Assembly (NCBI GenBank): GCA_963836075.1
Contig: CAWIIB010000009.1
Coordinates: 480,001 to 544,000 of the forward strand
DNA from: an uncultured Acidobacteriota bacterium
Lineage (GTDB): Bacteria > Acidobacteriota > JAQAZP01
Direction: 5' to 3'
Length of the DNA: 64,000 nucleotides
The translations under genes and the position numbers were made by a program. Below the pieces are notes generated by a model. It ran no database searches, was not told the DNA's origin, and saw only the letters and a list, made by a program, of their open reading frames with translations. The first letter of the stretch is position 1. Each line of letters starts with the position of its first letter. Of this stretch, positions 1-64,000 are shown piece after piece.

Positions 1-3000
1 GGTAAAGCCACTGACCATCGGCGAACTCTGGGCCGTTCCCCAGCTGTTGCGCACCGCTCTGCTCGAGCAGATTCAGCAGTTGAGCCGCCGAGCCCTTTCA
101 GAACTGCGTGAAGGTGAGATCGCCGATTTTTGGGCCAACCGGCTCATCGCCGCCAAACGCCGGGATCCCAACCAGTTCTTTTCGATCCTGGCAGAACTGA
201 CCGAGAACCAACCCAGCCCGAGCCCCTGTTTCGCGGCACAACTGATAGACTACCTCTACGATGAAGAGGCCACACTGGCCCCGGTGCTGGCCTGGCTGGA
301 GCACACACTCCACAAATCCCCGAACGAACTCGGCGTGTTCGAGAAAAACCGCCAGACCAAGGATCAAATATCGATTGGGAATGCTTTTAACAGTCTGCGC
401 CATCTCGCCCTGCTCGATTGGAAGGAGTGCTTCGAGAAGCTGAGCCGAGTGGAACAAACGCTGCGGCAGGATCCCGCCGGTATCTATCCCCGGATGGATT
501 TTGCCACGCGCGACCGATATCGGCGAGCGATTGAGGACCTCCACCGCGGGTCCGGTCGGTCCGAGATCCAGGTCGCCAGGCATCACCCTCGAGATGGCCG
601 CTCAGGCTGGACGCGATCCCGGTCGGGATGAGCAGGCAACTCACGTTGGATCCTATCTAATTGGCGAAAACAGAAAAGCCCTGGTTCACCGCATCAAGGG
701 TCATGAGACGATCCGTTTCCGTGCCATGCACTGGGCCTATCGTCATCACTCGGCGGTATATTTCACCGGGCTGGGCTTTATCTCCGCCGCATTCATTTTC
801 CTGGTCCTTTGGCTTGGCTTGCTTTCCCATGCCCCCGGAATACAGATGATCATCGTCGCCCTTCTGCTCGTCCCGGTGAGCCAGCTTGCACTGGAGGGGG
901 TGAACTACCTGGTGCTGCGGCTCTTGCCGCCGCGTACCCTTCCGAAGATGGATTTCCGGGCCTCGGGGATTCCCGACGCCTGCCGGACGCTGGTCGTCAT
1001 ACCGATGATGCTGGTGGATCAGGAGACGATAAAAGCCGAGGCGGAAAAACTGGAGATCCGATTATCTGGCCAACAAAGAGGAGAATCTGCTTTTTGGCCT
1101 GTATTCGGATTACAAGGATGCGGCCCAGGCCCGCTGTGAAACTGACGCGCCCCTGCTCGAAGACATCACGCAACGCATCGAGGACCTCAATCGACGTTAT
1201 GGCGGCGCACGGTTCTTTCTCTTCCACCGGGAGCGGAAATGGAGCGAATCAGAGCAGCGGTTTATCGGTTGGGAGCGCAAACGGGGGAAGCTGGAAGAAC
1301 TCAACAGCCTGATCGATGGTACGCGGCCTGACGCCGCCGATCCCCTGGTTTACGTCGGCGACCCGGACCAGTTGTCCAACGTCAGGTTCGTCATCACCCT
1401 GGACAGCGACACTCAACTGCCGCACGATTCCGCCCGCCGAATGATCGAGACGCTGGCCCACCCCTTGAACCGGGTACGCTTCGATGACGCCGGCCGGGTC
1501 CAGTCCGGTTATACCATCATCCAGCCGCGGGTGAGTCCTTCCCTGCCCAGCGCGAGCGGCTCCCCGTTCAGCCGGCTCTTCTCCAATCCCATCGGCATCG
1601 ACCCCTATACCAGTGCGGTTTCCGACGTCTACCAGGATCTGACCGGGGCAGGTTCTTATCACGGCAAGGGCATCTATGAGGTGCGTGCCTTCAGCCGAGT
1701 GCTGTCCGGCCGGTTTCCCGAGGCGCTGCTGCTGAGCCATGACTTGATCGAAGGCGCTCACGTCCGCGTGGGCCTGGCCAGCGACATCGAGCTTTTCGAT
1801 GAGTTCCCACAGGATTACCTGAGTTATATCAAGCGGGAGCACCGCTGGATTCGCGGTGATTGGCAGATCGCGGATTGGGTCATGCCGCGGGTTCCGAGCC
1901 CCGGCGGCGGACGAAGCGCCAACCCGCTCTCCCTGTTCGACCGCTGGAAGATCCTTGACAATCTGCGGCGCAGCTTGCTGCCGGCGGCCAGCCTGGCGCT
2001 GCTGATCGTCTGCTGGTTGACTTCCGCCCGGGCCGGGTGGGTCGCCACCGTGCTGGTCGTCACCCAACTGTTCTTCCACTCCCTGGTTCAGCCGTTCACC
2101 TGGGCAACAAGTGGTCGGACCATCAGGGGCGTCTCCATCACCCGCGAAGCCCATGATCTGCTGCGGGTGCTGGTTGAGGCGGCCCTGCTTCCATACCAGG
2201 CCTGGACAGGTCTGGACGCCGTGGTCCGGGTCTTCTATCGAAAGCACATCTCGCATCGGAGGCTGTTGGAGTGGACTTCGGCCCAGGTGACCCATGGCGG
2301 CGCCCAGCTCAAAGTACCCATGTTTCTGCTTTCAATGGTCCTGGCGAGCCTGTTCAGTGTGATTGTCGGATGCATGGTTTACTGGTTTCGACCGGCAAAT
2401 TTTTGGCTGGCCGGTCCCTGGCTGTTGCTCTGGTTCCTTTCCCCGATGATCGGCTGGCTCCTCGACCGGCGGCCGGAAGTGAAGCAGCCTCAATCCCTGC
2501 TGCTGGCCGAAGACCGGCAATTCCTGGGGACGGTCGCTCGGCGGACCTGGCGTTTTTTCTCGGACTTCGTGACACAGGAAACCTCCTGGTTGCCACCCGA
2601 CAACTACCAGGTTGCCTATCAGGACCGGCTGGCCATGCGGACCAGTCCGACCAACATCGGCCTCTACCTGGCCAGCGTGCTCAGTGCCCATGATTTTGGT
2701 TATGTAACCCTTGATGAGGTCATAGGCAAACTTACACTGACCATGAATACGATTGACAAGCTGGAACGCCACGAGGGCCACCTGCTCAATTGGTACGATC
2801 ATTCAGACCCTGGCGCCCCTGAATCCGCGCTACGTTTCAACCGTGGACAGCGGTAATCTGCTGGGGGCCTTGTGGGCGCTGGACCCGGGGCTGGAAGCGC
2901 TGATCCGGGCGCCGCTCTTGGACGGGAAAGCCTTTTCCGGGCTGCGCGACACCGGCGAAGTGCTGCGACAGGTTATCCGGGACAAGACGGACCATGGTGT

Positions 3001-6000
3001 TTCCACCCGGCCCCTGGACGAACTGCTGCGCCCCAGTGGGAATCCCGCCGGACGGGATAACCGACATGCTCGGCCGGCTGCGCCAGGGGGGGGATCACCT
3101 GCGGGAACTGGCCGCACGTGCCGATGCCAACAGTGGCTGAAGGGCAAGGCGCAGCCGACTGGATCGGACAGATGGCGAGCCAGATCGCGGCCTGGCAAGG
3201 CCTCGCCGATCGCTACCTCACCTGGGTCGAGATCCTGGCGGAGAAGACAGTGGAGGAGATCGCCGTGCTGGCCCCGGACTCCCGATCGGCTTTTCTCCAG
3301 GCTACCCGGCAGGCTCCTTCGCTTGTGGACCTGGCCCGCGGCGACCTTGCCTGCATCGTGTCGCTCCGGGCCATCCGGGAAGAAGCGCCGGAAAATGCGG
3401 CGGCTCTCCGGGACTGGATTGATCGCGTCCTGGAAGCCTTCAACACGTCGAAATGGTTGGCCGGTGAGATGCTGGACCAGGTCGAGCAGCTCCGGCAACG
3501 GATGCGCGAGTTCTCTGCCTCGATTGACATGGGCTTCCTCTACAACCCCGAACGCCGGCTCTTCTCCATCGGTTTCAATGTTTCGGAAGGACGACTGGAT
3601 CATGCCTTCTATGATTTGCTGGCCAGCGAAGCGCGGTTGGGCAGTTTTGTCGCCATCGCCCGGGGAGACATTCCTGCCGAGCATTGGTTTGCCATGGGCC
3701 GGCCTTACGGCGCCATCGGCCGGCGCCGGGCGCTGCTCAGCTGGACCGGGACGATGTTCGAATATCTGATGCCGCTGCTTTTCCAGCGCTCGTACGGGAA
3801 CTCGCTGCTGGATAAATCCGCCAGGGAGGCCGTGGCGATCCAGATCGCCTATGGCCGCAAGCACGGGGTGCCGTGGGGGATTTCGGAGTGCGCTTTCGCG
3901 GACCTGGATCATGAAAAAACGTATCAATACCAGGCCTTTGGCGTGCCGGAACTCGGTCTGAAACGGGGCCTGGCGGACAAGATCGTCGTCGCGCCATACG
4001 CCACCCTGCTGGCGGTGGGCATCGCGCCGCGAGAATCATTGCGCAACCTGAAACGTTTGGCCGAAATGGGATTGCTGAACGACTATGGGTATTTCGAAGC
4101 TCTGGACTACAGCCAGCAACCAAGCCGCGGGGGTCGAACGGGGGGTGATCGTGCGGACCTACATGGCGCACCACCAGGGCATGAGTTTTCTCGCGCTGAC
4201 CAATTTCCTTCATGATAATTCCCTGCAGCGTCATTTCCGGTCCGACCCCCGCGTGCGCGCAGTTGAACCGTTGCTTCATGAGCGTATTCCGAACCTTCCC
4301 CCGCTGCACCACGTCTCCACGCGTGAGCGGGTCTCATCAGTGGGGGGCCTCGGCGAAGTCACGCCATCGGTCAGCCAGTTCGAAGACACCCCATACCGCT
4401 ACCCCGAAGACCCAATTGCTGAACAATGGCCGCTATGGCCTGATGCTGACCAACGCCGGCGGCGGCTATAGCTGCTGGGGAGACTTCGAGATCACGCGTT
4501 GGCGATCGGATCGGACCCGGGATTCATGGGGGACCTTCTGTTACATCCACGAGGCCGGTTCGGACAGGTTGTGGTGTAACACCTATCAGCCGACCGGTGG
4601 TCCGGTTGAGGGATATCTGACCAACTTCACGCTCGACCGGGCCGTGTTCCGGCGCGTCGACCATGGCATCGAGTGTGAAACCGAGGTTGTCGTCGCACCG
4701 GAAGATGATGTCGAGATCCGGCGGATGACGCTGATCAACCGTTCCCCGCGCACGCCGCCGGCTCGAACTGACGAGTTACGTTGAACTCGCGCTGGCGCCG
4801 CACAAGGCGGATCGACAGCATCCGGCGTTCAACAAGCTGTTCATCCAGACCGAGGCGCTGCCGGAACAGCGAGCGCTCCTGGCCCACCGACGGCCTCGCA
4901 GCGGAAACGAACAGCCGATCCACGTCGCCCACCGCTTTACGCTGGCGCAGGCCCCGGAGGAGGACGTGCGCTTCGAATCCGACCGGCGCCGTTTCATCGG
5001 ACGTGGCCGCACACTCGCCCGGCCGATGGGGGCCCTGCAGGAACCCGGCAACAGCCAGGGATTCGTCCTCGACCCCATCCTGAGCCTGCGCCAGGACTTG
5101 ACTCTGGAGCCCGGCGAACGGGTTGAGGCTTCCCTGGTGCTGGCCGCCGGCGAAACCAGGGAGCAGGTCATCGGTTTGATGAACAATTACGGCGATCCCC
5201 GAGCGATCGACCTGGCCATGGATTCAGCCTGGGCCTCGGCCCAGCTGGAGCTTCGCCTGCTGCGGATTCAGCCTGACGACGCGCGCCGTTTCCAGCAACT
5301 GGCCGGTCATCTCTTGTATCCCAACCCACTGCTGCGCTCGGCCTCGGAGCACATCGCGGAAAACCGCAAGGGGCAGGCCGGCTTGTGGGCCTATGGCATC
5401 TCGGGTGATCTGCCCATCGTCCTGGTCTCCATCAGCGAAAAAAGTGATCTTGCCCTGGTCCGCCAGATGCTCCAGGCGCACACCTACTGGCGTACGCACG
5501 GGCTAATGACCGACCTGGTGATCTTGAACGAGGAGGCCGGCGGTTATGAGCAGCCCCTGAAAGATCAGCTGGAACACCTGATCCATGCCCCTTCGGCCGC
5601 CAGCGGCGGAAGACCTTGCGGCGGGGTCTTCCTGCTCAGTGCGGACCTTGTCCCTGCCGAAGACCTGACGCTTTTGCGAGCGGTGGCAAGTGTGGTTATG
5701 GTGGCGGCCCGCGGAGCTTTGCCTCAGCAGTTGAGCAGACCGCCAGAAGTGTCGGATTTCCCAAAGCCCCTGGTCGGGACACACGATCTCCAGGATCCTT
5801 CGGCCGTGCTCCCCTTCCTCGAGCTCGCCTACTTCAACAGCCTTGGCGGGTTCACCCCGGATGGCCGCGAATACGCCATTTATCTCGGGCCGGATGTGAA
5901 CACCCCCGCGCCCTGGGCCAACGTTATCGCCAGCCCGTGCTTCGGCACGCTGATCAGCGAAACCGGAGCCGGATTCACCTGGCAGGGCAACAGCCAGCGC

Positions 6001-8235
6001 AACCGGCTGACATCGTGGTCCAATGACCCGGTGCTGGACCCTTCTTCGGAAGCAATCTATATCCGGGATGAGGAAACCGGGATCTATTGGACGCCAACCG
6101 CATCGCCGATCCGGGAGGAGCTCGCCTACCGGGTCAGGCATGGCGCGGGCTACACGGTCTTCGAGCACAACAGCCATGGCCTCGAGCAGGAGTTGACGGT
6201 TTTCGTTCCCCTGGACGATCAGGGAGGCGAACCGATCAAACTGCAGCGGCTGTTTCTCCGCAACGACTCCTCCCGACCGCGCTCGCTGGCGGTGACGTAT
6301 TACGTGGAGTGGACCCTTGGGGAGTCGCGGGAGTCTTCCCAGATGCACGTGGTGACCGACTGGGATGATGAAGTCCAGGCGGTGATCGCCCGCAACGCCT
6401 ACCAGCCTGACTATGAGGATCACGTGGCTTTTGCGGCATTGAGCGCGCCGACAGAGAGCTACACCGGTGACCGTACCGCCTTTATTGGGCGCAACCGCTC
6501 AATGGTCAACCCGCTGGCCATGGAGCGAGTCAGCCTGTCAGGACGGACGGGAGCGGGCTTTGATCCGTGCGCAGGGTTACAAGCCACGATCAACCTGGCT
6601 CCGGGCGAACGTGCTGAAATCTGCTGCATGCTCGGCCAGGCCCGCTCGCTGAAACAGGTCCATGACCTGGTGCTGGCCTATCGCGAGGATCAGGCGCCGG
6701 AGACCGCGCTCCGGGAGACCCAGGCGTGGTGGGATCATCGGCTCGGTTCGATCCGCGTCCAGACCCCCGAACTTGCCACGGACTTCCTGGTCAACCGCTG
6801 GCTGCCCTATCAAAACCTGGCCTGCCGTATCTGGGGGCGTTCGGCCTTTTACCAGTCCGGTGGCGCCTTTGGTTTCCGAGATCAACTGCAGGACGTGATG
6901 GCGCTGCTCTACGCCGACCCAGCCCTGGCGCGAGAACACATCCTGCTCGCGGCCAGTCGGCAGTTCGAGGAGGGCGATGTGCAGCACTGGTGGCATCCCC
7001 CGCGCGGCGAAGGAATCCGCTCGCGGATCTCCGATGATCTCCTCTGGCTGCCCTTCACCGTCGCGCAATACCTGAGGGTTACCGCCGATGTGGACATCCT
7101 GAGCGAATCGGTCCCCTTTCTCGACGCACCAACCCTTGATGACGATGAGCACGAGAGCTATCAATCACCGGAGGTTTCGTCGGAACGGGCTTCCCTCTTT
7201 GAGCACTGCCAACGCGCAGTTTTGCGCAGCCAGAGCTACGGCGTCAATGGGCTGCCCCTGATGGGAACCGGGGACTGGAACGACGGGATGAACCTTGTCG
7301 GCGCCGGGGGCAAGGGAGAGAGCGTTTGGCTGGGGTGGTTTCTGGCTGATGTGCTGCAGGGGATGGCGGAGATGTCCGAAGGCTTGAACCGTCCGGACTT
7401 GCGCCAGGCCTATGAGCAAGATCGAAAATCGCTGATCAGTCGAGTGGAGCAGGCCGCGTGGGATGGAGAGTGGTATCTTCGCGCAACATTTGACGATGGT
7501 TCACCACTGGGCTCCCGCTCGAATATCGAAGCGCGGATCGATTCTCTGCCCCAATCCTGGGCCTGGTTGAGCGGCGGGGCCAAGCCGGATCGAGCCGCTC
7601 AAGCCCTCGAATCTGCGTGGCACCATCTCGTCCGCGAGGATCTGGGACTGGTGCTGCTTTTTGACCCTCCGTTTGACCGGGCGGATCCATCACCGGGGTA
7701 CATCATGGGATACCCGCCGGGGGTGCGGGAGAACGGAGGCCAGTACACCCACGCGGCTGTATGGCTGGCAATGGCCATGGCGAAGAGTAGTGATGGTGAC
7801 CGGGCAGTGAAAATCCTGCGCCTGCTCAACCCGATCGAGCACGCCCGCGATTCGGAAACGGTCTGGCGTTACGGGGTCGAGCCGTATGTGGTCGCCGCCG
7901 ATGTCTACGGACTGTCCGGGTGGGTCGGTCACGGCGGCTGGTCCTGGTATACCGGTTCGGCGGCGTGGATGTACCGCGCCTGGGTGGAAGACATTCTGGG
8001 GCTGAAAGTGCGCGGGGAATTCATGGAGCTCGACCCGGTCATCCCCGGATGGTGGGATGGCTTTCAGATCAGCTTCCGCCATGGTGATGCGATTTATGAA
8101 ATCCAGGTCGAGAACACGGAACACCGCGGGCAGGGCGTCGCCTCGGTGGAACTGGATGGCCAACGTGTCCCCAATGGCGTGATCCCGCTGCAACGCGAGC
8201 TGGTCAAGCACAGAGTCCTCGTCCGCATGGGGTAA
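1..8235 (+). CDS. ndvB: Cyclic beta-1,2-glucan synthase (Cgs/NdvB/ChvB), 5'-truncated by window edge, split by several apparent indels
   Basis: Consecutive ORF pieces give GT84 motifs (GWERKRGKLEE, ITLDSDT, GSYHGKGIY, LLSHDLIEG, REHRWIRGDWQ), TM helices, the central cyclisation domain (PPDNYQ, TSPTNIG, YDLLASEAR, SWTGTMFEYLMP, PWGISE) and a C-terminal GH94 phosphorylase domain (YQSGGAFGFRDQLQD, GDWNDGMN, RENGGQYTH). Frame changes near 580, 1060, 2800, 3040-3120, 4115, 4385 and 4760. Confidence 0.93.
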
Positions 8236-8304
8236 CCGGTTGGTCCTGGCCAGGAAAATAAAGGACAGGTTCGCAACAGGTAACACCCGGGGAGCCAGCA
8301 TACG

Positions 8305-8341
8305 AAAAGCAGAATCTCTCGCACGGCAGGTTCTGCTTTTT
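8305..8341 (+). terminator. Probable intrinsic terminator after cgs
   Basis: AAAAGCAGAA..TTCTGCTTTTT inverted repeat 70 nt after the stop codon. Confidence 0.6.
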
Positions 8342-8577
8342 GTGATTCATGTTCCGGAAGAGAGATGGACCCTAAAACCCGGACAGTGTGCTAAGGTAAC
8401 TCCAGACCCTTGAACGGAGGGAATGGAGCGATGATCAGGTGATCAGTGACCAGGAGCTTGATGAGGCCCGGTCTTATCTTCTCGGCCCTGACGCCTGATT
8501 TGAAGGCTCGGCCCCTCGGCAGGGGATTATTATCCACCAGTCACCGCTCGGCAGCGGTCATAGTGCGAGGCAGATCA

Positions 8578-10206
8578 ATGGACCAGGCAAGGAAGCTGAT
8601 CAAGGATTCGGCGGCAATGCGTTGGCTGGTGATGCTGATGCTCAGCGGCATCACATTCGGGACCTACTGGTTCCAGGATTTCTATTCCGGCCTGAAGCCA
8701 CTGATGGAGAGCCAGCTGGGAATCACCTCTTCGCAGTTCGGGATGCTGATCAGCATGACCACCATCGCCAACGTGTTCGGGATGATCATCGTCGGGGGGA
8801 TCATTCTCGACCGCTGGGGCATTCGGGTCACCGGGATCGTCTTCGGCGCCACAGCGGCCTTCGGCGGCCTGCTCAACGCCCTGGGCGCCGGCAGCCTGAT
8901 CACCGATAACCCGGATACCCGCCTGATGATCATGATCATTGGCCGGGTCTTCTTCGGCATCGGCCTGGAAGTGGCCTGCGTGGTGGTGCTGCGAACGCTG
9001 GTCAAGTGGTTCAGGGGCTATGAGCTGGCCCTGGCCATGGCGCTCAATGTGGGCTTCGGCCGGCTGGGCTCCACAATCGGCACGGCCCTCTCACCGGACA
9101 TCGCCAACAACAACGTGTCCACCGCGGTGAGCTTCGCCGCCACCCTGATCGGTCTCGGCCTGCTGTTGTTTATCGTTTATACATTCTTCGATATCAAGCT
9201 GGACCGCCAGATGGGCGCGGACGCGGAATCGGGCGAGGACGAAAAATTCCGCATGGAGGACCTGGTCAAACTGATCACCAACCGGTCCTTCATCCTCATC
9301 GCCCTGCTCTGTGTGGCTTTTTACTCCGCGGTGTTCCCCTTCATGCAGTACGCCCCGGACCTCCTGGTGAACAAGTTCGGTTTCTCCCTGAACCTGCCGC
9401 CGGAGGGCCAGTTCGAGGTGCTGGGCAATGCGGCGCTGGGCAACGCGATGATCTTCGTCGTCTTCTTCCTCTTCGCCTTCGCCATCACCCTGGTGCCGAA
9501 GTATATCGAGAACAAGATGGGCAAGCTCGCCTCCCTGGTGGGCATCATCGCATTGTTCGCGATCTTCCTCTTCGCCCTGCGCGATGTCCTCGCTCTCTGG
9601 ATGGTGAACGGTCCCAAGGTCGCTTCCCTGCTTCCACTGGGCACCATCCTTTTCACTCCGATCTTTGGCACCATCGTGGATACCAAGGGCAAGGGCGCCT
9701 CGCTGATGCTGCTGGGCTCGTCACTGGTCATTGTCGCCCACCTGTTCCTCTCCGTGTTCCAGAGTGTGGTGTTGGGTTATGTTGGCCTGCTGGCCCTGGG
9801 CATCGCCTTTTCCCTTGTGCCCGCCGCCATGTGGCCCTCGGTGGCCAAAATTGTGCCCGGCAACCGCCTGGGCACGGCCTATGCCGCCATGTTCACGGTC
9901 CAGAACTGGGGGTTGTTGGCCTTTTTCTGGGGCATCGGCAAAGTGCTGGACCTGGCCAACCAGCCGGTGGTGGCGAAGATCAAGGAAATCCGGGCCGGGC
10001 TGGAAGCCCAGGGGCTCGACGAGTTCGCGATCACCGACCGGATGCAGGAGTTGAAGGCCCTGGGCGAGTTCCCGATCTACAACTACACGGTGCCCATTGC
10101 CATGCTGGCAGGCCTGGGAATGATCTCCATCATCCTGGCTTTTCTCCTGATCCAGGAGGACAAGAAGTCCAACTACGGGCTGAACCTGCCGTCCAACAGC
10201 GAATAA
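8578..10206 (+). CDS. MFS transporter (MFSD1-like)
   Basis: Many TM helices, MFS motif GGIILDRWGIR and IVDTKGK; ATG at 8578 preferred over GTG at 8446. Confidence 0.88.
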   Translation: MDQARKLIKDSAAMRWLVMLMLSGITFGTYWFQDFYSGLKPLMESQLGITSSQFGMLISMTTIANVFGMIIVGGIILDRWGIRVTGIVFGATAAFGGLLNALGAGSLITDNPDTRLMIMIIGRVFFGIGLEVACVVVLRTLVKWFRGYELALAMALNVGFGRLGSTIGTALSPDIANNNVSTAVSFAATLIGLGLLLFIVYTFFDIKLDRQMGADAESGEDEKFRMEDLVKLITNRSFILIALLCVAFYSAVFPFMQYAPDLLVNKFGFSLNLPPEGQFEVLGNAALGNAMIFVVFFLFAFAITLVPKYIENKMGKLASLVGIIALFAIFLFALRDVLALWMVNGPKVASLLPLGTILFTPIFGTIVDTKGKGASLMLLGSSLVIVAHLFLSVFQSVVLGYVGLLALGIAFSLVPAAMWPSVAKIVPGNRLGTAYAAMFTVQNWGLLAFFWGIGKVLDLANQPVVAKIKEIRAGLEAQGLDEFAITDRMQELKALGEFPIYNYTVPIAMLAGLGMISIILAFLLIQEDKKSNYGLNLPSNSE

Positions 10207-10573
10207 AGGCCGGGAGGAAAACGAACCACTCTGAATGACTGAGGCGCCACGTCGATCCTCAGCATCGGTCTCCCTCCGGTTCAGGCGGACGGTGGGTTGA
10301 AGCGAAGAGGCGAAATGAATCGTCTGAAAATCGAACTATCGTTATGATAAAAATATAGTTGCCGGTCAAGTCCATGGCAGGAAGAGGTGCCGATGGCCGA
10401 AATGGGGGAGGAGGCGGTCTTCGGAAAGGCAAAAAAGTTCTACTAGTGAGAACCGAAATGCCTTCACTGATTGAGTGCTTCTTACCTGTTCAGCCCTGGG
10501 CCTCAATGGTCCTAATGCGAATACCTCAAGTAATTTAGTGCGCTATCCACCCGCAAGGCGCAGCGGCGAAACC

Positions 10574-10589
10574 CGGTACGAATATTGCT
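10574..10589 (+). promoter_or_regulatory. Sigma-54 (-24/-12) promoter of the PEP-CTERM gene
   Basis: CGGTACGAATATTGCT: GG-N10-GC spacing, ~85 nt upstream of ATG 10675. Confidence 0.65.
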
Positions 10590-10674
10590 TAGACCTTATA
10601 GGTGGAAACGAACTGAAGACGGCTTTTGCAAATAAAGTAAGCAGAATTGAAGCCGAAACCGAGGTGTAGAGAGA

Positions 10675-10965
10675 ATGAAATCGATTCTGATAGTTTTATG
10701 TTGCGTAATGTTGATTTTAGGATTGGGTGTCCTGGCCCAGGCGGATGACGTGGTTGTGAACGGTCAGGGCAGTGGCCACGGCGGCGGTCACGGCGGCGGT
10801 CACGACGGCGGTCACGGCGGCGGCCACGGCGGCGGCCACGGCGGCGGCCACGGCGGCGGTCACGGCGGTAATGCGACTCCTGTTCCGGAACCCGCGACCA
10901 TGTTCACGCTTGGTCTCGGCGCCGCCGGCCTTTACGGTTTAAAAAGAAAATTCAAAAAGGACTAA
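10675..10965 (+). CDS. Small PEP-CTERM (exosortase-sorted) protein with Gly/His repeats
   Basis: Signal peptide (AQA/DD), GGGH-type repeats, VPEPATMFTLGLGAAGLYGLKRKFKK sorting signal. Confidence 0.92.
   Translation: MKSILIVLCCVMLILGLGVLAQADDVVVNGQGSGHGGGHGGGHDGGHGGGHGGGHGGGHGGGHGGNATPVPEPATMFTLGLGAAGLYGLKRKFKKD
10777..10869 (+). repeat. 12-bp tandem repeat CACGGCGGCGGY (about 8 copies)
   Basis: Seen directly; encodes HGGG units. Confidence 0.9.
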
Positions 10966-11021
10966 GCTTCTTTTCTCAAAAACTACGTCGCGAACAGGCG
11001 GAGATGCCCGTGGCGGCAAGG

Positions 11022-11066
11022 AGGCCCGGTGAAGACGTATTGATATACGTCGAGCCGGGTCTTTTT
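11022..11066 (+). terminator. Hairpin plus T-run after PEP-CTERM gene
   Basis: GGCCCGG-GACGTAT..ATACGTC-CCGGGTC followed by TTTTT. Confidence 0.55.
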
Positions 11067-11192
11067 CGTGTTGCGAGAGTTGCCTGCAATTAGAACAACC
11101 TTGCTTAGAACTGCTTGAACAGGGTGACGGCTGTCATTTTATCCCCGCTGTTTTCCTATTGAACTCCATACCCCAAACCCCCAAAAAAACTC

Positions 11193-11248
11193 TTGACATC
11201 AGAATGCAAGGCGGCTATCTTCTAGGGCGCTATTAAGTAGGCACCTAC
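11193..11248 (+). promoter_or_regulatory. Sigma-70 promoter and candidate MarR operator
   Basis: TTGACA (11193)-17 nt-TATCTT (11216); palindrome GTAGG-CA-CCTAC at 11237-11248 just downstream of the predicted transcription start. Confidence 0.65.
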
Positions 11249-11267
11249 AGACATTGAGGTGGTGGCC

Positions 11268-11792
11268 ATGACCGAGCCGGAACGGGAATTCTTCGAGGAC
11301 TACAAGAAGCTCTTCCCCGATATGGACATGGAGATGATCAGCGTGTTCGCCCGGACCATGCTGATCTTTCACCATCTTCCAATCCTGATGGAGGGGTATT
11401 TCAAGAAGATGGGTCTGACCAGGGGCCGCTTCATGGTCCTGGTCCAGCTCTACCGCGTCCAGAAAGAAGGGCTGTCCATCTCCGAGATCTGCAATTTCCA
11501 CAAGGTCCGTTCGGCAACCATGACCGGGATCATCGATACCCTGGAACGGGAGGGGCAGATCGAGCGGGTGCCGGACCCTTCCGACCGGCGGAAGGTGATC
11601 GTGCGGATCACCAGGGCCGGCCGGGAACTGATGGAAGGTTTTCTGCCGAAGCACCAGGAGAACGTCGGTCTGATGCTTTCCAGGCTCACCATGAAGGAAC
11701 GCCGGACCCTGCTGGACCTGCTGGAGAAACTGCACCAGGGTATTTACAGTTTCGTCGATGACGACCACGCGGAAACGGAAGGCGAAGAATGA
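11268..11792 (+). CDS. MarR family transcriptional regulator
   Basis: wHTH with TMTGIIDTLEREGQIER..DRRKVIVRIT; heads the efflux operon. Confidence 0.93.
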   Translation: MTEPEREFFEDYKKLFPDMDMEMISVFARTMLIFHHLPILMEGYFKKMGLTRGRFMVLVQLYRVQKEGLSISEICNFHKVRSATMTGIIDTLEREGQIERVPDPSDRRKVIVRITRAGRELMEGFLPKHQENVGLMLSRLTMKERRTLLDLLEKLHQGIYSFVDDDHAETEGEE

Positions 11793-13234
11793 TGACCATC
11801 TTCATACACCAGAGGGCGCTTGGCGGGTTGCTGATCCTGCTGATCCTGCTCTTCCCCGCCTGTACCGTGCACAAGACGATGACCGAGGTGCAGCCGCCGG
11901 AAGAGCTGCCCGAGGCCTTCTCCGAGGGTGAGACGCTCCCTCCCACCGACCGCTGGTGGGAGGCCTTCGGGGACCAGGACCTGGACCGGCTGGTGGAGGA
12001 GGCCCTGGCGGACAACCTGACCCTGAACATGGCCTGGGCCCGTCTGGACCAGGCACGGCAGTTGACCATCATCGCCGGCGCCGGCCGCTACCCCGGTCTC
12101 GACTTCGGGTTTGGAGCCCAGCGCCAGCATTACGGCGGCGGGCTGCCCGCCACCGTGCCGCCCAGCATCCCCGAGACCCTGGACACCTTCTCCGCCACCC
12201 TGGCCCTCAGCTACCAGGTGGACCTGTGGAAGAAGATCTCCAACTTTCGCAAGGCCGCCGTCCTCGACTTCGAGGCCAGCCGGGGTGATCTGGAGGCCAC
12301 GGCGCTCACCGTGGCTTCCGGAGTGGCCGAGATCTGGGCTTCCCTTGCCGCACAGCAGGCGGGTCTGGAGCTGCTCGAGGAGCAGCTAAAGGTGGGCGAG
12401 AGTTTCCTCAAACTGGTGGAAGCCCGCTTTGGCGGCGGCCTCTCCTCGGCGGTGGAGGTCTACCAGCAGCGGCTGCAGGTGGAGGGCACCCGGGGGACGG
12501 TCCCCGAAGTGCGGATGCAGCTCCAGCTGCTGCGGCACCAGCTGGCTCTGCTCCTCGGCCGGCAGCCAACGGCCGATCTGCCGCTCCCCGGAGGCGAACT
12601 CCCGCTGCTTGTCGACCTGCCGCCCACCGGGATCCCGGCCGAAGTGCTGCGCAACCGGCCCGATGTGCGGGCCGCCGAGCTGCGGCTCTTTGCCGCCGAC
12701 CACCGGGTGGCGGTGGCGGTGGCCGACCGCTTCCCCACGATCAGCATCAGCGCCACCCTCGGCGGCCAGGCCAACGAGTTCAACGAGGTGCTGGACAAGT
12801 GGTTCACCAACCTGGCCGGCAACCTGCTGGGCCCGGTGTTCGATGCCGGGCGCCGCAAGGCCGAGGCGGAGCGGAACCGGGCGGTGGTCCGCGAACGCTG
12901 GTACCAGTGGCAGGCGGCGCTGCTCACCGCCTTTGCGGAGGTGGAGGACGCGCTGGTGCGGGAGCAGGGGCTGCTGGAGACCCACCGCACCACGGTGCGG
13001 CAGGTGGAACTGGCCCAGTTGTCCCTCGACCGCTCACGGGCGCTCTACGCCGGCGGCCTCACCGACTACCTCACCGTGCTGACCAGCCTGCAGGCGCTGC
13101 AGAACCTGCAGCGGGCCGAGATCGGCACCCGGAAATCAATCATCAGCAACCGGATCAGGCTGCACCTCGCCCTGGGCGGCGCCTGGCCGGCTGAGCTTAC
13201 GGAACCCGAACACGACAACACGGTCACCGGTTGA
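11789..13234 (+). CDS. Efflux outer-membrane lipoprotein (NodT/TolC family)
   Basis: Lipobox LFPAC, WWEAFGD..LDRLVEEAL, RPDVRAAE. Confidence 0.92.
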   Translation: MMTIFIHQRALGGLLILLILLFPACTVHKTMTEVQPPEELPEAFSEGETLPPTDRWWEAFGDQDLDRLVEEALADNLTLNMAWARLDQARQLTIIAGAGRYPGLDFGFGAQRQHYGGGLPATVPPSIPETLDTFSATLALSYQVDLWKKISNFRKAAVLDFEASRGDLEATALTVASGVAEIWASLAAQQAGLELLEEQLKVGESFLKLVEARFGGGLSSAVEVYQQRLQVEGTRGTVPEVRMQLQLLRHQLALLLGRQPTADLPLPGGELPLLVDLPPTGIPAEVLRNRPDVRAAELRLFAADHRVAVAVADRFPTISISATLGGQANEFNEVLDKWFTNLAGNLLGPVFDAGRRKAEAERNRAVVRERWYQWQAALLTAFAEVEDALVREQGLLETHRTTVRQVELAQLSLDRSRALYAGGLTDYLTVLTSLQALQNLQRAEIGTRKSIISNRIRLHLALGGAWPAELTEPEHDNTVTG

Positions 13235-13250
13235 CGCGGAGGAACGATCA

Positions 13251-14466
13251 ATGAATTCCGTTCTGGTACGAGCCATCATCGCCCTCGCCATCCTGGCCAT
13301 CGGACTGGGGGCCACGGCCTGGATGATGAAGCACAAGATCACCCCCGAACGCACACCGGCGGAGGAGGAGGTGGTGCCGGTGGCGGTGAGTGAACTTCAG
13401 CACTCGACGGAAGTGGTGAAGGTCAACGCCCAGGGCACGGTGACCCCGGCCAGACAGATCGAGATGCGGTCCGAGGTCAGCGGCCGCATCGTGGAGATGA
13501 GCAGCAAGCTGATCCCCGGCGGCTACTTCCCCAGGGGGGCGATGATGGCCCGCATCGACTCCCGGGACTACGAGGCCCGGGTGGCGGCCTCGAAGGACAT
13601 GGTGGCCCAGGCCACACTGCGGCTGGAGCAGGAGAAGGCCCGGCAGTCGGTGGCCCGCCAGGAGTGGGAACTGCTGGAGAGCACGATCCCCGCGGACCAG
13701 GCCAACCGGGACCTGGCCCTGCGCATCCCCCAGATCCGGAGCGCCGAAGCTGCCCTGGCCGCCGCCGAGAGCGGTCTGGCCAAGGCCGAACTGGACCTCG
13801 AGCGCTGCACCCTCACCGCTCCGTTCAACGCGCAGGTGATCCGCGAAAACGTCGACCTGGGACAGGTGGTCAACCCGCAAGCCGAGGTGGCCACCCTGGC
13901 CGGCACCGACCAGTACCTGGGTCCAGGTATCGGTCCCGGTGGAATACCTCTCCTGGATCGACATCCCGGCGGCGGGCGGCAAAGGCTCGCCGGCCACCAT
14001 CCTGCAAAAGACCGGTGCCGGCAACATTACCCGTGAAGGGCGCATCATCCGCCTGCTGGGCGACCTCGACCCGGCCGGCCGGCTGGCCCGGCTGCTGGTC
14101 TCCATCGACGACCCGCTCAACCGGCGCAACGACAGCAGCCAGCTGCCGCTGCTGCTCAACTCCTACGTTACGGTGGAGATCACCGGCAAGACCATGGAGC
14201 AGGTGCTGGTGATCCCGCGCAGCGCCATCCGCGACCTGGACGGCGCGGCCACGGTGGACGGCCGGAACCGCGAGGGAATCTGGCTGATGGACAGTGACGA
14301 CCGGCTGAGGATCGAACCGGTGGAGGTGGCCTGGCGCACGCGGGACTCGGTCTTCATCGCCAACGGGCTTCCCGACGGAGCTCGCCTGGTGATCAGCAGC
14401 ATCCCCACCCCGGTCCAGGGGATGAAACTCTCCACCAAGCCGGACAACGGCGCATCCGGCAGCTGA
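13251..14466 (+). CDS. RND efflux periplasmic adaptor (frameshift near 13920)
   Basis: N-terminal TM, EVSGRIV and TLTAPFNA lipoyl halves; two overlapping ORFs join. Confidence 0.88.
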
Positions 14467-14487
14467 TCGGCAGACGCGGAGGATCCG

Positions 14488-17654
<3,167 letters not shown>

Positions 17655-17661
17655 CTCCTCC

Positions 17662-17713
17662 TGTCATTGCGAGCCCCCGACCCTCGGGGTCCGCGGGAAG
17701 TCAGCAATGGGAA
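17662..17713. repeat. TGTCATTGCGAG-type REP-like element, copy 1
   Basis: Highly similar over ~43 nt to 28806-28850; sits between convergent genes. Confidence 0.7.
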
Positions 17714-17732
17714 TGTGGAAAGTAGGGACGGG

Positions 17733-18605
17733 TTACGGGCTGCGCAATTTTTCAAAGAGGTCCCGCAGCTTCTCGATGGTCCGGGGGGCGGACCCTTCGT
17801 AGTGGTTGTTGACGTTGACAAAGACCTGGGTCCCGCCGGCAGCCAGCTCGTCGGCCAGCCGGCTGACATCGCCCAGCTCGGTGTCCCGCGGTTCCACGAC
17901 CTGGTCCCACTTCTTGCCGGTGCGCTTCTCGATCTCCTTGCGGTCTCCGCCGTGAAGCCTGATGATCACCATCTTCTGGGCCGCCAGCTCCTTCTTGAAC
18001 TTCGTGTAGAGCTCGATGATCGAGGGCATCCAGTAGCCCTGAAGCAGCACCGGGCAGGCGTCGTGGTCGCGCAGGAAGTCGAACCACGACGCATCGACAT
18101 AGCGCGCGTTGCGCAGCTCCACGGCGATCTCCGGGCCGGCCGGTATGGCCTTGAGGAACCCGCTCAGCTGCTCGAGGAACTGCGGCCGGCCCTTCATCTT
18201 CTGCTTGTTCAGATACTCGAACTGCAGGATCAGCGGTCCGAGCACGTCGTGGATGCCGGAGAGGCTGCCGAGAAAGCTCTCCCAGAGGTCCACGGAGAGG
18301 AAGTGCGGGTTCGGTTCCAGCGGGTCGCTCTTTTTCGACTTGTAGTGGTGGGTCAGGGAGAGGCTGTTGGGCACCTTGACCGTGAAGCGGAAATCGTCGC
18401 CCACCGCCTGACGATACTCGGCCACCACCGATTCGTCGGGCAGCTTGACCTTGTCCCCGGCGAAAAGGGACCAGAACCACTGGTCCACCTCCACCGAGTC
18501 GTAGGTGCAGGCATACTCCTCGAGGTAGTTGATCCCCTTGGGCGCCGAGTAGACCAGGCCGCTCCACGAGGGGTATTTCCAGCTGCAGGTGCCGATGCGA
18601 ATCAT
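17733..18605 (-). CDS. DUF72 (YecE-like) protein
   Basis: IGTCSWKY, SVEVD, FRFTVKVP..LTH, AVELRN, RLHG, NNHYEG. Confidence 0.9.
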   Translation of the reverse strand: MIRIGTCSWKYPSWSGLVYSAPKGINYLEEYACTYDSVEVDQWFWSLFAGDKVKLPDESVVAEYRQAVGDDFRFTVKVPNSLSLTHHYKSKKSDPLEPNPHFLSVDLWESFLGSLSGIHDVLGPLILQFEYLNKQKMKGRPQFLEQLSGFLKAIPAGPEIAVELRNARYVDASWFDFLRDHDACPVLLQGYWMPSIIELYTKFKKELAAQKMVIIRLHGGDRKEIEKRTGKKWDQVVEPRDTELGDVSRLADELAAGGTQVFVNVNNHYEGSAPRTIEKLRDLFEKLRSP

Positions 18606-18651
18606 GGTCTTACTCGTTGTCTGTCCCCGTCGTCCAACTGATCCTCTCCAA

Positions 18652-19254
18652 TCAGGCTTGCTTCAGTGCTGCAACCTGGACCACCGCGGCCATCCCGTCG
18701 TGATAGGGGCCGTTGTTACTCTCCCGGTCGATCTCCCGTCCCACCTCGAAGAGCAATCCTGGCAGCTCTTCCCGCAACCCGGCAAGGCTCATCATCATGT
18801 CCGCCCTTTTGGGCCCGCCGGTGGCATAGCCCAACTGCCGCTCGGTGAACGCCTCCAGCACAAAGGCACCGCCCCTGGCCAGGCCGGCAGCACAGCGCCG
18901 GTGGACGTCGGCCCGCACTCCGGGCTCCATGTGGCAGAAGATGGAGACGATGCCGTCCCAGGCCCCCGGCTCGATCTCGAACCCGGCCAGGTCGCAGAGG
19001 ATGGTGCTGATCTTCACGCCCCGTTCGTCAGCCAGGGCCCGCGCCTTCTCCAGACCCACCGCCGATGCGTCCACCGCCGTGACCTGGTGCCCCAGTCCGG
19101 CCAGGTAGACGGCGTTTCTCCCCTCGCCCTCACCGATGCAGAGCACCCGGCCCAGGGGGATCCTGCCGGCCACCGCAACGAGAAACTGGTTCGGGTCTTT
19201 GCCGTAGGCATACCCGGGTTCGGAAAACCGCTCGTCCCACATATTACCGTTCAC
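18652..19254 (-). CDS. Class I SAM-dependent methyltransferase
   Basis: WDERF..YAYG..PNQFL, VLCIGEGEGRNA; GTG start with GGAG upstream. Confidence 0.9.
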   Translation of the reverse strand: MNGNMWDERFSEPGYAYGKDPNQFLVAVAGRIPLGRVLCIGEGEGRNAVYLAGLGHQVTAVDASAVGLEKARALADERGVKISTILCDLAGFEIEPGAWDGIVSIFCHMEPGVRADVHRRCAAGLARGGAFVLEAFTERQLGYATGGPKRADMMMSLAGLREELPGLLFEVGREIDRESNNGPYHDGMAAVVQVAALKQA

Positions 19255-19460
19255 GTACTTCTCCCGCGATTTTCCGCCCTGGTTTTGAGGTATCGCTGCC
19301 ACAGCATTCTAGCAGCTACCGACCGCCAGGGCCGCCACTTCCCGGCGCATGCCCGCTGCCGTTCAGCGGAGGGCAGGTCCTTCAGGCGCTTGAGCTTTTT
19401 GATGCCGGCGGCCCGGGCCAGGCTCCGTCTGTTCAGGGGCTTGATCATCACCGTCGCAGT

Positions 19461-20234
19461 TCAGGTACGCAGGTATGACGCACCGTTGACGTCGACGATG
19501 CAGCCGGTGAGGAACTCCGATCCCGGTGAGGCGAGGAAGAGCGCGGTGCGGGCCACCTCCTCGGGCCGGGCCACCCGGCCCAGCGGGCTCTCGTTGCGCA
19601 GAAAGTCGCCCCGCGGTCCCTCCAGGTCGGGCGCGGCCATCTCGGTTTCCACGAAACCCGGGGCCACGGTGAAGACGTGGATCCCCTGGCCGCCCAGGGC
19701 CCTGGCCAGCGACTGGCCCATGGCGTTCAGACCGGCCTTGCTCGCCCCGTAAGCCGGGCTGGCCGGTTCACCCCGGAAGGCGCCCCGGGAGGAGATGTTG
19801 ACGATCCGCCCGCCGCCCTGTTCCAGCATGTGCCGGGCCACGCAGTAGGTCAGGTTGGCCGGCCCCAGCAGATTGGTCTTCAGCACGCGGTCCCAGGACG
19901 CCTGCCACTCCTCGTAGGTGACATCGGCCAGCGGGTGCTCCTCGTAGACCCCGGCGTTGTTCACCAGGACGTGGATCCGGCCGGCCTTCTTCACCGCGAT
20001 GTCGGTCAGCTGGCGCACCGCATCGGGGTCCCTGAGATCGGCCTGGACGATGCGGTGGCTGCCGGGCTCCAGCGAGACCAGCGTCTCCTCCGCCGCCGCG
20101 CGATCACTGTGGTAGTGCACCAGGACGCAGGCGCCGTGGGCCGCAAAGAGCCGGGCCGCGGCGCGGCCGATGCCCCGGGAGGCCCCGGTGATCAGTGTGG
20201 TCTGGCCGGTGAGATCGATGGTGGGCCTGGTCAT
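19461..20234 (-). CDS. SDR family oxidoreductase
   Basis: TGASRGIG, NNAG, YGASK motifs. Confidence 0.93.
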   Translation of the reverse strand: MTRPTIDLTGQTTLITGASRGIGRAAARLFAAHGACVLVHYHSDRAAAEETLVSLEPGSHRIVQADLRDPDAVRQLTDIAVKKAGRIHVLVNNAGVYEEHPLADVTYEEWQASWDRVLKTNLLGPANLTYCVARHMLEQGGGRIVNISSRGAFRGEPASPAYGASKAGLNAMGQSLARALGGQGIHVFTVAPGFVETEMAAPDLEGPRGDFLRNESPLGRVARPEEVARTALFLASPGSEFLTGCIVDVNGASYLRT

Positions 20235-20238
20235 CGTT

Positions 20239-21291
20239 CTACTCCTCCTCCTGCGGGCGGGCCGGGCAGTGGCAGCCGCCGTGGTGCGCCCCTCCACCCT
20301 GCTGGCCCTCGTCTTCCACGTCGTCGAAGCTGACCGTGGAGAGGCGTTTGCGGTTGACCTTGAGCTCGGTGACATCGGGGCGTGAGTAGTGGCCGGCGGG
20401 GTCGAAGTTCTGCCGCTCCTCCCGGACCCTGGCGTGATTCAATACGGCGGTGATCAGCGTCTCCTCCCCGGCCACCGGCTCGGCCACCCAGAGGCCGTCG
20501 GGGCCGGCGATGCAGGACCCGCCGGTGGCCAGCAGGTCGGGGCACCCGTCGAGGATCTTCTCCAGGTGCGGCGTTTCTTCCGGGAAATCACTCTTGCGCA
20601 TCAGGCCCGAAGCGGAGATGACATACGACCGGGCCTCCCGGGCAATGAAGAGGGTGATGTCCGAGGTGTTGTGCACCCCGCCGGGCCAGATGGCCACGTG
20701 GAGGTCCTCCCCCTGGCCGTAGAGCGCGGCCCGGGGCAACGGCATCCAGTTCTCCCAGCAGTTGAGGCCGCCCACGGTGAAGGCGCCCAGGGGGTGGACC
20801 CGCAGGCCGTGGCCGTCCCCCGGAGACCAGGTGAGCCGCTCCTCGTAGGTCGGCATCAGCTTGCGGTGCACCGACCGGACCAGCCCCGTCTCGTCGATGT
20901 AGACCAGTGAGGCATAAAGGCTGTGGCCGCCGCGGTCGGCGGGCCGCTCGATACAGCCCAGCACCACCGCGATCCCGCCCTGGCTGGCGGCGATGCAGAG
21001 GCGGTCCAGGTGACCGGCTTCCAACTGCACCGCCTGCTTCATATAGTGGGCGTGGATTTCCTTCTGCACCGGCGAGTTGAAGGTGGCGCCGTCGGTGCGT
21101 TCGATCCAGAAGGGATAGCCGGGGACCAGCGCTTCGCCAAAAGCCACCAGCCGGCAGTCCTCACGGGCGGCCTGTTCCACGTACTCGATCACCTTGTCCA
21201 GGGTCCGCTCCCGGTCAAGCCAGACCGGGGCCACCTGGGCCACGCCAACCTTCAGTTCGTCCGGGGGGCTCTCGTTGTTCACTGTGTACAT
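20239..21291 (-). CDS. Carbon-nitrogen hydrolase (nitrilase family)
   Basis: Glu-Lys-Cys triad: FGEALVPGYP, HRKLMPT, LNCWEN. Confidence 0.92.
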   Translation of the reverse strand: MYTVNNESPPDELKVGVAQVAPVWLDRERTLDKVIEYVEQAAREDCRLVAFGEALVPGYPFWIERTDGATFNSPVQKEIHAHYMKQAVQLEAGHLDRLCIAASQGGIAVVLGCIERPADRGGHSLYASLVYIDETGLVRSVHRKLMPTYEERLTWSPGDGHGLRVHPLGAFTVGGLNCWENWMPLPRAALYGQGEDLHVAIWPGGVHNTSDITLFIAREARSYVISASGLMRKSDFPEETPHLEKILDGCPDLLATGGSCIAGPDGLWVAEPVAGEETLITAVLNHARVREERQNFDPAGHYSRPDVTELKVNRKRLSTVSFDDVEDEGQQGGGAHHGGCHCPARPQEEE

Positions 21292-21324
21292 CGCCTCCAC
21301 CTCGCAGCAGGTTTTTCAGTGCAT

Positions 21325-22032
21325 TCAGTCCAACCCGGCAAAGAGGTCGTCCAGCGGCGGGTCGTGATCCTCCTGAAAAATCTCGAACGCCCACTGGTTG
21401 GAAATCTTCTCCTTGATCCCCGTGTTCTCGATGGTCTCCTGGAAGGTGACGTAGCAGTCCAGCGCCTGGAGCGCCCGCTGCCGGTCTCCCTCCTCAACCG
21501 TCACCACGCAGTCGATCTCCTCCGGCTTCGACCCGTTGAGGTGGAAGAAGGTGCTCTCCGCCGCCACCGCCTCGGGCAGGGTGACCAGGGCCAGCCGCTT
21601 CAGAAAGCGGTGATCCGGCCGCAGTTCCACAAAGACCCGCTTGACCACCGCGTGGGTCACCAGGTGGTCGTGAAAGCCGCTGATGCCGTGGACGGCGTAG
21701 GTGACCACCACCTGGGGCTCCAGCTTCACGATCTGCTCCCGGACCACCCCTTCGATCTCCCGCGGGTCCATCTCCTTGAGGCCGCTGTCCGGCAGGTCGA
21801 GGACAGTCATCCCGGTCAGTTCCAGCACCCGGGCCACGTCGAGCATCTCCCTGTGGCGCACCTCGCCCATCCGGTCCACCGTGTATCCGTACTTGTGCCG
21901 CTGCCTGGTGGCGCCGCCCCTGGTCAGGGTGAGGAGGTGGACCTCGTGCCCCTCACGAACCTGTTTGTGCATCACGTGGGCCGGGCCGAAGGATTCATCG
22001 TCGGGGTGGGGGTAGATATAGAGAATTCGCAT
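21325..22032 (-). CDS. PIG-L family deacetylase
   Basis: PHPDDE and HDH motifs. Confidence 0.9.
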   Translation of the reverse strand: MRILYIYPHPDDESFGPAHVMHKQVREGHEVHLLTLTRGGATRQRHKYGYTVDRMGEVRHREMLDVARVLELTGMTVLDLPDSGLKEMDPREIEGVVREQIVKLEPQVVVTYAVHGISGFHDHLVTHAVVKRVFVELRPDHRFLKRLALVTLPEAVAAESTFFHLNGSKPEEIDCVVTVEEGDRQRALQALDCYVTFQETIENTGIKEKISNQWAFEIFQEDHDPPLDDLFAGLD

Positions 22033-22257
22033 TGGTCACCGCTCCCTGGGGCGGCCGCGGCCGGCCGCTGATGCAGATAGTATCAGGTTCTTTCCATCCC
22101 TCATATTCTTGCACAATGGTCGATCAATATGGTATATTTTATAGTCTTTTTCGGATTTTTGTGATCTCTTGCCAGTGACCCACCAGGGAGCCGCGAAAAA
22201 TCGGTCACACCCGGCGGCCATTGACAATATAACTGAACAGGAACGGAGGATCGGAAA

Positions 22258-22677
22258 ATGTCTGACAACGCACGGGAGAAAGCTCTCGAATTCATTCGCA
22301 ATAATCCCATGTCCTACATGGCCACGGTGGACGGCGGCGAAGCCTGGAACCGCGCCATGTGCACCGTGCGCACCGAGGATGATTTCACCCTCTGGTATGT
22401 CTCGATGAACTCGTCGAACAAGGTGCGCCAGATCAAGTCCAACGGCAGCGTCTGCATCACTGTCTGGGAAGGCTCGAAGACCTGCCGTGTCTTCGGCTCC
22501 GCCGAGCTGGTGGCTGAAGAAGGGAAGAAGCAGGAACTGTGGGACGACAACTGGGAACGCTATTTCAAGGGCGGTAAGGACGACCCCGAGTGCGCGGTGA
22601 TCAAGGTCACGGCCAAAAAGGTTGAATACCAGGACGTGGAAGTGGCCCGTGACCCGGTAGTCGTCCACGGCGACTGA
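22258..22677 (+). CDS. Pyridoxamine 5'-phosphate oxidase-like FMN-binding protein (general stress protein type)
   Basis: [28 protein letters not shown]. Confidence 0.85.
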
Positions 22678-22758
22678 CCCGGCAGGAAGGCTGGACGGAG
22701 CGAAAGGTAAGGGCGATGACAGGACAACATTGCAGACCACGGCATGGCTGGGCAGGGA

Positions 22759-23786
22759 TGGCCCTCGTCCTGTGGATAATACTGTGCTGCTGGCCGCTCA
22801 CAAACTGCTCCGCGGTCTCGAACCGGGCGGAGGCGGCCGGAGGAGATGAAGACGTGAGTGACAAAATCGTCAAGTCCGAGGATGAGTGGAAGGAATGTCT
22901 CAGCGCGGAACAATACCGCGTCCTGCGGGAGAAGGGCACCGAGCGGCCGTTCACCGGTAAGTACAACAAGTTCTACGAAGAGGGCACCTATCTCTGTGCC
23001 GCCTGCGGCCAGGAGCTCTTCGCCTCGGACAGCAAGTACGACTCCGGGTCGGGCTGGCCAGCCTTCTACGACACGGCCAACGACGCCGGGGTGGCCAGCC
23101 ACGAAGACCACAGCCTGGGCATGGTGCGCACCGAAGTGACCTGCAGCAACTGCGGCGGCCACCTGGGCCATGTCTTCGAGGACGGGCCGGAACCCACCGG
23201 CATGCGCTACTGTGTCAACTCCGCTTCACTGGAGTTCCAGCCGGTGGGTGAATCCCCTGCGGCCGACACCGCTGCCTCAGGCCTGGAGACCGTGATCCTC
23301 GGCGCCGGCTGCTTCTGGTGCACCGAGGCGGCCTTCGAGTGGGTGGACGGAGTCACCGACGTGGATGTGGGCTACATGGGCGGCGAGAAGCGGGATGCCG
23401 ACTACCAGCGAGTCTGCTCCGGCCAGACCGGACACGCCGAAGTGGCCCGGATCACCTACGACCCGAAGAGAGTCTCCTTCCAGCGGATTCTCGACCTCTT
23501 CTTCGCCATCCACGACCCCACCACCCTGAACCGGCAGGGCGCCGACGTGGGCCCGCAGTACCGCTCGGCGATCTTCTACACCACCGCAGAGCAGAAGGCC
23601 GCGGCGGAGAAGGCCGTGGCAGCGTTGAACGCCAAACTGGCCGACCCGGTGGTGACCGAAATCGTCCCGGCGGTGGAATACTACCTGGCCGAGGACTACC
23701 ACCAGGACTACTTCCGCAACAACCCCGAGGCCGGCTACTGCCAGGCGGTGATCGCCCCCAAGCTGAAGAAGGCGAAGAAGCTGTAG
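22759..23786 (+). CDS. msrAB: Bifunctional peptide-methionine sulfoxide reductase MsrB-MsrA
   Basis: MsrB ([33 protein letters not shown]) plus MsrA ([13 protein letters not shown]); start uncertain (22759 with hydrophobic leader or GTG at 22855). Confidence 0.93.
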
Positions 23787-23790
23787 TCTG

Positions 23791-23850
23791 AAAAAAAGGG
23801 ACTGTCCCAGGGTTTCCGCAGGAAACCGGGGGCTGTCCCTTATTTTTTTT
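23791..23850. terminator. Bidirectional terminator-like hairpin with GGGACTGTCCC units
   Basis: A7-GGGACTGTCCC-GGTTTCC/GGAAACC-GGGGCTGTCCC-T-run between convergent genes. Confidence 0.65.
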
Positions 23851-23863
23851 ACTCCTCAGCCGT

Positions 23864-25513
23864 TCAGCGGTCGAGATGCTCCAGTATCTGGCACCCGGTG
23901 GGCCGGGTGCGCAGCAGCGAGGAGAGGTTCTCACCGCCCTCCACCGCCTTGCGCACCGCGCCGCTGGCCGAGATGTCACCAAGCAGCACCGCTCCGATCA
24001 GCTTTCCGTCGCGGAAGAGGAAGCGGCAGTAGTTGCCGTCCTGCTCCTCCTCGATGGGCCGGCCGGCGCCGTCCACCGGTTCCACCCGGCCGATGCTGAA
24101 CATGTCGTAGCCCAGCACCTTCAGTGTGTTGGACATGGGGATCCCGCCGAACTCGGCTTCTGCGCCGGCGGCGTTGAGGCCCGCGATCTTGCCCATGTAC
24201 TGGGCCGCGCTCCAGATGCCGTAACAGATGCCCCGGTGCTCGGCCACGTCCCCCGCGGCGAAGATATCGGGGTTGGAGCTGCGCAGGTGGTTGTCCACCA
24301 CAATGCCGTGGTTCACTTCCAGCCCGGCCTGGCGGGCGAGGAAACTGTTGGGCCGCACCCCGGTGGTTATCACCACCAGGTCGGCGGGGATCAGCGTACC
24401 GTCCTCCAGCCGCACCGCGGTGACCTTGTCCGGCCCCACGATCTCGGCGGTCCGCGCTTCCAGCAGCAGGTCGATGCCCCGGCTCCTGGTGAACTCGCCC
24501 AACAGCTCTCCGGCCCGGCGGTTCAGCTGCCGCGGCATCAGGGTGCCGAAGCCCTCGAGCAGGGTGACCTGGACTCCATGATTGACCAGGGCGCCGGCCG
24601 TCTCCAGCCCGAGGATCCCGCCGCCAATGCAGACACAGCGGCTACCCTGCTGCGCCTGTCCGAGGATCGTCTTTGCGTCATCCACAGTGCGCAGCGCCAT
24701 CGAGCCGTCGAGATACGCCCCCTTGAACGGCGGGATAAAGGGGTGGGCCCCCATGGCGAGGACCAGCTTGTCAAAGGAGACGGATGCCCCGTTGCTCAGT
24801 TCAACCGCATGTTCACCGGAACGGATTCCGGTGACGCTGACCCCGCTCTTCAGCTCGATCCTGTTCTCGGCGTACCACGACCGGGGGTGGATCGGCAGTT
24901 CGCCCTCCCCCACCTCGCCGGCAAGGAAGCGGGTCAGGTTCAGCCGGTAGTAGGGCAACTCTTCCTGGGAAACGAGGGTGATGGCCGCGTCGGGCGACGC
25001 TTCACGCAGGGCTTCCACCGCCGAGATCCCGGCAATGCCGGCACCGGCCACCAGCACCCTGAGACCCGTCCCGGCTCCGGTGATCGTATCAGCCGGCTTG
25101 CCCTCGGCCTCGAACTGGTCCCGGCCCGCACCACAGAGTGGGCAGATGTCGGGCGGCTCGGGCCCCTCGTGCAGGTAGCCACAGATCTTGCAGCGCCACT
25201 TGCCTGGAGATGCGGCCTTCTTTGGCGGAGCGGAAGCCTCTTCGTAGGGTTCGAACTCCGACGCCGCCGCCCCGCAGACCGGGCATGTCTCGGGGGGCGC
25301 GTCGCCGTGATGGACGTATCCGCAGACGATACAGCGCCACATTCCCGGACCCCCGGCCTCCTCCACCGAGTCCATGGGCGGAAGCATCTCCTTCCAGGGC
25401 TTGAAGTCCTCCGCCCCCACCGCGCAGATCGGGCAGGTGTCGGGCGGGGCGTCGCCGGTGTGGTTGTATCCGCAGATGCTGCAGCGCCAGGCCGTGGGTT
25501 CGCCAATGCTCAT
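23864..25513 (-). CDS. FAD-dependent NAD(P)H oxidoreductase fused to three rubredoxin-like domains
   Basis: 3x WRCxxCGY..CPxC, then GAGIAG, GGGILGLE and AAGDVAE motifs. Confidence 0.9.
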   Translation of the reverse strand: MSIGEPTAWRCSICGYNHTGDAPPDTCPICAVGAEDFKPWKEMLPPMDSVEEAGGPGMWRCIVCGYVHHGDAPPETCPVCGAAASEFEPYEEASAPPKKAASPGKWRCKICGYLHEGPEPPDICPLCGAGRDQFEAEGKPADTITGAGTGLRVLVAGAGIAGISAVEALREASPDAAITLVSQEELPYYRLNLTRFLAGEVGEGELPIHPRSWYAENRIELKSGVSVTGIRSGEHAVELSNGASVSFDKLVLAMGAHPFIPPFKGAYLDGSMALRTVDDAKTILGQAQQGSRCVCIGGGILGLETAGALVNHGVQVTLLEGFGTLMPRQLNRRAGELLGEFTRSRGIDLLLEARTAEIVGPDKVTAVRLEDGTLIPADLVVITTGVRPNSFLARQAGLEVNHGIVVDNHLRSSNPDIFAAGDVAEHRGICYGIWSAAQYMGKIAGLNAAGAEAEFGGIPMSNTLKVLGYDMFSIGRVEPVDGAGRPIEEEQDGNYCRFLFRDGKLIGAVLLGDISASGAVRKAVEGGENLSSLLRTRPTGCQILEHLDR

Positions 25514-25715
25514 GGGGTGGGCCTCCGTCCAGTGAATCCCTGGTATTTCCGGGGAGCTTAGTGCCGGTAACAGGCATGTTATGCCTATTGCCGCCATGGA
25601 TCAAGATGGGCAGGAATCGAAGGAGGATCAGGGCAGAGAAAACCAGGCACAGTGGCGTCCGCCCCCCGCATCATGGCGCCGATACAGGGTGGGCGGACTT
25701 CCATCCACGGCAACT

Positions 25716-25967
25716 TCACTGAAGTGGAGGCTCGGGCGATCGCGGAGGGGATTGCGGAATAGGCAGGATTTGCTCGGCCTCGCGGATCTTGTCCCTGAAC
25801 AGGCGGAGGTTCATCCCGTCGGGGTCGTCCCGCCGGAGTTCGGCTACCAGCGCTTCCCTGAAGCTTCTCAGCGCCCGTTCCCCGCGGCCCATGCGGGAGA
25901 GGACCAGTCCCCGGTAGTAATATGCAAAAGCGGCCTCCGGATCGTATTTTTCCAGTCTGTGGCTCAT
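25716..25967 (-). CDS. Short TPR-like protein or gene remnant
   Basis: DPEAAFAYYYRGLVLSRMGRGERALRSFREAL matches one TPR unit. Confidence 0.45.
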   Translation of the reverse strand: MSHRLEKYDPEAAFAYYYRGLVLSRMGRGERALRSFREALVAELRRDDPDGMNLRLFRDKIREAEQILPIPQSPPRSPEPPLQ

Positions 25968-26252
25968 TGCTGCGGCCCTGTCTCAAAAATCCGAACTTCG
26001 ATTTCTATTGATTTCTATTGTACGAAACGCCCAACCCCTCAAACGGTTCCCGTTCAAACCGTCTCCTACTCTATTAGACGTTTCAGGAGAGTAAATCGTT
26101 ACCTGCCGGCTTAGATTTTTTCATTTTTTTACCTCGAAATGAGCGACCACGCCCCGATATTTGCCTCTCTCCCCACTACTGGCGTATCATGTGTCAACTG
26201 ATTGGCTCTGATCACTTGCATGTTGTTCAGCTGAACAGAAGAGGCAAAGCCG

Positions 26253-28167
26253 CTGGCTTCCGGAAGAACAGAAATACTGCTGGGAAACGAGGCCATGGGG
26301 CTCGGCCTGGCCGAGAGCGGCTGCCAATGTCTAGCCTCGTACCCCGGAACGCCGAGTTCAGAGATCCTCCCCGCCTTCGGCGCTTTTGTGAAGCGCTACA
26401 TGCTCCGCGCGCACTTCGAGTGGTCGATCAACGAAAAAGTGGCCTTCGAAGTGGCCCTGGCCGCTGCCATGGCGGGCAAGCGCTCGGCGGTGGTGATGAA
26501 GCAGGTGGGGCTCAATGTTGCCGCCGACCCGGCCCTGAGTTCGGCCTACCAGGGGGTGGAAGGCGGTTTCCTGATCATCGCCACCGACGACCCGGGGCCC
26601 CACTCGTCCCAGACCGAGCAGGACTCGCGGCTCTTCGGGCTTTTTGCCCTGCTGCCGGTCTTGGACCCGGCCACGCCGGCCGAAGCGCGGGCGATGGTGG
26701 CCGCGGCCTACAGGCTCTCCGAGCGGCAAGGGCTGCCGGTGATCATCCGGCCCACCACGAGGGTCTGCCATGCCAGGCAATCCCTGCACCTGCCGGCGTC
26801 CCTGGAGCCGGACCAGGTCCGGGCAAGTTTTCGGAAAGACCCCGACCGCTGGGCGGCCACCCCGCGCACGCGGTTCTTCCTGCACCAGAAGCTGAACAAT
26901 AAGCTGGAATCGATCCGCAAAGGCTTCGAACGGGAGAAACGGTTCAACCGCAACGACGTTCCCCTGCCCAAATCGGCCGGCCGCATCCCGCTGGGGATCA
27001 TCTCCGCCGGGGTGGTCCACGGCCACCTGATGGACCTGCTGGAGAGCCATTCGAAGACGCTGAAGGGTATACCGGTGCTCAAAATCGGCACCCCCCATCC
27101 CCTGCCGCTCCGCCGGGTCGCCGAATTCATCCAGAAGCTGCCGGCACGTGCTGATCCTCGAGGAGTCGATGCCGGTGATCGAGTACCAGGTGGCCGACCG
27201 GCGCAAGGTTCACGGCCGGTTGGACGGGGCGGTGCCCAATGCCGGCGAATTGACGCCGGAGGTGGTCTACGAGGTGTTGGCCGAGGCCCTGAGGAAATTC
27301 CACTCCGGCCGCAAGCTGCCGCCCCTGCAGCACCAGGCGGCGGAGCGGAAACTGCTCCAGGGCCGGCCGGTGCGCCACCCGTCCCTCTGTCCCGGCTGCC
27401 CGCACCGGGCCACCTTCCTCGCCATCCGCAAGGCGGTGCCGAGGGCGATCATCACCAGCGACATCGGTTGCTACACCCTGGGCAAAAATCAGCGGGCGGT
27501 GCACACCGTTCTCGATATGGGTGCCGGTATCACCCTGGCCGACGGACTGCACAAAGCCTACCGCCAGGACGGCAACAAACGGCCGATGGTGGGCACCATC
27601 GGCGACTCCACCTTCTACCACTCCGGCCCGGCAGCCCTGCTCAACGCCCAGTACAGCGGATCGCGTTTCCTGCTGGTGATCCTCGACAACATGATCACCG
27701 CCATGACCGGCATGCAACCCACACCGGGGGTGAGCCGGCTGGTGGACGGCACCGAGGGTAACGCCATCCCGCTGGAGCAGGTGGTCAAGGGCTGCGGCGT
27801 GACCTACGTCAAGGTGGCGAACCCCTTCAGGACGAAGCAGTTCATCGCACTGCTGAAGAAGGCCCAGGAGTATGTCGAGTCGCCCAGGGGCGGGATGGCG
27901 GTGGTGATCTCCCGCTTCCCCTGCCTGATCAACGACAAGTCGGTGCTGGGCGAGAACCGCAAACCGATCGAGGTCTCCAGCGACTGCGACACCTGCCTCT
28001 ATTGCCAGGACAATTTCGACTGCCCGGCGATGACCTATATCGAGGGGGACTCACAGGTGCGGATAGACACCAAACTCTGTGCTTCCTGCGGCCTCTGCGT
28101 GGACATGTGCCCGAAGAAAGCCGTCTCCTACGTCAAGAAGGGAAAGGCGAAGAAGAGTAATGGCTGA
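26253..28167 (+). CDS. iorA: Indolepyruvate:ferredoxin oxidoreductase alpha subunit (frameshift near 27140)
   Basis: LLGNEA, YPGTPSSE, MKQVGLNVAAD, SSQTEQD, LCPGCPHR, DIGCY, IGDSTF, C-terminal 4Fe-4S motifs. Confidence 0.92.
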
Positions 28168-28762
28168 GCGGAAGAAGAAAACGCCGGCAAAATATCTCTG
28201 CCCCGAGACGCAGTTCGTCATCGCCGGGGTGGGCGGCCAGGGCGTGCTCTTCACCACCAGGGTCCTGGCCCGGATGGCCCTCGACCGGAAACTCGGCGTC
28301 CTGCTCTCCGAGACCCATGGGATGAGCCAGCGCGGCGGTTCGGTGGTCTCGCACCTCAAGGCGGGGTCATTCCACTCACCACTGGTGCGCAAAGGCCAGG
28401 CCGACGTGCTCTACGTGCTGCAGGCAGAAGAGCTCTATGCCACGGCCACTTTCCTCAGGCCGGGTGGGAAGTGTTTCATCAACACCGGGGGCGGGTTCAA
28501 GCCCAACGCCCGGCTGAAACGCTTTCTCGGCACGAACAAGATCGGTTGCCGCTTTGTGGACGCCGATACCATTGCCCAGGAGCGGGGCTCCCTGCTGCTG
28601 GCAAACCTGGTGCTGCTCGGTTGTTCGCTGGCCGACGAGGAGATGCCCTTCACCCTGCCCGGTCTGCTCAAGGCGATCAAGTCGGTGAGCAAACCCGCTT
28701 TCCACCAGATGAACCTGGCCGCGGCCAGGGCCGGCCACGAGATGTTCCCAGCGAATCCGTAA
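28160..28762 (+). CDS. iorB: Indolepyruvate:ferredoxin oxidoreductase beta subunit
   Basis: GVGGQG, SETHGMSQRGGSV. Confidence 0.92.
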   Translation: MAERKKKTPAKYLCPETQFVIAGVGGQGVLFTTRVLARMALDRKLGVLLSETHGMSQRGGSVVSHLKAGSFHSPLVRKGQADVLYVLQAEELYATATFLRPGGKCFINTGGGFKPNARLKRFLGTNKIGCRFVDADTIAQERGSLLLANLVLLGCSLADEEMPFTLPGLLKAIKSVSKPAFHQMNLAAARAGHEMFPANP

Positions 28763-28771
28763 TCCTTTACT

Positions 28772-28976
28772 TGTCATTGCGGGGAGCCGAGTGCAGCCCT
28801 TCTCATGTCATTGCGAGCCCCTGACCCGCGGGGGCACGGGAAGTCAGTGAAAGGAACGGTTCCAACATTGTCACTGCGAGGAGCCCGCGAAGCGGGCGAC
28901 GCGGCAGTCTCAAAAGCGACAATATCGCTGACCGAGAGATCGCCGTGTCGTCGGCTACGCCGACTCCTCGCGATGA
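28772..28976. repeat. Cluster of TGTCA(T/C)TGCG REP-like units with closing inverted arm
   Basis: Units at 28772, 28806 and 28869; inverted partner GAGATCGCCG..CTCCTCGCGATGA ends at 28976; between convergent genes. Confidence 0.72.
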
Positions 28977-28985
28977 AAGGGGAGG

Positions 28986-31358
28986 TCAGCATTCAGCGGA
29001 GGGATCATTCAGGCTGGCGGTTTCCAGTGCCCGGCGCACCGAAGCCATCAACTCCTCGTCGGTGAACGGCTTCTCCAGGTACTGGAAGTTGCTCACCCGG
29101 ACGAAGTTCAGTTCCGATTCCTTCACCGCGTACCCGCTGGTCAGCACCACGGCCAGTTTCGGATTGTCGGCGATGAGATCCTTGACCAGGTGAATCCCGC
29201 TGCGGCCGGGGAGCATGATGTCGGCCAGCAGGAGATCGAAGCTCTCCGACTGGTGCCCGAAGTTCATCTCTGCCTCTTCCGCGCTCTCCGCTTCGGCCAC
29301 TTCGTACCCGAACTCGCGCAGGATGCTGGCAATGAACCGGCGCACCACGTGTTCGTCCTCCACCACCAGCACCCGCTTCTCCTCTCTGGCCGCCTGCTCA
29401 ACGGGCCGGGGCTCCTCCGTAACCGGCGAAGACTCGTCCCTGCTGAGCGGGAGGTAGATGCAGAAACTGCTTCCCAGACCCGGTTCGCTCTCCACCGTGA
29501 TCACGCCCCCATGCTGCTGGACGATGCCATAGACCATCGAGAGCCCCAGGCCGGTGCCCTCGACAAGACCCTTGGTGCTGAAGAAGGGTTCAAAAATGTG
29601 GCGCAGCTGCTTTTTCTCCAGGCCGATACCGGTATCGCGAACCGCGAGACAGACGAACTGACCGGGCAGGGCATCCGGGTTGTCGCGCAGTTCATCGGCA
29701 CCAAGGTCAACCGGTGTGGTTTCGATGGTCAGGGTTCCGCCATCCTTCATCGCGTCCCGGGCGTTGAGCACCAGGTTCATCAACACCTGTTCCAGCTGAC
29801 CCGGGTCGGCCTTGATCGTCCCCAGGCCGGGGGTGAGCCGGAGGATCACCTGGATGTTCGAACTGATCAGGCTGGAGAGCATGTTCCACATGCCGTGAAC
29901 GATGCTGTTCACATTGAACAGCTCCGGCTTCATCGCCTGCTTGCGGCTAAAGGTCAGCAGCTGACGGGTCAGCCGGGCCGCACGCTCGGCAGCCATGCTG
30001 ATCTCCCGGGCGTTCTCGTGCAACGGGTCCTCCGGGTCCATTTTCCGTACCAGCGATTTGCCGTAGCCGAGGATTGCCGTAAGCAGGTTGTTGAAATCGT
30101 GGGCCACCCCGCCGGCCAGCCGGCCCACCGCCTCCATCTTGTGCGCCTGGAAAATACGCTGCTCCAGTTTCTTCGAATCGTCGATGTCGAGAATGATTCC
30201 CTGGACGGCACGCCGGCCGGCCAGATCGATCACGCTTGACGAGAGCCTGACCCATCGTATCGCACCATCCTTGCGCACCACTCGGAACTCGTTGGTTGAG
30301 GGCTCTCTTTCCCCCGACAAGAGGGCGTTGATCCGGGTGAATGTAACCTCCTGGTCGTCGTGGTGGATGGTGGCTCTGATCTCCGTTTCCACCATCGCCA
30401 TCAGTTCGGGGATGGTGTATCCGAGGATATTGGCAAACGAACTGTTGACATACTGAAAGCGCCCGTCACCGATCACCACGATCCCCTGCTGGGACTGCTC
30501 AACCAGGTTGCGATACTTCTCCTCCGAATCCCGCAGCGCCGACTCCATCTTCTTCTGCTCGGTGATGTCCCTGGCAAAGATGGCAAAACGGACAACCTGT
30601 TCCCCGGCATCGTCGTGGATCGGGTAGATGGTGTAGTCGTACCAGCGCCCGCCACGCTGGTCCACCTGGCGCACCGGCTTGCCGGTCCGCTGGACTTCTT
30701 GACCAAAGGGCTTGCGCTGCTCACCCACATCGGCGGAGAAATAACGGAAGACATTCTGCCCGCGCAACTCCTCCACGGTGGTGCCGAAACTCCGGGCGGC
30801 CCACTGGTTGGCGGTGACAATGGTGCCGTCCGGCTCGACCAGCAGCGCCGTGTCGTACGGGGCGTTGAGCAGGGCCCGGGCGGTGGTTTCGCTGGCCCGC
30901 AACGCCGCCTCGGTAGCCCGCTCCTCGGTGATGTCACGAGAGTAGATGGCCAAGAGGTTGACCTTGGCGCCGGATGCGTCCATCACGGGGACCACCCTGT
31001 AGTTGTACCACCGCCCGCCACGTTGGTCGATGTTGCGTACCGGTTTGCCGGTGCTGACCACCCGGTCAAGAAGCGGCCGTCGTGCCCGGCCCAGCTCGGG
31101 CGTGATCAGGTCGTAGATATTCCGGCCGGTCAACTCCTCCACCGAAAGATTCAGCGACCTGGCGGCCAGTTCGTTGAGCGTGACAATGGTTCCGTCCAGT
31201 TCCAACAGAAAAGCCAGGTCGACGGGGGCGTTGAGCAGGGCCCGCACTGTCTCCTCGCTCTCCCGGAGCTTCCGGCCGGTCTTGTAAGAGTCGACGACCC
31301 GGCGCAGCGCTGCCAGCTCCGCCAGCAGCTCCTCTCTGGATTTGTCCTGGTCGCTCAT
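28986..31358 (-). CDS. Hybrid PAS(3x) sensor histidine kinase/receiver
   Basis: GGVAHDFNNLL, NLVLNARDAM, GTGLGL, C-terminal receiver. Confidence 0.92.
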   Translation of the reverse strand: MSDQDKSREELLAELAALRRVVDSYKTGRKLRESEETVRALLNAPVDLAFLLELDGTIVTLNELAARSLNLSVEELTGRNIYDLITPELGRARRPLLDRVVSTGKPVRNIDQRGGRWYNYRVVPVMDASGAKVNLLAIYSRDITEERATEAALRASETTARALLNAPYDTALLVEPDGTIVTANQWAARSFGTTVEELRGQNVFRYFSADVGEQRKPFGQEVQRTGKPVRQVDQRGGRWYDYTIYPIHDDAGEQVVRFAIFARDITEQKKMESALRDSEEKYRNLVEQSQQGIVVIGDGRFQYVNSSFANILGYTIPELMAMVETEIRATIHHDDQEVTFTRINALLSGEREPSTNEFRVVRKDGAIRWVRLSSSVIDLAGRRAVQGIILDIDDSKKLEQRIFQAHKMEAVGRLAGGVAHDFNNLLTAILGYGKSLVRKMDPEDPLHENAREISMAAERAARLTRQLLTFSRKQAMKPELFNVNSIVHGMWNMLSSLISSNIQVILRLTPGLGTIKADPGQLEQVLMNLVLNARDAMKDGGTLTIETTPVDLGADELRDNPDALPGQFVCLAVRDTGIGLEKKQLRHIFEPFFSTKGLVEGTGLGLSMVYGIVQQHGGVITVESEPGLGSSFCIYLPLSRDESSPVTEEPRPVEQAAREEKRVLVVEDEHVVRRFIASILREFGYEVAEAESAEEAEMNFGHQSESFDLLLADIMLPGRSGIHLVKDLIADNPKLAVVLTSGYAVKESELNFVRVSNFQYLEKPFTDEELMASVRRALETASLNDPSAEC

Positions 31359-31450
31359 CCTGTTCCCCCGGTTCAGTCTGCAGATTGCCATGAGAGGGAA
31401 GTCTATCACCAAAATCGGGATTGTTCGAAGCGACAGGAGGGGGCGGGGGA

Positions 31451-31583
31451 GGGACGTACATAAAAAGCATAAAAAGTATAACTTTCGCTGGCCCGCCACA
31501 CGGTGGGGTCCGCTGAACTGGACCACAAAGACCCCAACAAGGTTCACGAAAGATATACTTTTTATGCTTTTTATGTACGTCCC
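31451..31583. repeat. 133-bp MITE/REPIN-like element with 37-bp terminal inverted repeats
   Basis: GGGACGTACATAAAAAGCATAAAAAGTATAACTTTCG (31451-31487) matches the reverse complement of 31547-31583 at 36/37. Confidence 0.85.
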
Positions 31584-31592
31584 CGCTGGTGC

Positions 31593-31994
31593 TCAGGCGA
31601 GAATCCGCTTCACCTCAGCCATGAAATCCTCGCGGACGATCGGTTTGGAGAAGAAGCCCTCCGGCGGCGGGATCACCTTCCGCGTGTTGAGGAACTCCTT
31701 GAAGGGGGCCGGGTCGCCGCCCTTGCCGGTGACCGCAGTGACCACCACCACCGGGATGTGGGACAGTTCGGCGTCCTCCTTCAGGTTGCGGTAAAAACGG
31801 ATTCCCGACTGTTCGGGCATGGTGATGTCGAGGCAGATCAGGTCCGGGTGGTTTTCCTTCGCCTTCTCCATCCCTTCGATGCCGTTGGCGGCGGTGACGG
31901 TCTCGAACCCGTTGTCCTCGAGCAGCATGGAGAGGTAGGTCACCACGTCCGGTTCGTCGTCGATCACCAGCACCTGTTTCTTTTCATCACTCAT
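31593..31994 (-). CDS. Single-domain response regulator
   Basis: VLVIDDE, PDLICLDITMP, SKP. Confidence 0.9.
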   Translation of the reverse strand: MSDEKKQVLVIDDEPDVVTYLSMLLEDNGFETVTAANGIEGMEKAKENHPDLICLDITMPEQSGIRFYRNLKEDAELSHIPVVVVTAVTGKGGDPAPFKEFLNTRKVIPPPEGFFSKPIVREDFMAEVKRILA

Positions 31995-32521
31995 GACTGG
32001 TTCTCCTTTTTCAGTGCCTGAAGGGCCCGGGCCAGCGCCTCGGGGCTGGCGCCCTTGAGGCTGTCCCGCAGTTCCTCCTTGAGGGCGATCTTCTCCGTGG
32101 CCTCGTCGGCCACGGCAATGCCCAGGGCTCGCTGGATGCTGCGCACGTAAGAGGCAGGGTTCACCGGCTTCTCCAGGTAGGTCCCCGGTCCGGACATGGT
32201 CCGGTTGTCCATCAGTTCCTTCAGGTCACCCTTGCCCAGCTCGTCCCGGGCGTGGGCGGTGACAATGAGCACCGGGATGCGCGACAGCTCCTTGTCCCGC
32301 CGCAGCTCCTTGAGCAGCCGGTGGCCCGACTTCCGCGGCATCACCAGGTCGAGGGAGATGAAGTCGGGCCTGTTCTCCCGGATCTTCGCCATCGCCTCTT
32401 CCCCGTCACCGGCGGTGATCACTTTGAATCCGGCATCCACCAGCACCATCTCCAGGTACTGCCGGACATCCGGTTCGTCATCCACCACCAGTATGGTTTT
32501 CTCTTCAGCCTGCTGCATCAT
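31991..32521 (-). CDS. Response regulator with short C-terminal extension
   Basis: ILVVDDE, PDFISLDLVMP, LEKP. Confidence 0.9.
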   Translation of the reverse strand: MMQQAEEKTILVVDDEPDVRQYLEMVLVDAGFKVITAGDGEEAMAKIRENRPDFISLDLVMPRKSGHRLLKELRRDKELSRIPVLIVTAHARDELGKGDLKELMDNRTMSGPGTYLEKPVNPASYVRSIQRALGIAVADEATEKIALKEELRDSLKGASPEALARALQALKKENQS

Positions 32522-34056
32522 CTCTCCTCCTGGCAACCCGGTCGCCGGGCTGTTTTCTCTTTCATCCCTTCAGCGAGTTCCTCGGTCTCCACGGCCTCCC
32601 CATCACCAGGCCGCGGCAGATTGTCCCGGGGAAATTCCAGGCTGAAAACCGACCCCTCACCTGCTTTCGAATCAAACGAAACCTTCCCGCCATGCTCCTG
32701 GACTATCTTTCTCGTGGTCAGCAACCCCAGACCGGTCCCCTTGTCCGAACCCTTGGTGGAGAAGAAGGCGGTGAAGATCTTTTTCTTTACCTCGTAATCC
32801 ATCCCGGCACCGTCATCGGCCACCTTGAAGATCAGCACGCCGTCCCGGTCGCGGGTGGTGATGGTGATGGACCGGTGGGCCTTGTCGCTGATCTTGCATG
32901 CGTCGATGGAATTGGTCACCAGGTTGGAGAGGCAGGCGTGTATCGCTTCCTCGTCCATCAGGGCGTAGGGGATCGCGTCCTGCAGATCGAGGTGCAGGGT
33001 GACCCCGGCCAGGCCCGCCGTGTCGTGGAACAGATCAAAGACTTTCATCGCCAGCCGGTTGGGGTCGATCAGCTGCACGGTGGGCGTCCGGCCCCGGGCA
33101 AACTCCAGAAACTCCTTGACGAAGAAGGTAATCCGCTCGATGTTGCCCTCCAGCATCTGCCAACCCTGGAAGATCCGTTCGCTGTCGCCCTTTTCCATCC
33201 CCGAGCGGAAGACATACATCCCGCCTTCAACACCCATCAGAACGTTCTTCACCCCGTGGGCCAGGCCGGCCACCGTCTGGCCCACCGCGGCAAGCCGCTC
33301 GGCCTCCATCTTTTCCTTGCCCAGCCGCTTGACCTCGGTGATGTCGGTGGACATCTCGATGATGTACGGGATCTCACCGTCGTTCATGACAACAGGCACC
33401 ACGCGAACCAGGTAGGTGGTCTGCTCGCCATCGATCACCAGGCCCTTTTCCTCCCGCGTCCGGATATCGCCGTCGATGAAGGTTGCCGCGGCGTTGCAGC
33501 TCAGGCACCGTTCACTGCGGCCCTTGTACACGGAGTAGCAGTAGTGATTTCCGAAATCCCCGTAGGCCATGGTGAACGCCTTGTTGGCCTCCACGATCTT
33601 GTACTCGCGGTCGATGACACAGATCCGCACCGGCACCTGGTCCCACAACTCGTTGCGCACCCAGTTCCTGATGGTGGCGCTCTCCTCATTCAGCGCCTTC
33701 ATCTGGGTGATGTCGGTGGTCATCTCGATGATATAGGGAACGCTCCCGTCAGGGAGTGCAATGGGCACGGTGCGGACAAGATCATGGGTCGGCCGTCCAT
33801 CGATCACCGGACCCACCGCCTGGCGCACCCGCGTCCGCCCGTCGGCGAAGGTTTCGGCGGCACTGCACTGCTCGCAGCGCTCGCTGCGGCCTTTATACTT
33901 GACGTAGCAGGGCTCTCCTATCCAGTCTCCATACGCCTCGCGGAAGGATCGATTGACTTCCACGATCCTGAAGTCGCGGTCAATGACGCAGATCCGCACC
34001 GGCACCTGGTCCCACAACTCCGTCTTCACCCAATTGCTGATCAGCCCTTCGTTCAT
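32518..34056 (-). CDS. PAS(2x) sensor histidine kinase
   Basis: Duplicated PAS (ELWDQVPVRICVIDR) each with a C-X9-C-X2-C motif; AGLAHGVKN, GTGLGL. Confidence 0.92.
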   Translation of the reverse strand: MNEGLISNWVKTELWDQVPVRICVIDRDFRIVEVNRSFREAYGDWIGEPCYVKYKGRSERCEQCSAAETFADGRTRVRQAVGPVIDGRPTHDLVRTVPIALPDGSVPYIIEMTTDITQMKALNEESATIRNWVRNELWDQVPVRICVIDREYKIVEANKAFTMAYGDFGNHYCYSVYKGRSERCLSCNAAATFIDGDIRTREEKGLVIDGEQTTYLVRVVPVVMNDGEIPYIIEMSTDITEVKRLGKEKMEAERLAAVGQTVAGLAHGVKNVLMGVEGGMYVFRSGMEKGDSERIFQGWQMLEGNIERITFFVKEFLEFARGRTPTVQLIDPNRLAMKVFDLFHDTAGLAGVTLHLDLQDAIPYALMDEEAIHACLSNLVTNSIDACKISDKAHRSITITTRDRDGVLIFKVADDGAGMDYEVKKKIFTAFFSTKGSDKGTGLGLLTTRKIVQEHGGKVSFDSKAGEGSVFSLEFPRDNLPRPGDGEAVETEELAEGMKEKTARRPGCQEER

Positions 34057-36046
34057 AGGCCCCCCTCACCGGTCTCGCCACCGGCCCCGGACCGGGCCTC
34101 GGCCAGCAACGTCAGATCGGGCATCGGCGGGCCGGGCAGCCGGCGCTCCTCGTGGCAGGTGGAGCAGCGGGCAAAGTCCTCGCCCACCTTGACAACCCCT
34201 TCGGCCACGGTCTGTTCGTGGCAGGTGACACAGAGGCCGTGCATCGCGTCCATGTACCCCGTGGCAAAACCTTCCATACCCGTTTCCGGCGGCTTGACCA
34301 CCGAACCGGCCACCAGCATCCCGGCGTGACAGCCGGTGCAGGCCAGCGCGGTGGCGCGGCCCTTGGCCCCCTCCGGGTCGCGGTGGCAGTCGGTGCAGCC
34401 GTTGTTGCCGCGCACCGCCGCCACGTGGCTGGAGTGGTCGAAGATATCGGTCACCGCGTACATGTCGCGGTGGCACTCACTGCAGGCCGAGTTGCGGTCC
34501 CGCGGCATGTTCATGTGATGGCAGCGCACACAGGAGCCGTTCTGCCCCAGTTTCTCCACGTGGAAGGTGTGGGGAAAGAGCGAGACCCGGCCGTTGCGGT
34601 TGCCGTCAATGGTGTAGAGCGCCTGGAGAGCCGCCCCCGCCGGCGGGGCCTCGTCATCCTGCAGTATGGCGAAATCGGTGCCGGGCGCTTCGGCCCGGGC
34701 CGTGGCATACCCCTCCACCGCGCGCGGCGGCGACACCGGGGTCAGCGTATCCTGGACGCCCAGCAGCGCGTCGGTGGGCAGGAGCGCGATGGCCACCGCC
34801 GCAGCCAGCAGCGCCGCCATGGTGTAGCGCCGGGGCCCGTCCAGTGAGGCCGGGGAGAGCAGGCGCATGGTTGACGGGTTGTAGAGGTCGCGTTCGGGAA
34901 CCGCCGGGGCCGCCGGTTCCTCGTCGTCATCGTGCTCGCAGACCCGGAACTTCTCGATGAAGAAGATGAAGACCAGCATCGCGCCGGCCACGATGCCCAT
35001 GCTCACCGCCACTTCCATCCAGCTGGGGAAGTAGGGCATGTCTTCGGGCCGCATGAAGGCGACGATGCAGACATCGAAGCGGTAGCCGATCATGCCGAAG
35101 ATGGTCATTGCCGCGCAGGTGCCCAGACCGATGCCGCTGGTCCGCACCTTGTTGAACAGGAGCAGCGTGGCCGGCAGCAGGGCGCTGAGCAGGACCTCGA
35201 AGAGGAAGAGGTTCGACTGCCACGAGCCGTCGGTCAGCGTGGGCAGCAGGCCGCGGTAGGCCAGGTCGCCCAGCCGCAGCGCCGACGTAGATGAAGAGCA
35301 CGATGGAGGCCGCCCGGCCCAGGCCGGCCAGCAGGTCCAGGCGCAGCTTGTGCCTGAAGAGCCACGCGGAGAAGAACGACTCGGCGGTGACCATCATCAG
35401 CCCCAGGGCGATGGCCGAGACGAAGAACAGGACCCAGATGATCGGGCTGTACCACAGCGGGTGCAGCCGGTAGGGCGTGATCAGGAACAGCGAGCCCAGC
35501 GACGACTGGTGCAGCGTGGAGAGCACGATGCCCGCGATGACCAGCGGGATGGTCAGCTTCTTGATCCAGCGAGTGGACGGTGCGAAAGAGCGGCCTGTCG
35601 AACCAGGGGTGCTCCAGCACCACCGGCGCGAACTCCAGCGACAGCACCGTCAGGTAGAGCATCACGCACATGGCCACTTCGAACAGCACCGAGTGGTGCT
35701 GGGGATAGATCATCGGGTGCCAGATGTGCCAGGGCAGGCCCAGGTCGTAGAGCAGGCCCACCGCCACCGCGACGTAGCCGAGCAGCGCGGTGAGGATCGC
35801 CGGCCGGACGAAGCGGTGATACTCCTCGCGGCCGAAGATGTAGACCGTGGCCGCCACCACGAACCCGCCGGCCGCCAGGGCCACGCCCGACATCACGTCG
35901 AAGGCGATCCAGAACCCCCAGGGGGCGACGTCGGTCAGGGCGGTGGTGGCGCCCAGGCCGCGCATGAACCGCGCCAGGGTCAGCACCGCCAGGACGCCCA
36001 CCAGTGCCCAGAGAATGGTCTTCGTATTGCTGAGTCTTCTGTTCAT
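34053..36046 (-). CDS. NrfD/HybB (HmcC-like) membrane subunit fused to a hexaheme cytochrome c domain (indels near 35285 and 35570)
   Basis: PWGFWIAFDV..GVALAAGG, DLGLPW, LSTLHQSSLGSL, YFPSWME; then six CxxCH motifs in the same frame as the NrfD C-terminus. Confidence 0.85.
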
Positions 36047-36868
36047 GCCTCTGTCTCTTTCTCTTCCGGGGCCGGCTCCGCGGTCTCACCGCTCTCCGGC
36101 GCGTCAACGTGCTGCTCCTCCTCGGCCAGCTTCATGCGCCGGCCGACGATCCACCAGACGCCGGCCATCAGGCCGCCCATGCCGACAATCAGCGGCGGGA
36201 CCTTGGACAGCGCCGCCCAGGTGAGTTCGGGCAGCGGCTTGTCGCCGAGGTTCGGCTTGAAGCCGAGGAAGTCGAGCGGGATGTCGGAGATGTAGATCAC
36301 CGACGTCCCGCCGACCTCGGTCTCGCCGTAGACCTTGTCGCTGTACCGTCCGGGGTTCTGCTCGATGCGGCGGTGCGCCTCGGCGAGCAGCTCCTCGCGC
36401 GTGCCGAAGATGGTCGCCTTCTCCGGGCAGGCCTCGACGCAGGCCGGGCTGTCCGCCCTTGACCAGCCGCTCGTAGCACATGTTGCACTTGCGGACGTAC
36501 GGGCACCGTGGCCTCCCAGTCGTAGCGCGGAATGCCGTAGGGACAGGCCATCATGCAGTAGCGGCAGCCCATGCACCTGTCGGCGTCGTAGATCACCGGC
36601 CCCTCGGGGGTCTTCTGCAGGGCGCCCACCAGGCAGGCCGAGACACAGGCCGGCTCCAGACAGTGGCGGCACTGCTGCCGCACGAAGTGGTTGCCGCCCG
36701 GGCGCGCACGATGGTGGTGAAGCGGGTGGACGAGAGGTCGTCGATGCGCAGCTTCCAGCGCCGCGGCACGTCCTTGCCCAGTCTGTTCTCCTTCTTGCAG
36801 GCCTCGACGCACTCCTCGCAGCCGGTGCAGAGCGTGGTGTCGGTGAGAATGGCCATTCGCTGGCTCAT
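36043..36868 (-). CDS. 4Fe-4S dicluster protein (HybA/HmcB/FdnH-like) with C-terminal TM anchor, frameshifted
   Basis: CTGCEEC, CRHCLEPACVSAC, CMGCRYCMMACP, KCNMC, ACVEACP, YGETEVGGTS. Confidence 0.88.
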
Positions 36869-37571
36869 ATCGGCTCGTTCTCCTTTCCCAGGGTCACCGC
36901 CAGCTTGCTGCCGGCGTCGGGCGGCCAGTGCCAGGCCACTTCCGACACGAGCTGCACGCCGGGGATCAGCACCATGTGGCTCAGCTTGGTGAGCGGGATC
37001 AGGACGAACACAGGTTGGCGCTCATCACGTGGACCAGCAGCGTGGCCTGCGTAGGAGAAGGGGTTCAGCGCCGGGTGCATCACCAGGAACCCGGACGCGA
37101 AGGGCAGCGCGACGATCAGCGGCAGGGCGTAGTCCTGGAACCGGGACAGCGCCCGGCTGGTGTGCCCGCGCGGCGCGCTGGACCACCAGGGCCACGGCCG
37201 TGACCACGGCGACGATGGTCAGCACGATCGGCCAGCGCTGTTGGACAGCGCCGGCCAGGAGAGGCCCACAGCCCCGTGTCCAGAGAGCGATGTGCCCGGC
37301 GAGGAAGAGCGGGCACCAGGATCACCGCCACGTGAAAGACCAGCGAGGTCAGGCTGAACAGAACCTGCTCCTTCACTTTGGTCACCGGCACCAGCCACTT
37401 CAGGGTGTCGATGATCAGCGCCTGTAGTTGAGGCTCTTGTCCCCGGCCCGCTGCATGGCTGCGGACGATCTCCCAGACCGTCAGCGCCACGTGGCGGACC
37501 AGGCCCAGCACCATGAACGAGAATGCGAAGATGAAAACAGGCCCTCTCGCCCACTCCAGCCAGGATTCCAT
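36865..37571 (-). CDS. NarI-like (HmcE/TmcC/DsrM type) b-cytochrome membrane subunit, frameshifted
   Basis: WLEWARGP, VFHVAVILVP, IPLTKLSH across frames. Confidence 0.78.
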
Positions 37572-39002
37572 CAGCTTTTCTCCCCTTCAGTTCGGTTTCC
37601 GGCGGCTGCCAGTCGTCGTCATCGCCGGTGGGCACGAACTTCTCCACCCCCGCCGCTTCGAAATCGATGACCTTCAGCAGCAGATCGTGCAGCCCGACCA
37701 CCTCGACGTCGTCCAGGTCCGTTGTCCTCGCAGACCTCCTTGAGCTGCTTCTTGCAGTTGGCGCAGGGCGAGACCACGATCTCCGCCCCGGTGGCGCGGA
37801 TCTGGTCGGCCTTGCGCTTGCCCATCAGGCTCGGTGCGGAACTCGCGGATCTCGTCGATGGAGACCGTCCCGCCGCCGCCGCCGCAGCAGTAGTTCTCCG
37901 TGCGGTTGGGGGTCATCTCCACGAAGTCCTCGCAGATCGCTCTTCAGGATCTCCCGCGGCTCCTCGGTGATCCGCCCGCTGCGGGCGATGTTGCACGGGT
38001 CGTGGTAGGTCACCCGCTCCTTGATCTTCTCCGCCTTCAGCGGGATCTTGCCCGCTTGCAGCTGCGCGTAGGCGTACTGCAGGCAGTTGACCACCTCCGG
38101 CGCGTCCGGGCCCGCAGAAGGTGGGGACGAACCAGGCGCTGCGGGTGGCGTGGCCGCACTCGCCGACCAGGATCTTCTTGCCCTTGAGCCGCCGGACCTC
38201 GGCCACCACGTTCTTGACGATCCGCTCCATCATCCGGTCGCTGTAGAACAGGCCGTAGTTGATCCCGTCGTAGTTGCCGGTGCCGATGGTCCAGGAGCCG
38301 CCGGTGACGTGCATCACCGCGGCGTTGCCCATCAGGGTGTCCGGCTCCAGCAGGTAGTCGGAGACGGCGGGGAAGAAGACGTACTCGGCTCCTCCACGTC
38401 GATGGGGAACTTGATCTCGTCGACGCCGTAGATCTCCTCGAACTCCTCCTCGAGGAACTCGCAGGTGTCCTTCAGGGCGGGCACCGGAATGGCCGAGGTG
38501 TTGCCCACGCCCTCGAGCTGCTCGCGGGTCGCCACCAGCAGCGCCTTGGGGATCACGTCGATCTCGGCAAGCAGCCAGCGGGCCAGGTGGGTGACCAGGC
38601 CGTGGTCGATGCCCATCGGGCAGGTCGACTTGCAGCGCCGGCAGGCCGTGCAGCGGTAGAAGGCCTCGGCCATCTCGTCGAGATACTCGTCGGTCAGCGT
38701 GAAGCCGCCGAAGAGCCGCGCCTTGAGCGATGCCGGCCCGGGTGAAGTACCGGCGGTAGATCCTGAACAGCAGCTCCGAGCGATGGCAGGGGATGTCCCG
38801 GTCCTCGCCGGTCGATCTGGTAGAGCTGGCAGGCCGCCGCGCAACGGCTGCACTTGGTGCTCAGCCGGGTGTAGACATCCAGGGCCAGGCCGTAGCTGCC
38901 GTGCTCGAGGACGGCGGCGAACGCCTCGAGGAACTTCCTCGGGCGGTCGCTGACCTCCAGCGCTTTCTCCTCGACGTAGTAGCTGTACTTCGACTTGCTC
39001 AT
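37570..39002 (-). CDS. (Fe-S)-binding CCG-domain protein (HmcF/TmcB/DsrK family), frameshifted
   Basis: CTACRRCKSTCPMGID, GECGH, TYHDPCNIAR, NYCCGGGGG, SPCANC across frames. Confidence 0.85.
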
Positions 39003-39383
39003 CTAGTTCGACCCTTTCCTTGCCTTGTCCGTCCCCTCCGGATCGTGCGGCTGCGGCACGGTACAGGACCCGCTGCCCGGTTCCAGCTCGCCCTTGAGAA
39101 ATTGGACCAGCAGTTCCTCCACCCCGCCCGAGACCCACGAGATGACGTGGACCCCGTTGGCCTTCACCATGTCCTCGAAGGTGTTCTCCACCCCGCCGCA
39201 GATCAGCACGTCCACCTGCTGGTCGCGAAGCAGCCGCAGCCGGTCGAAGACGTTCCGGCTCTCCAGGCGGAAATCCACCTGGTTCACCAACTCCAACCCA
39301 TCGAGGGTGAAGATGGCGATGGTGGCCGAGTACTCGTAGCAGGGGGCCACCATTTCCTCAAACCTTGGTATGGCAACTTTCAT
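39003..39383 (-). CDS. NifB/NifX family (orange-protein-like) protein
   Basis: MKVAIP, VDVLICGG, small alpha/beta domain. Confidence 0.82.
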   Translation of the reverse strand: MKVAIPRFEEMVAPCYEYSATIAIFTLDGLELVNQVDFRLESRNVFDRLRLLRDQQVDVLICGGVENTFEDMVKANGVHVISWVSGGVEELLVQFLKGELEPGSGSCTVPQPHDPEGTDKARKGSN

Positions 39384-39411
39384 CACTATTCGCCTCCGGG
39401 GGAGGGAACGT

Positions 39412-39562
39412 AGCAAAAGGCGGGCCAGGTTTTGGAATGGCAGCTTAACGCATTGATATTGTATTGCTTAGCGCGGATGATGTGTTGCAAAGCGTTCGTT
39501 GCGATGATGCATCAATGCAACGCAACATGGTTGCAGCGTTTCACTATTGGAACGATGAAACG
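39412..39562 (-). promoter_or_regulatory. Sigma-54 promoter, IHF site and candidate enhancers for the Hmc-like operon
   Basis: TGGCCCGCCTTTTGCT on - strand (39412-39427); IHF consensus TATCAATGCGTTA (39446-39458); inverted GTTGCA/TGCAAC and CGTTTCA..TGAAACG motifs at 39483-39562. Confidence 0.75.
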
Positions 39563-39773
39563 CGTGATCAAACCGCATCCGGAGTGCGGAGGAGCCGAAG
39601 GCAGGGGTTGCAGGTGGGCATATGAGCAGCAGGATGGGGCCGCCGGCTGCATACTCTCGATAGCTCGCTTGCCCTTTTTGCATAAAGAAATTATATTCAC
39701 TGCATGTATGGTTGGCTCAAGCCGATCCCAGTATCATATATCTCTGTATATTCAACCAAATGAGGCGGTTACC

Positions 39774-41294
39774 ATGCTCAGAGCTGGGACGAGTCTGGCT
39801 TTCATCCTCTTGTGCTCTTCCATTGTGGTGACTGGCGCAGTTATCCATGTCCCGAGCGGCCAGCCCACCATCCAGGCGGGGATCGACGCTGCCGTGGACG
39901 GGGACACCGTGCTGGTGGCCGATGGAACCTTCACCGGTGACGGGAACCGTAACATCGGCTTTCACGGCAAGGCGATCACCGTCAGGTCGGAGAACGGGGC
40001 GGAGTACTGCATTATCGATTGTGAAGGCTGGGGATTTGGATTCACTTTCCAAAACGGTGAGGATCTGGATTCGGTGCTGGACGGATTCACGATCCGCAAC
40101 GGAGAATATATCGCTGGTGGTGGGATCTACTGCGACGGCTCCTCCCCAACGATCGCCAACTGCACCTTCAGTGGAAACGTAGCTGATTTTTTGGGTGGTG
40201 GGCTGTTTTGCGTCTACTCCTCGCCAACGATCGCCAACTGCACCTTCAGTGGAAACGTAGCTGATAGTGACGGTGCCGGTGGTGGGATCTACTGCGCTCA
40301 ATCCTCCCCGACGATCACCAACTGCACCTTCAGCGCTAACGGGGCACAAGGGGCTTGGGGTGGGGGTAACGGTGGTGGGATCTTCTGCGACGCCTCCTCG
40401 CCAACGATCACCAACTGCACCTTCAGCGCTAACTGGGCACATGGGGGTTATGATGGGGGTACGGGTGGTGGGATCGCCTGCTGGGGCTCATCAACGACGA
40501 TCACCAACTGCACCTTCAGCGAGAACGTAGCTGATAATGGTTATGGTAGTGGGATCTTCTGCACGGGGGCGGGATCCTCGCAAACGATCACCAACTGCAT
40601 CGTCTGGAACAACAGCCCGGACGGCATCCATGACGCATCGGGCTCCTCGATCGTCTCCTACTCCGACGTTCAGGGCGGCTGGCCGGGCGAGGGCAACATC
40701 GACGCCGATCCGCTGTTCATTGCCGGACCCGAGGGCAACTACTACCTCAGCCAAGTAGCCGCTGGGCAGGCCGAGGACAGCCCGTGTCTGGATGCCGGGA
40801 GCGAACCGTCAGCGGACATCTGCTACGACAGTGGCGAGGGGACTGTCTGCCTCGACCAGCGCCCGACCCGCACCGACTTCGTCGACGACGCCGGGCAGGT
40901 GGACATGGGATACCACTACCCCGGCCGGATGGTGGAGTCGGTTCTGACCAGTTCCCTGACGTTCGGCACGGTGCCCTTCACGACGGATCTGTCGGTGACG
41001 GTCTCGAACCGGCACCCAAGCCAGTCCCGGACTCTCGTCGGCCGTATCGACGTCGAGCTCGCCGGCGGCCAGTCTTTCCCGAACTGGCGAACCGGATTCT
41101 TGAGCGTTCCGCCCGGAGACAGCTTTACCACGTCCTGGCCCCGGAACATCCCGGCCCTCGGGTCGGTGATTGGGAGAAACGAGTTCACGCTGGTGGCCGA
41201 GGACGTGACATCCGCACCCTTCAACCAACCGCCCTATCCACCGGCAGGGGACACCGCCACGGCCTCCTGCACGGTGACGGGGATCGCTCCGTGA
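39774..41294 (+). CDS. Secreted right-handed parallel beta-helix repeat protein with shared C-terminal domain
   Basis: Signal peptide, TIQAGIDAA..DTVLVADG, repeated GGGIxC..SPTIxNCTFSxN, GNIDADPLF, VDMGYHY. Confidence 0.88.
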   Translation: MLRAGTSLAFILLCSSIVVTGAVIHVPSGQPTIQAGIDAAVDGDTVLVADGTFTGDGNRNIGFHGKAITVRSENGAEYCIIDCEGWGFGFTFQNGEDLDSVLDGFTIRNGEYIAGGGIYCDGSSPTIANCTFSGNVADFLGGGLFCVYSSPTIANCTFSGNVADSDGAGGGIYCAQSSPTITNCTFSANGAQGAWGGGNGGGIFCDASSPTITNCTFSANWAHGGYDGGTGGGIACWGSSTTITNCTFSENVADNGYGSGIFCTGAGSSQTITNCIVWNNSPDGIHDASGSSIVSYSDVQGGWPGEGNIDADPLFIAGPEGNYYLSQVAAGQAEDSPCLDAGSEPSADICYDSGEGTVCLDQRPTRTDFVDDAGQVDMGYHYPGRMVESVLTSSLTFGTVPFTTDLSVTVSNRHPSQSRTLVGRIDVELAGGQSFPNWRTGFLSVPPGDSFTTSWPRNIPALGSVIGRNEFTLVAEDVTSAPFNQPPYPPAGDTATASCTVTGIAP

Positions 41295-41375
41295 ACGACC
41301 GGGTGAAACAGCGACATTGATCGGGCAGGCCTCGTAGCGCATCCAGAAAACGATCCCAGCAAAATAGCCGATCTA

Positions 41376-41429
41376 TTGTTATCAACAACTTAAATTGACT
41401 ACATCATTAGCATGTTGTGACCGCCGGCC
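41376..41429. repeat. 54-bp conserved downstream motif, copy 1 (contains IHF box)
   Basis: 47/54 identical to 43189-43242; TATCAACAACTTA fits WATCAANNNNTTR. Confidence 0.85.
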
Positions 41430-41634
41430 GAAAAATAAAAGGCTTCCTCGCCACTTTCTTCTTGCCGTTTCGTAAAAATTGCTTATATTTAGCACAAAAG
41501 CACTGCCTATTATTCGTTTTATCCTTCTCTAATCTGATGGCGCCCGAAAGGATTTGTCATCCACGGGAGACAAGGAGCAACGAGATAAGGATTCCTATCT
41601 ATTGAAACGTGGAGGCCATAAAAGGAGTAGTCCC

Positions 41635-43107
41635 ATGAACATCCGCATGTTCTGTTTTATCTGCATCGCATTGCTGACTCTGTGCTTTATTCCAACGACG
41701 ATAACCGAAGCACAGTTATTTGAGCCAGCCGTGAACTACAGTGCCGGTTATGAGCCTTACTCCGTCGACATCGGCGACCTTGATGGCGACGGCACCCCGG
41801 ACCTGGCCGTAGCGAACCGGGTCGACGACAATGTCTCGGTGCTGCTGGGTAACGGGGACGGCACTTTCCAGGATGCGGAGAATTACGGCGCAGCTGAGTC
41901 TCCCGAATCAGTTGCCATCGCAAACCTTGATGGCAACGGCGCCCCGGACCTGGCTGTGGCGAATTACCTGAGTGACAATGTCTCGGTACTCCTGGGCATT
42001 GGGGACGGCATTTTTGGGGCTGCGGTGAATTACGGCGTCGATGACGGGCCTATATCGGTCGCCATCGCAGACCTTGATGGCGATGGCAACTCGGACCTGA
42101 CTGTGGTGAATTACCTGGGTTTCAATGTCTCGGTACTCCTGGGCATTGGGGACGGCACCTTTGGGGCCGCGGTGAATTACGGCGTCAATATCGGGCCTTA
42201 CTCGGTGGCCATCGATGACCTGGATGGCAACCAAGTTCTGGACCTGGCCGTGGCGAATAGTAGCAGTGTTTCCATACTCTTGGGTCTTGGGGACGGCACC
42301 TTTGAAGCCGCGGTGCATTACAACGCCGGCGATGAGCTTAGATCGGTCGCTATCGATGACCTGAATGGCGACGGTGCCCTGGACCTGGCCGTGGCCAATT
42401 CCTTGAGCGACGATGTCTCGGTGCTGCTAGGCAACGGCGACGGCACCTTCCAGACAAGGGTCAATTACGGGGCCGGTGACGGTTCTTACTCGGTCGCCAT
42501 CGGCGACCTGGATGGCGACTTCAACCCGGACCTAGCCGTGTCCAATATATGGAGCAACAATATCTCCGTTCTGTTAGGCAACGGGGACGGCACTTTCCAG
42601 AATGCGGAGAATTACGGGGTCGATCATTGGCCATGGTCGGTCGCCATCGAAGACCTTGATGGCGACGGTGCCCTGGACCTGGCCGTGGCAAATCGAGCTG
42701 GCAACAATATCTCGGTGCTTATCAACCGGAGCGCTGAGAATATCATCGCCGCCGAGCTGACCTGCGTCCCGGCATCGGGCACGATACCCTTTATGGTCAG
42801 CATGACGGTGGGATTGACGAACCAATACAACGGGCAAACCCGCCGTATTGCCGGCCACATTAACCTCCAGCTGGCCGGGGGCGACTACTACTCCAACTGG
42901 CGAGCGGGCTACACCAACGTGGGTCCCGGTCAGACGTACTCGTCATTGTGGGTGCAGACAATCCCGGACCTCGGATCGGTGATCGGCACGAACACTTTCA
43001 CGCTGGTGGCCGAGGACGTGACGCCCTCACCATACAACCAGCCCCCATACCCACCGGCTGGGGATATCGACATGGTCAGCTGCACGGTGACGGGGATCGC
43101 TCCCTGA
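41635..43107 (+). CDS. Secreted FG-GAP/VCBS repeat protein with shared C-terminal domain
   Basis: Signal peptide, seven SVAIxDLDGDGxxDLAVAN..VSVLLGNGDGTF repeats. Confidence 0.9.
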   Translation: MNIRMFCFICIALLTLCFIPTTITEAQLFEPAVNYSAGYEPYSVDIGDLDGDGTPDLAVANRVDDNVSVLLGNGDGTFQDAENYGAAESPESVAIANLDGNGAPDLAVANYLSDNVSVLLGIGDGIFGAAVNYGVDDGPISVAIADLDGDGNSDLTVVNYLGFNVSVLLGIGDGTFGAAVNYGVNIGPYSVAIDDLDGNQVLDLAVANSSSVSILLGLGDGTFEAAVHYNAGDELRSVAIDDLNGDGALDLAVANSLSDDVSVLLGNGDGTFQTRVNYGAGDGSYSVAIGDLDGDFNPDLAVSNIWSNNISVLLGNGDGTFQNAENYGVDHWPWSVAIEDLDGDGALDLAVANRAGNNISVLINRSAENIIAAELTCVPASGTIPFMVSMTVGLTNQYNGQTRRIAGHINLQLAGGDYYSNWRAGYTNVGPGQTYSSLWVQTIPDLGSVIGTNTFTLVAEDVTPSPYNQPPYPPAGDIDMVSCTVTGIAP

Positions 43108-43188
43108 TAGGCGAGGCAAGGCAGCGGCAATCTTCAACCAGATGGCGCAAGTAGCGGGAAGTCCCGCTTCGTCCAGACTACCCCTTTT

Positions 43189-43242
43189 TTGTTTTCAATA
43201 ACTTAATTTGAATACATCATTAGCATGATGGGGCCGCCGGCC
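43189..43242. repeat. 54-bp conserved downstream motif, copy 2
   Basis: Direct repeat of 41376-41429 at the same distance from the stop codon. Confidence 0.85.
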
Positions 43243-43437
43243 ATCGCCTTCTATCCCACCAGGAGCATTGTTCAGCTCTGGCCCCAAGGCGCATCGAGAT
43301 CTATAATCAAAATATCGGATGTCCATGGCGTGTTTTCATGGACAATGGTTTGATCCTGCAGGCAATTAAATACTTGTGGAATACCCTGGCGCCCCGCGCC
43401 CGGACTGAGCTTCTTCGCCTGGGAATAGTCGCTCGTC

Positions 43438-43641
43438 CGTTACGGTGCCACCGTGTTCGCCGGCGCCGACCTGGATGGTGACGGCCGGGACGACCTGGTG
43501 GTGGGCGGCGGCCCCGACCCCGGCATCGGCACACCGGTCAACGTTTTTCGATATGACGGTGTGGCTGTGGGGCAGTGGTTCTCACTGGAGGGCTACGAAG
43601 GATTGACCCACGGCGTCAACGTGGCGGCGGGACGGTTCTAG
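43438..43641 (+). pseudogene. Orphan 3' fragment of an FG-GAP protein
   Basis: RYGATVFAGADLDGDGRDDLVVGGGPDP..HGVNVAAGRF* with no signal peptide or 5' portion. Confidence 0.7.
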
Positions 43642-43665
43642 GAGAATCGACAGGTTGGGCCCCTA

Positions 43666-43899
43666 TCAATCTATTGGGGATTCTGGCTTAAGTATCGGGA
43701 GTCTTTCTGTGCCATCCCTTCTGACACATTCGGTCATTTTATGATAAGACCGGATGGTGTTCTGCAATGTCATCAGGCGCTCCGCCGGGGTCATGGACAG
43801 CATCCAGCGAATCAGAGTCAGGTCAACGCCATCCTCGCTGTGGGTCTTTTTCGTCTCCCCAACGTTCAGGTTTGAATCGTCGAGTTTTCGATCCTGCAC
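43666..43899 (-). CDS. Small antitoxin-like protein or remnant (GVDLTLIRWMLSMTPAERL)
   Basis: Motif resembles small proteins usually found upstream of nucleotidyltransferases; no partner gene present. Confidence 0.5.
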   Translation of the reverse strand: MQDRKLDDSNLNVGETKKTHSEDGVDLTLIRWMLSMTPAERLMTLQNTIRSYHKMTECVRRDGTERLPILKPESPID

Positions 43900-43970
43900 G
43901 GCAGCACCTCGGCATGATTCCAGTGGAGAAAATATCGTTGACCAAAGAGTAGGGAACTGCATACCCACTG

Positions 43971-45344
43971 TCAATCAGTCTGATACTCCCGGGCGTCGAT
44001 CCCCAGCTTCTTCATCTTGCGCCACAGTGTGGTGCGGCTGATGCCCAGGTCGCGGGCCGTCTCCTCCACCCGGCCCTGGTTGGCGCGGAGGGCGGTGCGG
44101 ATGGCATCCCCCTCGGCGGCCTTCAATTTCCTTTTCGGGTCTCCGGCGGCAGCGGCCTTGCCCGGTGCGGCGGCCTGCCGGCGCAGACCGGACTGCAAGT
44201 CTTCGGGCAGGTGGTGCACGTCGATCACCAGGTCGTGGCAGAGGACAAAGCCGTACTCGATGAGGTTCTCCAGTTCGCGCACGTTGCCCGGGAAGTCGTG
44301 GCGCATCAGGATCTCCATCACCGCCGGGGTGACGCCGGTGATCGTCTTGCCCCGCTTGGCCGAAAAGCGCCGGATGAAGTGCTCCACGAGGAAGGGGATG
44401 TCCTGGCGCCGCTCGCGGAGCGGGGGCACGGTGAGGCGGATCACCGCCAGCCGGAAATAGAGGTCGTCGCGGAACTTGCCCTGGCTCACCAGCTCGGCCA
44501 GCTTGCGGTTGGTGGCCGCCACCACCCGCACGTTGGTCTTCAGCGGCCCTTCGCCCCCCAGCGGCTCGTACTCGCGCTCCTGGAGGACGCGGAGCAGCTT
44601 GACCTGGGTCTCCGGCGGCAGCTCGCTGATCTCGTCGAAGAAGATCGTCCCCCCCTCGGCCAGGGTCAGCCGCCCCGGCTTGTCCCGCTTGGCATCGGTG
44701 AACGCGCCCTTGATGTAGCCGAAGAGCTCCGACTCGAAGAGGGTCGCCGGCAGGGCGCCGCAGTTGACCACCACGTAGGGTTGTTTGGCTCGCTGGCTCA
44801 GGTTGTGCACCGCCCGGGCGAGAAGTTCTTTGCCCGAGCCGCTGGGGCCTTCGATGAGCACGGTGGACTCGCTCTCGGCGATGTCGGGGAGCAGGGCGAA
44901 GATCTTGCGGAAGGCCTCGCTCTTGCCGACGATGTCCTCGAAGGTGTACTGGCTCTTGATCTCGCGGCGCAGCTGCTCGATGGCCGAGAGGTCGCGGAAG
45001 GTCTCCACCGCCCCGATCAGCGTGCCGTCGGCATCGCGCAGCACCGCGGTGCTGACACTGATCGGCGTCGACTTGCCTTTGGCGTCGAGGATGCGGGCCG
45101 GCAGGTCGATCTGCTCCATGCCGGTGTCGCGGGTCTGGCGCATGGCGCAGCCCGACTCGCAGATGTTGGCGTGGAAGACGTCGCAGCAGCGCTGGCCGAT
45201 GGCCTCCTCGGCGGAAACCCCGGTGATCCGCTCGGCGGCGCGGTTGAACGAGGTGATCTTCCAATCGCGGTCAACGGTGAACACACCGTCGGCGATGGAA
45301 CTGAGGATCAGTTCGAGAAACTGCCTGTTGTATTCCGGTTTCAT
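43971..45344 (-). CDS. PAS-containing sigma-54 enhancer-binding protein (OrpR-like)
   Basis: PAS with C-X8-C-X3-C (CCDVFHANICESGC), GPSGSGKE, GAFTDA, Fis-type HTH. Confidence 0.9.
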   Translation of the reverse strand: MKPEYNRQFLELILSSIADGVFTVDRDWKITSFNRAAERITGVSAEEAIGQRCCDVFHANICESGCAMRQTRDTGMEQIDLPARILDAKGKSTPISVSTAVLRDADGTLIGAVETFRDLSAIEQLRREIKSQYTFEDIVGKSEAFRKIFALLPDIAESESTVLIEGPSGSGKELLARAVHNLSQRAKQPYVVVNCGALPATLFESELFGYIKGAFTDAKRDKPGRLTLAEGGTIFFDEISELPPETQVKLLRVLQEREYEPLGGEGPLKTNVRVVAATNRKLAELVSQGKFRDDLYFRLAVIRLTVPPLRERRQDIPFLVEHFIRRFSAKRGKTITGVTPAVMEILMRHDFPGNVRELENLIEYGFVLCHDLVIDVHHLPEDLQSGLRRQAAAPGKAAAAGDPKRKLKAAEGDAIRTALRANQGRVEETARDLGISRTTLWRKMKKLGIDAREYQTD

Positions 45345-45503
45345 GGTCTCGCACCTGATACATTGCTCAGCCCAATGCCACCAATCCCCATAATGATAAC
45401 GTGATTTCAGAAATATATCGAACCGTCGGCGGTGACGTCCCGTAATTTCTGTGGTAATGGTTTTGATGCTGTCTGCGTTGGTAATGTATTGATGTTTTCA
45501 TAG

Positions 45504-46497
45504 ATGCCGATGGTGTTGCCCGAGGAGAAAATGATGCCCTGTAAAAGCCGCCGATTCCCGATGCTGACCATGTCCATCCTGCTGGCCCTCTCACTGGCCG
45601 GTCCGTGGTGCCTCGCCCAGGAGGAACCGCAACCCGATTTCGACGCCCTGGCGGCGCAGTTCAAGGAGGCCCGGGAGGCCGGGGACTACGCCCGGGCGCT
45701 GGAGCTGGCCGAACAGAAGAACGAGCTGGCCCAGATCGACTACATCTTCACCCTGCGCGACGTGGCCGCCATGCACTGCCGGCTGGGCGACACGGAATTG
45801 GCCTATCAGTGGCTGCAGGAGTCGTTTGACGCCGGGTTCTGGGACTTTGGCGAGCTGATGAAGGACGAGGACTTCGCCGCCATCAGCAAGGAGCGGCGGT
45901 TCCGCAAGATGATGCGCACGGCCTGGACCGGCCAGTACCTGTCGATGCTGGAACGGGAGGAGCGCGAGGAGTTCCAGCATCCCGGTCAGGTGATGGAAAC
46001 CCTGGGTCTCAAGCCGGGCGAGAAGGTGGCCGACATCGGCGCCGGATCGGGCTACTTCACCATCCCCGCGGCCCACGCCGTGGGCCAGGAGGGGGTGGTC
46101 TGGGCCATCGACATCCGCCAGGAAATGCTCGATCACGTGGCCGGACGGCTGGAGGAGGAGGAACTGGACAACGTGAGGCTGATGCGTGTGGATGCCACCG
46201 ACCCCCAGCTGCCGGAAGCCGGAGTGGACACCATCCTGATGATCGACACCCTGCACTATGTCAAGGACCGCACGGCCTACGCGGAAAAGCTGAAATACGG
46301 GCTGGTGCCGGGGGGGCGGGTGGTGATCATCGACTACCGGCCCAAGTCGTTCGAGGAGCGGCCCTGGGGCCCGCCGCCGCAGCAGCAGATGTCGAAGGAG
46401 GAGGTGGACGCCGACTTCGCCGCGGCCGGGCTGAAGGTGCTCCGCACCCATGATTTCCTGCCCGAACAGGTACTTCGTGGAATACGGGGTCGAGTGA
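45504..46497 (+). CDS. Signal-peptide/TPR-like class I SAM methyltransferase (extra base near 46470)
   Basis: VADIGAGSGYF; removing one G gives the ending FLPEQYFVEYGVE* at 46497; exact start uncertain. Confidence 0.85.
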
Positions 46498-46531
46498 TCA
46501 GCGGCGATACGAACGGAACGGGTGAACCGCC

Positions 46532-47848
46532 GTGTCCCAGGCCCCGAAAAAAGAACTGACCCTCTTCGACTGCACCTGCCTGACGGTGGGGATCATCATC
46601 GGCGCCGGTCTGTACCAGATGGCGCCGGACATCGCCCGCGGGGCCGGCAGCGGCTGGGGAGTGATGGCCCTCTGGGCGGCGGGCGGGCTGATCTCGCTCT
46701 TCGGGGCCCTGGGCTACGCTGAGCTGGCCAGCGCCTGGCCCCGCCACGGCGGTGACTTCGTCTATCTCAGCAAGGCCTACGGCCCGTGGGCCGGATTCCT
46801 CTTCGGCTGGATCCAGACGGTGATCGTCCGGCCCAGCGACATTGCCATCATGGCCTTTGCCTTTGCCATGTATGGCCGGGAGATCTGGGACCCCTTTGCC
46901 GGGACTTCATTCGCGTACGGTGACCAGGTCTTCGCCGGCTGCGCGGTGCTGGCGATGACCGCGATCAACATCATCGGCGTGCGGGAGGGCAAGTGGACCC
47001 AGAACCTGCTGACCACGGTGAAGGTCGTCGGCCTGCTGGTGATCATCGGCGCGGCGCTGGCCGCGCCGGCGCAGGAGAAGGGGGCGGCGGCCACCGGCTT
47101 CGACCCCATGCCGCTGAGCGTGGCGCTGATCCTGGTCCTCTTCACCTTTGGCGGCTGGAACGAGATGGCTTTCGTTGCCGCCGAAGTGCGCGACCCCAAA
47201 CGGAACATCGTGCGCGCCCTGGTGCTGGGCACCGTGGTGGTCACCCTGCTCTACCTGCTGGCCAACGCCGCCTTCCTGCACAGCCTGGGCTACGAGGGCA
47301 TGGCCTCCTCCGGGGCGGTGGCGGTGGACGCGGTCTCCGGTCTCTTCCCCGCCGCCGGCGGCCGGCTGATCAGCCTGCTGATCAGCATCTCGGCCCTCGG
47401 CGCGGTGAACGGCCTGATCTTTGCCGGGGGCCGGATCTCTTTTGCCGTGGGCTCCGAGCACCGGGCCTTCAGGGTTCTCGGCCGCTGGAACCCGCGCACC
47501 GGCACGCCGGTCCGCTCGCTGCTGCTCCAGGCCGCGGTGGCCATGGCCCTGATCATCGCCCTCGGTTCCTTCGTCAACACCATCCTCTACATGGCGGCCG
47601 CGGTCTACAGCTTCTACCTCGCCACCAGCCTCGCCGTCTTTGTTCTGCGCCGCAAGGAACCGCATGTGGAGCGCCCGTATCGCGTGGCCGGCTATCCCTG
47701 GCCGACGCTGATCTTCTCGGCGGTGTGCCTCTTCCTGATCTACAGCGCCGTGGCCTACCGCCCGCTGATCGCGGCCAGCTCCTGTGCCCTGCTGCTGGCG
47801 GGATACCCGGTCTATTGGCTCACCACCCACGACCCGCAACGAACTTAA
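46532..47848 (+). CDS. APC family amino acid permease
   Basis: GIIIGAG, YAELASAWP..GGDFVYL, FTFGGWN, RPYRVAGYP. Confidence 0.92.
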   Translation: MSQAPKKELTLFDCTCLTVGIIIGAGLYQMAPDIARGAGSGWGVMALWAAGGLISLFGALGYAELASAWPRHGGDFVYLSKAYGPWAGFLFGWIQTVIVRPSDIAIMAFAFAMYGREIWDPFAGTSFAYGDQVFAGCAVLAMTAINIIGVREGKWTQNLLTTVKVVGLLVIIGAALAAPAQEKGAAATGFDPMPLSVALILVLFTFGGWNEMAFVAAEVRDPKRNIVRALVLGTVVVTLLYLLANAAFLHSLGYEGMASSGAVAVDAVSGLFPAAGGRLISLLISISALGAVNGLIFAGGRISFAVGSEHRAFRVLGRWNPRTGTPVRSLLLQAAVAMALIIALGSFVNTILYMAAAVYSFYLATSLAVFVLRRKEPHVERPYRVAGYPWPTLIFSAVCLFLIYSAVAYRPLIAASSCALLLAGYPVYWLTTHDPQRT

Positions 47849-47918
47849 TTAGTTACCTGTCCCCTAATTAAGGAGTGAATTGATTAATTTACTAAATCAG
47901 GGGACAGGTAACTAATTA
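47846..47918. repeat. Element with perfect 20-bp inverted repeats (TAATTAGTTACCTGTCCCCT)
   Basis: 47846-47865 is the exact reverse complement of 47899-47918; overlaps the permease stop codon. Confidence 0.85.
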
Positions 47919-48029
47919 GCACAGCCTCTTCATTCGATGGCCCGAACCCTTGTAAGATATGGTCGATTTCCTGAAGTTGACCGCTCCTGAGGAGAGATTG
48001 GTGTTATCCAGAGCATTCCTCCTCCACTA

Positions 48030-49817
48030 TTGCTCAGCGCACTGCTGCTGCTCGCCGGCTGCGGCGGACGGAGCAATCGGCCGCTCCCGGAACAGCGACG
48101 GCAGCAGAAGGCCGGGCCGAACCTCCTGCTGATCACCCTCGACACCGCCCGGGCCGACCGCCTCGGTTGTTACGGCTACCAGAAGGCGGCCACTCCGAAC
48201 ATCGACCGGCTGGCCGTTGATGGTGTGCTCTTCGAGAAGGCCTTCACCCCGGTTCCGCTCACCGTCTCCTCCCACGCCTCGATCTTCACCGGCTGCTACC
48301 CCCCGCACCACGGCGTACACACCAACGACGAAAAGCTCCTCGACGAGCCGAACCTCTGCCTGGCGGAGATGCTCGAGGCCAGGGGATACCACACCGCGGC
48401 GTTTCTCGGTGCGGCGGTGCTGCACCGTGATTCCGGAATGGCCCAGGGATTCGAGACATACTTCGACGACTTCTCGGCCGCGGGGCCGGCCAGGGCGGCG
48501 GCCTCGCCGGAGAAGTCTGCCGCAGAGGTGGTCGACCCGGCGATCCTCTGGCTGCTGCAGGAGGTGGAGGCTCCGTTCTTTCTCTGGATCCACCTCTTCG
48601 ACCCCCACCGCCCCTTCCAGGCGCCGGCGACCTTCGCCGCCCGCGGGTCGGGTGACCCGTATGACGCCGAGATCACCTACAGCGACCACTGGATCGGCGA
48701 ACTGCTCACAGCCCTGCGCGTGTCGGGCCACCGCGACAACACGGTGGTGGCCTTTCTCTCCGACCACGGGGAGGGCCTGGGTGACCACGACGAGACGGCC
48801 CACGGTTTCTTCATCTACGACAGCACGCTCCACGTGCCCCTGATCATCTCCGCGCCGGGCCTGCTCCCCCGGGGTGAGCGGATCGAACCGCTGGTGCGGA
48901 CCGTGGATCTGGCCCCCACCCTGCTCGACCTGCTGGGCGTCCCGGTTCCCGCAGGGATGCACGGGACGAGCCTCAAGCCGCTGATCGACGGGGCGCCGGA
49001 CCAGCCGCGGGAGCTCTACGCCGAGACCTACTACCCGGCCACCTCCTTCGGCTGGAGCCCGCTGCTCGGCCTGCGCACCGCGGAGCGCAAGGCGATCCTC
49101 GCCCCGCGTCCCGAGTATTACCTGCTGGAGGAGGACGGCGGCGAGACCGTTGACCGCTACGCGGAGATGCCCGGGGAGGCGGCCGGTCTGCTGGCCCGCC
49201 TGGAGGCCCGGGTGCCGCAGCTGGAACGGGAGGGGGTCAGCCAGACACGGCTGCTGGATGAACAGAGCCGGGAGATGCTCCGCGCCCTGGGCTACCTCAC
49301 CGGCGATTCGGCACCGCCCCTGGAGGCAGGCGAGGCACTGCCCGACCCCAAGGACCGGATCGAGGTGGTGAACCGGCTGGAGCTGGCCGTGGAGTTGATG
49401 GGACAGAACCGCCACGCCGACGCAGTGGGGATCCTGGAGGAACTGGCCGCCGAGGAACCGGACAGCGGGATCATTCACAACCTGCTGGGTGAATCTTTGC
49501 TGGTCACCCGCCGCTATGCCAAGGCCGCCCGGGTCTACCGCCGACTCAGCCGGCTGACCCCCGATGATCCCATCCCGCTGGTCAACCTCGGCTCCCTTTC
49601 CTTCATGGACAAGGAATACGACAAGGCGGCCGCCTATTTTGAGCAGGCCCTCGAGCTTTCGCCCCGCCAGGTGGAGGCGCTGCTCAACCTCGGCTACCTC
49701 AATCACCAGAAGTTGGGCAACCGGCAAAAGGCCCGCGAATACTACGGCCGCTTCCTCGAGGCCGCACCCAACGACCCGCAGGCACCGAAGATCCGGTCGC
49801 TGCTCGACATGCTCTAG
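48030..49817 (+). CDS. Sulfatase-like hydrolase lipoprotein with C-terminal TPRs
   Basis: LLLAGC lipobox, NLLLITLDTARADR, HLFDPH, SDHGE, TPR repeats. Confidence 0.9.
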   Translation: MLSALLLLAGCGGRSNRPLPEQRRQQKAGPNLLLITLDTARADRLGCYGYQKAATPNIDRLAVDGVLFEKAFTPVPLTVSSHASIFTGCYPPHHGVHTNDEKLLDEPNLCLAEMLEARGYHTAAFLGAAVLHRDSGMAQGFETYFDDFSAAGPARAAASPEKSAAEVVDPAILWLLQEVEAPFFLWIHLFDPHRPFQAPATFAARGSGDPYDAEITYSDHWIGELLTALRVSGHRDNTVVAFLSDHGEGLGDHDETAHGFFIYDSTLHVPLIISAPGLLPRGERIEPLVRTVDLAPTLLDLLGVPVPAGMHGTSLKPLIDGAPDQPRELYAETYYPATSFGWSPLLGLRTAERKAILAPRPEYYLLEEDGGETVDRYAEMPGEAAGLLARLEARVPQLEREGVSQTRLLDEQSREMLRALGYLTGDSAPPLEAGEALPDPKDRIEVVNRLELAVELMGQNRHADAVGILEELAAEEPDSGIIHNLLGESLLVTRRYAKAARVYRRLSRLTPDDPIPLVNLGSLSFMDKEYDKAAAYFEQALELSPRQVEALLNLGYLNHQKLGNRQKAREYYGRFLEAAPNDPQAPKIRSLLDML

Positions 49818-49830
49818 GAACGACGGCTGA

Positions 49831-51132
49831 TCAGAACCGGATGGTGAACTCGGTGAGCCCCGCCTCGCTCCGCTCCAGGCTGAAGTCGAAACCGTGACGG
49901 ATGAGGATCTCGCGGATCAGGGTCAGACCGATGCCCTGGCCTTCCGCCTTGGTGGAGTAGAAGGGAGCGAAGAGGTTCGCCCGGGTCTCGGCGGTGAAGC
50001 CCTCGCCGCTGTCGGCCACCAGCAGCACCGGGCGGCCGCGGTGCAGCGCCAGGCGAACGGTGATCTCACCATCCTCGCCGATGGCCTCCAGCGCGTTCTT
50101 GAAGATGTTGATCAGCACCTGCTCCAGCTGCAGCGGGTCGAGGCTGATCCGGGGCAGCCCGTCCTCCAGCTGCAGGTTCCAGGTCACCCGCCGCCGGGCA
50201 CTCTCCTCCCGCAGCAACAGAGCGACCTCGTTGATCAGCTCCCCGAGGTCGGTTTCCTGCCGGGCCGGTGCGGGCAGGCGGATCACGTCGGCGAAGTTCT
50301 GCATGAACTGGTTCATCCGGCCGGTGCGGCTGATGGCCACGCTGATCGCTCGGACAAAGTCCTCCCGGTCGTCCTCGCCGATCTGGCTGCCGTAGCTGAG
50401 ACAGGAGTCGAGCAGCGAGCCCACCGCGCCGGTGGTGTTGTTCACCTCGTGACTCATCACCCGGATCAGCTTTTCGTACGCCGCCTTCTCGGTTCGGTGC
50501 AGTTCCTCGGTCAGTTCGTCCATCAGCAGAAACCGGCGGGTGAATCCCCGGTCCATGAAGGTCAGCGCCTGGCACTTCACCCGGCGGCGGCCGTCCAGCG
50601 TGAGCACGTCAGCTCCGTCGTCCTCCAGCCGGGACAGGTCCCGGGCAAAGGGACCCAGCTCCGCCAGCGGGCGGCCGGTGAGCTGGTCCCGTTCCCGACC
50701 AAGGAGACGGGCCGCCGCGGCGTTGGCCATGCTCACCCGCCCCTCGAGATCGAGGGTCAGGATGCCGCTTGGCGAACCGCTGATGATCCGGTGAAGGAAG
50801 TGTTCCTGCTCCTCGCTGCGGATCCTCTCCTCGCGGAGATGGTCAGCCATGGCGTTGTAGACCCGGATCAGCGGGTCGAGGTCGCCCTGCCCCACCTCGC
50901 GGAAACGGGTGCCGAACTCGCTGGCCTGGATGAACTCGATGCCGCTGCGAATCAGCCGGATCGGCTCGAAAAGCCGGCGGACCAGCACCAGGCCGGTGAT
51001 GAAGGAGAGGAGGAAGAAGGCTTCCACCGCCAGCAGCCAGGGCCGCTGGTCCCGCAGCAGCCAGACGGTGACCGCGCAGAACACCAGGTGGATGAAGAGG
51101 AGGTAGAGGATGAACTTGGTGCGCAGGCTCAA
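49831..51132 (-). CDS. Membrane PAS sensor histidine kinase
   Basis: Two TMs, MSHEVNN, NIFKNALEA, GQGIGL; TTG start overlaps the regulator stop. Confidence 0.9.
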   Translation of the reverse strand: MSLRTKFILYLLFIHLVFCAVTVWLLRDQRPWLLAVEAFFLLSFITGLVLVRRLFEPIRLIRSGIEFIQASEFGTRFREVGQGDLDPLIRVYNAMADHLREERIRSEEQEHFLHRIISGSPSGILTLDLEGRVSMANAAAARLLGRERDQLTGRPLAELGPFARDLSRLEDDGADVLTLDGRRRVKCQALTFMDRGFTRRFLLMDELTEELHRTEKAAYEKLIRVMSHEVNNTTGAVGSLLDSCLSYGSQIGEDDREDFVRAISVAISRTGRMNQFMQNFADVIRLPAPARQETDLGELINEVALLLREESARRRVTWNLQLEDGLPRISLDPLQLEQVLINIFKNALEAIGEDGEITVRLALHRGRPVLLVADSGEGFTAETRANLFAPFYSTKAEGQGIGLTLIREILIRHGFDFSLERSEAGLTEFTIRF

Positions 51133-52499
51133 AGCTTGATCCCGTATTTCTCCATCCGGCGATACAGCGCCTGACGGCTGAGGCCGAGGGATTCGGCCAC
51201 CCGGGTCAGGTTGCCCCGGTGGTGCTCGATGCTGCGGAGGATCATCGTCTTCTCCATGCCGTCCACGGTCATGCTGCCCACAGGTGGCAGGCCGTTCTTT
51301 GCTGTCTCCCCGCGCTCCATGGCCAGGGTCTCCTCGAAGTGTCCCGGCTGGAGTTCGTCGGCGCCGGTGACCAGCAGGGCGCGCTCGATGAACTGTTTCA
51401 GCTGGCGGATGTTCCCCGGCCACTCCCGGGCCTGGAGCCAGGAAGCGGCCGCCGCGCCAAGGGCTGCCTGGCGGCCGTAGGTCTCCCGGGTCTGATCGAG
51501 GAAGTGCCGGGCCAGCAGCGGGATGTCGTCCCGCCGCTCGGCCAGGGTCGGCAGGTGGATGGTGATCAGGTTGAGCCGGTAGAGCAGGTCCTCGCGAAAA
51601 CGCCCCTCCTCCACCGCCACGGCCAGGTCGCGGTTGGTGGCCGAGATCACCCGCACATCCAGAGTCCTTGTCTCGGATGAGCCGAGCACCTCGTAGGTGC
51701 GGTCCTGCAGCACCCGCAGCATCTTCACCTGGCTGCGCAGGTCGAGATCGCCGATCTCATCGAGCAGGATCGTTCCCCCGTCGGCCACGGCGAAACGCCC
51801 CTCCCGGTCGCGGTGGGCATCGGTGAAAGCGCCGCGGACGTGGCCGAACATCTCGCTCTCGAAGAGCGCCGGAGGAATGCCGCCGAGGTTGACCTTGACA
51901 AAGGGCCCGTCCCGCCGCGGGCTGTTGCGGTGCATCGCCTCGGCGACCACCTCCTTGCCCGTGCCGCTCTCGCCGGTGATCAGCACCGAGGCATCGGTGC
52001 CACTGACCCGGCCCAGAAGGTCGAGGATCTCCATCAGGCGCGGGTCCTCGCCGATCACTCCGGCAAGGTCGAAGCGGCTGTCCAGTTCCGACCGTGAGAG
52101 CGGCGCACCCCCGGTCTGGTCGCCGCCACTGGCCTGCAGGCCCAGCGTGGTTCGCACCGACTGCAGCAGCTGCTGCTTGTTCCACGGCTTGGTGATGAAG
52201 TCGGCGGCGCCGGCCTTCATCCCCTGCACCGCCAGCTCGATGCTGCCCCAGGCGGTGATCAGCAGCACCGGCACCCGGGGGTGGCGGCCCTTGATCGACG
52301 CCAGCAGTTCCAGCCCCTCCTCACCGGTGGTCCGCCGCGAGAAGTTCATGTCCTGGAGCACCAGGCTCACGCCCCCCCTGTCCAGCCGCTCCAGCGCCTC
52401 TTCCGGGGAGGAGACGGACGCCGAGACATGTCCTGCCTGCTTGAGCAGCAGCCCGAGGGAGACGGTGATCGCCTCGTCGTCGTCAATGATCAGGATCAT
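51129..52499 (-). CDS. Sigma-54-dependent response regulator (NtrC family)
   Basis: Receiver, GESGTGKE, GAFTDA, HTH. Confidence 0.93.
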   Translation of the reverse strand: MILIIDDDEAITVSLGLLLKQAGHVSASVSSPEEALERLDRGGVSLVLQDMNFSRRTTGEEGLELLASIKGRHPRVPVLLITAWGSIELAVQGMKAGAADFITKPWNKQQLLQSVRTTLGLQASGGDQTGGAPLSRSELDSRFDLAGVIGEDPRLMEILDLLGRVSGTDASVLITGESGTGKEVVAEAMHRNSPRRDGPFVKVNLGGIPPALFESEMFGHVRGAFTDAHRDREGRFAVADGGTILLDEIGDLDLRSQVKMLRVLQDRTYEVLGSSETRTLDVRVISATNRDLAVAVEEGRFREDLLYRLNLITIHLPTLAERRDDIPLLARHFLDQTRETYGRQAALGAAAASWLQAREWPGNIRQLKQFIERALLVTGADELQPGHFEETLAMERGETAKNGLPPVGSMTVDGMEKTMILRSIEHHRGNLTRVAESLGLSRQALYRRMEKYGIKL

Positions 52500-52574
52500 G
52501 GGTTCACCGATACTGGTCGCTGTGGCTCCCAAAGGAAAATCAATAGCAACATTCTATATCAGACCGGACGGAGG

Positions 52575-52626
52575 TTGGGGATGTACATGAATTTATGAAT
52601 ATTCATAAATTCATGTACGTCCCCAA
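52575..52626. repeat. 52-bp near-perfect palindrome
   Basis: TTGGGGATGTACATGAATTTATGAAT|ATTCATAAATTCATGTACGTCCCCAA, 25/26 paired. Confidence 0.88.
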
Positions 52627-52630
52627 TCCC

Positions 52631-53873
52631 CTATTCATACTGCAGCGCTTCAGCCGGTTCCACGCGGGTGGCCAGCCAGCTGGGGTAGAGCCCGCAGATG
52701 ATGACAAAGAGATACATGCCGACCAGCGAGACCGCCAGGCCAAAGAGATAGGTCGTCGAGGGCACCGAGGGGAAGGCCTCGAAGAAGGGGAACTGGATGA
52801 AGACCAGCGTCCCGGCTGCGGCGGCCACGGTGGTCAGGGCCAGCAGTTCGCCCAGCACCTGGTGCCGCACCTCGCCGCCGGGGGCGCCCACCGCCCGGCG
52901 GAGGCCCCACTCCCGGGTGCGGCGGGTGACGCTCTGCCAGAGCACACCAACCAGGCCGAGGCCGACCATGATGATCAGGAAGACGGCAATCACCGCCCCC
53001 AGGGCCAGTTGCATCAGGCTGTCGCGCAGACGCGACTCGCGCATCGCGGACAGCGTCCGGATGTTGACGATCCAGTCGGGGGCGATCCGGCGGATACCAT
53101 CGACCAGTTCCTCTTCGAAGGCGGCAGTGGTGCCGCTCTGCATCCGCATCAGGTAGGACTCCGCCGGCCGGGCATACTTCTCGGTGGGCATCTCCCGGTG
53201 GGTGAACTGGCAGAAACAATAGGGCTCCAGCTCACCGCGTATCCGCATGTCACTGATCACGCCCACTACCCGGCGTACCGGTTGCTCGTCTTCCTCCTCA
53301 TCTTCCTCGAGGTTTCCCTCTGCGTCGTACTCCAGCACCTCGCGGCCCAGGGGGTCTTCGTCGCCGAACAGGCCCCGGGCGTAGTTGCTGGTGAGGACCA
53401 CCGGGTCCCAGTTCAGCGCCTCGTCGCCCGGTTCGATCCAGCGGCCGGCCAGCAGCTCCAGCCCGAGCACATCCTTCATTGCCGGCAGGACGTCGTTCTG
53501 GTAGATGAACTCGTTGGCGCCATTGATGTTGTTGCTGTATCCCGACATCGATCCGCCAAAGGGGATGTTCCAGTCCACCGGGCTCCAGGCCTCGATCTCC
53601 TCCATCCCGGTGAGCATCAGGTCGAGCTGTTTGCTGGTAGCCCAGGCCTCCGACTTGCCATCCTCGTCCATGCTGCGGTAGGAGGGCGTGTCCAGGTCGA
53701 GATACCAGACCTGCTGATAGTCGTATCCCAGAGGCTGGGTGGTGCTGATCAGGTAGTTGCAGGCGATGGTCAGCACGGTGCAGAGCACCAGGAAGCAGCA
53801 GAAGAGCTCCACCAGGATCAAGTCCGTTGGTCCGCCGGCGGTTCCAGATCAGCTTGAACAGGTGACCGATCAT
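52631..53873 (-). CDS. MacB/FtsX-type ABC permease (frameshift near 53822)
   Basis: LIWNRRRTN, RRTREWGLRRAVGA, PAEALQYE. Confidence 0.88.
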
Positions 53874-55121
53874 CTCGCACCTCCTCGGAGCGCCTCGACC
53901 GGGTGAAGCCGCGACGTGCGCCAGGCAGGGTAAGCGCCCGAGATCAGGCCGAAGAAAAGGGCCAGCCCCAGGGCGTAGAAATAGACCCGGAAGTTCAGAT
54001 GGAACTCGGCGTAGGGGATCAGTCCGGAGCCCTCGGCCACTTCCAGGACGACGGCCGCGCCGGCCAGGGCCAGCAGGCCGCCCACCAGGCAGAGCACCAG
54101 GTTCTCGACGATGAACTGGATCACCAGGTGGACCGACGAGGCGCCGAAAGCCTTGCGCACACCGATCTCCGACGAGCGCTCGATAATTCGGCTGAGGTTG
54201 ATGCTGACCAGGTTCACCGTGGGCAAAAAGAGAAAAGCGGCAACGAGACTGATGATCAGCAGGATCACCCGGTAAACGGGTGGCTCCTTATCATCGGAGG
54301 CGTTGCTCATCCCGACGGCCGCCGTTTCGATCATGGTCATGGCATGGCCCTGCATGGTGTGCCACGGCTCGGTGAACTCCACGTGGGGCAGCCGTGAGTG
54401 GAACTCGGCCTTGATCGCCGGGAAGTCGGCCGTCGAGCCAGCCATCAACAGGCCCAGGTGACCGCTCATCAGCTCGTCACGAAAGCTCTGGGACCGGGCC
54501 GTGCTGTGCGGGGCCCAGATGTCGGCATAGGCGGTGACCCGGGTGATGGAAACGTTTTCCACCACGCCCACCACCCGGTAGCGCTGGCCGTCGGCCTCGA
54601 TAAACTTGCCCAGCGCCGGATCGTCGCCAAAGAAACGGTGGCGCGTGGCCTCGTTGATCACCGCCACCATGTTCGCCTGCTCCTCGTCCTGCCGGGTGAA
54701 CGGCCCGCCCTTCGATGAAATTGAAATCGAGAATCTCCCAGTAGGGTCCATCGGTCTGGCGCAGCTTGGAGACCACCTTCTCGCCGTCGAGAAAACTGGC
54801 CACGTCCTGGTTGGTGGAGCTGATGGAGAACTTTTCCACACCGGGGATGTCGCGGCAATACACGTCGAGAAACTTGTATCCCGGATCCCCGTTCCACATC
54901 GACTGCCGTTCTTCGGTTCCGCCGAGCATTTTCATGCGCGAGACCAGCAGCGTGCGGTCCATGTTCACTTCCGGCGGCAACGGCGCCAGCATGTGGTCGA
55001 GCAGTGCCGAAGCCACCAGCAGCACCATCAGGGTGAACCCCACACCGAAGAGACTGATCGCGGTGAAAAACTTCCGCCGCACCAGAACCTTCAGCGCCAT
55101 CTTGATGTAGTTTTTCAGCAT
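53870..55121 (-). CDS. MacB/FtsX-type ABC permease (frameshift near 54715)
   Basis: RRKFFTAISLFG, ERSSEIGVRKAFGA, PVEALRGG. Confidence 0.88.
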
Positions 55122-55130
55122 GGCATGGCC

Positions 55131-55883
55131 TCACTGCACCTGCCGGCCGTCAAAGAGCCGCACCGTGCGTTGGGTCCGTTCTCCCAACTGCGGGTCGTGG
55201 GTCACCATGATGATGGTGGTGCCCTCGTCCCGGTTGAAGCCCTCCAGCAGCTCCATGATCTCCTCGCCCATGCGGCTGTCCAGGTTGCCGGTGGGCTCGT
55301 CGGCCAGCAGCAGCTGGGGCTTCCCCACGATCGCCCGGGCGATGGCCACCCGCTGCTGCTGCCCGCCGGAGAGCTGGGAGGGGAAGTGGTCCATCCGCGA
55401 CCCCAGTCCCACTTTCTCCAGGGCCTGTCTGGCCGCTTCCCGCCGGTTACCGCTGAACCCGTGCCGGTAGAGCAGCGGGATCTCCACGTTGTCGACCACC
55501 TTGAGGTCGCTGATCAGGTGGAAAGTCTGGAAGATGAACCCAATCTCCTCGTTACGCAGGCGGGCGGTCTCCTTGTCACCGTACCCGGCAATGGAACGGC
55601 CGCCGAGGCTGATCGTCCCCTTGCTCGGCGCGTCCAGCAGTCCGATCACGTTGAGCAGGGTGCTCTTTCCCGAGCCGGAGGGGCCCATCACCGAGATGAA
55701 CTCGCCGTTCCCCACGGTGAGATTGAGATCGCTGAGGGCCACGGTTTCGATCTTGTCCGTGCGGTAGACCTTCTCCACGCCTTGCAGCTCCACCGCCAGA
55801 CCCTTTTTCGGCTCTTCACTGGCCATCACCGGAGGCCGCCTCTCCACCGGTTCCATGCCCAGGACTTGCGTTGCTTTCATCAT
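55131..55883 (-). CDS. ABC transporter ATP-binding protein (LolD/MacB type)
   Basis: GPSGSGKS, LSGGQQQR, LLADEPTGNLD. Confidence 0.95.
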   Translation of the reverse strand: MMKATQVLGMEPVERRPPVMASEEPKKGLAVELQGVEKVYRTDKIETVALSDLNLTVGNGEFISVMGPSGSGKSTLLNVIGLLDAPSKGTISLGGRSIAGYGDKETARLRNEEIGFIFQTFHLISDLKVVDNVEIPLLYRHGFSGNRREAARQALEKVGLGSRMDHFPSQLSGGQQQRVAIARAIVGKPQLLLADEPTGNLDSRMGEEIMELLEGFNRDEGTTIIMVTHDPQLGERTQRTVRLFDGRQVQ

Positions 55884-57124
55884 TTCAGTTTCACCTCCCT
55901 GGCGTGCAGCAGTTTGCTCATATCGGACAGAATCACCTCGTCCCCTTCCGCGAGGCCCTCGATGATCTGGTAGGTTTCAAAATTGGTGATGCCGAACTTC
56001 ACCGGCGTGCGCACCGCCCGGTCGCCGCGGATCACGAAGACGGCCCGACGACCCTCGATGTTGAGGAATGAGCCGCGTTTGATGCGCAGCGTGTCAGCCA
56101 CCCGTTCGGTGACGATGAACACGTCCACCCGCAGGTTGTGGCGCAGGTCGGGGTGCCGGTTCTCATCGAGGTCCACATCCATGGAGACCACACCGTTCTC
56201 CACCGTGGGCCGGACGCTGGCCACCCGGCCGGCCAGCAGCAGGTCACCGGAGCGGACCAGCACCGGCAGGCCGGTGGAGACACGGCCGGCATGAACGTCG
56301 CTCACCGTGGCCTCCACCCGGAAGGCGCTGAGGTCAGCCACCCGGGCGATTTCGTCGCCCCGCCTGACGGCGATGCCCTCGCTGGGCACAACCCAGGTGA
56401 GCACCCCCTCCCGGTCGGCGGCGGTGGAGGCCAGGCGCAGCTGGTGCGCCTGTTCGCCGAGCTCCTTCTCCAGGATCGCCAGCTCCAGGTCGAGGCCCTC
56501 CAGGTCGGTCTTCAGGGCCTGGGCGGCGTGGACCATGGCCTCCTCGATCTGGCGTAGCTCGATGCGGGCCCGCTCGGTGTCGTTCTCCGCCTTGCGCAAC
56601 TCGTCGCGGCTGAAGATCCCCGTGGCCAGGTTATCCCGGCAGCGCTGGGCCTCAAACTCCAGCGACTTCAGCTCCAGGGCCTTGATGTCCCGCTGCCCCT
56701 CCCACTCGTCCACCTTGCGCGCCAGGTCCTCCCGGGCCTTCCGCCGTTCGTTCCGCTTCAGGGCCACCTGGTCCTCCAGCCGGTGGAGGGCCAGCTGCGC
56801 CTCACCGGTGTCCAGCTCCACGATGGGATCCCCCTGGACCAGCCTGTCGCCCGGCTGACGGAGAATCCTGGTCACCCGGCTGTCGATGGGGCTGGTGACT
56901 ACCTGTTCGAAGGCCGGCACAACACTCCCCGACGCGCTGATGGTGGCCTCCACCACGCCCCGGTCCACCAGGGCGGTGCGGATCTCCGCCCGCCGGACCG
57001 AGGGCCGGATCCAGCCGAAGAGGGCCCAGAACGCCGCCAGGACCACCACGGCGCCGACGAGAACGATCCCCACCCGCTTCACCACCCGGCCCCGGCGTTC
57101 ACTGCTGCTGATCTCTCGGTCCAT
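55880..57124 (-). CDS. Efflux periplasmic adaptor (HlyD/MacA-like)
   Basis: N-terminal TM, coiled coil, GLAEGDEVILSD. Confidence 0.88.
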   Translation of the reverse strand: MDREISSSERRGRVVKRVGIVLVGAVVVLAAFWALFGWIRPSVRRAEIRTALVDRGVVEATISASGSVVPAFEQVVTSPIDSRVTRILRQPGDRLVQGDPIVELDTGEAQLALHRLEDQVALKRNERRKAREDLARKVDEWEGQRDIKALELKSLEFEAQRCRDNLATGIFSRDELRKAENDTERARIELRQIEEAMVHAAQALKTDLEGLDLELAILEKELGEQAHQLRLASTAADREGVLTWVVPSEGIAVRRGDEIARVADLSAFRVEATVSDVHAGRVSTGLPVLVRSGDLLLAGRVASVRPTVENGVVSMDVDLDENRHPDLRHNLRVDVFIVTERVADTLRIKRGSFLNIEGRRAVFVIRGDRAVRTPVKFGITNFETYQIIEGLAEGDEVILSDMSKLLHAREVKLK

Positions 57125-57148
57125 GGGAATCCTCCTGCACCGGGATAC

Positions 57149-57253
57149 AGCAAGACCTATGCCAGGAATCAATTCGTTGATATTTAAAGACTTGGATAAA
57201 AGAGGAGGCCGGATTCCGACCGCTTGCGGACGACGGTTGTCCGGAACCGGACA
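57149..57253 (-). promoter_or_regulatory. Sigma-54 promoter, IHF site and enhancer palindrome of the ABC exporter operon
   Basis: TGGCATAGGTCTTGCT on - strand (57149-57164); AATCAATTCGTTG IHF box (57167-57179); TGTCCG-GAAC-CGGACA (57238-57253). Confidence 0.8.
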
Positions 57254-57419
57254 GCTCCCGCCGGAGAGTCGGTCAACAAGGCGGGGAATGGTGCACCCGG
57301 CAGCCGGCTTGACTGGCCGGGAAAGCTGGAGAATACTGGGTCACTTTTGATTGACAGAACCTGCGATGGCGCAACGTTACGACAGCACATCTCAATCTTA
57401 TAAACGGGGAGGAAGAACA

Positions 57420-57830
57420 GTGAAACGGTGGATGACGTTGGTGGTGTGTCTTCTGGCGCTGGTCCTGGTGACCGGCTGCGGCGGCAAATACTCGGACGTG
57501 AAAAAGGCCAACGAGGAATACATCGAGATCATCGAGGAATACATCGCTGCGCTGGACAAGGCCGACGACTCAAAAAGCGTGGTCAAGGCGATGAACAACT
57601 TCAGTGACGACCTGGAAGAGCTCTGGCCCAGAATGCAGGAGATGGCCGAGAAATACCCCGAACTGAAGAACGAAGAGGATCTCCCCGAAGAGCTGAAAGA
57701 GTCGCAGGACCGGGCCGAGGAAGTGAGCACCAAGATGGCCAACAGCTTCATGAAACTGATGAAGTACATGGATGACCCGGAAGTGATGGCCGCCCAGGAA
57801 CGCATGGGCAAAATCATGATGCAGCAGTAA
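57420..57830 (+). CDS. Helical lipoprotein of unknown function
   Basis: GGAGG RBS, GTG start, lipobox VTGC. Confidence 0.82.
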   Translation: MKRWMTLVVCLLALVLVTGCGGKYSDVKKANEEYIEIIEEYIAALDKADDSKSVVKAMNNFSDDLEELWPRMQEMAEKYPELKNEEDLPEELKESQDRAEEVSTKMANSFMKLMKYMDDPEVMAAQERMGKIMMQQ

Positions 57831-57865
57831 CCGGCTCCCCTGGCCGGGATTCACCAGGGGGGATC

Positions 57866-60064
57866 ATGAGCCGCTGGCGAATGGTTGGATCGGTCATTTC
57901 CCTCGTGCTGCTCGCCCTGCCGGGTGCTGCGGCGGGGGATACCGCCGACCCGGGCCCCCCCTGCGAACTCCAGTGGCTCGACCCCTTCGAGGCCCCCGGC
58001 AGCCGCTTCCCCAACTACGCCTGCCACATCGACGACCAACTGCTGGTCCTCGGCGATGCCGATCTCGATTTCGGTGCCGTCCACATCTACCGCCGGGAGG
58101 GCCTGACCTGGGTCTACGATGAACTGTTGCTCCCCGACAAGCCGATCGAGGACATCGCCTTCGGTTACCGCATCGCCCTGGATGGTGACCGGCTGCTGGT
58201 GGGCGCCCCGCTCTACGGCAGCATCGGTGACCATCCGGGTGCGGTGTACGCCTTCCGGCGCATTGGCGGCGACTGGGTCGAGGAGGAGATCATCGTCCCC
58301 GGCGACGAGCCCAGTCGGGCCTGGTTCGGTTCAGAGATCGCCATCTCCGGCAACCTGGCGGCCGTCGCAGCGTCCTCCCGGGACAATGGTGCGGTTTACG
58401 ATGCCGGAGCGATCTACATCTTTGAGGACAGCGGCAGCGGGTGGACCGAGCAGGGCCTGATCACCCTCCCGGACCCCAGGGAGGATGAAATGTTCGGCCG
58501 GGATCTGGCCTTTGCCGGCGAACGGATCTTCGCCGCCCAACGATGGCGTGACCACTCGGGCGTTGCCTCCGGTTCGGTGTATATCTTTAAAGAGGATGGG
58601 GCTTCCTGGATCGAGGAGGATGTCATCTGGGCCGATGATGCGGAGCAGGGCGACCTCTTCGGCTTCGATGTGGCCGCGGACGGCGACCGGGTTCTGGTCG
58701 GGGCCCCGGGATCCAGCGGCCCCACCGCCCAGAGCGGGATAGCCCATATCTTCCGCAATGACGGTGGGAACTGGGTGGAGGAGGACCGTCTCGTCGACAG
58801 CGAAAGCTGGGGCGAGGATTATCTGGGGTCCTGTGTCGAGTTCACCGCTGGCCTGGCCATCGTCGGGATACCCCGTTTCCAGCCGTTCGGGTCCTGCCTG
58901 ATCTTCGAGCAGCAGGGCTCCCAGTGGCTTCCGGCCGAACGGGTCAGCCCCACCCTGGAATTCGACGTGAGCGCCTTCGGTTCCGGCCTCTCCTGTCACG
59001 GTGGTTTCCTGCTGGTCAGCGGCCAGGACAATGCCGCGGTGTACGGCACTACCTCCGAGACCTGTTGCCCCCTGGTGCTGGTGGCGCCTGGACCGGCCGA
59101 GGCCAATCCCGCACGTATCCGCGCGTTCGACACCTACGGAAATCCCTATGCCGCCACGGATTTCACCGCATACCAGTCGTACGGGTACGGCGTCCGGCTG
59201 ACCACCGGCCGTTTCCTCGGCTACAACGATTACCCGGAAATCATCACCGGACCCGGGCCGGGGGAAAACAACCCTCCCCGGGTGTCGATGTTTTCAAACC
59301 GGGGTCAGCATATCGAAATGGACTTCACGGCGTACGGTGTGCCGAAATACGGGGTGAACGTGGCCTGCGGCGACCTGGACGGGGACGGTGACGACGAGAT
59401 TGTCACCGGCGCCGGGCCGGGTGCGGTCTTCGGCCCCCACGTCCGCGGCTGGCGCTGGGAGGATGATGTCTGGCCCATGACAAACGTCAACTTCCTGGCC
59501 TACGGCACCAACAAGTATGGCGTCAACGTGGCCTGCGGCGACATCGACGCCGACGGGATGGCCGAAATCATCACCGGCGCCGGGCCGGGAGCGGTCTTCG
59601 GCCCCCACGTCCGCGGCTGGGACGTGGACGGCGGCACGGCCGCGCCGATCCCCGGGGTCAACTACTTTGCCTACGGCACGCCGAAGTGGGGTGTCAACGT
59701 GGCCTGCGGTGACATCGACGGGGACGGCTATGACGAGATCATCACCGGCGCCGGGCCGGGAGCGGTCTTCGGCCCCCACGTCCGGGCCTGGAATCATGAC
59801 GGAAGCGGGATCGCCCCCATCCCCGGGGTCAGCTATTTCGCCTACGGCACGAACAAGTTCGGCGTACGGGTGACCGCCGGTGATCTGGACTACGACGGGA
59901 TCGACGAAATCGTCACCACTCCGGGCCCCGGCGCCGTGTTCGGGTCGCACGTCCGCGGCTGGAATTACGATGGCCAGACGCTCTCGGCAATCTCCACGAT
60001 GAGCTTTTTCGCCTACGACGGTTCCATGCGCTACGGGGCCGATGTGGCACTGCTCGACCGCTGA
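57866..60064 (+). CDS. Secreted double FG-GAP repeat protein
   Basis: Signal peptide; N-terminal FG..VGAP..GAVY repeats; C-terminal YGVNVACGDIDGDG..TGAGPGAVFGPHVRGW repeats. Confidence 0.88.
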   Translation: MSRWRMVGSVISLVLLALPGAAAGDTADPGPPCELQWLDPFEAPGSRFPNYACHIDDQLLVLGDADLDFGAVHIYRREGLTWVYDELLLPDKPIEDIAFGYRIALDGDRLLVGAPLYGSIGDHPGAVYAFRRIGGDWVEEEIIVPGDEPSRAWFGSEIAISGNLAAVAASSRDNGAVYDAGAIYIFEDSGSGWTEQGLITLPDPREDEMFGRDLAFAGERIFAAQRWRDHSGVASGSVYIFKEDGASWIEEDVIWADDAEQGDLFGFDVAADGDRVLVGAPGSSGPTAQSGIAHIFRNDGGNWVEEDRLVDSESWGEDYLGSCVEFTAGLAIVGIPRFQPFGSCLIFEQQGSQWLPAERVSPTLEFDVSAFGSGLSCHGGFLLVSGQDNAAVYGTTSETCCPLVLVAPGPAEANPARIRAFDTYGNPYAATDFTAYQSYGYGVRLTTGRFLGYNDYPEIITGPGPGENNPPRVSMFSNRGQHIEMDFTAYGVPKYGVNVACGDLDGDGDDEIVTGAGPGAVFGPHVRGWRWEDDVWPMTNVNFLAYGTNKYGVNVACGDIDADGMAEIITGAGPGAVFGPHVRGWDVDGGTAAPIPGVNYFAYGTPKWGVNVACGDIDGDGYDEIITGAGPGAVFGPHVRAWNHDGSGIAPIPGVSYFAYGTNKFGVRVTAGDLDYDGIDEIVTTPGPGAVFGSHVRGWNYDGQTLSAISTMSFFAYDGSMRYGADVALLDR

Positions 60065-60167
60065 TGTCCCCACCCGTCTCACCCCCGTTGATTTTATTTT
60101 TCAAAGGGATAGAATCCCTGAGACACTTCCGCCCTGACTGAGACACCCACGCAGTGACGGAGAGCCA

Positions 60168-62021
60168 ATGCCCCGGAAAATGAAAATCCTCTTTATCTGC
60201 CTGACCAACTCCACCCGGAGCCAGATGGCCGAAGCCCTGCTCCGGGCCAGGGCGGGGGACCGGGCCGAGGCATTCAGCGCCGGGATCGAACCGTCAGAGC
60301 TCCACCCGCTGGCCATCCAGGTGCTGGAGGAGGCCGGCGTCCCGGTGGAACACCAGCGGGCCAAGTCCATCGGCCAGCTGGAAGAGGGGATGTTCGACCT
60401 GGTGATCACCCTCTGCAACGACGCCCGGGAAGCCTGTTTCTCTCCCGAGCGCACCGGCGAGGAAGAGCAGAAGCGGCTCTTCTCCGGGGTGCCGATCTAC
60501 CTCCACTGGCCGGTGCGCGAACCGGCCGACGGAGCCGGCTCGGCCCGGGAAGCGCTGGACGCCTTCCGCTCGGTCCGCGACCTGGTGGGCAAGCGGTTGG
60601 ACGACCTGGTGAGCTGCGGCTATCTCGACGCCTTTGCCCGGGAACGCGAGCGACTGCAGCTCTTTGTCGACATCCAGCAGAGCGGCATCCTGATCCACGA
60701 CGAAAACCGCCGGATCTTCCTGGTCAACGATGCCCTGCTGCGCATCACCGGTCGCTCCCGGGACGACCTCATCGGCCGCGAGTGCCAGGACGTCTTCCCG
60801 CCCGACGGCCTCTGCGGGGACAACTGCAGTTTCTGCGACGGCAAGGGCGGCGTCACCGAAGAGATGGAATACCGCTTCCGTTTTGCCGACGCCCGGGGCA
60901 AGCAGAAGCAACTGCGGGTCATCGCCCGGCCGCTGGAGATGGAGCCGGGCAAGTACGGCGTGGTGGCCCTGGTGCGCGACGAGACCGAGGTGAGCCGGCT
61001 GCGCACCCGGCTCTCCGGTCAAAAGACCTTCCACCATATGGTGGGTGTCTCCCCGGCCATCCGCGAGGTCTTCGGGATGATCGAGTCGGTGAGCCACTCC
61101 GACTACCCGGTGCTGATCACCGGCGATAGCGGCACCGGCAAGGAGCTGGTGGCCGCGGCGATCCACCGCGAGAGCGGCCGCCGGGGCGGCCCCTTCGTCC
61201 CGGTGAACTGCGGGGCCCTGCCGGAGAACATCCTGGAGAGCGAACTGTTCGGCCACGTGCGGGGCGCCTTCACCGGCGCCATCCGGGACAAGAAAGGCCG
61301 CTTTGAGCTGGCCGGGAGCGGCACGCTCTTCCTTGACGAGGTGGGCGAACTGTCTCCGCCGGTGCAGATCAAACTGCTGCGGGTCCTGCAGGAGAAGGTG
61401 ATCGAGCGGGTGGGCGGCGAGAAGCCGATCCCGGTGGATGTCAGGATCATCAGCGCCACCAACAGGGACCTGCGGGAGATGGTGGGCCAGGGCTCGTTTC
61501 GCGAAGACCTCTTCTACCGCCTCTGCGTGGTGCCCATGGCCCTGCCGCCGCTGCGTGAGCGGCGGGAGGACATCGCCCCGCTGGTGGTCCACTTCCTCGA
61601 GCGGATCAGCCGCGAGACCGGCCGGGAGTTTCTCCAGGTGGATGACGGGGCCCTGGAATGCCTGCTCAACCACCACTGGCCGGGCAATGTGCGCGAGCTG
61701 ATCAACGCCCTGCAGTTCGCCGCGGTGCGCTCCACCGGCGAAATACTCCGCCCCGAGCACCTACCCCCGGAGGTGCGGTTCCGGCCGACCACGGCCCGTT
61801 CCACCCAACCCGTCCCGCTGACCGGCCCCGGAGAGGGCCCGCCGGTGTCATTCCCCCCCACCCCCCGGGGACAGCGGGTCAAGCTGACCATGGCCATGGT
61901 GGAGCAGGCCCTGGGGGAGACCGGCGGCAACAAAGTCCGGGCGGCCAGACTGCTCGGTGTGGGCCGGGCCACGCTCTACCGCTTCCTCGATGCCCAGAAA
62001 AAGAACCCCTCCGTCTCCTGA
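60168..62021 (+). CDS. Sigma-54 enhancer-binding protein with N-terminal ArsC/LMW-PTP and PAS domains
   Basis: CLTNSTRSQMAE (CX5R), TLCNDAREAC, HWPV; Cys-rich PAS; GDSGTGKE, GAFTGA, HTH. Confidence 0.88.
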   Translation: MPRKMKILFICLTNSTRSQMAEALLRARAGDRAEAFSAGIEPSELHPLAIQVLEEAGVPVEHQRAKSIGQLEEGMFDLVITLCNDAREACFSPERTGEEEQKRLFSGVPIYLHWPVREPADGAGSAREALDAFRSVRDLVGKRLDDLVSCGYLDAFARERERLQLFVDIQQSGILIHDENRRIFLVNDALLRITGRSRDDLIGRECQDVFPPDGLCGDNCSFCDGKGGVTEEMEYRFRFADARGKQKQLRVIARPLEMEPGKYGVVALVRDETEVSRLRTRLSGQKTFHHMVGVSPAIREVFGMIESVSHSDYPVLITGDSGTGKELVAAAIHRESGRRGGPFVPVNCGALPENILESELFGHVRGAFTGAIRDKKGRFELAGSGTLFLDEVGELSPPVQIKLLRVLQEKVIERVGGEKPIPVDVRIISATNRDLREMVGQGSFREDLFYRLCVVPMALPPLRERREDIAPLVVHFLERISRETGREFLQVDDGALECLLNHHWPGNVRELINALQFAAVRSTGEILRPEHLPPEVRFRPTTARSTQPVPLTGPGEGPPVSFPPTPRGQRVKLTMAMVEQALGETGGNKVRAARLLGVGRATLYRFLDAQKKNPSVS

Positions 62022-62494
62022 TCCACGAACCTCCAGGGATAGTTTTTACGTTGTGCGTACGTTCTTGCCCCGCCGAGGTTGTGCCCCGGCAGCGGCCTCT
62101 TTCCACAGAAGGCAACATTCCCTACCGAATTAATAGGGTTTATTCCTTTTATTCATTGCCCTGGAATCAATTCCACCTTCCGGAGAGCAACAACGTACCG
62201 ACGACGTCCCCCCCAAAAAAACTTCCCTGGCGCCGCAAAATCCAGATAATAGATACATCACGTCGATCATGTGGTTGGCAGTTCACCACGTGGCCGGCAA
62301 ACGACTCTCAAGTTTTTCAGTTTTTTCAAACCGAAGAGGCCCCAAGCGGGGCAAACGCAGTGCCTGGGGGGCAATGGTGCTTCCTCAGGTTCCGGTCATG
62401 GTTGAACGTTACGTATTTACGTATTCGCGAACCCGTGGCTGATGGAAGACAACACGGCCCATAATCGGGCTGCAACAACGAGTGGAGATAGCAG

Positions 62495-64000
62495 ATGAAA
62501 AGTTTTTGGACCAGAACTCTGACAGCCACCCTCTGTATGTTGATCCTGGTGCTTCCGGCGATGGCGTCCGATGCACCACTGAGAAATGGGAAGATCCAGC
62601 CGACCGGCCTCGCCTCATCCCCGGCCGAAGCGGCCCATATGATGGCCAGCGTGCAGCGCTCGACCAGTACTGCCCGGCAGCGGATGCAGCTGTCGAATAT
62701 CGGCGGCCTGGGACTTCAGGCATTGCGGGACAGTTGGACGCCCGCACCCGGTTACGCGACACCGGAAATGCAGATGACGAACATCGGCAAAGAGTCGATG
62801 CGCACCTTCGAGGGCCACGACCTCGGTTCGTTGAGCGATGGGGTGGTCACCGCCACGGCCATTCTCTACGCGCCCTCCCAGCCTGACAACCCGGCCTTCC
62901 GCACGGCGCTCTCCGCCTGCACCGGCGCCACCGTCGATTACTTCGATGCCAGTGCCGGCACCCCGAGCGTGGCCCTGCTCTCGGCCTATGACTGCGTGTA
63001 CGTCTGGGGCAACTATGCCTTTGCCGATGCCGTCCTCTACGGCGACAACCTCGCGGCTTACGTGGACGTCGGCGGCAAGGTGATCCTCGGCCAGTGGTGC
63101 TACCACACCACTCAGATCAACTGGCTGGAGGGTGCGATCATGACCCCGGCCTACTGCCCCATCACCGCAACGGGTTATGAAAGCGGAGCCTACAACGGCG
63201 ACGGCGGCGACTGCGTCCACGGCGGCGTCGGCGCCTACGATTCCTCCTATTTCGACGCCTGCACGCCGATCGGCGGCGCCTTCTCCGACGGGACATTCAA
63301 CAACCCCTCGAACAGCCTGGCCGTGGCCTGGCGCGCCGACCGCGCCGTCTACTACAGCCCGGGCTTCACCGGCACCGACTACGGCACCGGTGACTGGGCC
63401 ACGTTGGCCTGCAACATGTGCGACTGCACCGCCGGCGGCGGCTGGGGCATCCTCTACGCGCCCACCGAAAATGACAACCCGACCTTCCGCGCTGATGTCG
63501 CCGCCTGTTCGGGTAAAAACGTCGACTATTACGACGCGCGCACTGGCACCCCGACCGTGGCCGAGCTGATGGCCTACGATTGCGTGTTCACCTGGACGAA
63601 CGGCGCCTATGCCGACGCCACCACTTTCGGCAACAACCTCGCCGCCTACGTCGACGCCGGCGGTAAGGTGATCCTCGGCCAGTGGACCCTGCAGAGCGAC
63701 CAGGCCTACTTCCTGGGCGGCGCGATCATGACCGCGGCCTACTGCCCGGTCACCACGAGCACCAGTTACGACTCGGGTGCCTACAACGGCGACGGCACTG
63801 ACTGCGTGCACGGCGGCGTTGGCGCCTACGACACGACCTATCTCGACGTCGCCACGGCGATCGGCGGAGCTTCCTCCGACGGGACGTTCAACAACGGTTC
63901 GAACAGCCTGGCCGTGGCCTGGCGCGCCGACCGCGGCGTCTACTACAGCCCGGGCAACACCGGCAACACTTACGGCACCGGTGAATGGGCCGAGTTGATC
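62495..64000 (+). CDS. Secreted protein with tandem ~196-aa repeats, 3'-truncated by window edge (absent from ORF track)
   Basis: Manual translation MKSFWTRTLTATLCMLILVLPAMA.. stays open to the end; GGAG RBS; repeats start ILYAP at 62861 and 63449. Confidence 0.88.
   Translation, partial: MKSFWTRTLTATLCMLILVLPAMASDAPLRNGKIQPTGLASSPAEAAHMMASVQRSTSTARQRMQLSNIGGLGLQALRDSWTPAPGYATPEMQMTNIGKESMRTFEGHDLGSLSDGVVTATAILYAPSQPDNPAFRTALSACTGATVDYFDASAGTPSVALLSAYDCVYVWGNYAFADAVLYGDNLAAYVDVGGKVILGQWCYHTTQINWLEGAIMTPAYCPITATGYESGAYNGDGGDCVHGGVGAYDSSYFDACTPIGGAFSDGTFNNPSNSLAVAWRADRAVYYSPGFTGTDYGTGDWATLACNMCDCTAGGGWGILYAPTENDNPTFRADVAACSGKNVDYYDARTGTPTVAELMAYDCVFTWTNGAYADATTFGNNLAAYVDAGGKVILGQWTLQSDQAYFLGGAIMTAAYCPVTTSTSYDSGAYNGDGTDCVHGGVGAYDTTYLDVATAIGGASSDGTFNNGSNSLAVAWRADRGVYYSPGNTGNTYGTGEWAELI

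Follow-up and report, generated by a model that had tools for sequence, protein, structure and literature searches.

We describe a C-terminal domain of about 121 residues, a family absent from Pfam and NCBIfam, that recurs in the genome of an uncultured member of the Acidobacteriota. According to our preferred reading, to which we assign a probability of roughly 0.6, the domain is a lineage-specific tag that would give some 225 unrelated Sec-exported proteins a common extracytoplasmic destination, with docking or retention as its favored role. Two of the tagged proteins, P0001 and P0002, are encoded on the plus strand of the window, i.e., the whole stretch of 64,000 nucleotides that was analyzed and to which all coordinates without a contig name refer.

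Gene 1 (positions 39774 to 41294, plus strand; 506 amino acids), as defined by its open reading frame (ORF) and translation, encodes a signal-peptide-like N terminus followed by a right-handed beta-helix passenger (Pfam Beta_helix, PF13229, residues 117 to 292, E value of 1.5e-29) and the C-terminal domain. Its start is most plausibly the ATG at position 39774, with a GAGG 6 to 10 nucleotides upstream. A putative promoter-like site read from the sequence (TTGCCC, 17-nucleotide spacer, TATATT) lies at 39669 to 39697 on the plus strand, and a second TATATT is found at 39747 to 39752. One homologue of the P0001 passenger carries the NCBI name “choice-of-anchor Q.” Gene 2 (positions 41635 to 43107, plus strand; 490 amino acids, ORF and translation) has the same layout, with FG-GAP repeats between the signal-peptide-like N terminus and the C-terminal domain (Pfam FG-GAP_3, PF13517, E value of 2.7e-49 over seven stretches). 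It starts with the ATG at 41635, which has a GGAG 7 nucleotides upstream, and a putative promoter-like site (TTGCCG, 17-nucleotide spacer, TATATT) was likewise read at 41463 to 41494 on the plus strand. As at genes 1 and 2, a TTGaC-N17-TATATT pattern precedes further domain-bearing genes. Upstream k-mers of the tagged genes contained no special regulon motif, and the only enriched elements were sigma70-like (TTGAC-N17-TATATT).

When P0001 and P0002 are compared with BLASTP, the single significant segment is their C-terminal 126 residues, of which 64 are identical (51%; 90 positives; E value of 6e-41), with a single gap, 4 residues long, where the segment begins at its N-terminal edge; all remaining segments have E values of at least 0.8. 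The first-pass annotation had described a gapless shared C-terminal domain of about 120 amino acids with about 62 of 120 identities counted by hand, and this count was accurate, since the core of about 120 residues is gap-free in the multiple alignment. A chance resemblance between the two protein ends is excluded by the recurrence of the domain in 225 ORFs of the genome. By BLASTP and multiple alignment, copy 1 (120 amino acids) spans positions 40932 to 41291 and copy 2 (121 amino acids) positions 42742 to 43104, both on the plus strand. Copy 1, located at G000:C9:520932-521291, matches the genome-wide domain profile with an E value of 1.6e-54 and is atypical, in that it lost the first of two conserved cysteines (TSSLTFGT replaces TCxPxSGT). 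Copy 2 contains both cysteines, and its terminal ...CTVTGIAP ending confirms the earlier observation that the domain has neither a transmembrane helix nor a basic tail. Used as a query, copy 2 retrieved at least 150 copies from the genome. The domain had also been called unrecognized, and indeed the two copies alone have no match in Pfam or NCBIfam at an E value of ≤1, while none of 30 copies scanned singly against Pfam (E value of ≤10) matched CARDB, the T9SS C-terminal domain (CTD), or dockerin. A profile search of the PDB for relatives of solved structure returned a sole match, to methionine aminopeptidase (E value of 0.99), and a full-text literature search on T9SS and C-terminal sorting in Acidobacteriota retrieved no description of the domain in those parts of the texts that were accessible.

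Far from being limited to two copies, the domain was found on 225 ORFs in a profile search of the 6.2-Mb genome, at nearly full length in 193 cases, and it tags about 4% of crude gene calls (191 of 4,788). This agrees with the expectation of many paralogues, and so does their position with that of a terminal domain: the domain envelope reaches the stop codon exactly in 198 of the 225 ORFs, 187 full-length copies finish within 3 residues of it, and only two clear internal copies were found in this genome, so that internal occurrence is not frequent. Among the best 150 database representatives, the domain is terminal in 144. The register at the end is strict as well, with the last model position aligned without extension in 158 of the 187 copies and proline as the last residue in 162. 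Such strictness favors the explanation that the domain is a cleavable export signal comparable to the T9SS CTD, in which an undescribed outer membrane translocon would read the folded domain or its loop, after which the domain would be removed by a peptidase that possibly links the passenger to a surface glycolipid by a covalent bond. We consider this explanation rather unlikely for the reasons given below. The exact ending at the stop codon could also stem from the spread of a 3′ cassette and not from selection.

The proteins to which the domain is attached (referred to as passengers here) are mutually unrelated, as had been anticipated from the two genes of the window. They comprise FG-GAP and beta-helix proteins, peptidases of the C25, S8, and M28 types, PAD_porph, CotH, arylsulfotransferase, BNR, multihaem cytochromes, GH5, lipases, and phosphatases. 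A signal-peptide-like start, short and charged and then hydrophobic, is apparent at both P0001 and P0002, where signal peptides had been proposed; by a crude hydropathy rule, it is present in 134 of the 187 copies and missing from the other 53, a point against the tag reading, although many of these ORFs look frameshift-truncated. As a group, the passengers look like classic T9SS cargo, which again speaks for a cleavable signal: C25 passengers are of the gingipain type with a propeptide, and the deiminase passenger is of the Porphyromonas type. Among the best 120 homologues of the deiminase (PAD) passenger, 42 carry T9SS-type domains (PF13860, PF18962, or PF13585), including homologues from other phyla, 5 carry the domain described here, and 5 carry a dockerin (PF00404), with several more dockerin-like tails recognizable by eye. 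The dockerins of planctomycete PAD homologues sit in the same slot as our domain. This filling of the slot of T9SS domains and dockerins in homologous passengers supports the role of a tag. Choice-of-anchor J or B models matched 4 of 68 scanned passengers (two of them below the cutoff), and some passengers are similar to parts of proteases that depend on myxosortase or rhombosortase.

The domain has a sharp boundary, and the residues just ahead of it are preferentially small (G, P, S, T, and D), a further point for cleavage; no conserved linker or cleavage motif was found there. The Thermoanaerobaculia-type 18-residue tail had no match among the ORF ends of this genome. Doubled domains bear more directly on the question. 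Eight of the best 150 representatives contain two copies, in tandem in seven of them, and the internal copies retain the loop described below in all cases and the cysteine pair in all but two. For a secretion signal, a tandem arrangement in which the internal copy is intact would be unusual, and on this basis we favor a docking or retention module over a cleaved signal.

AlphaFold predicted an eight-strand Ig-like beta-sandwich with a pLDDT of 91.5 for copy 2, which was the first sequence of the family alignment and hence the one modeled; this is in line with the beta-sandwich guessed previously. Cys8 in the first strand and Cys114 in the last strand, which probably form a disulfide that staples the sandwich, are both present in 127 copies and both absent in 27, while 33 copies have only one of them; copy 1 belongs to the 8 of 187 copies with Cys114 alone. 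The best-conserved segment is a loop of about 16 residues (positions 93 to 108, DVTPAPYNQPPYPPxGD), with 3.54 bits per position versus 1.9 to 2.65 in the strands. This proline-rich loop, which reads DVTSAPFNQPPYPPAGD in copy 1 (positions 41202 to 41252, plus strand; family conservation and structure model) and DVTPSPYNQPPYPPAGD in copy 2 (positions 43015 to 43065, plus strand; alignment and conservation profile), has no regular secondary structure in the model (pLDDT of 70 to 77), and is nearly invariant and predicted to be surface exposed. A homodimer prediction (score of 0.02, mark of 0.42) neither supports nor opposes self-association.

The fold itself is generic and therefore does not specify a function. 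Foldseek returned weak, generic matches in the PDB (best E value of 2.1e-4). With VIA-align, the best match was the FnIII domain of the biofilm matrix protein RbmA (4be5; Z score of 12.0, root mean square deviation [RMSD] of 2.5 over 104 residues), CARDB (3idu; Z score of 10.1, RMSD of 2.1 over 93 residues) took rank 13 among Ig-like domains with Z scores of 9 to 12, and MG domains of bacterial alpha-2-macroglobulin scored about 10; N-terminal Ig-like domains of dextranases were also among the matches. Language-model neighbors in the ESM Atlas carried CARDB-like labels with scores of 0.91 to 0.92, which are to be taken as leads only. The predicted fold is of the general CARDB/MG/FnIII type, and no strong sequence match to CARDB, PKD, or FlgD/T9SS CTD, any of which might have explained the domain, was obtained. 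These fold matches and leads are compatible with a substrate-targeting module (carbohydrate binding or CARDB-type adhesion) that would hold the proteins on external particles or polymers, e.g., in sediment, and not on the cell's own surface. The hydrolases among many passengers, the tandem copies, which would suit avidity, and the conserved aromatic residues (W53, Y29, W70, and Y103) fit this idea as well. We nevertheless regard it as improbable: many passengers are cytochromes or nonenzymatic repeat proteins (of 70 scanned, 12 belong to the FG-GAP type and 6 to the beta-helix type), the domain has no sequence match to CARDB or any binding-module family, the conserved element appears to be the proline-rich loop and not a flat aromatic face, and we know of no binding module found on about 4% of a proteome.

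A generic fold would also be expected if the domain were a purely structural Ig-like end-cap that was spread by domain shuffling in the lineage, without a role in sorting or binding, an option to which we give very little credence. In an end-cap, the core strands should be best conserved, whereas it is the loop that is, and the loop is near-unchanged across very distant genomes. Moreover, Ig-like spacers are normally internal and variable in number, while this domain is overwhelmingly terminal and takes the slot of T9SS domains and dockerins in homologues. What does agree with an end-cap is that we found no partner for the domain, together with two observations on its evolution. In 44 orthologue-like pairs, domain and passenger evolve at about the same rate (73% and 75% identity, respectively), and the domain is inherited vertically together with its gene; we count this, and the identity that paralogous copies still share, in favor of the tag as well. 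In addition, a distant low-GC genome of about 1 Mb has two copies of the domain, both on one FG-GAP_2 family and with the loop preserved, so that the domain need not be used as a tag on a large scale wherever it occurs. Its distribution is otherwise narrow, supporting the earlier suggestion of lineage specificity: it occurs in 3 of 41 sampled Acidobacteriota genomes, all from one genus (G000, which is the present genome, G001, and G002, which has at least 109 copies), and a database search yielded 501 matches among 1.84 billion representative proteins.

Like the type A CTD of the T9SS in Bacteroidota and the FCB group (PF18962/TIGR04183; FlgD_ig-type PF13860), the domain is a terminal Ig-like sandwich, as predicted here, on unrelated Sec-exported cargo and can reach hundreds of copies in a genome, and the cargo of both includes C25 gingipain-like peptidases, PAD deiminase, and beta-helix and FG-GAP proteins. 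It differs in its length (121 profile positions versus 72 to 75 in T9SS models), in its cysteine pair and nearly invariant proline-rich loop, and in lacking any sequence match; the length difference argues against a cleavable signal of this kind. So does the mean identity of 48% among paralogous copies, as that of T9SS domains is much lower. Dockerins dock many secreted proteins to a common partner through duplicated, calcium-binding helical motifs of about 60 residues. Type I dockerins (PF00404) resemble our domain as noncatalytic C-terminal modules of many secreted proteins that may occur in tandem but are helical, whereas our domain is an all-beta, 121-residue sandwich in the AlphaFold model without a PF00404 match. 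Since true dockerins (8, 12, and 8 PF00404 matches in G000, G001, and G002) and cohesin-like domains occur in the genus as well, the tagged proteins form a set that is distinct from these and much larger. CARDB (PF07705), MG, and FnIII E-set domains are similar in predicted fold class only, with no detectable sequence relation, and are usually internal and repeated instead of serving as a fixed terminal tag. PEP-CTERM/exosortase, GlyGly-CTERM, and MYXO-CTERM tags likewise occur on many secreted proteins of one lineage, but PEP-CTERM-like signals combine three elements, a motif of about 25 residues and, behind it, a transmembrane helix and a basic tail, and our domain has none of them. Finally, the autotransporter (T5SS) domain is a 12-strand barrel of about 250 to 300 residues, in contrast to an eight-strand sandwich with no Pfam match. 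The domain is thus neither a T9SS CTD nor a dockerin or autotransporter by sequence, as had been surmised.

The first-pass annotation had further predicted a codistributed transporter, protease, or scaffold. We found none, so that a “system” around the domain is at present inferred. Among the genes within two genes of tagged genes (581 clustered), no transporter family or obvious translocon recurs, which weighs both against our preferred reading and against a cleavable signal; the recurrent families are FG-GAP-like proteins, two-component and sigma54 regulators, CHAT/kinase, radical-SAM-like and sulfatase-like proteins, and RND pumps. PorV (NF033710) was detected in none of the three genus genomes, with a positive control in Bacteroides thetaiotaomicron, and neither were SprA (TIGR04189) and the T9SS tag TIGR04183, two negatives that are weak because their controls were silent; the PorV and SprA results also count against a T9SS-like export signal. 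The T9SS tag PF18962 had no match in the three genomes and one above the cutoff in another of the 41 genomes, and exosortase (PF09721; control positive), which is present in 13 of the 41, was not detected in the genus; we count the lack of matches to these other sorting systems in favor of the tag.

Two candidates were pursued further. C25-type peptidases are expanded in this genome, where the PorU model NF033707 has 22 matches, as would suit a cleavable signal. The best of them (G000:C1:1027241-1029985; 914 amino acids, 202 bits versus a cutoff of 420 bits) sits in a four-gene cassette with an S24/S26-like peptidase. We rejected it as a dedicated sortase: its orthologue in G001 is 65% identical, but G002 has no orthologue and shows a clean deletion of the whole cassette, with the genes on either side conserved, despite the many domain copies, and homologues with 29 to 34% identity occur in 17 sampled genomes without the domain. 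Two secretins are conserved in all three genus genomes. The second candidate is a secretin encoded in an MshE/PilM/PilN/pseudopilin operon (G000:C1:2169991-2172495) and bearing a C-terminal cohesin-like domain (PF00963, 33.5 bits). Its cohesin-like tail is 81 to 83% identical within the genus, but it also occurs in 21 other genomes (24 of 41 in total) and is therefore not genus specific, so that we rejected it as a receptor specific to the domain. With a rather low probability, the domain marks an undescribed outer membrane export or surface attachment pathway of Acidobacteriota with a role like that of the T9SS in Bacteroidota, in which the loop would be the recognition or processing site and the tag may dock on this secretin, whose cohesin-bearing form is widespread in the phylum.

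Taken together, the earlier reading of the domain as a secretion or anchoring tag is supported as the most likely one. Under the docking and retention model that we favor, tagged proteins would leave the cytoplasm by Sec export and cross the outer membrane via a general route, e.g., the secretin systems of the genome. The module would stay on the mature protein and bind a common ligand of the envelope or matrix, either a protein or a glycan, with the sandwich acting as a scaffold and the loop as the epitope that a single common partner recognizes.

Acidobacteriota are abundant in soils and sediments and have seen little experimental study. Even if the domain turned out to be merely a binding module, it would be a new family for domain databases, and its profile provides an immediate computational readout of the secretome in these uncultured bacteria. 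The domain is also a compact target, with 121 residues and one nearly invariant loop, for pulldowns, structure determination, and proteomics. Given the share of genes that are tagged, whatever reads the domain would organize most of the exported proteome, a set that includes proteases, phosphatases, lipases, glycosidases, cytochromes, and adhesin-like repeat proteins. As the lineage gave no match to the T9SS models searched or to the exosortase model, the tag may report a mechanism of sorting or docking that has so far not been described in diderm bacteria.

The window derives from a genome of 6.23 Mb in 10 contigs, with an estimated completeness of 94.7% and contamination of 4.6%. Two adjacent genes on its plus strand encode proteins that differ along most of their length and end alike. 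Gene 1 (window 39774-41294, +; 506 amino acids) has its best start at ATG 39774, with a GAGG 6 to 10 nt upstream, while gene 2 (41635-43107, +; 490 amino acids) starts at ATG 41635, with a GGAG 7 nt upstream. A Pfam scan identified the N-terminal parts (referred to as passengers here) as a right-handed beta-helix in gene 1 (PF13229, 1.5e-29) and FG-GAP repeats in gene 2 (PF13517, 2.7e-49). When the two proteins were compared by BLASTP, the only significant segment was the final 126 residues, of which 64 are identical (51%; E value 6e-41), all other segments having E values of at least 0.8. This bears out the proposal of the first-pass annotation that two unrelated proteins share a C-terminal domain. 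Its view that the domain is an unrecognised one also held, given that the C-terminal pieces scanned alone matched no Pfam or NCBIfam family at an E value of ≤1. We refer to this domain of about 121 residues as the tag.

Upstream of gene 1, a promoter-like region at window 39669-39697 reads GCTTGCCC-N17-TATATTCA. Since nearly the same region precedes several tagged genes in an array at 1915-1929 kb of contig C1 of the same genome, promoter and tagged gene seem, from their sequences, to have been duplicated together. Directly downstream of the gene pair and convergent with it, window 43971-45344 (-) encodes a predicted σ54-dependent activator with a PAS-like N terminus (motifs read by eye). Such activators recur beside tagged genes, with seven in the neighbor set, and a σ54-type promoter motif was not enriched upstream of tagged genes.

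For a census of the domain, a profile built from the window copies with one iteration was run against all six-frame, stop-to-stop open reading frames (ORFs) of at least 60 amino acids in the source genome. This yielded 225 ORFs, in 198 of which the domain envelope runs right up to the stop codon. There are 193 copies that span 100 or more of the 121 profile positions; in 187 of them, no more than 3 residues separate the domain from the stop. Most of the 187 terminal copies reach the last profile position without extension (158) and carry a final Pro (162), which is part of a final Ala-Pro in 110; a clearly internal copy was found in only two ORFs, with 420 and 295 residues beyond the domain. 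According to our own crude gene call, 191 of 4,788 genes are tagged. The copies are dispersed over contigs C1 (94 copies, denser at 1.4-2.3 Mb) and C9 (117 copies), and most tagged genes are isolated, 122 of 149 runs consisting of a single gene. A simple and crude hydropathy rule recognized a signal-peptide-like start in the proteins of 134 of the 187 copies. Many of the remaining 53 ORFs open inside a recognizable domain, which suggests frameshifts or limits of the rule as the cause of the missing signals.

About 24 genes of this genome (e.g., contig C1 1472446-1474917, 1523867-1526641, and 1904609-1907239) share another C-terminal ending, ...V(K/R)VY.YDG......SLEAFPGL.HG.NVAAGRF. It occurs on secreted repeat proteins without the tag, often adjoining tagged genes, and looks like the closing blade of an FG-GAP-type propeller rather than a tag.

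The distribution of the domain is narrow. Among 41 Acidobacteriota genomes, a tally that includes the source genome and one unpublished genome (G025), it was confined to the three of the window's genus, each with at least 109 scored matches (lower bounds for the two sister genomes); the other 38 gave no match at an E value of ≤1e-3. Kinship in this sample steps directly from the same genus to the same phylum, with no relatives in between. In 1.84 billion representative proteins, 501 matches were found at an E value of ≤1e-3. Of the best 150 representatives, 144 carry the domain at the terminus and 8 contain two copies, in tandem in 7; a Met start is present in 135, of which 105 also show a signal-peptide-like N terminus. 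A word-indexed search of 5.8 billion clusters gave 847 matches, named only "hypothetical protein" or after their passengers. A 4,227-bp contig (G042:C16) binned with a Candidatus Sulfomarinibacteraceae metagenome-assembled genome (MAG) carries that MAG's only three domain matches and is 98 to 99% identical to window 39.4-43.1 kb; on both counts it probably belongs to the window's species and was mis-binned. The domain also occurs in a MAG of about 1 Mb and low GC content (G041; 33 to 37% over two 20-kb stretches), on two proteins of one FG-GAP_2 family (locus L116, 9842-11440, and locus L117, 10784-12367). Full-length identity to a protein of the source genome, tag included, is 42% for each; both retain the loop and cysteine pair described below and end in ...VMGVQ. 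This suggests that a whole gene moved between lineages that differ widely, or else that the domain arose early on the FG-GAP_2 family.

To compare the conservation of tag and passenger, we used 44 orthologue-like pairs between the source genome and its sister genomes, with passengers at least 50% identical. Mean identity was 73% for the tag and 75% for the last 300 passenger residues, and the tag was the more conserved part in 17 of the 44 pairs. With identities this similar, the tags are inherited vertically with their genes and are not homogenized by gene conversion. Tags on unrelated passengers are 41 to 64% identical, which points to a shared constraint on them.

The passengers themselves are diverse. 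We scanned 70 tagged proteins with Pfam, 68 of them from the sister genomes, with the mis-binned contig and the low-GC MAG contributing one each. None had its tag region covered by a Pfam family; a passenger was recognizable in 50 and not in 20. The recognizable ones include 12 FG-GAP-type and 6 beta-helix-type passengers and 8 peptidases (C25 gingipain type with propeptide, S8, M28, and trypsin-like), along with Porphyromonas-type peptidylarginine/agmatine deiminase, CotH, arylsulfotransferases, BNR/sialidase-like proteins, LVIVD and other propellers, multihaem cytochromes, and GEVED and BACON domains. The wider databases added GH5, GDSL lipases, M23, and purple-acid-phosphatase-, FGE-sulfatase-, and papain-type passengers. 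Of 68 tagged proteins compared with NCBIfam models, 4 matched a choice-of-anchor J or B domain (two below the cutoff), and a resemblance to parts of M36 peptidases that depend on myxosortase or rhombosortase was also seen.

Homologues of a given passenger carry different C-terminal modules. Among the 120 best homologues of the deiminase passenger (residues 1 to 480; 46 to 100% identity), 5 end in the new domain, 42 contain T9SS-type domains (33 with PF13860, 3 of which also have PF18962, and 9 with PF18962 alone), and another 5 contain a dockerin (PF00404); acidic repeats resembling dockerins, not flagged by Pfam, occur in several planctomycete-type homologues. Homologues of the gene 1 passenger, whose orthology is loose because they are repeat proteins, in some cases likewise bear T9SS domains, a dockerin, or a CARDB domain, and NCBI names one of them "choice-of-anchor Q domain-containing protein". 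Judging from these homologues, the new domain fills the architectural slot taken elsewhere by known sorting or docking modules.

To characterize the domain itself, 30 copies were aligned (mean column identity, 71%). Invariant positions include G13, P16, F17, N27, R34, W53, R54, G56, P75, G82, N84, D92, T94, P97, N99, P101, P102, Y103, P104, G107, and P121. Mean pairwise identity over the 187 terminal copies is 48% (5th to 95th percentile, 32 to 60%). The domain boundary is sharp, at T(V/I)xAxLxCxPxSGT(V/L)PF, and is preceded by small residues; comparison of the upstream residues revealed no conserved linker. An AlphaFold2 model built from the alignment (mean pLDDT, 91.5; pTM, 0.82) has eight strands and, at residues 93 to 108, a 16-residue segment of lower pLDDT (70 to 77) without regular structure. 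No part of the family is better conserved than this proline-rich loop, DVTPAPYNQPPYPPxGD, at a mean of 3.54 bits per position versus 1.9 to 2.65 in the strands. Cys8 lies in the first strand and Cys114 in the last, and the two co-occur: 127 of the 187 copies have both, 27 neither, and 33 only one (odds ratio, 17; Fisher P value 1e-11, overstated since paralogues are not independent). We infer a disulfide joining the two strands. A homodimer prediction gave no verdict either way.

Structure comparisons returned a common fold. Foldseek against the PDB gave only weak, generic Ig-like matches, led by Spo0M (E value 2.1e-4), with complement MG domains, TRAP subunits, and RbmA ranking next. A Foldseek-independent search placed the FnIII domain of RbmA closest (Z score 12.0; rmsd 2.5 over 104 residues), along with AlkC Ig-like, transglutaminase, dextranase N-terminal, and bacterial alpha-2-macroglobulin MG domains (Z scores of 10 to 11) and CARDB (3idu; Z score 10.1); the lack of a T9SS domain among the 50 structural matches listed carries no weight as evidence. 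ESM Atlas neighbors, which serve as leads only, are labeled CARDB-like (scores of 0.91 to 0.92). A profile search of PDB sequences returned nothing relevant, and the 30 copies run singly against Pfam at an E value of ≤10 gave no recurrent family. Given generic Ig-like matches and no sequence family, the domain is a new sequence family within the common E-set/Ig-like fold class. Two of the main rival explanations for such a domain are a module that binds a substrate and an end-cap with a structural role alone.

The remaining main rival is a T9SS-like cleavable signal, read by an uncharacterised translocon. None of the three genus genomes gave a match to the models of the T9SS tags TIGR04183 (control also silent) or PF18962 (1 of 41 genomes in the phylum sample), PorV (control detected), SprA (no control detected), or an exosortase (control detected; 13 of 41 genomes in the sample). 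The PorU model matched 22, 15, and 17 C25 domains in the three genomes, several on tagged proteins. Its best match, at 202 bits versus the 420-bit cutoff of this T9SS sortase model, is an untagged protein of 914 amino acids encoded in a four-gene cassette (contig C1, 1026742-1032534) with an S24/S26-like peptidase and two unassigned proteins. One sister genome (G001) has an orthologue, and in the other (G002) the cassette is cleanly absent between conserved flanking genes. About half of the sampled Acidobacteriota genomes have PorU-like homologues, 17 genomes without the tag among them. The peptidase was thus rejected as a dedicated partner, being missing from G002 and having homologues in those 17 untagged genomes. 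Such homologues are common in the phylum sample even though PF18962 tags are almost absent there.

Two secretins are kept in all three genus genomes. One is the PilMNO-Q type IV pilus secretin. The other, of 834 amino acids (contig C1, 2169991-2172495, -; locus L124, 8995-11496), ends in a cohesin-like domain (2169994-2170698; PF00963; 33.5 bits versus a cutoff of 24.1), and its operon encodes an MshE-type ATPase, PilM- and PilN-like proteins, and two pseudopilins. Contig C1 1016984-1017820 encodes a second cohesin-like protein. We rejected it as a tag-specific receptor, because its cohesin-like tail has matches in 24 of 41 Acidobacteriota genomes, mostly in ORFs of 750 to 970 amino acids, and the tag occurs in only 3. 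With 8 to 12 true dockerin matches per genus genome, it is more likely the partner of the dockerins; a secretin able to dock dockerin-tagged proteins may be a subject in its own right. Neither gene neighborhood clustering around tagged genes nor their upstream k-mers gave a machinery lead. A near-identical palindromic element, roughly GGACGTACATGAATATATGAA ... TTCATATATTCATGTACGTCC, was observed at at least 10 intergenic sites of the source genome (e.g., upstream of contig C9 554450, 781926, 934849, and 999323 and of contig C1 1442819) and resembles either a repeat of the REP or MITE kind or a shared operator.

Between a cleaved export signal and a retained docking module, we tentatively prefer the latter, because the loop is intact in the internal copies of tandem pairs, as are both cysteines in all but two of them, because a very distant genome retains the domain on just one protein family, and because the searches above turned up no T9SS-like components. 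The domain has no model in Pfam or NCBIfam (release of June 2026), and the literature text accessible to a full-text search gave no match for it. Domains of this kind are already known; what is new is this sequence family of C-terminal sorting or docking domains, which comes without recognizable machinery. The domain is a lineage-specific C-terminal tag, whose beta-sandwich would be a scaffold and whose invariant loop would be recognized by one shared partner.
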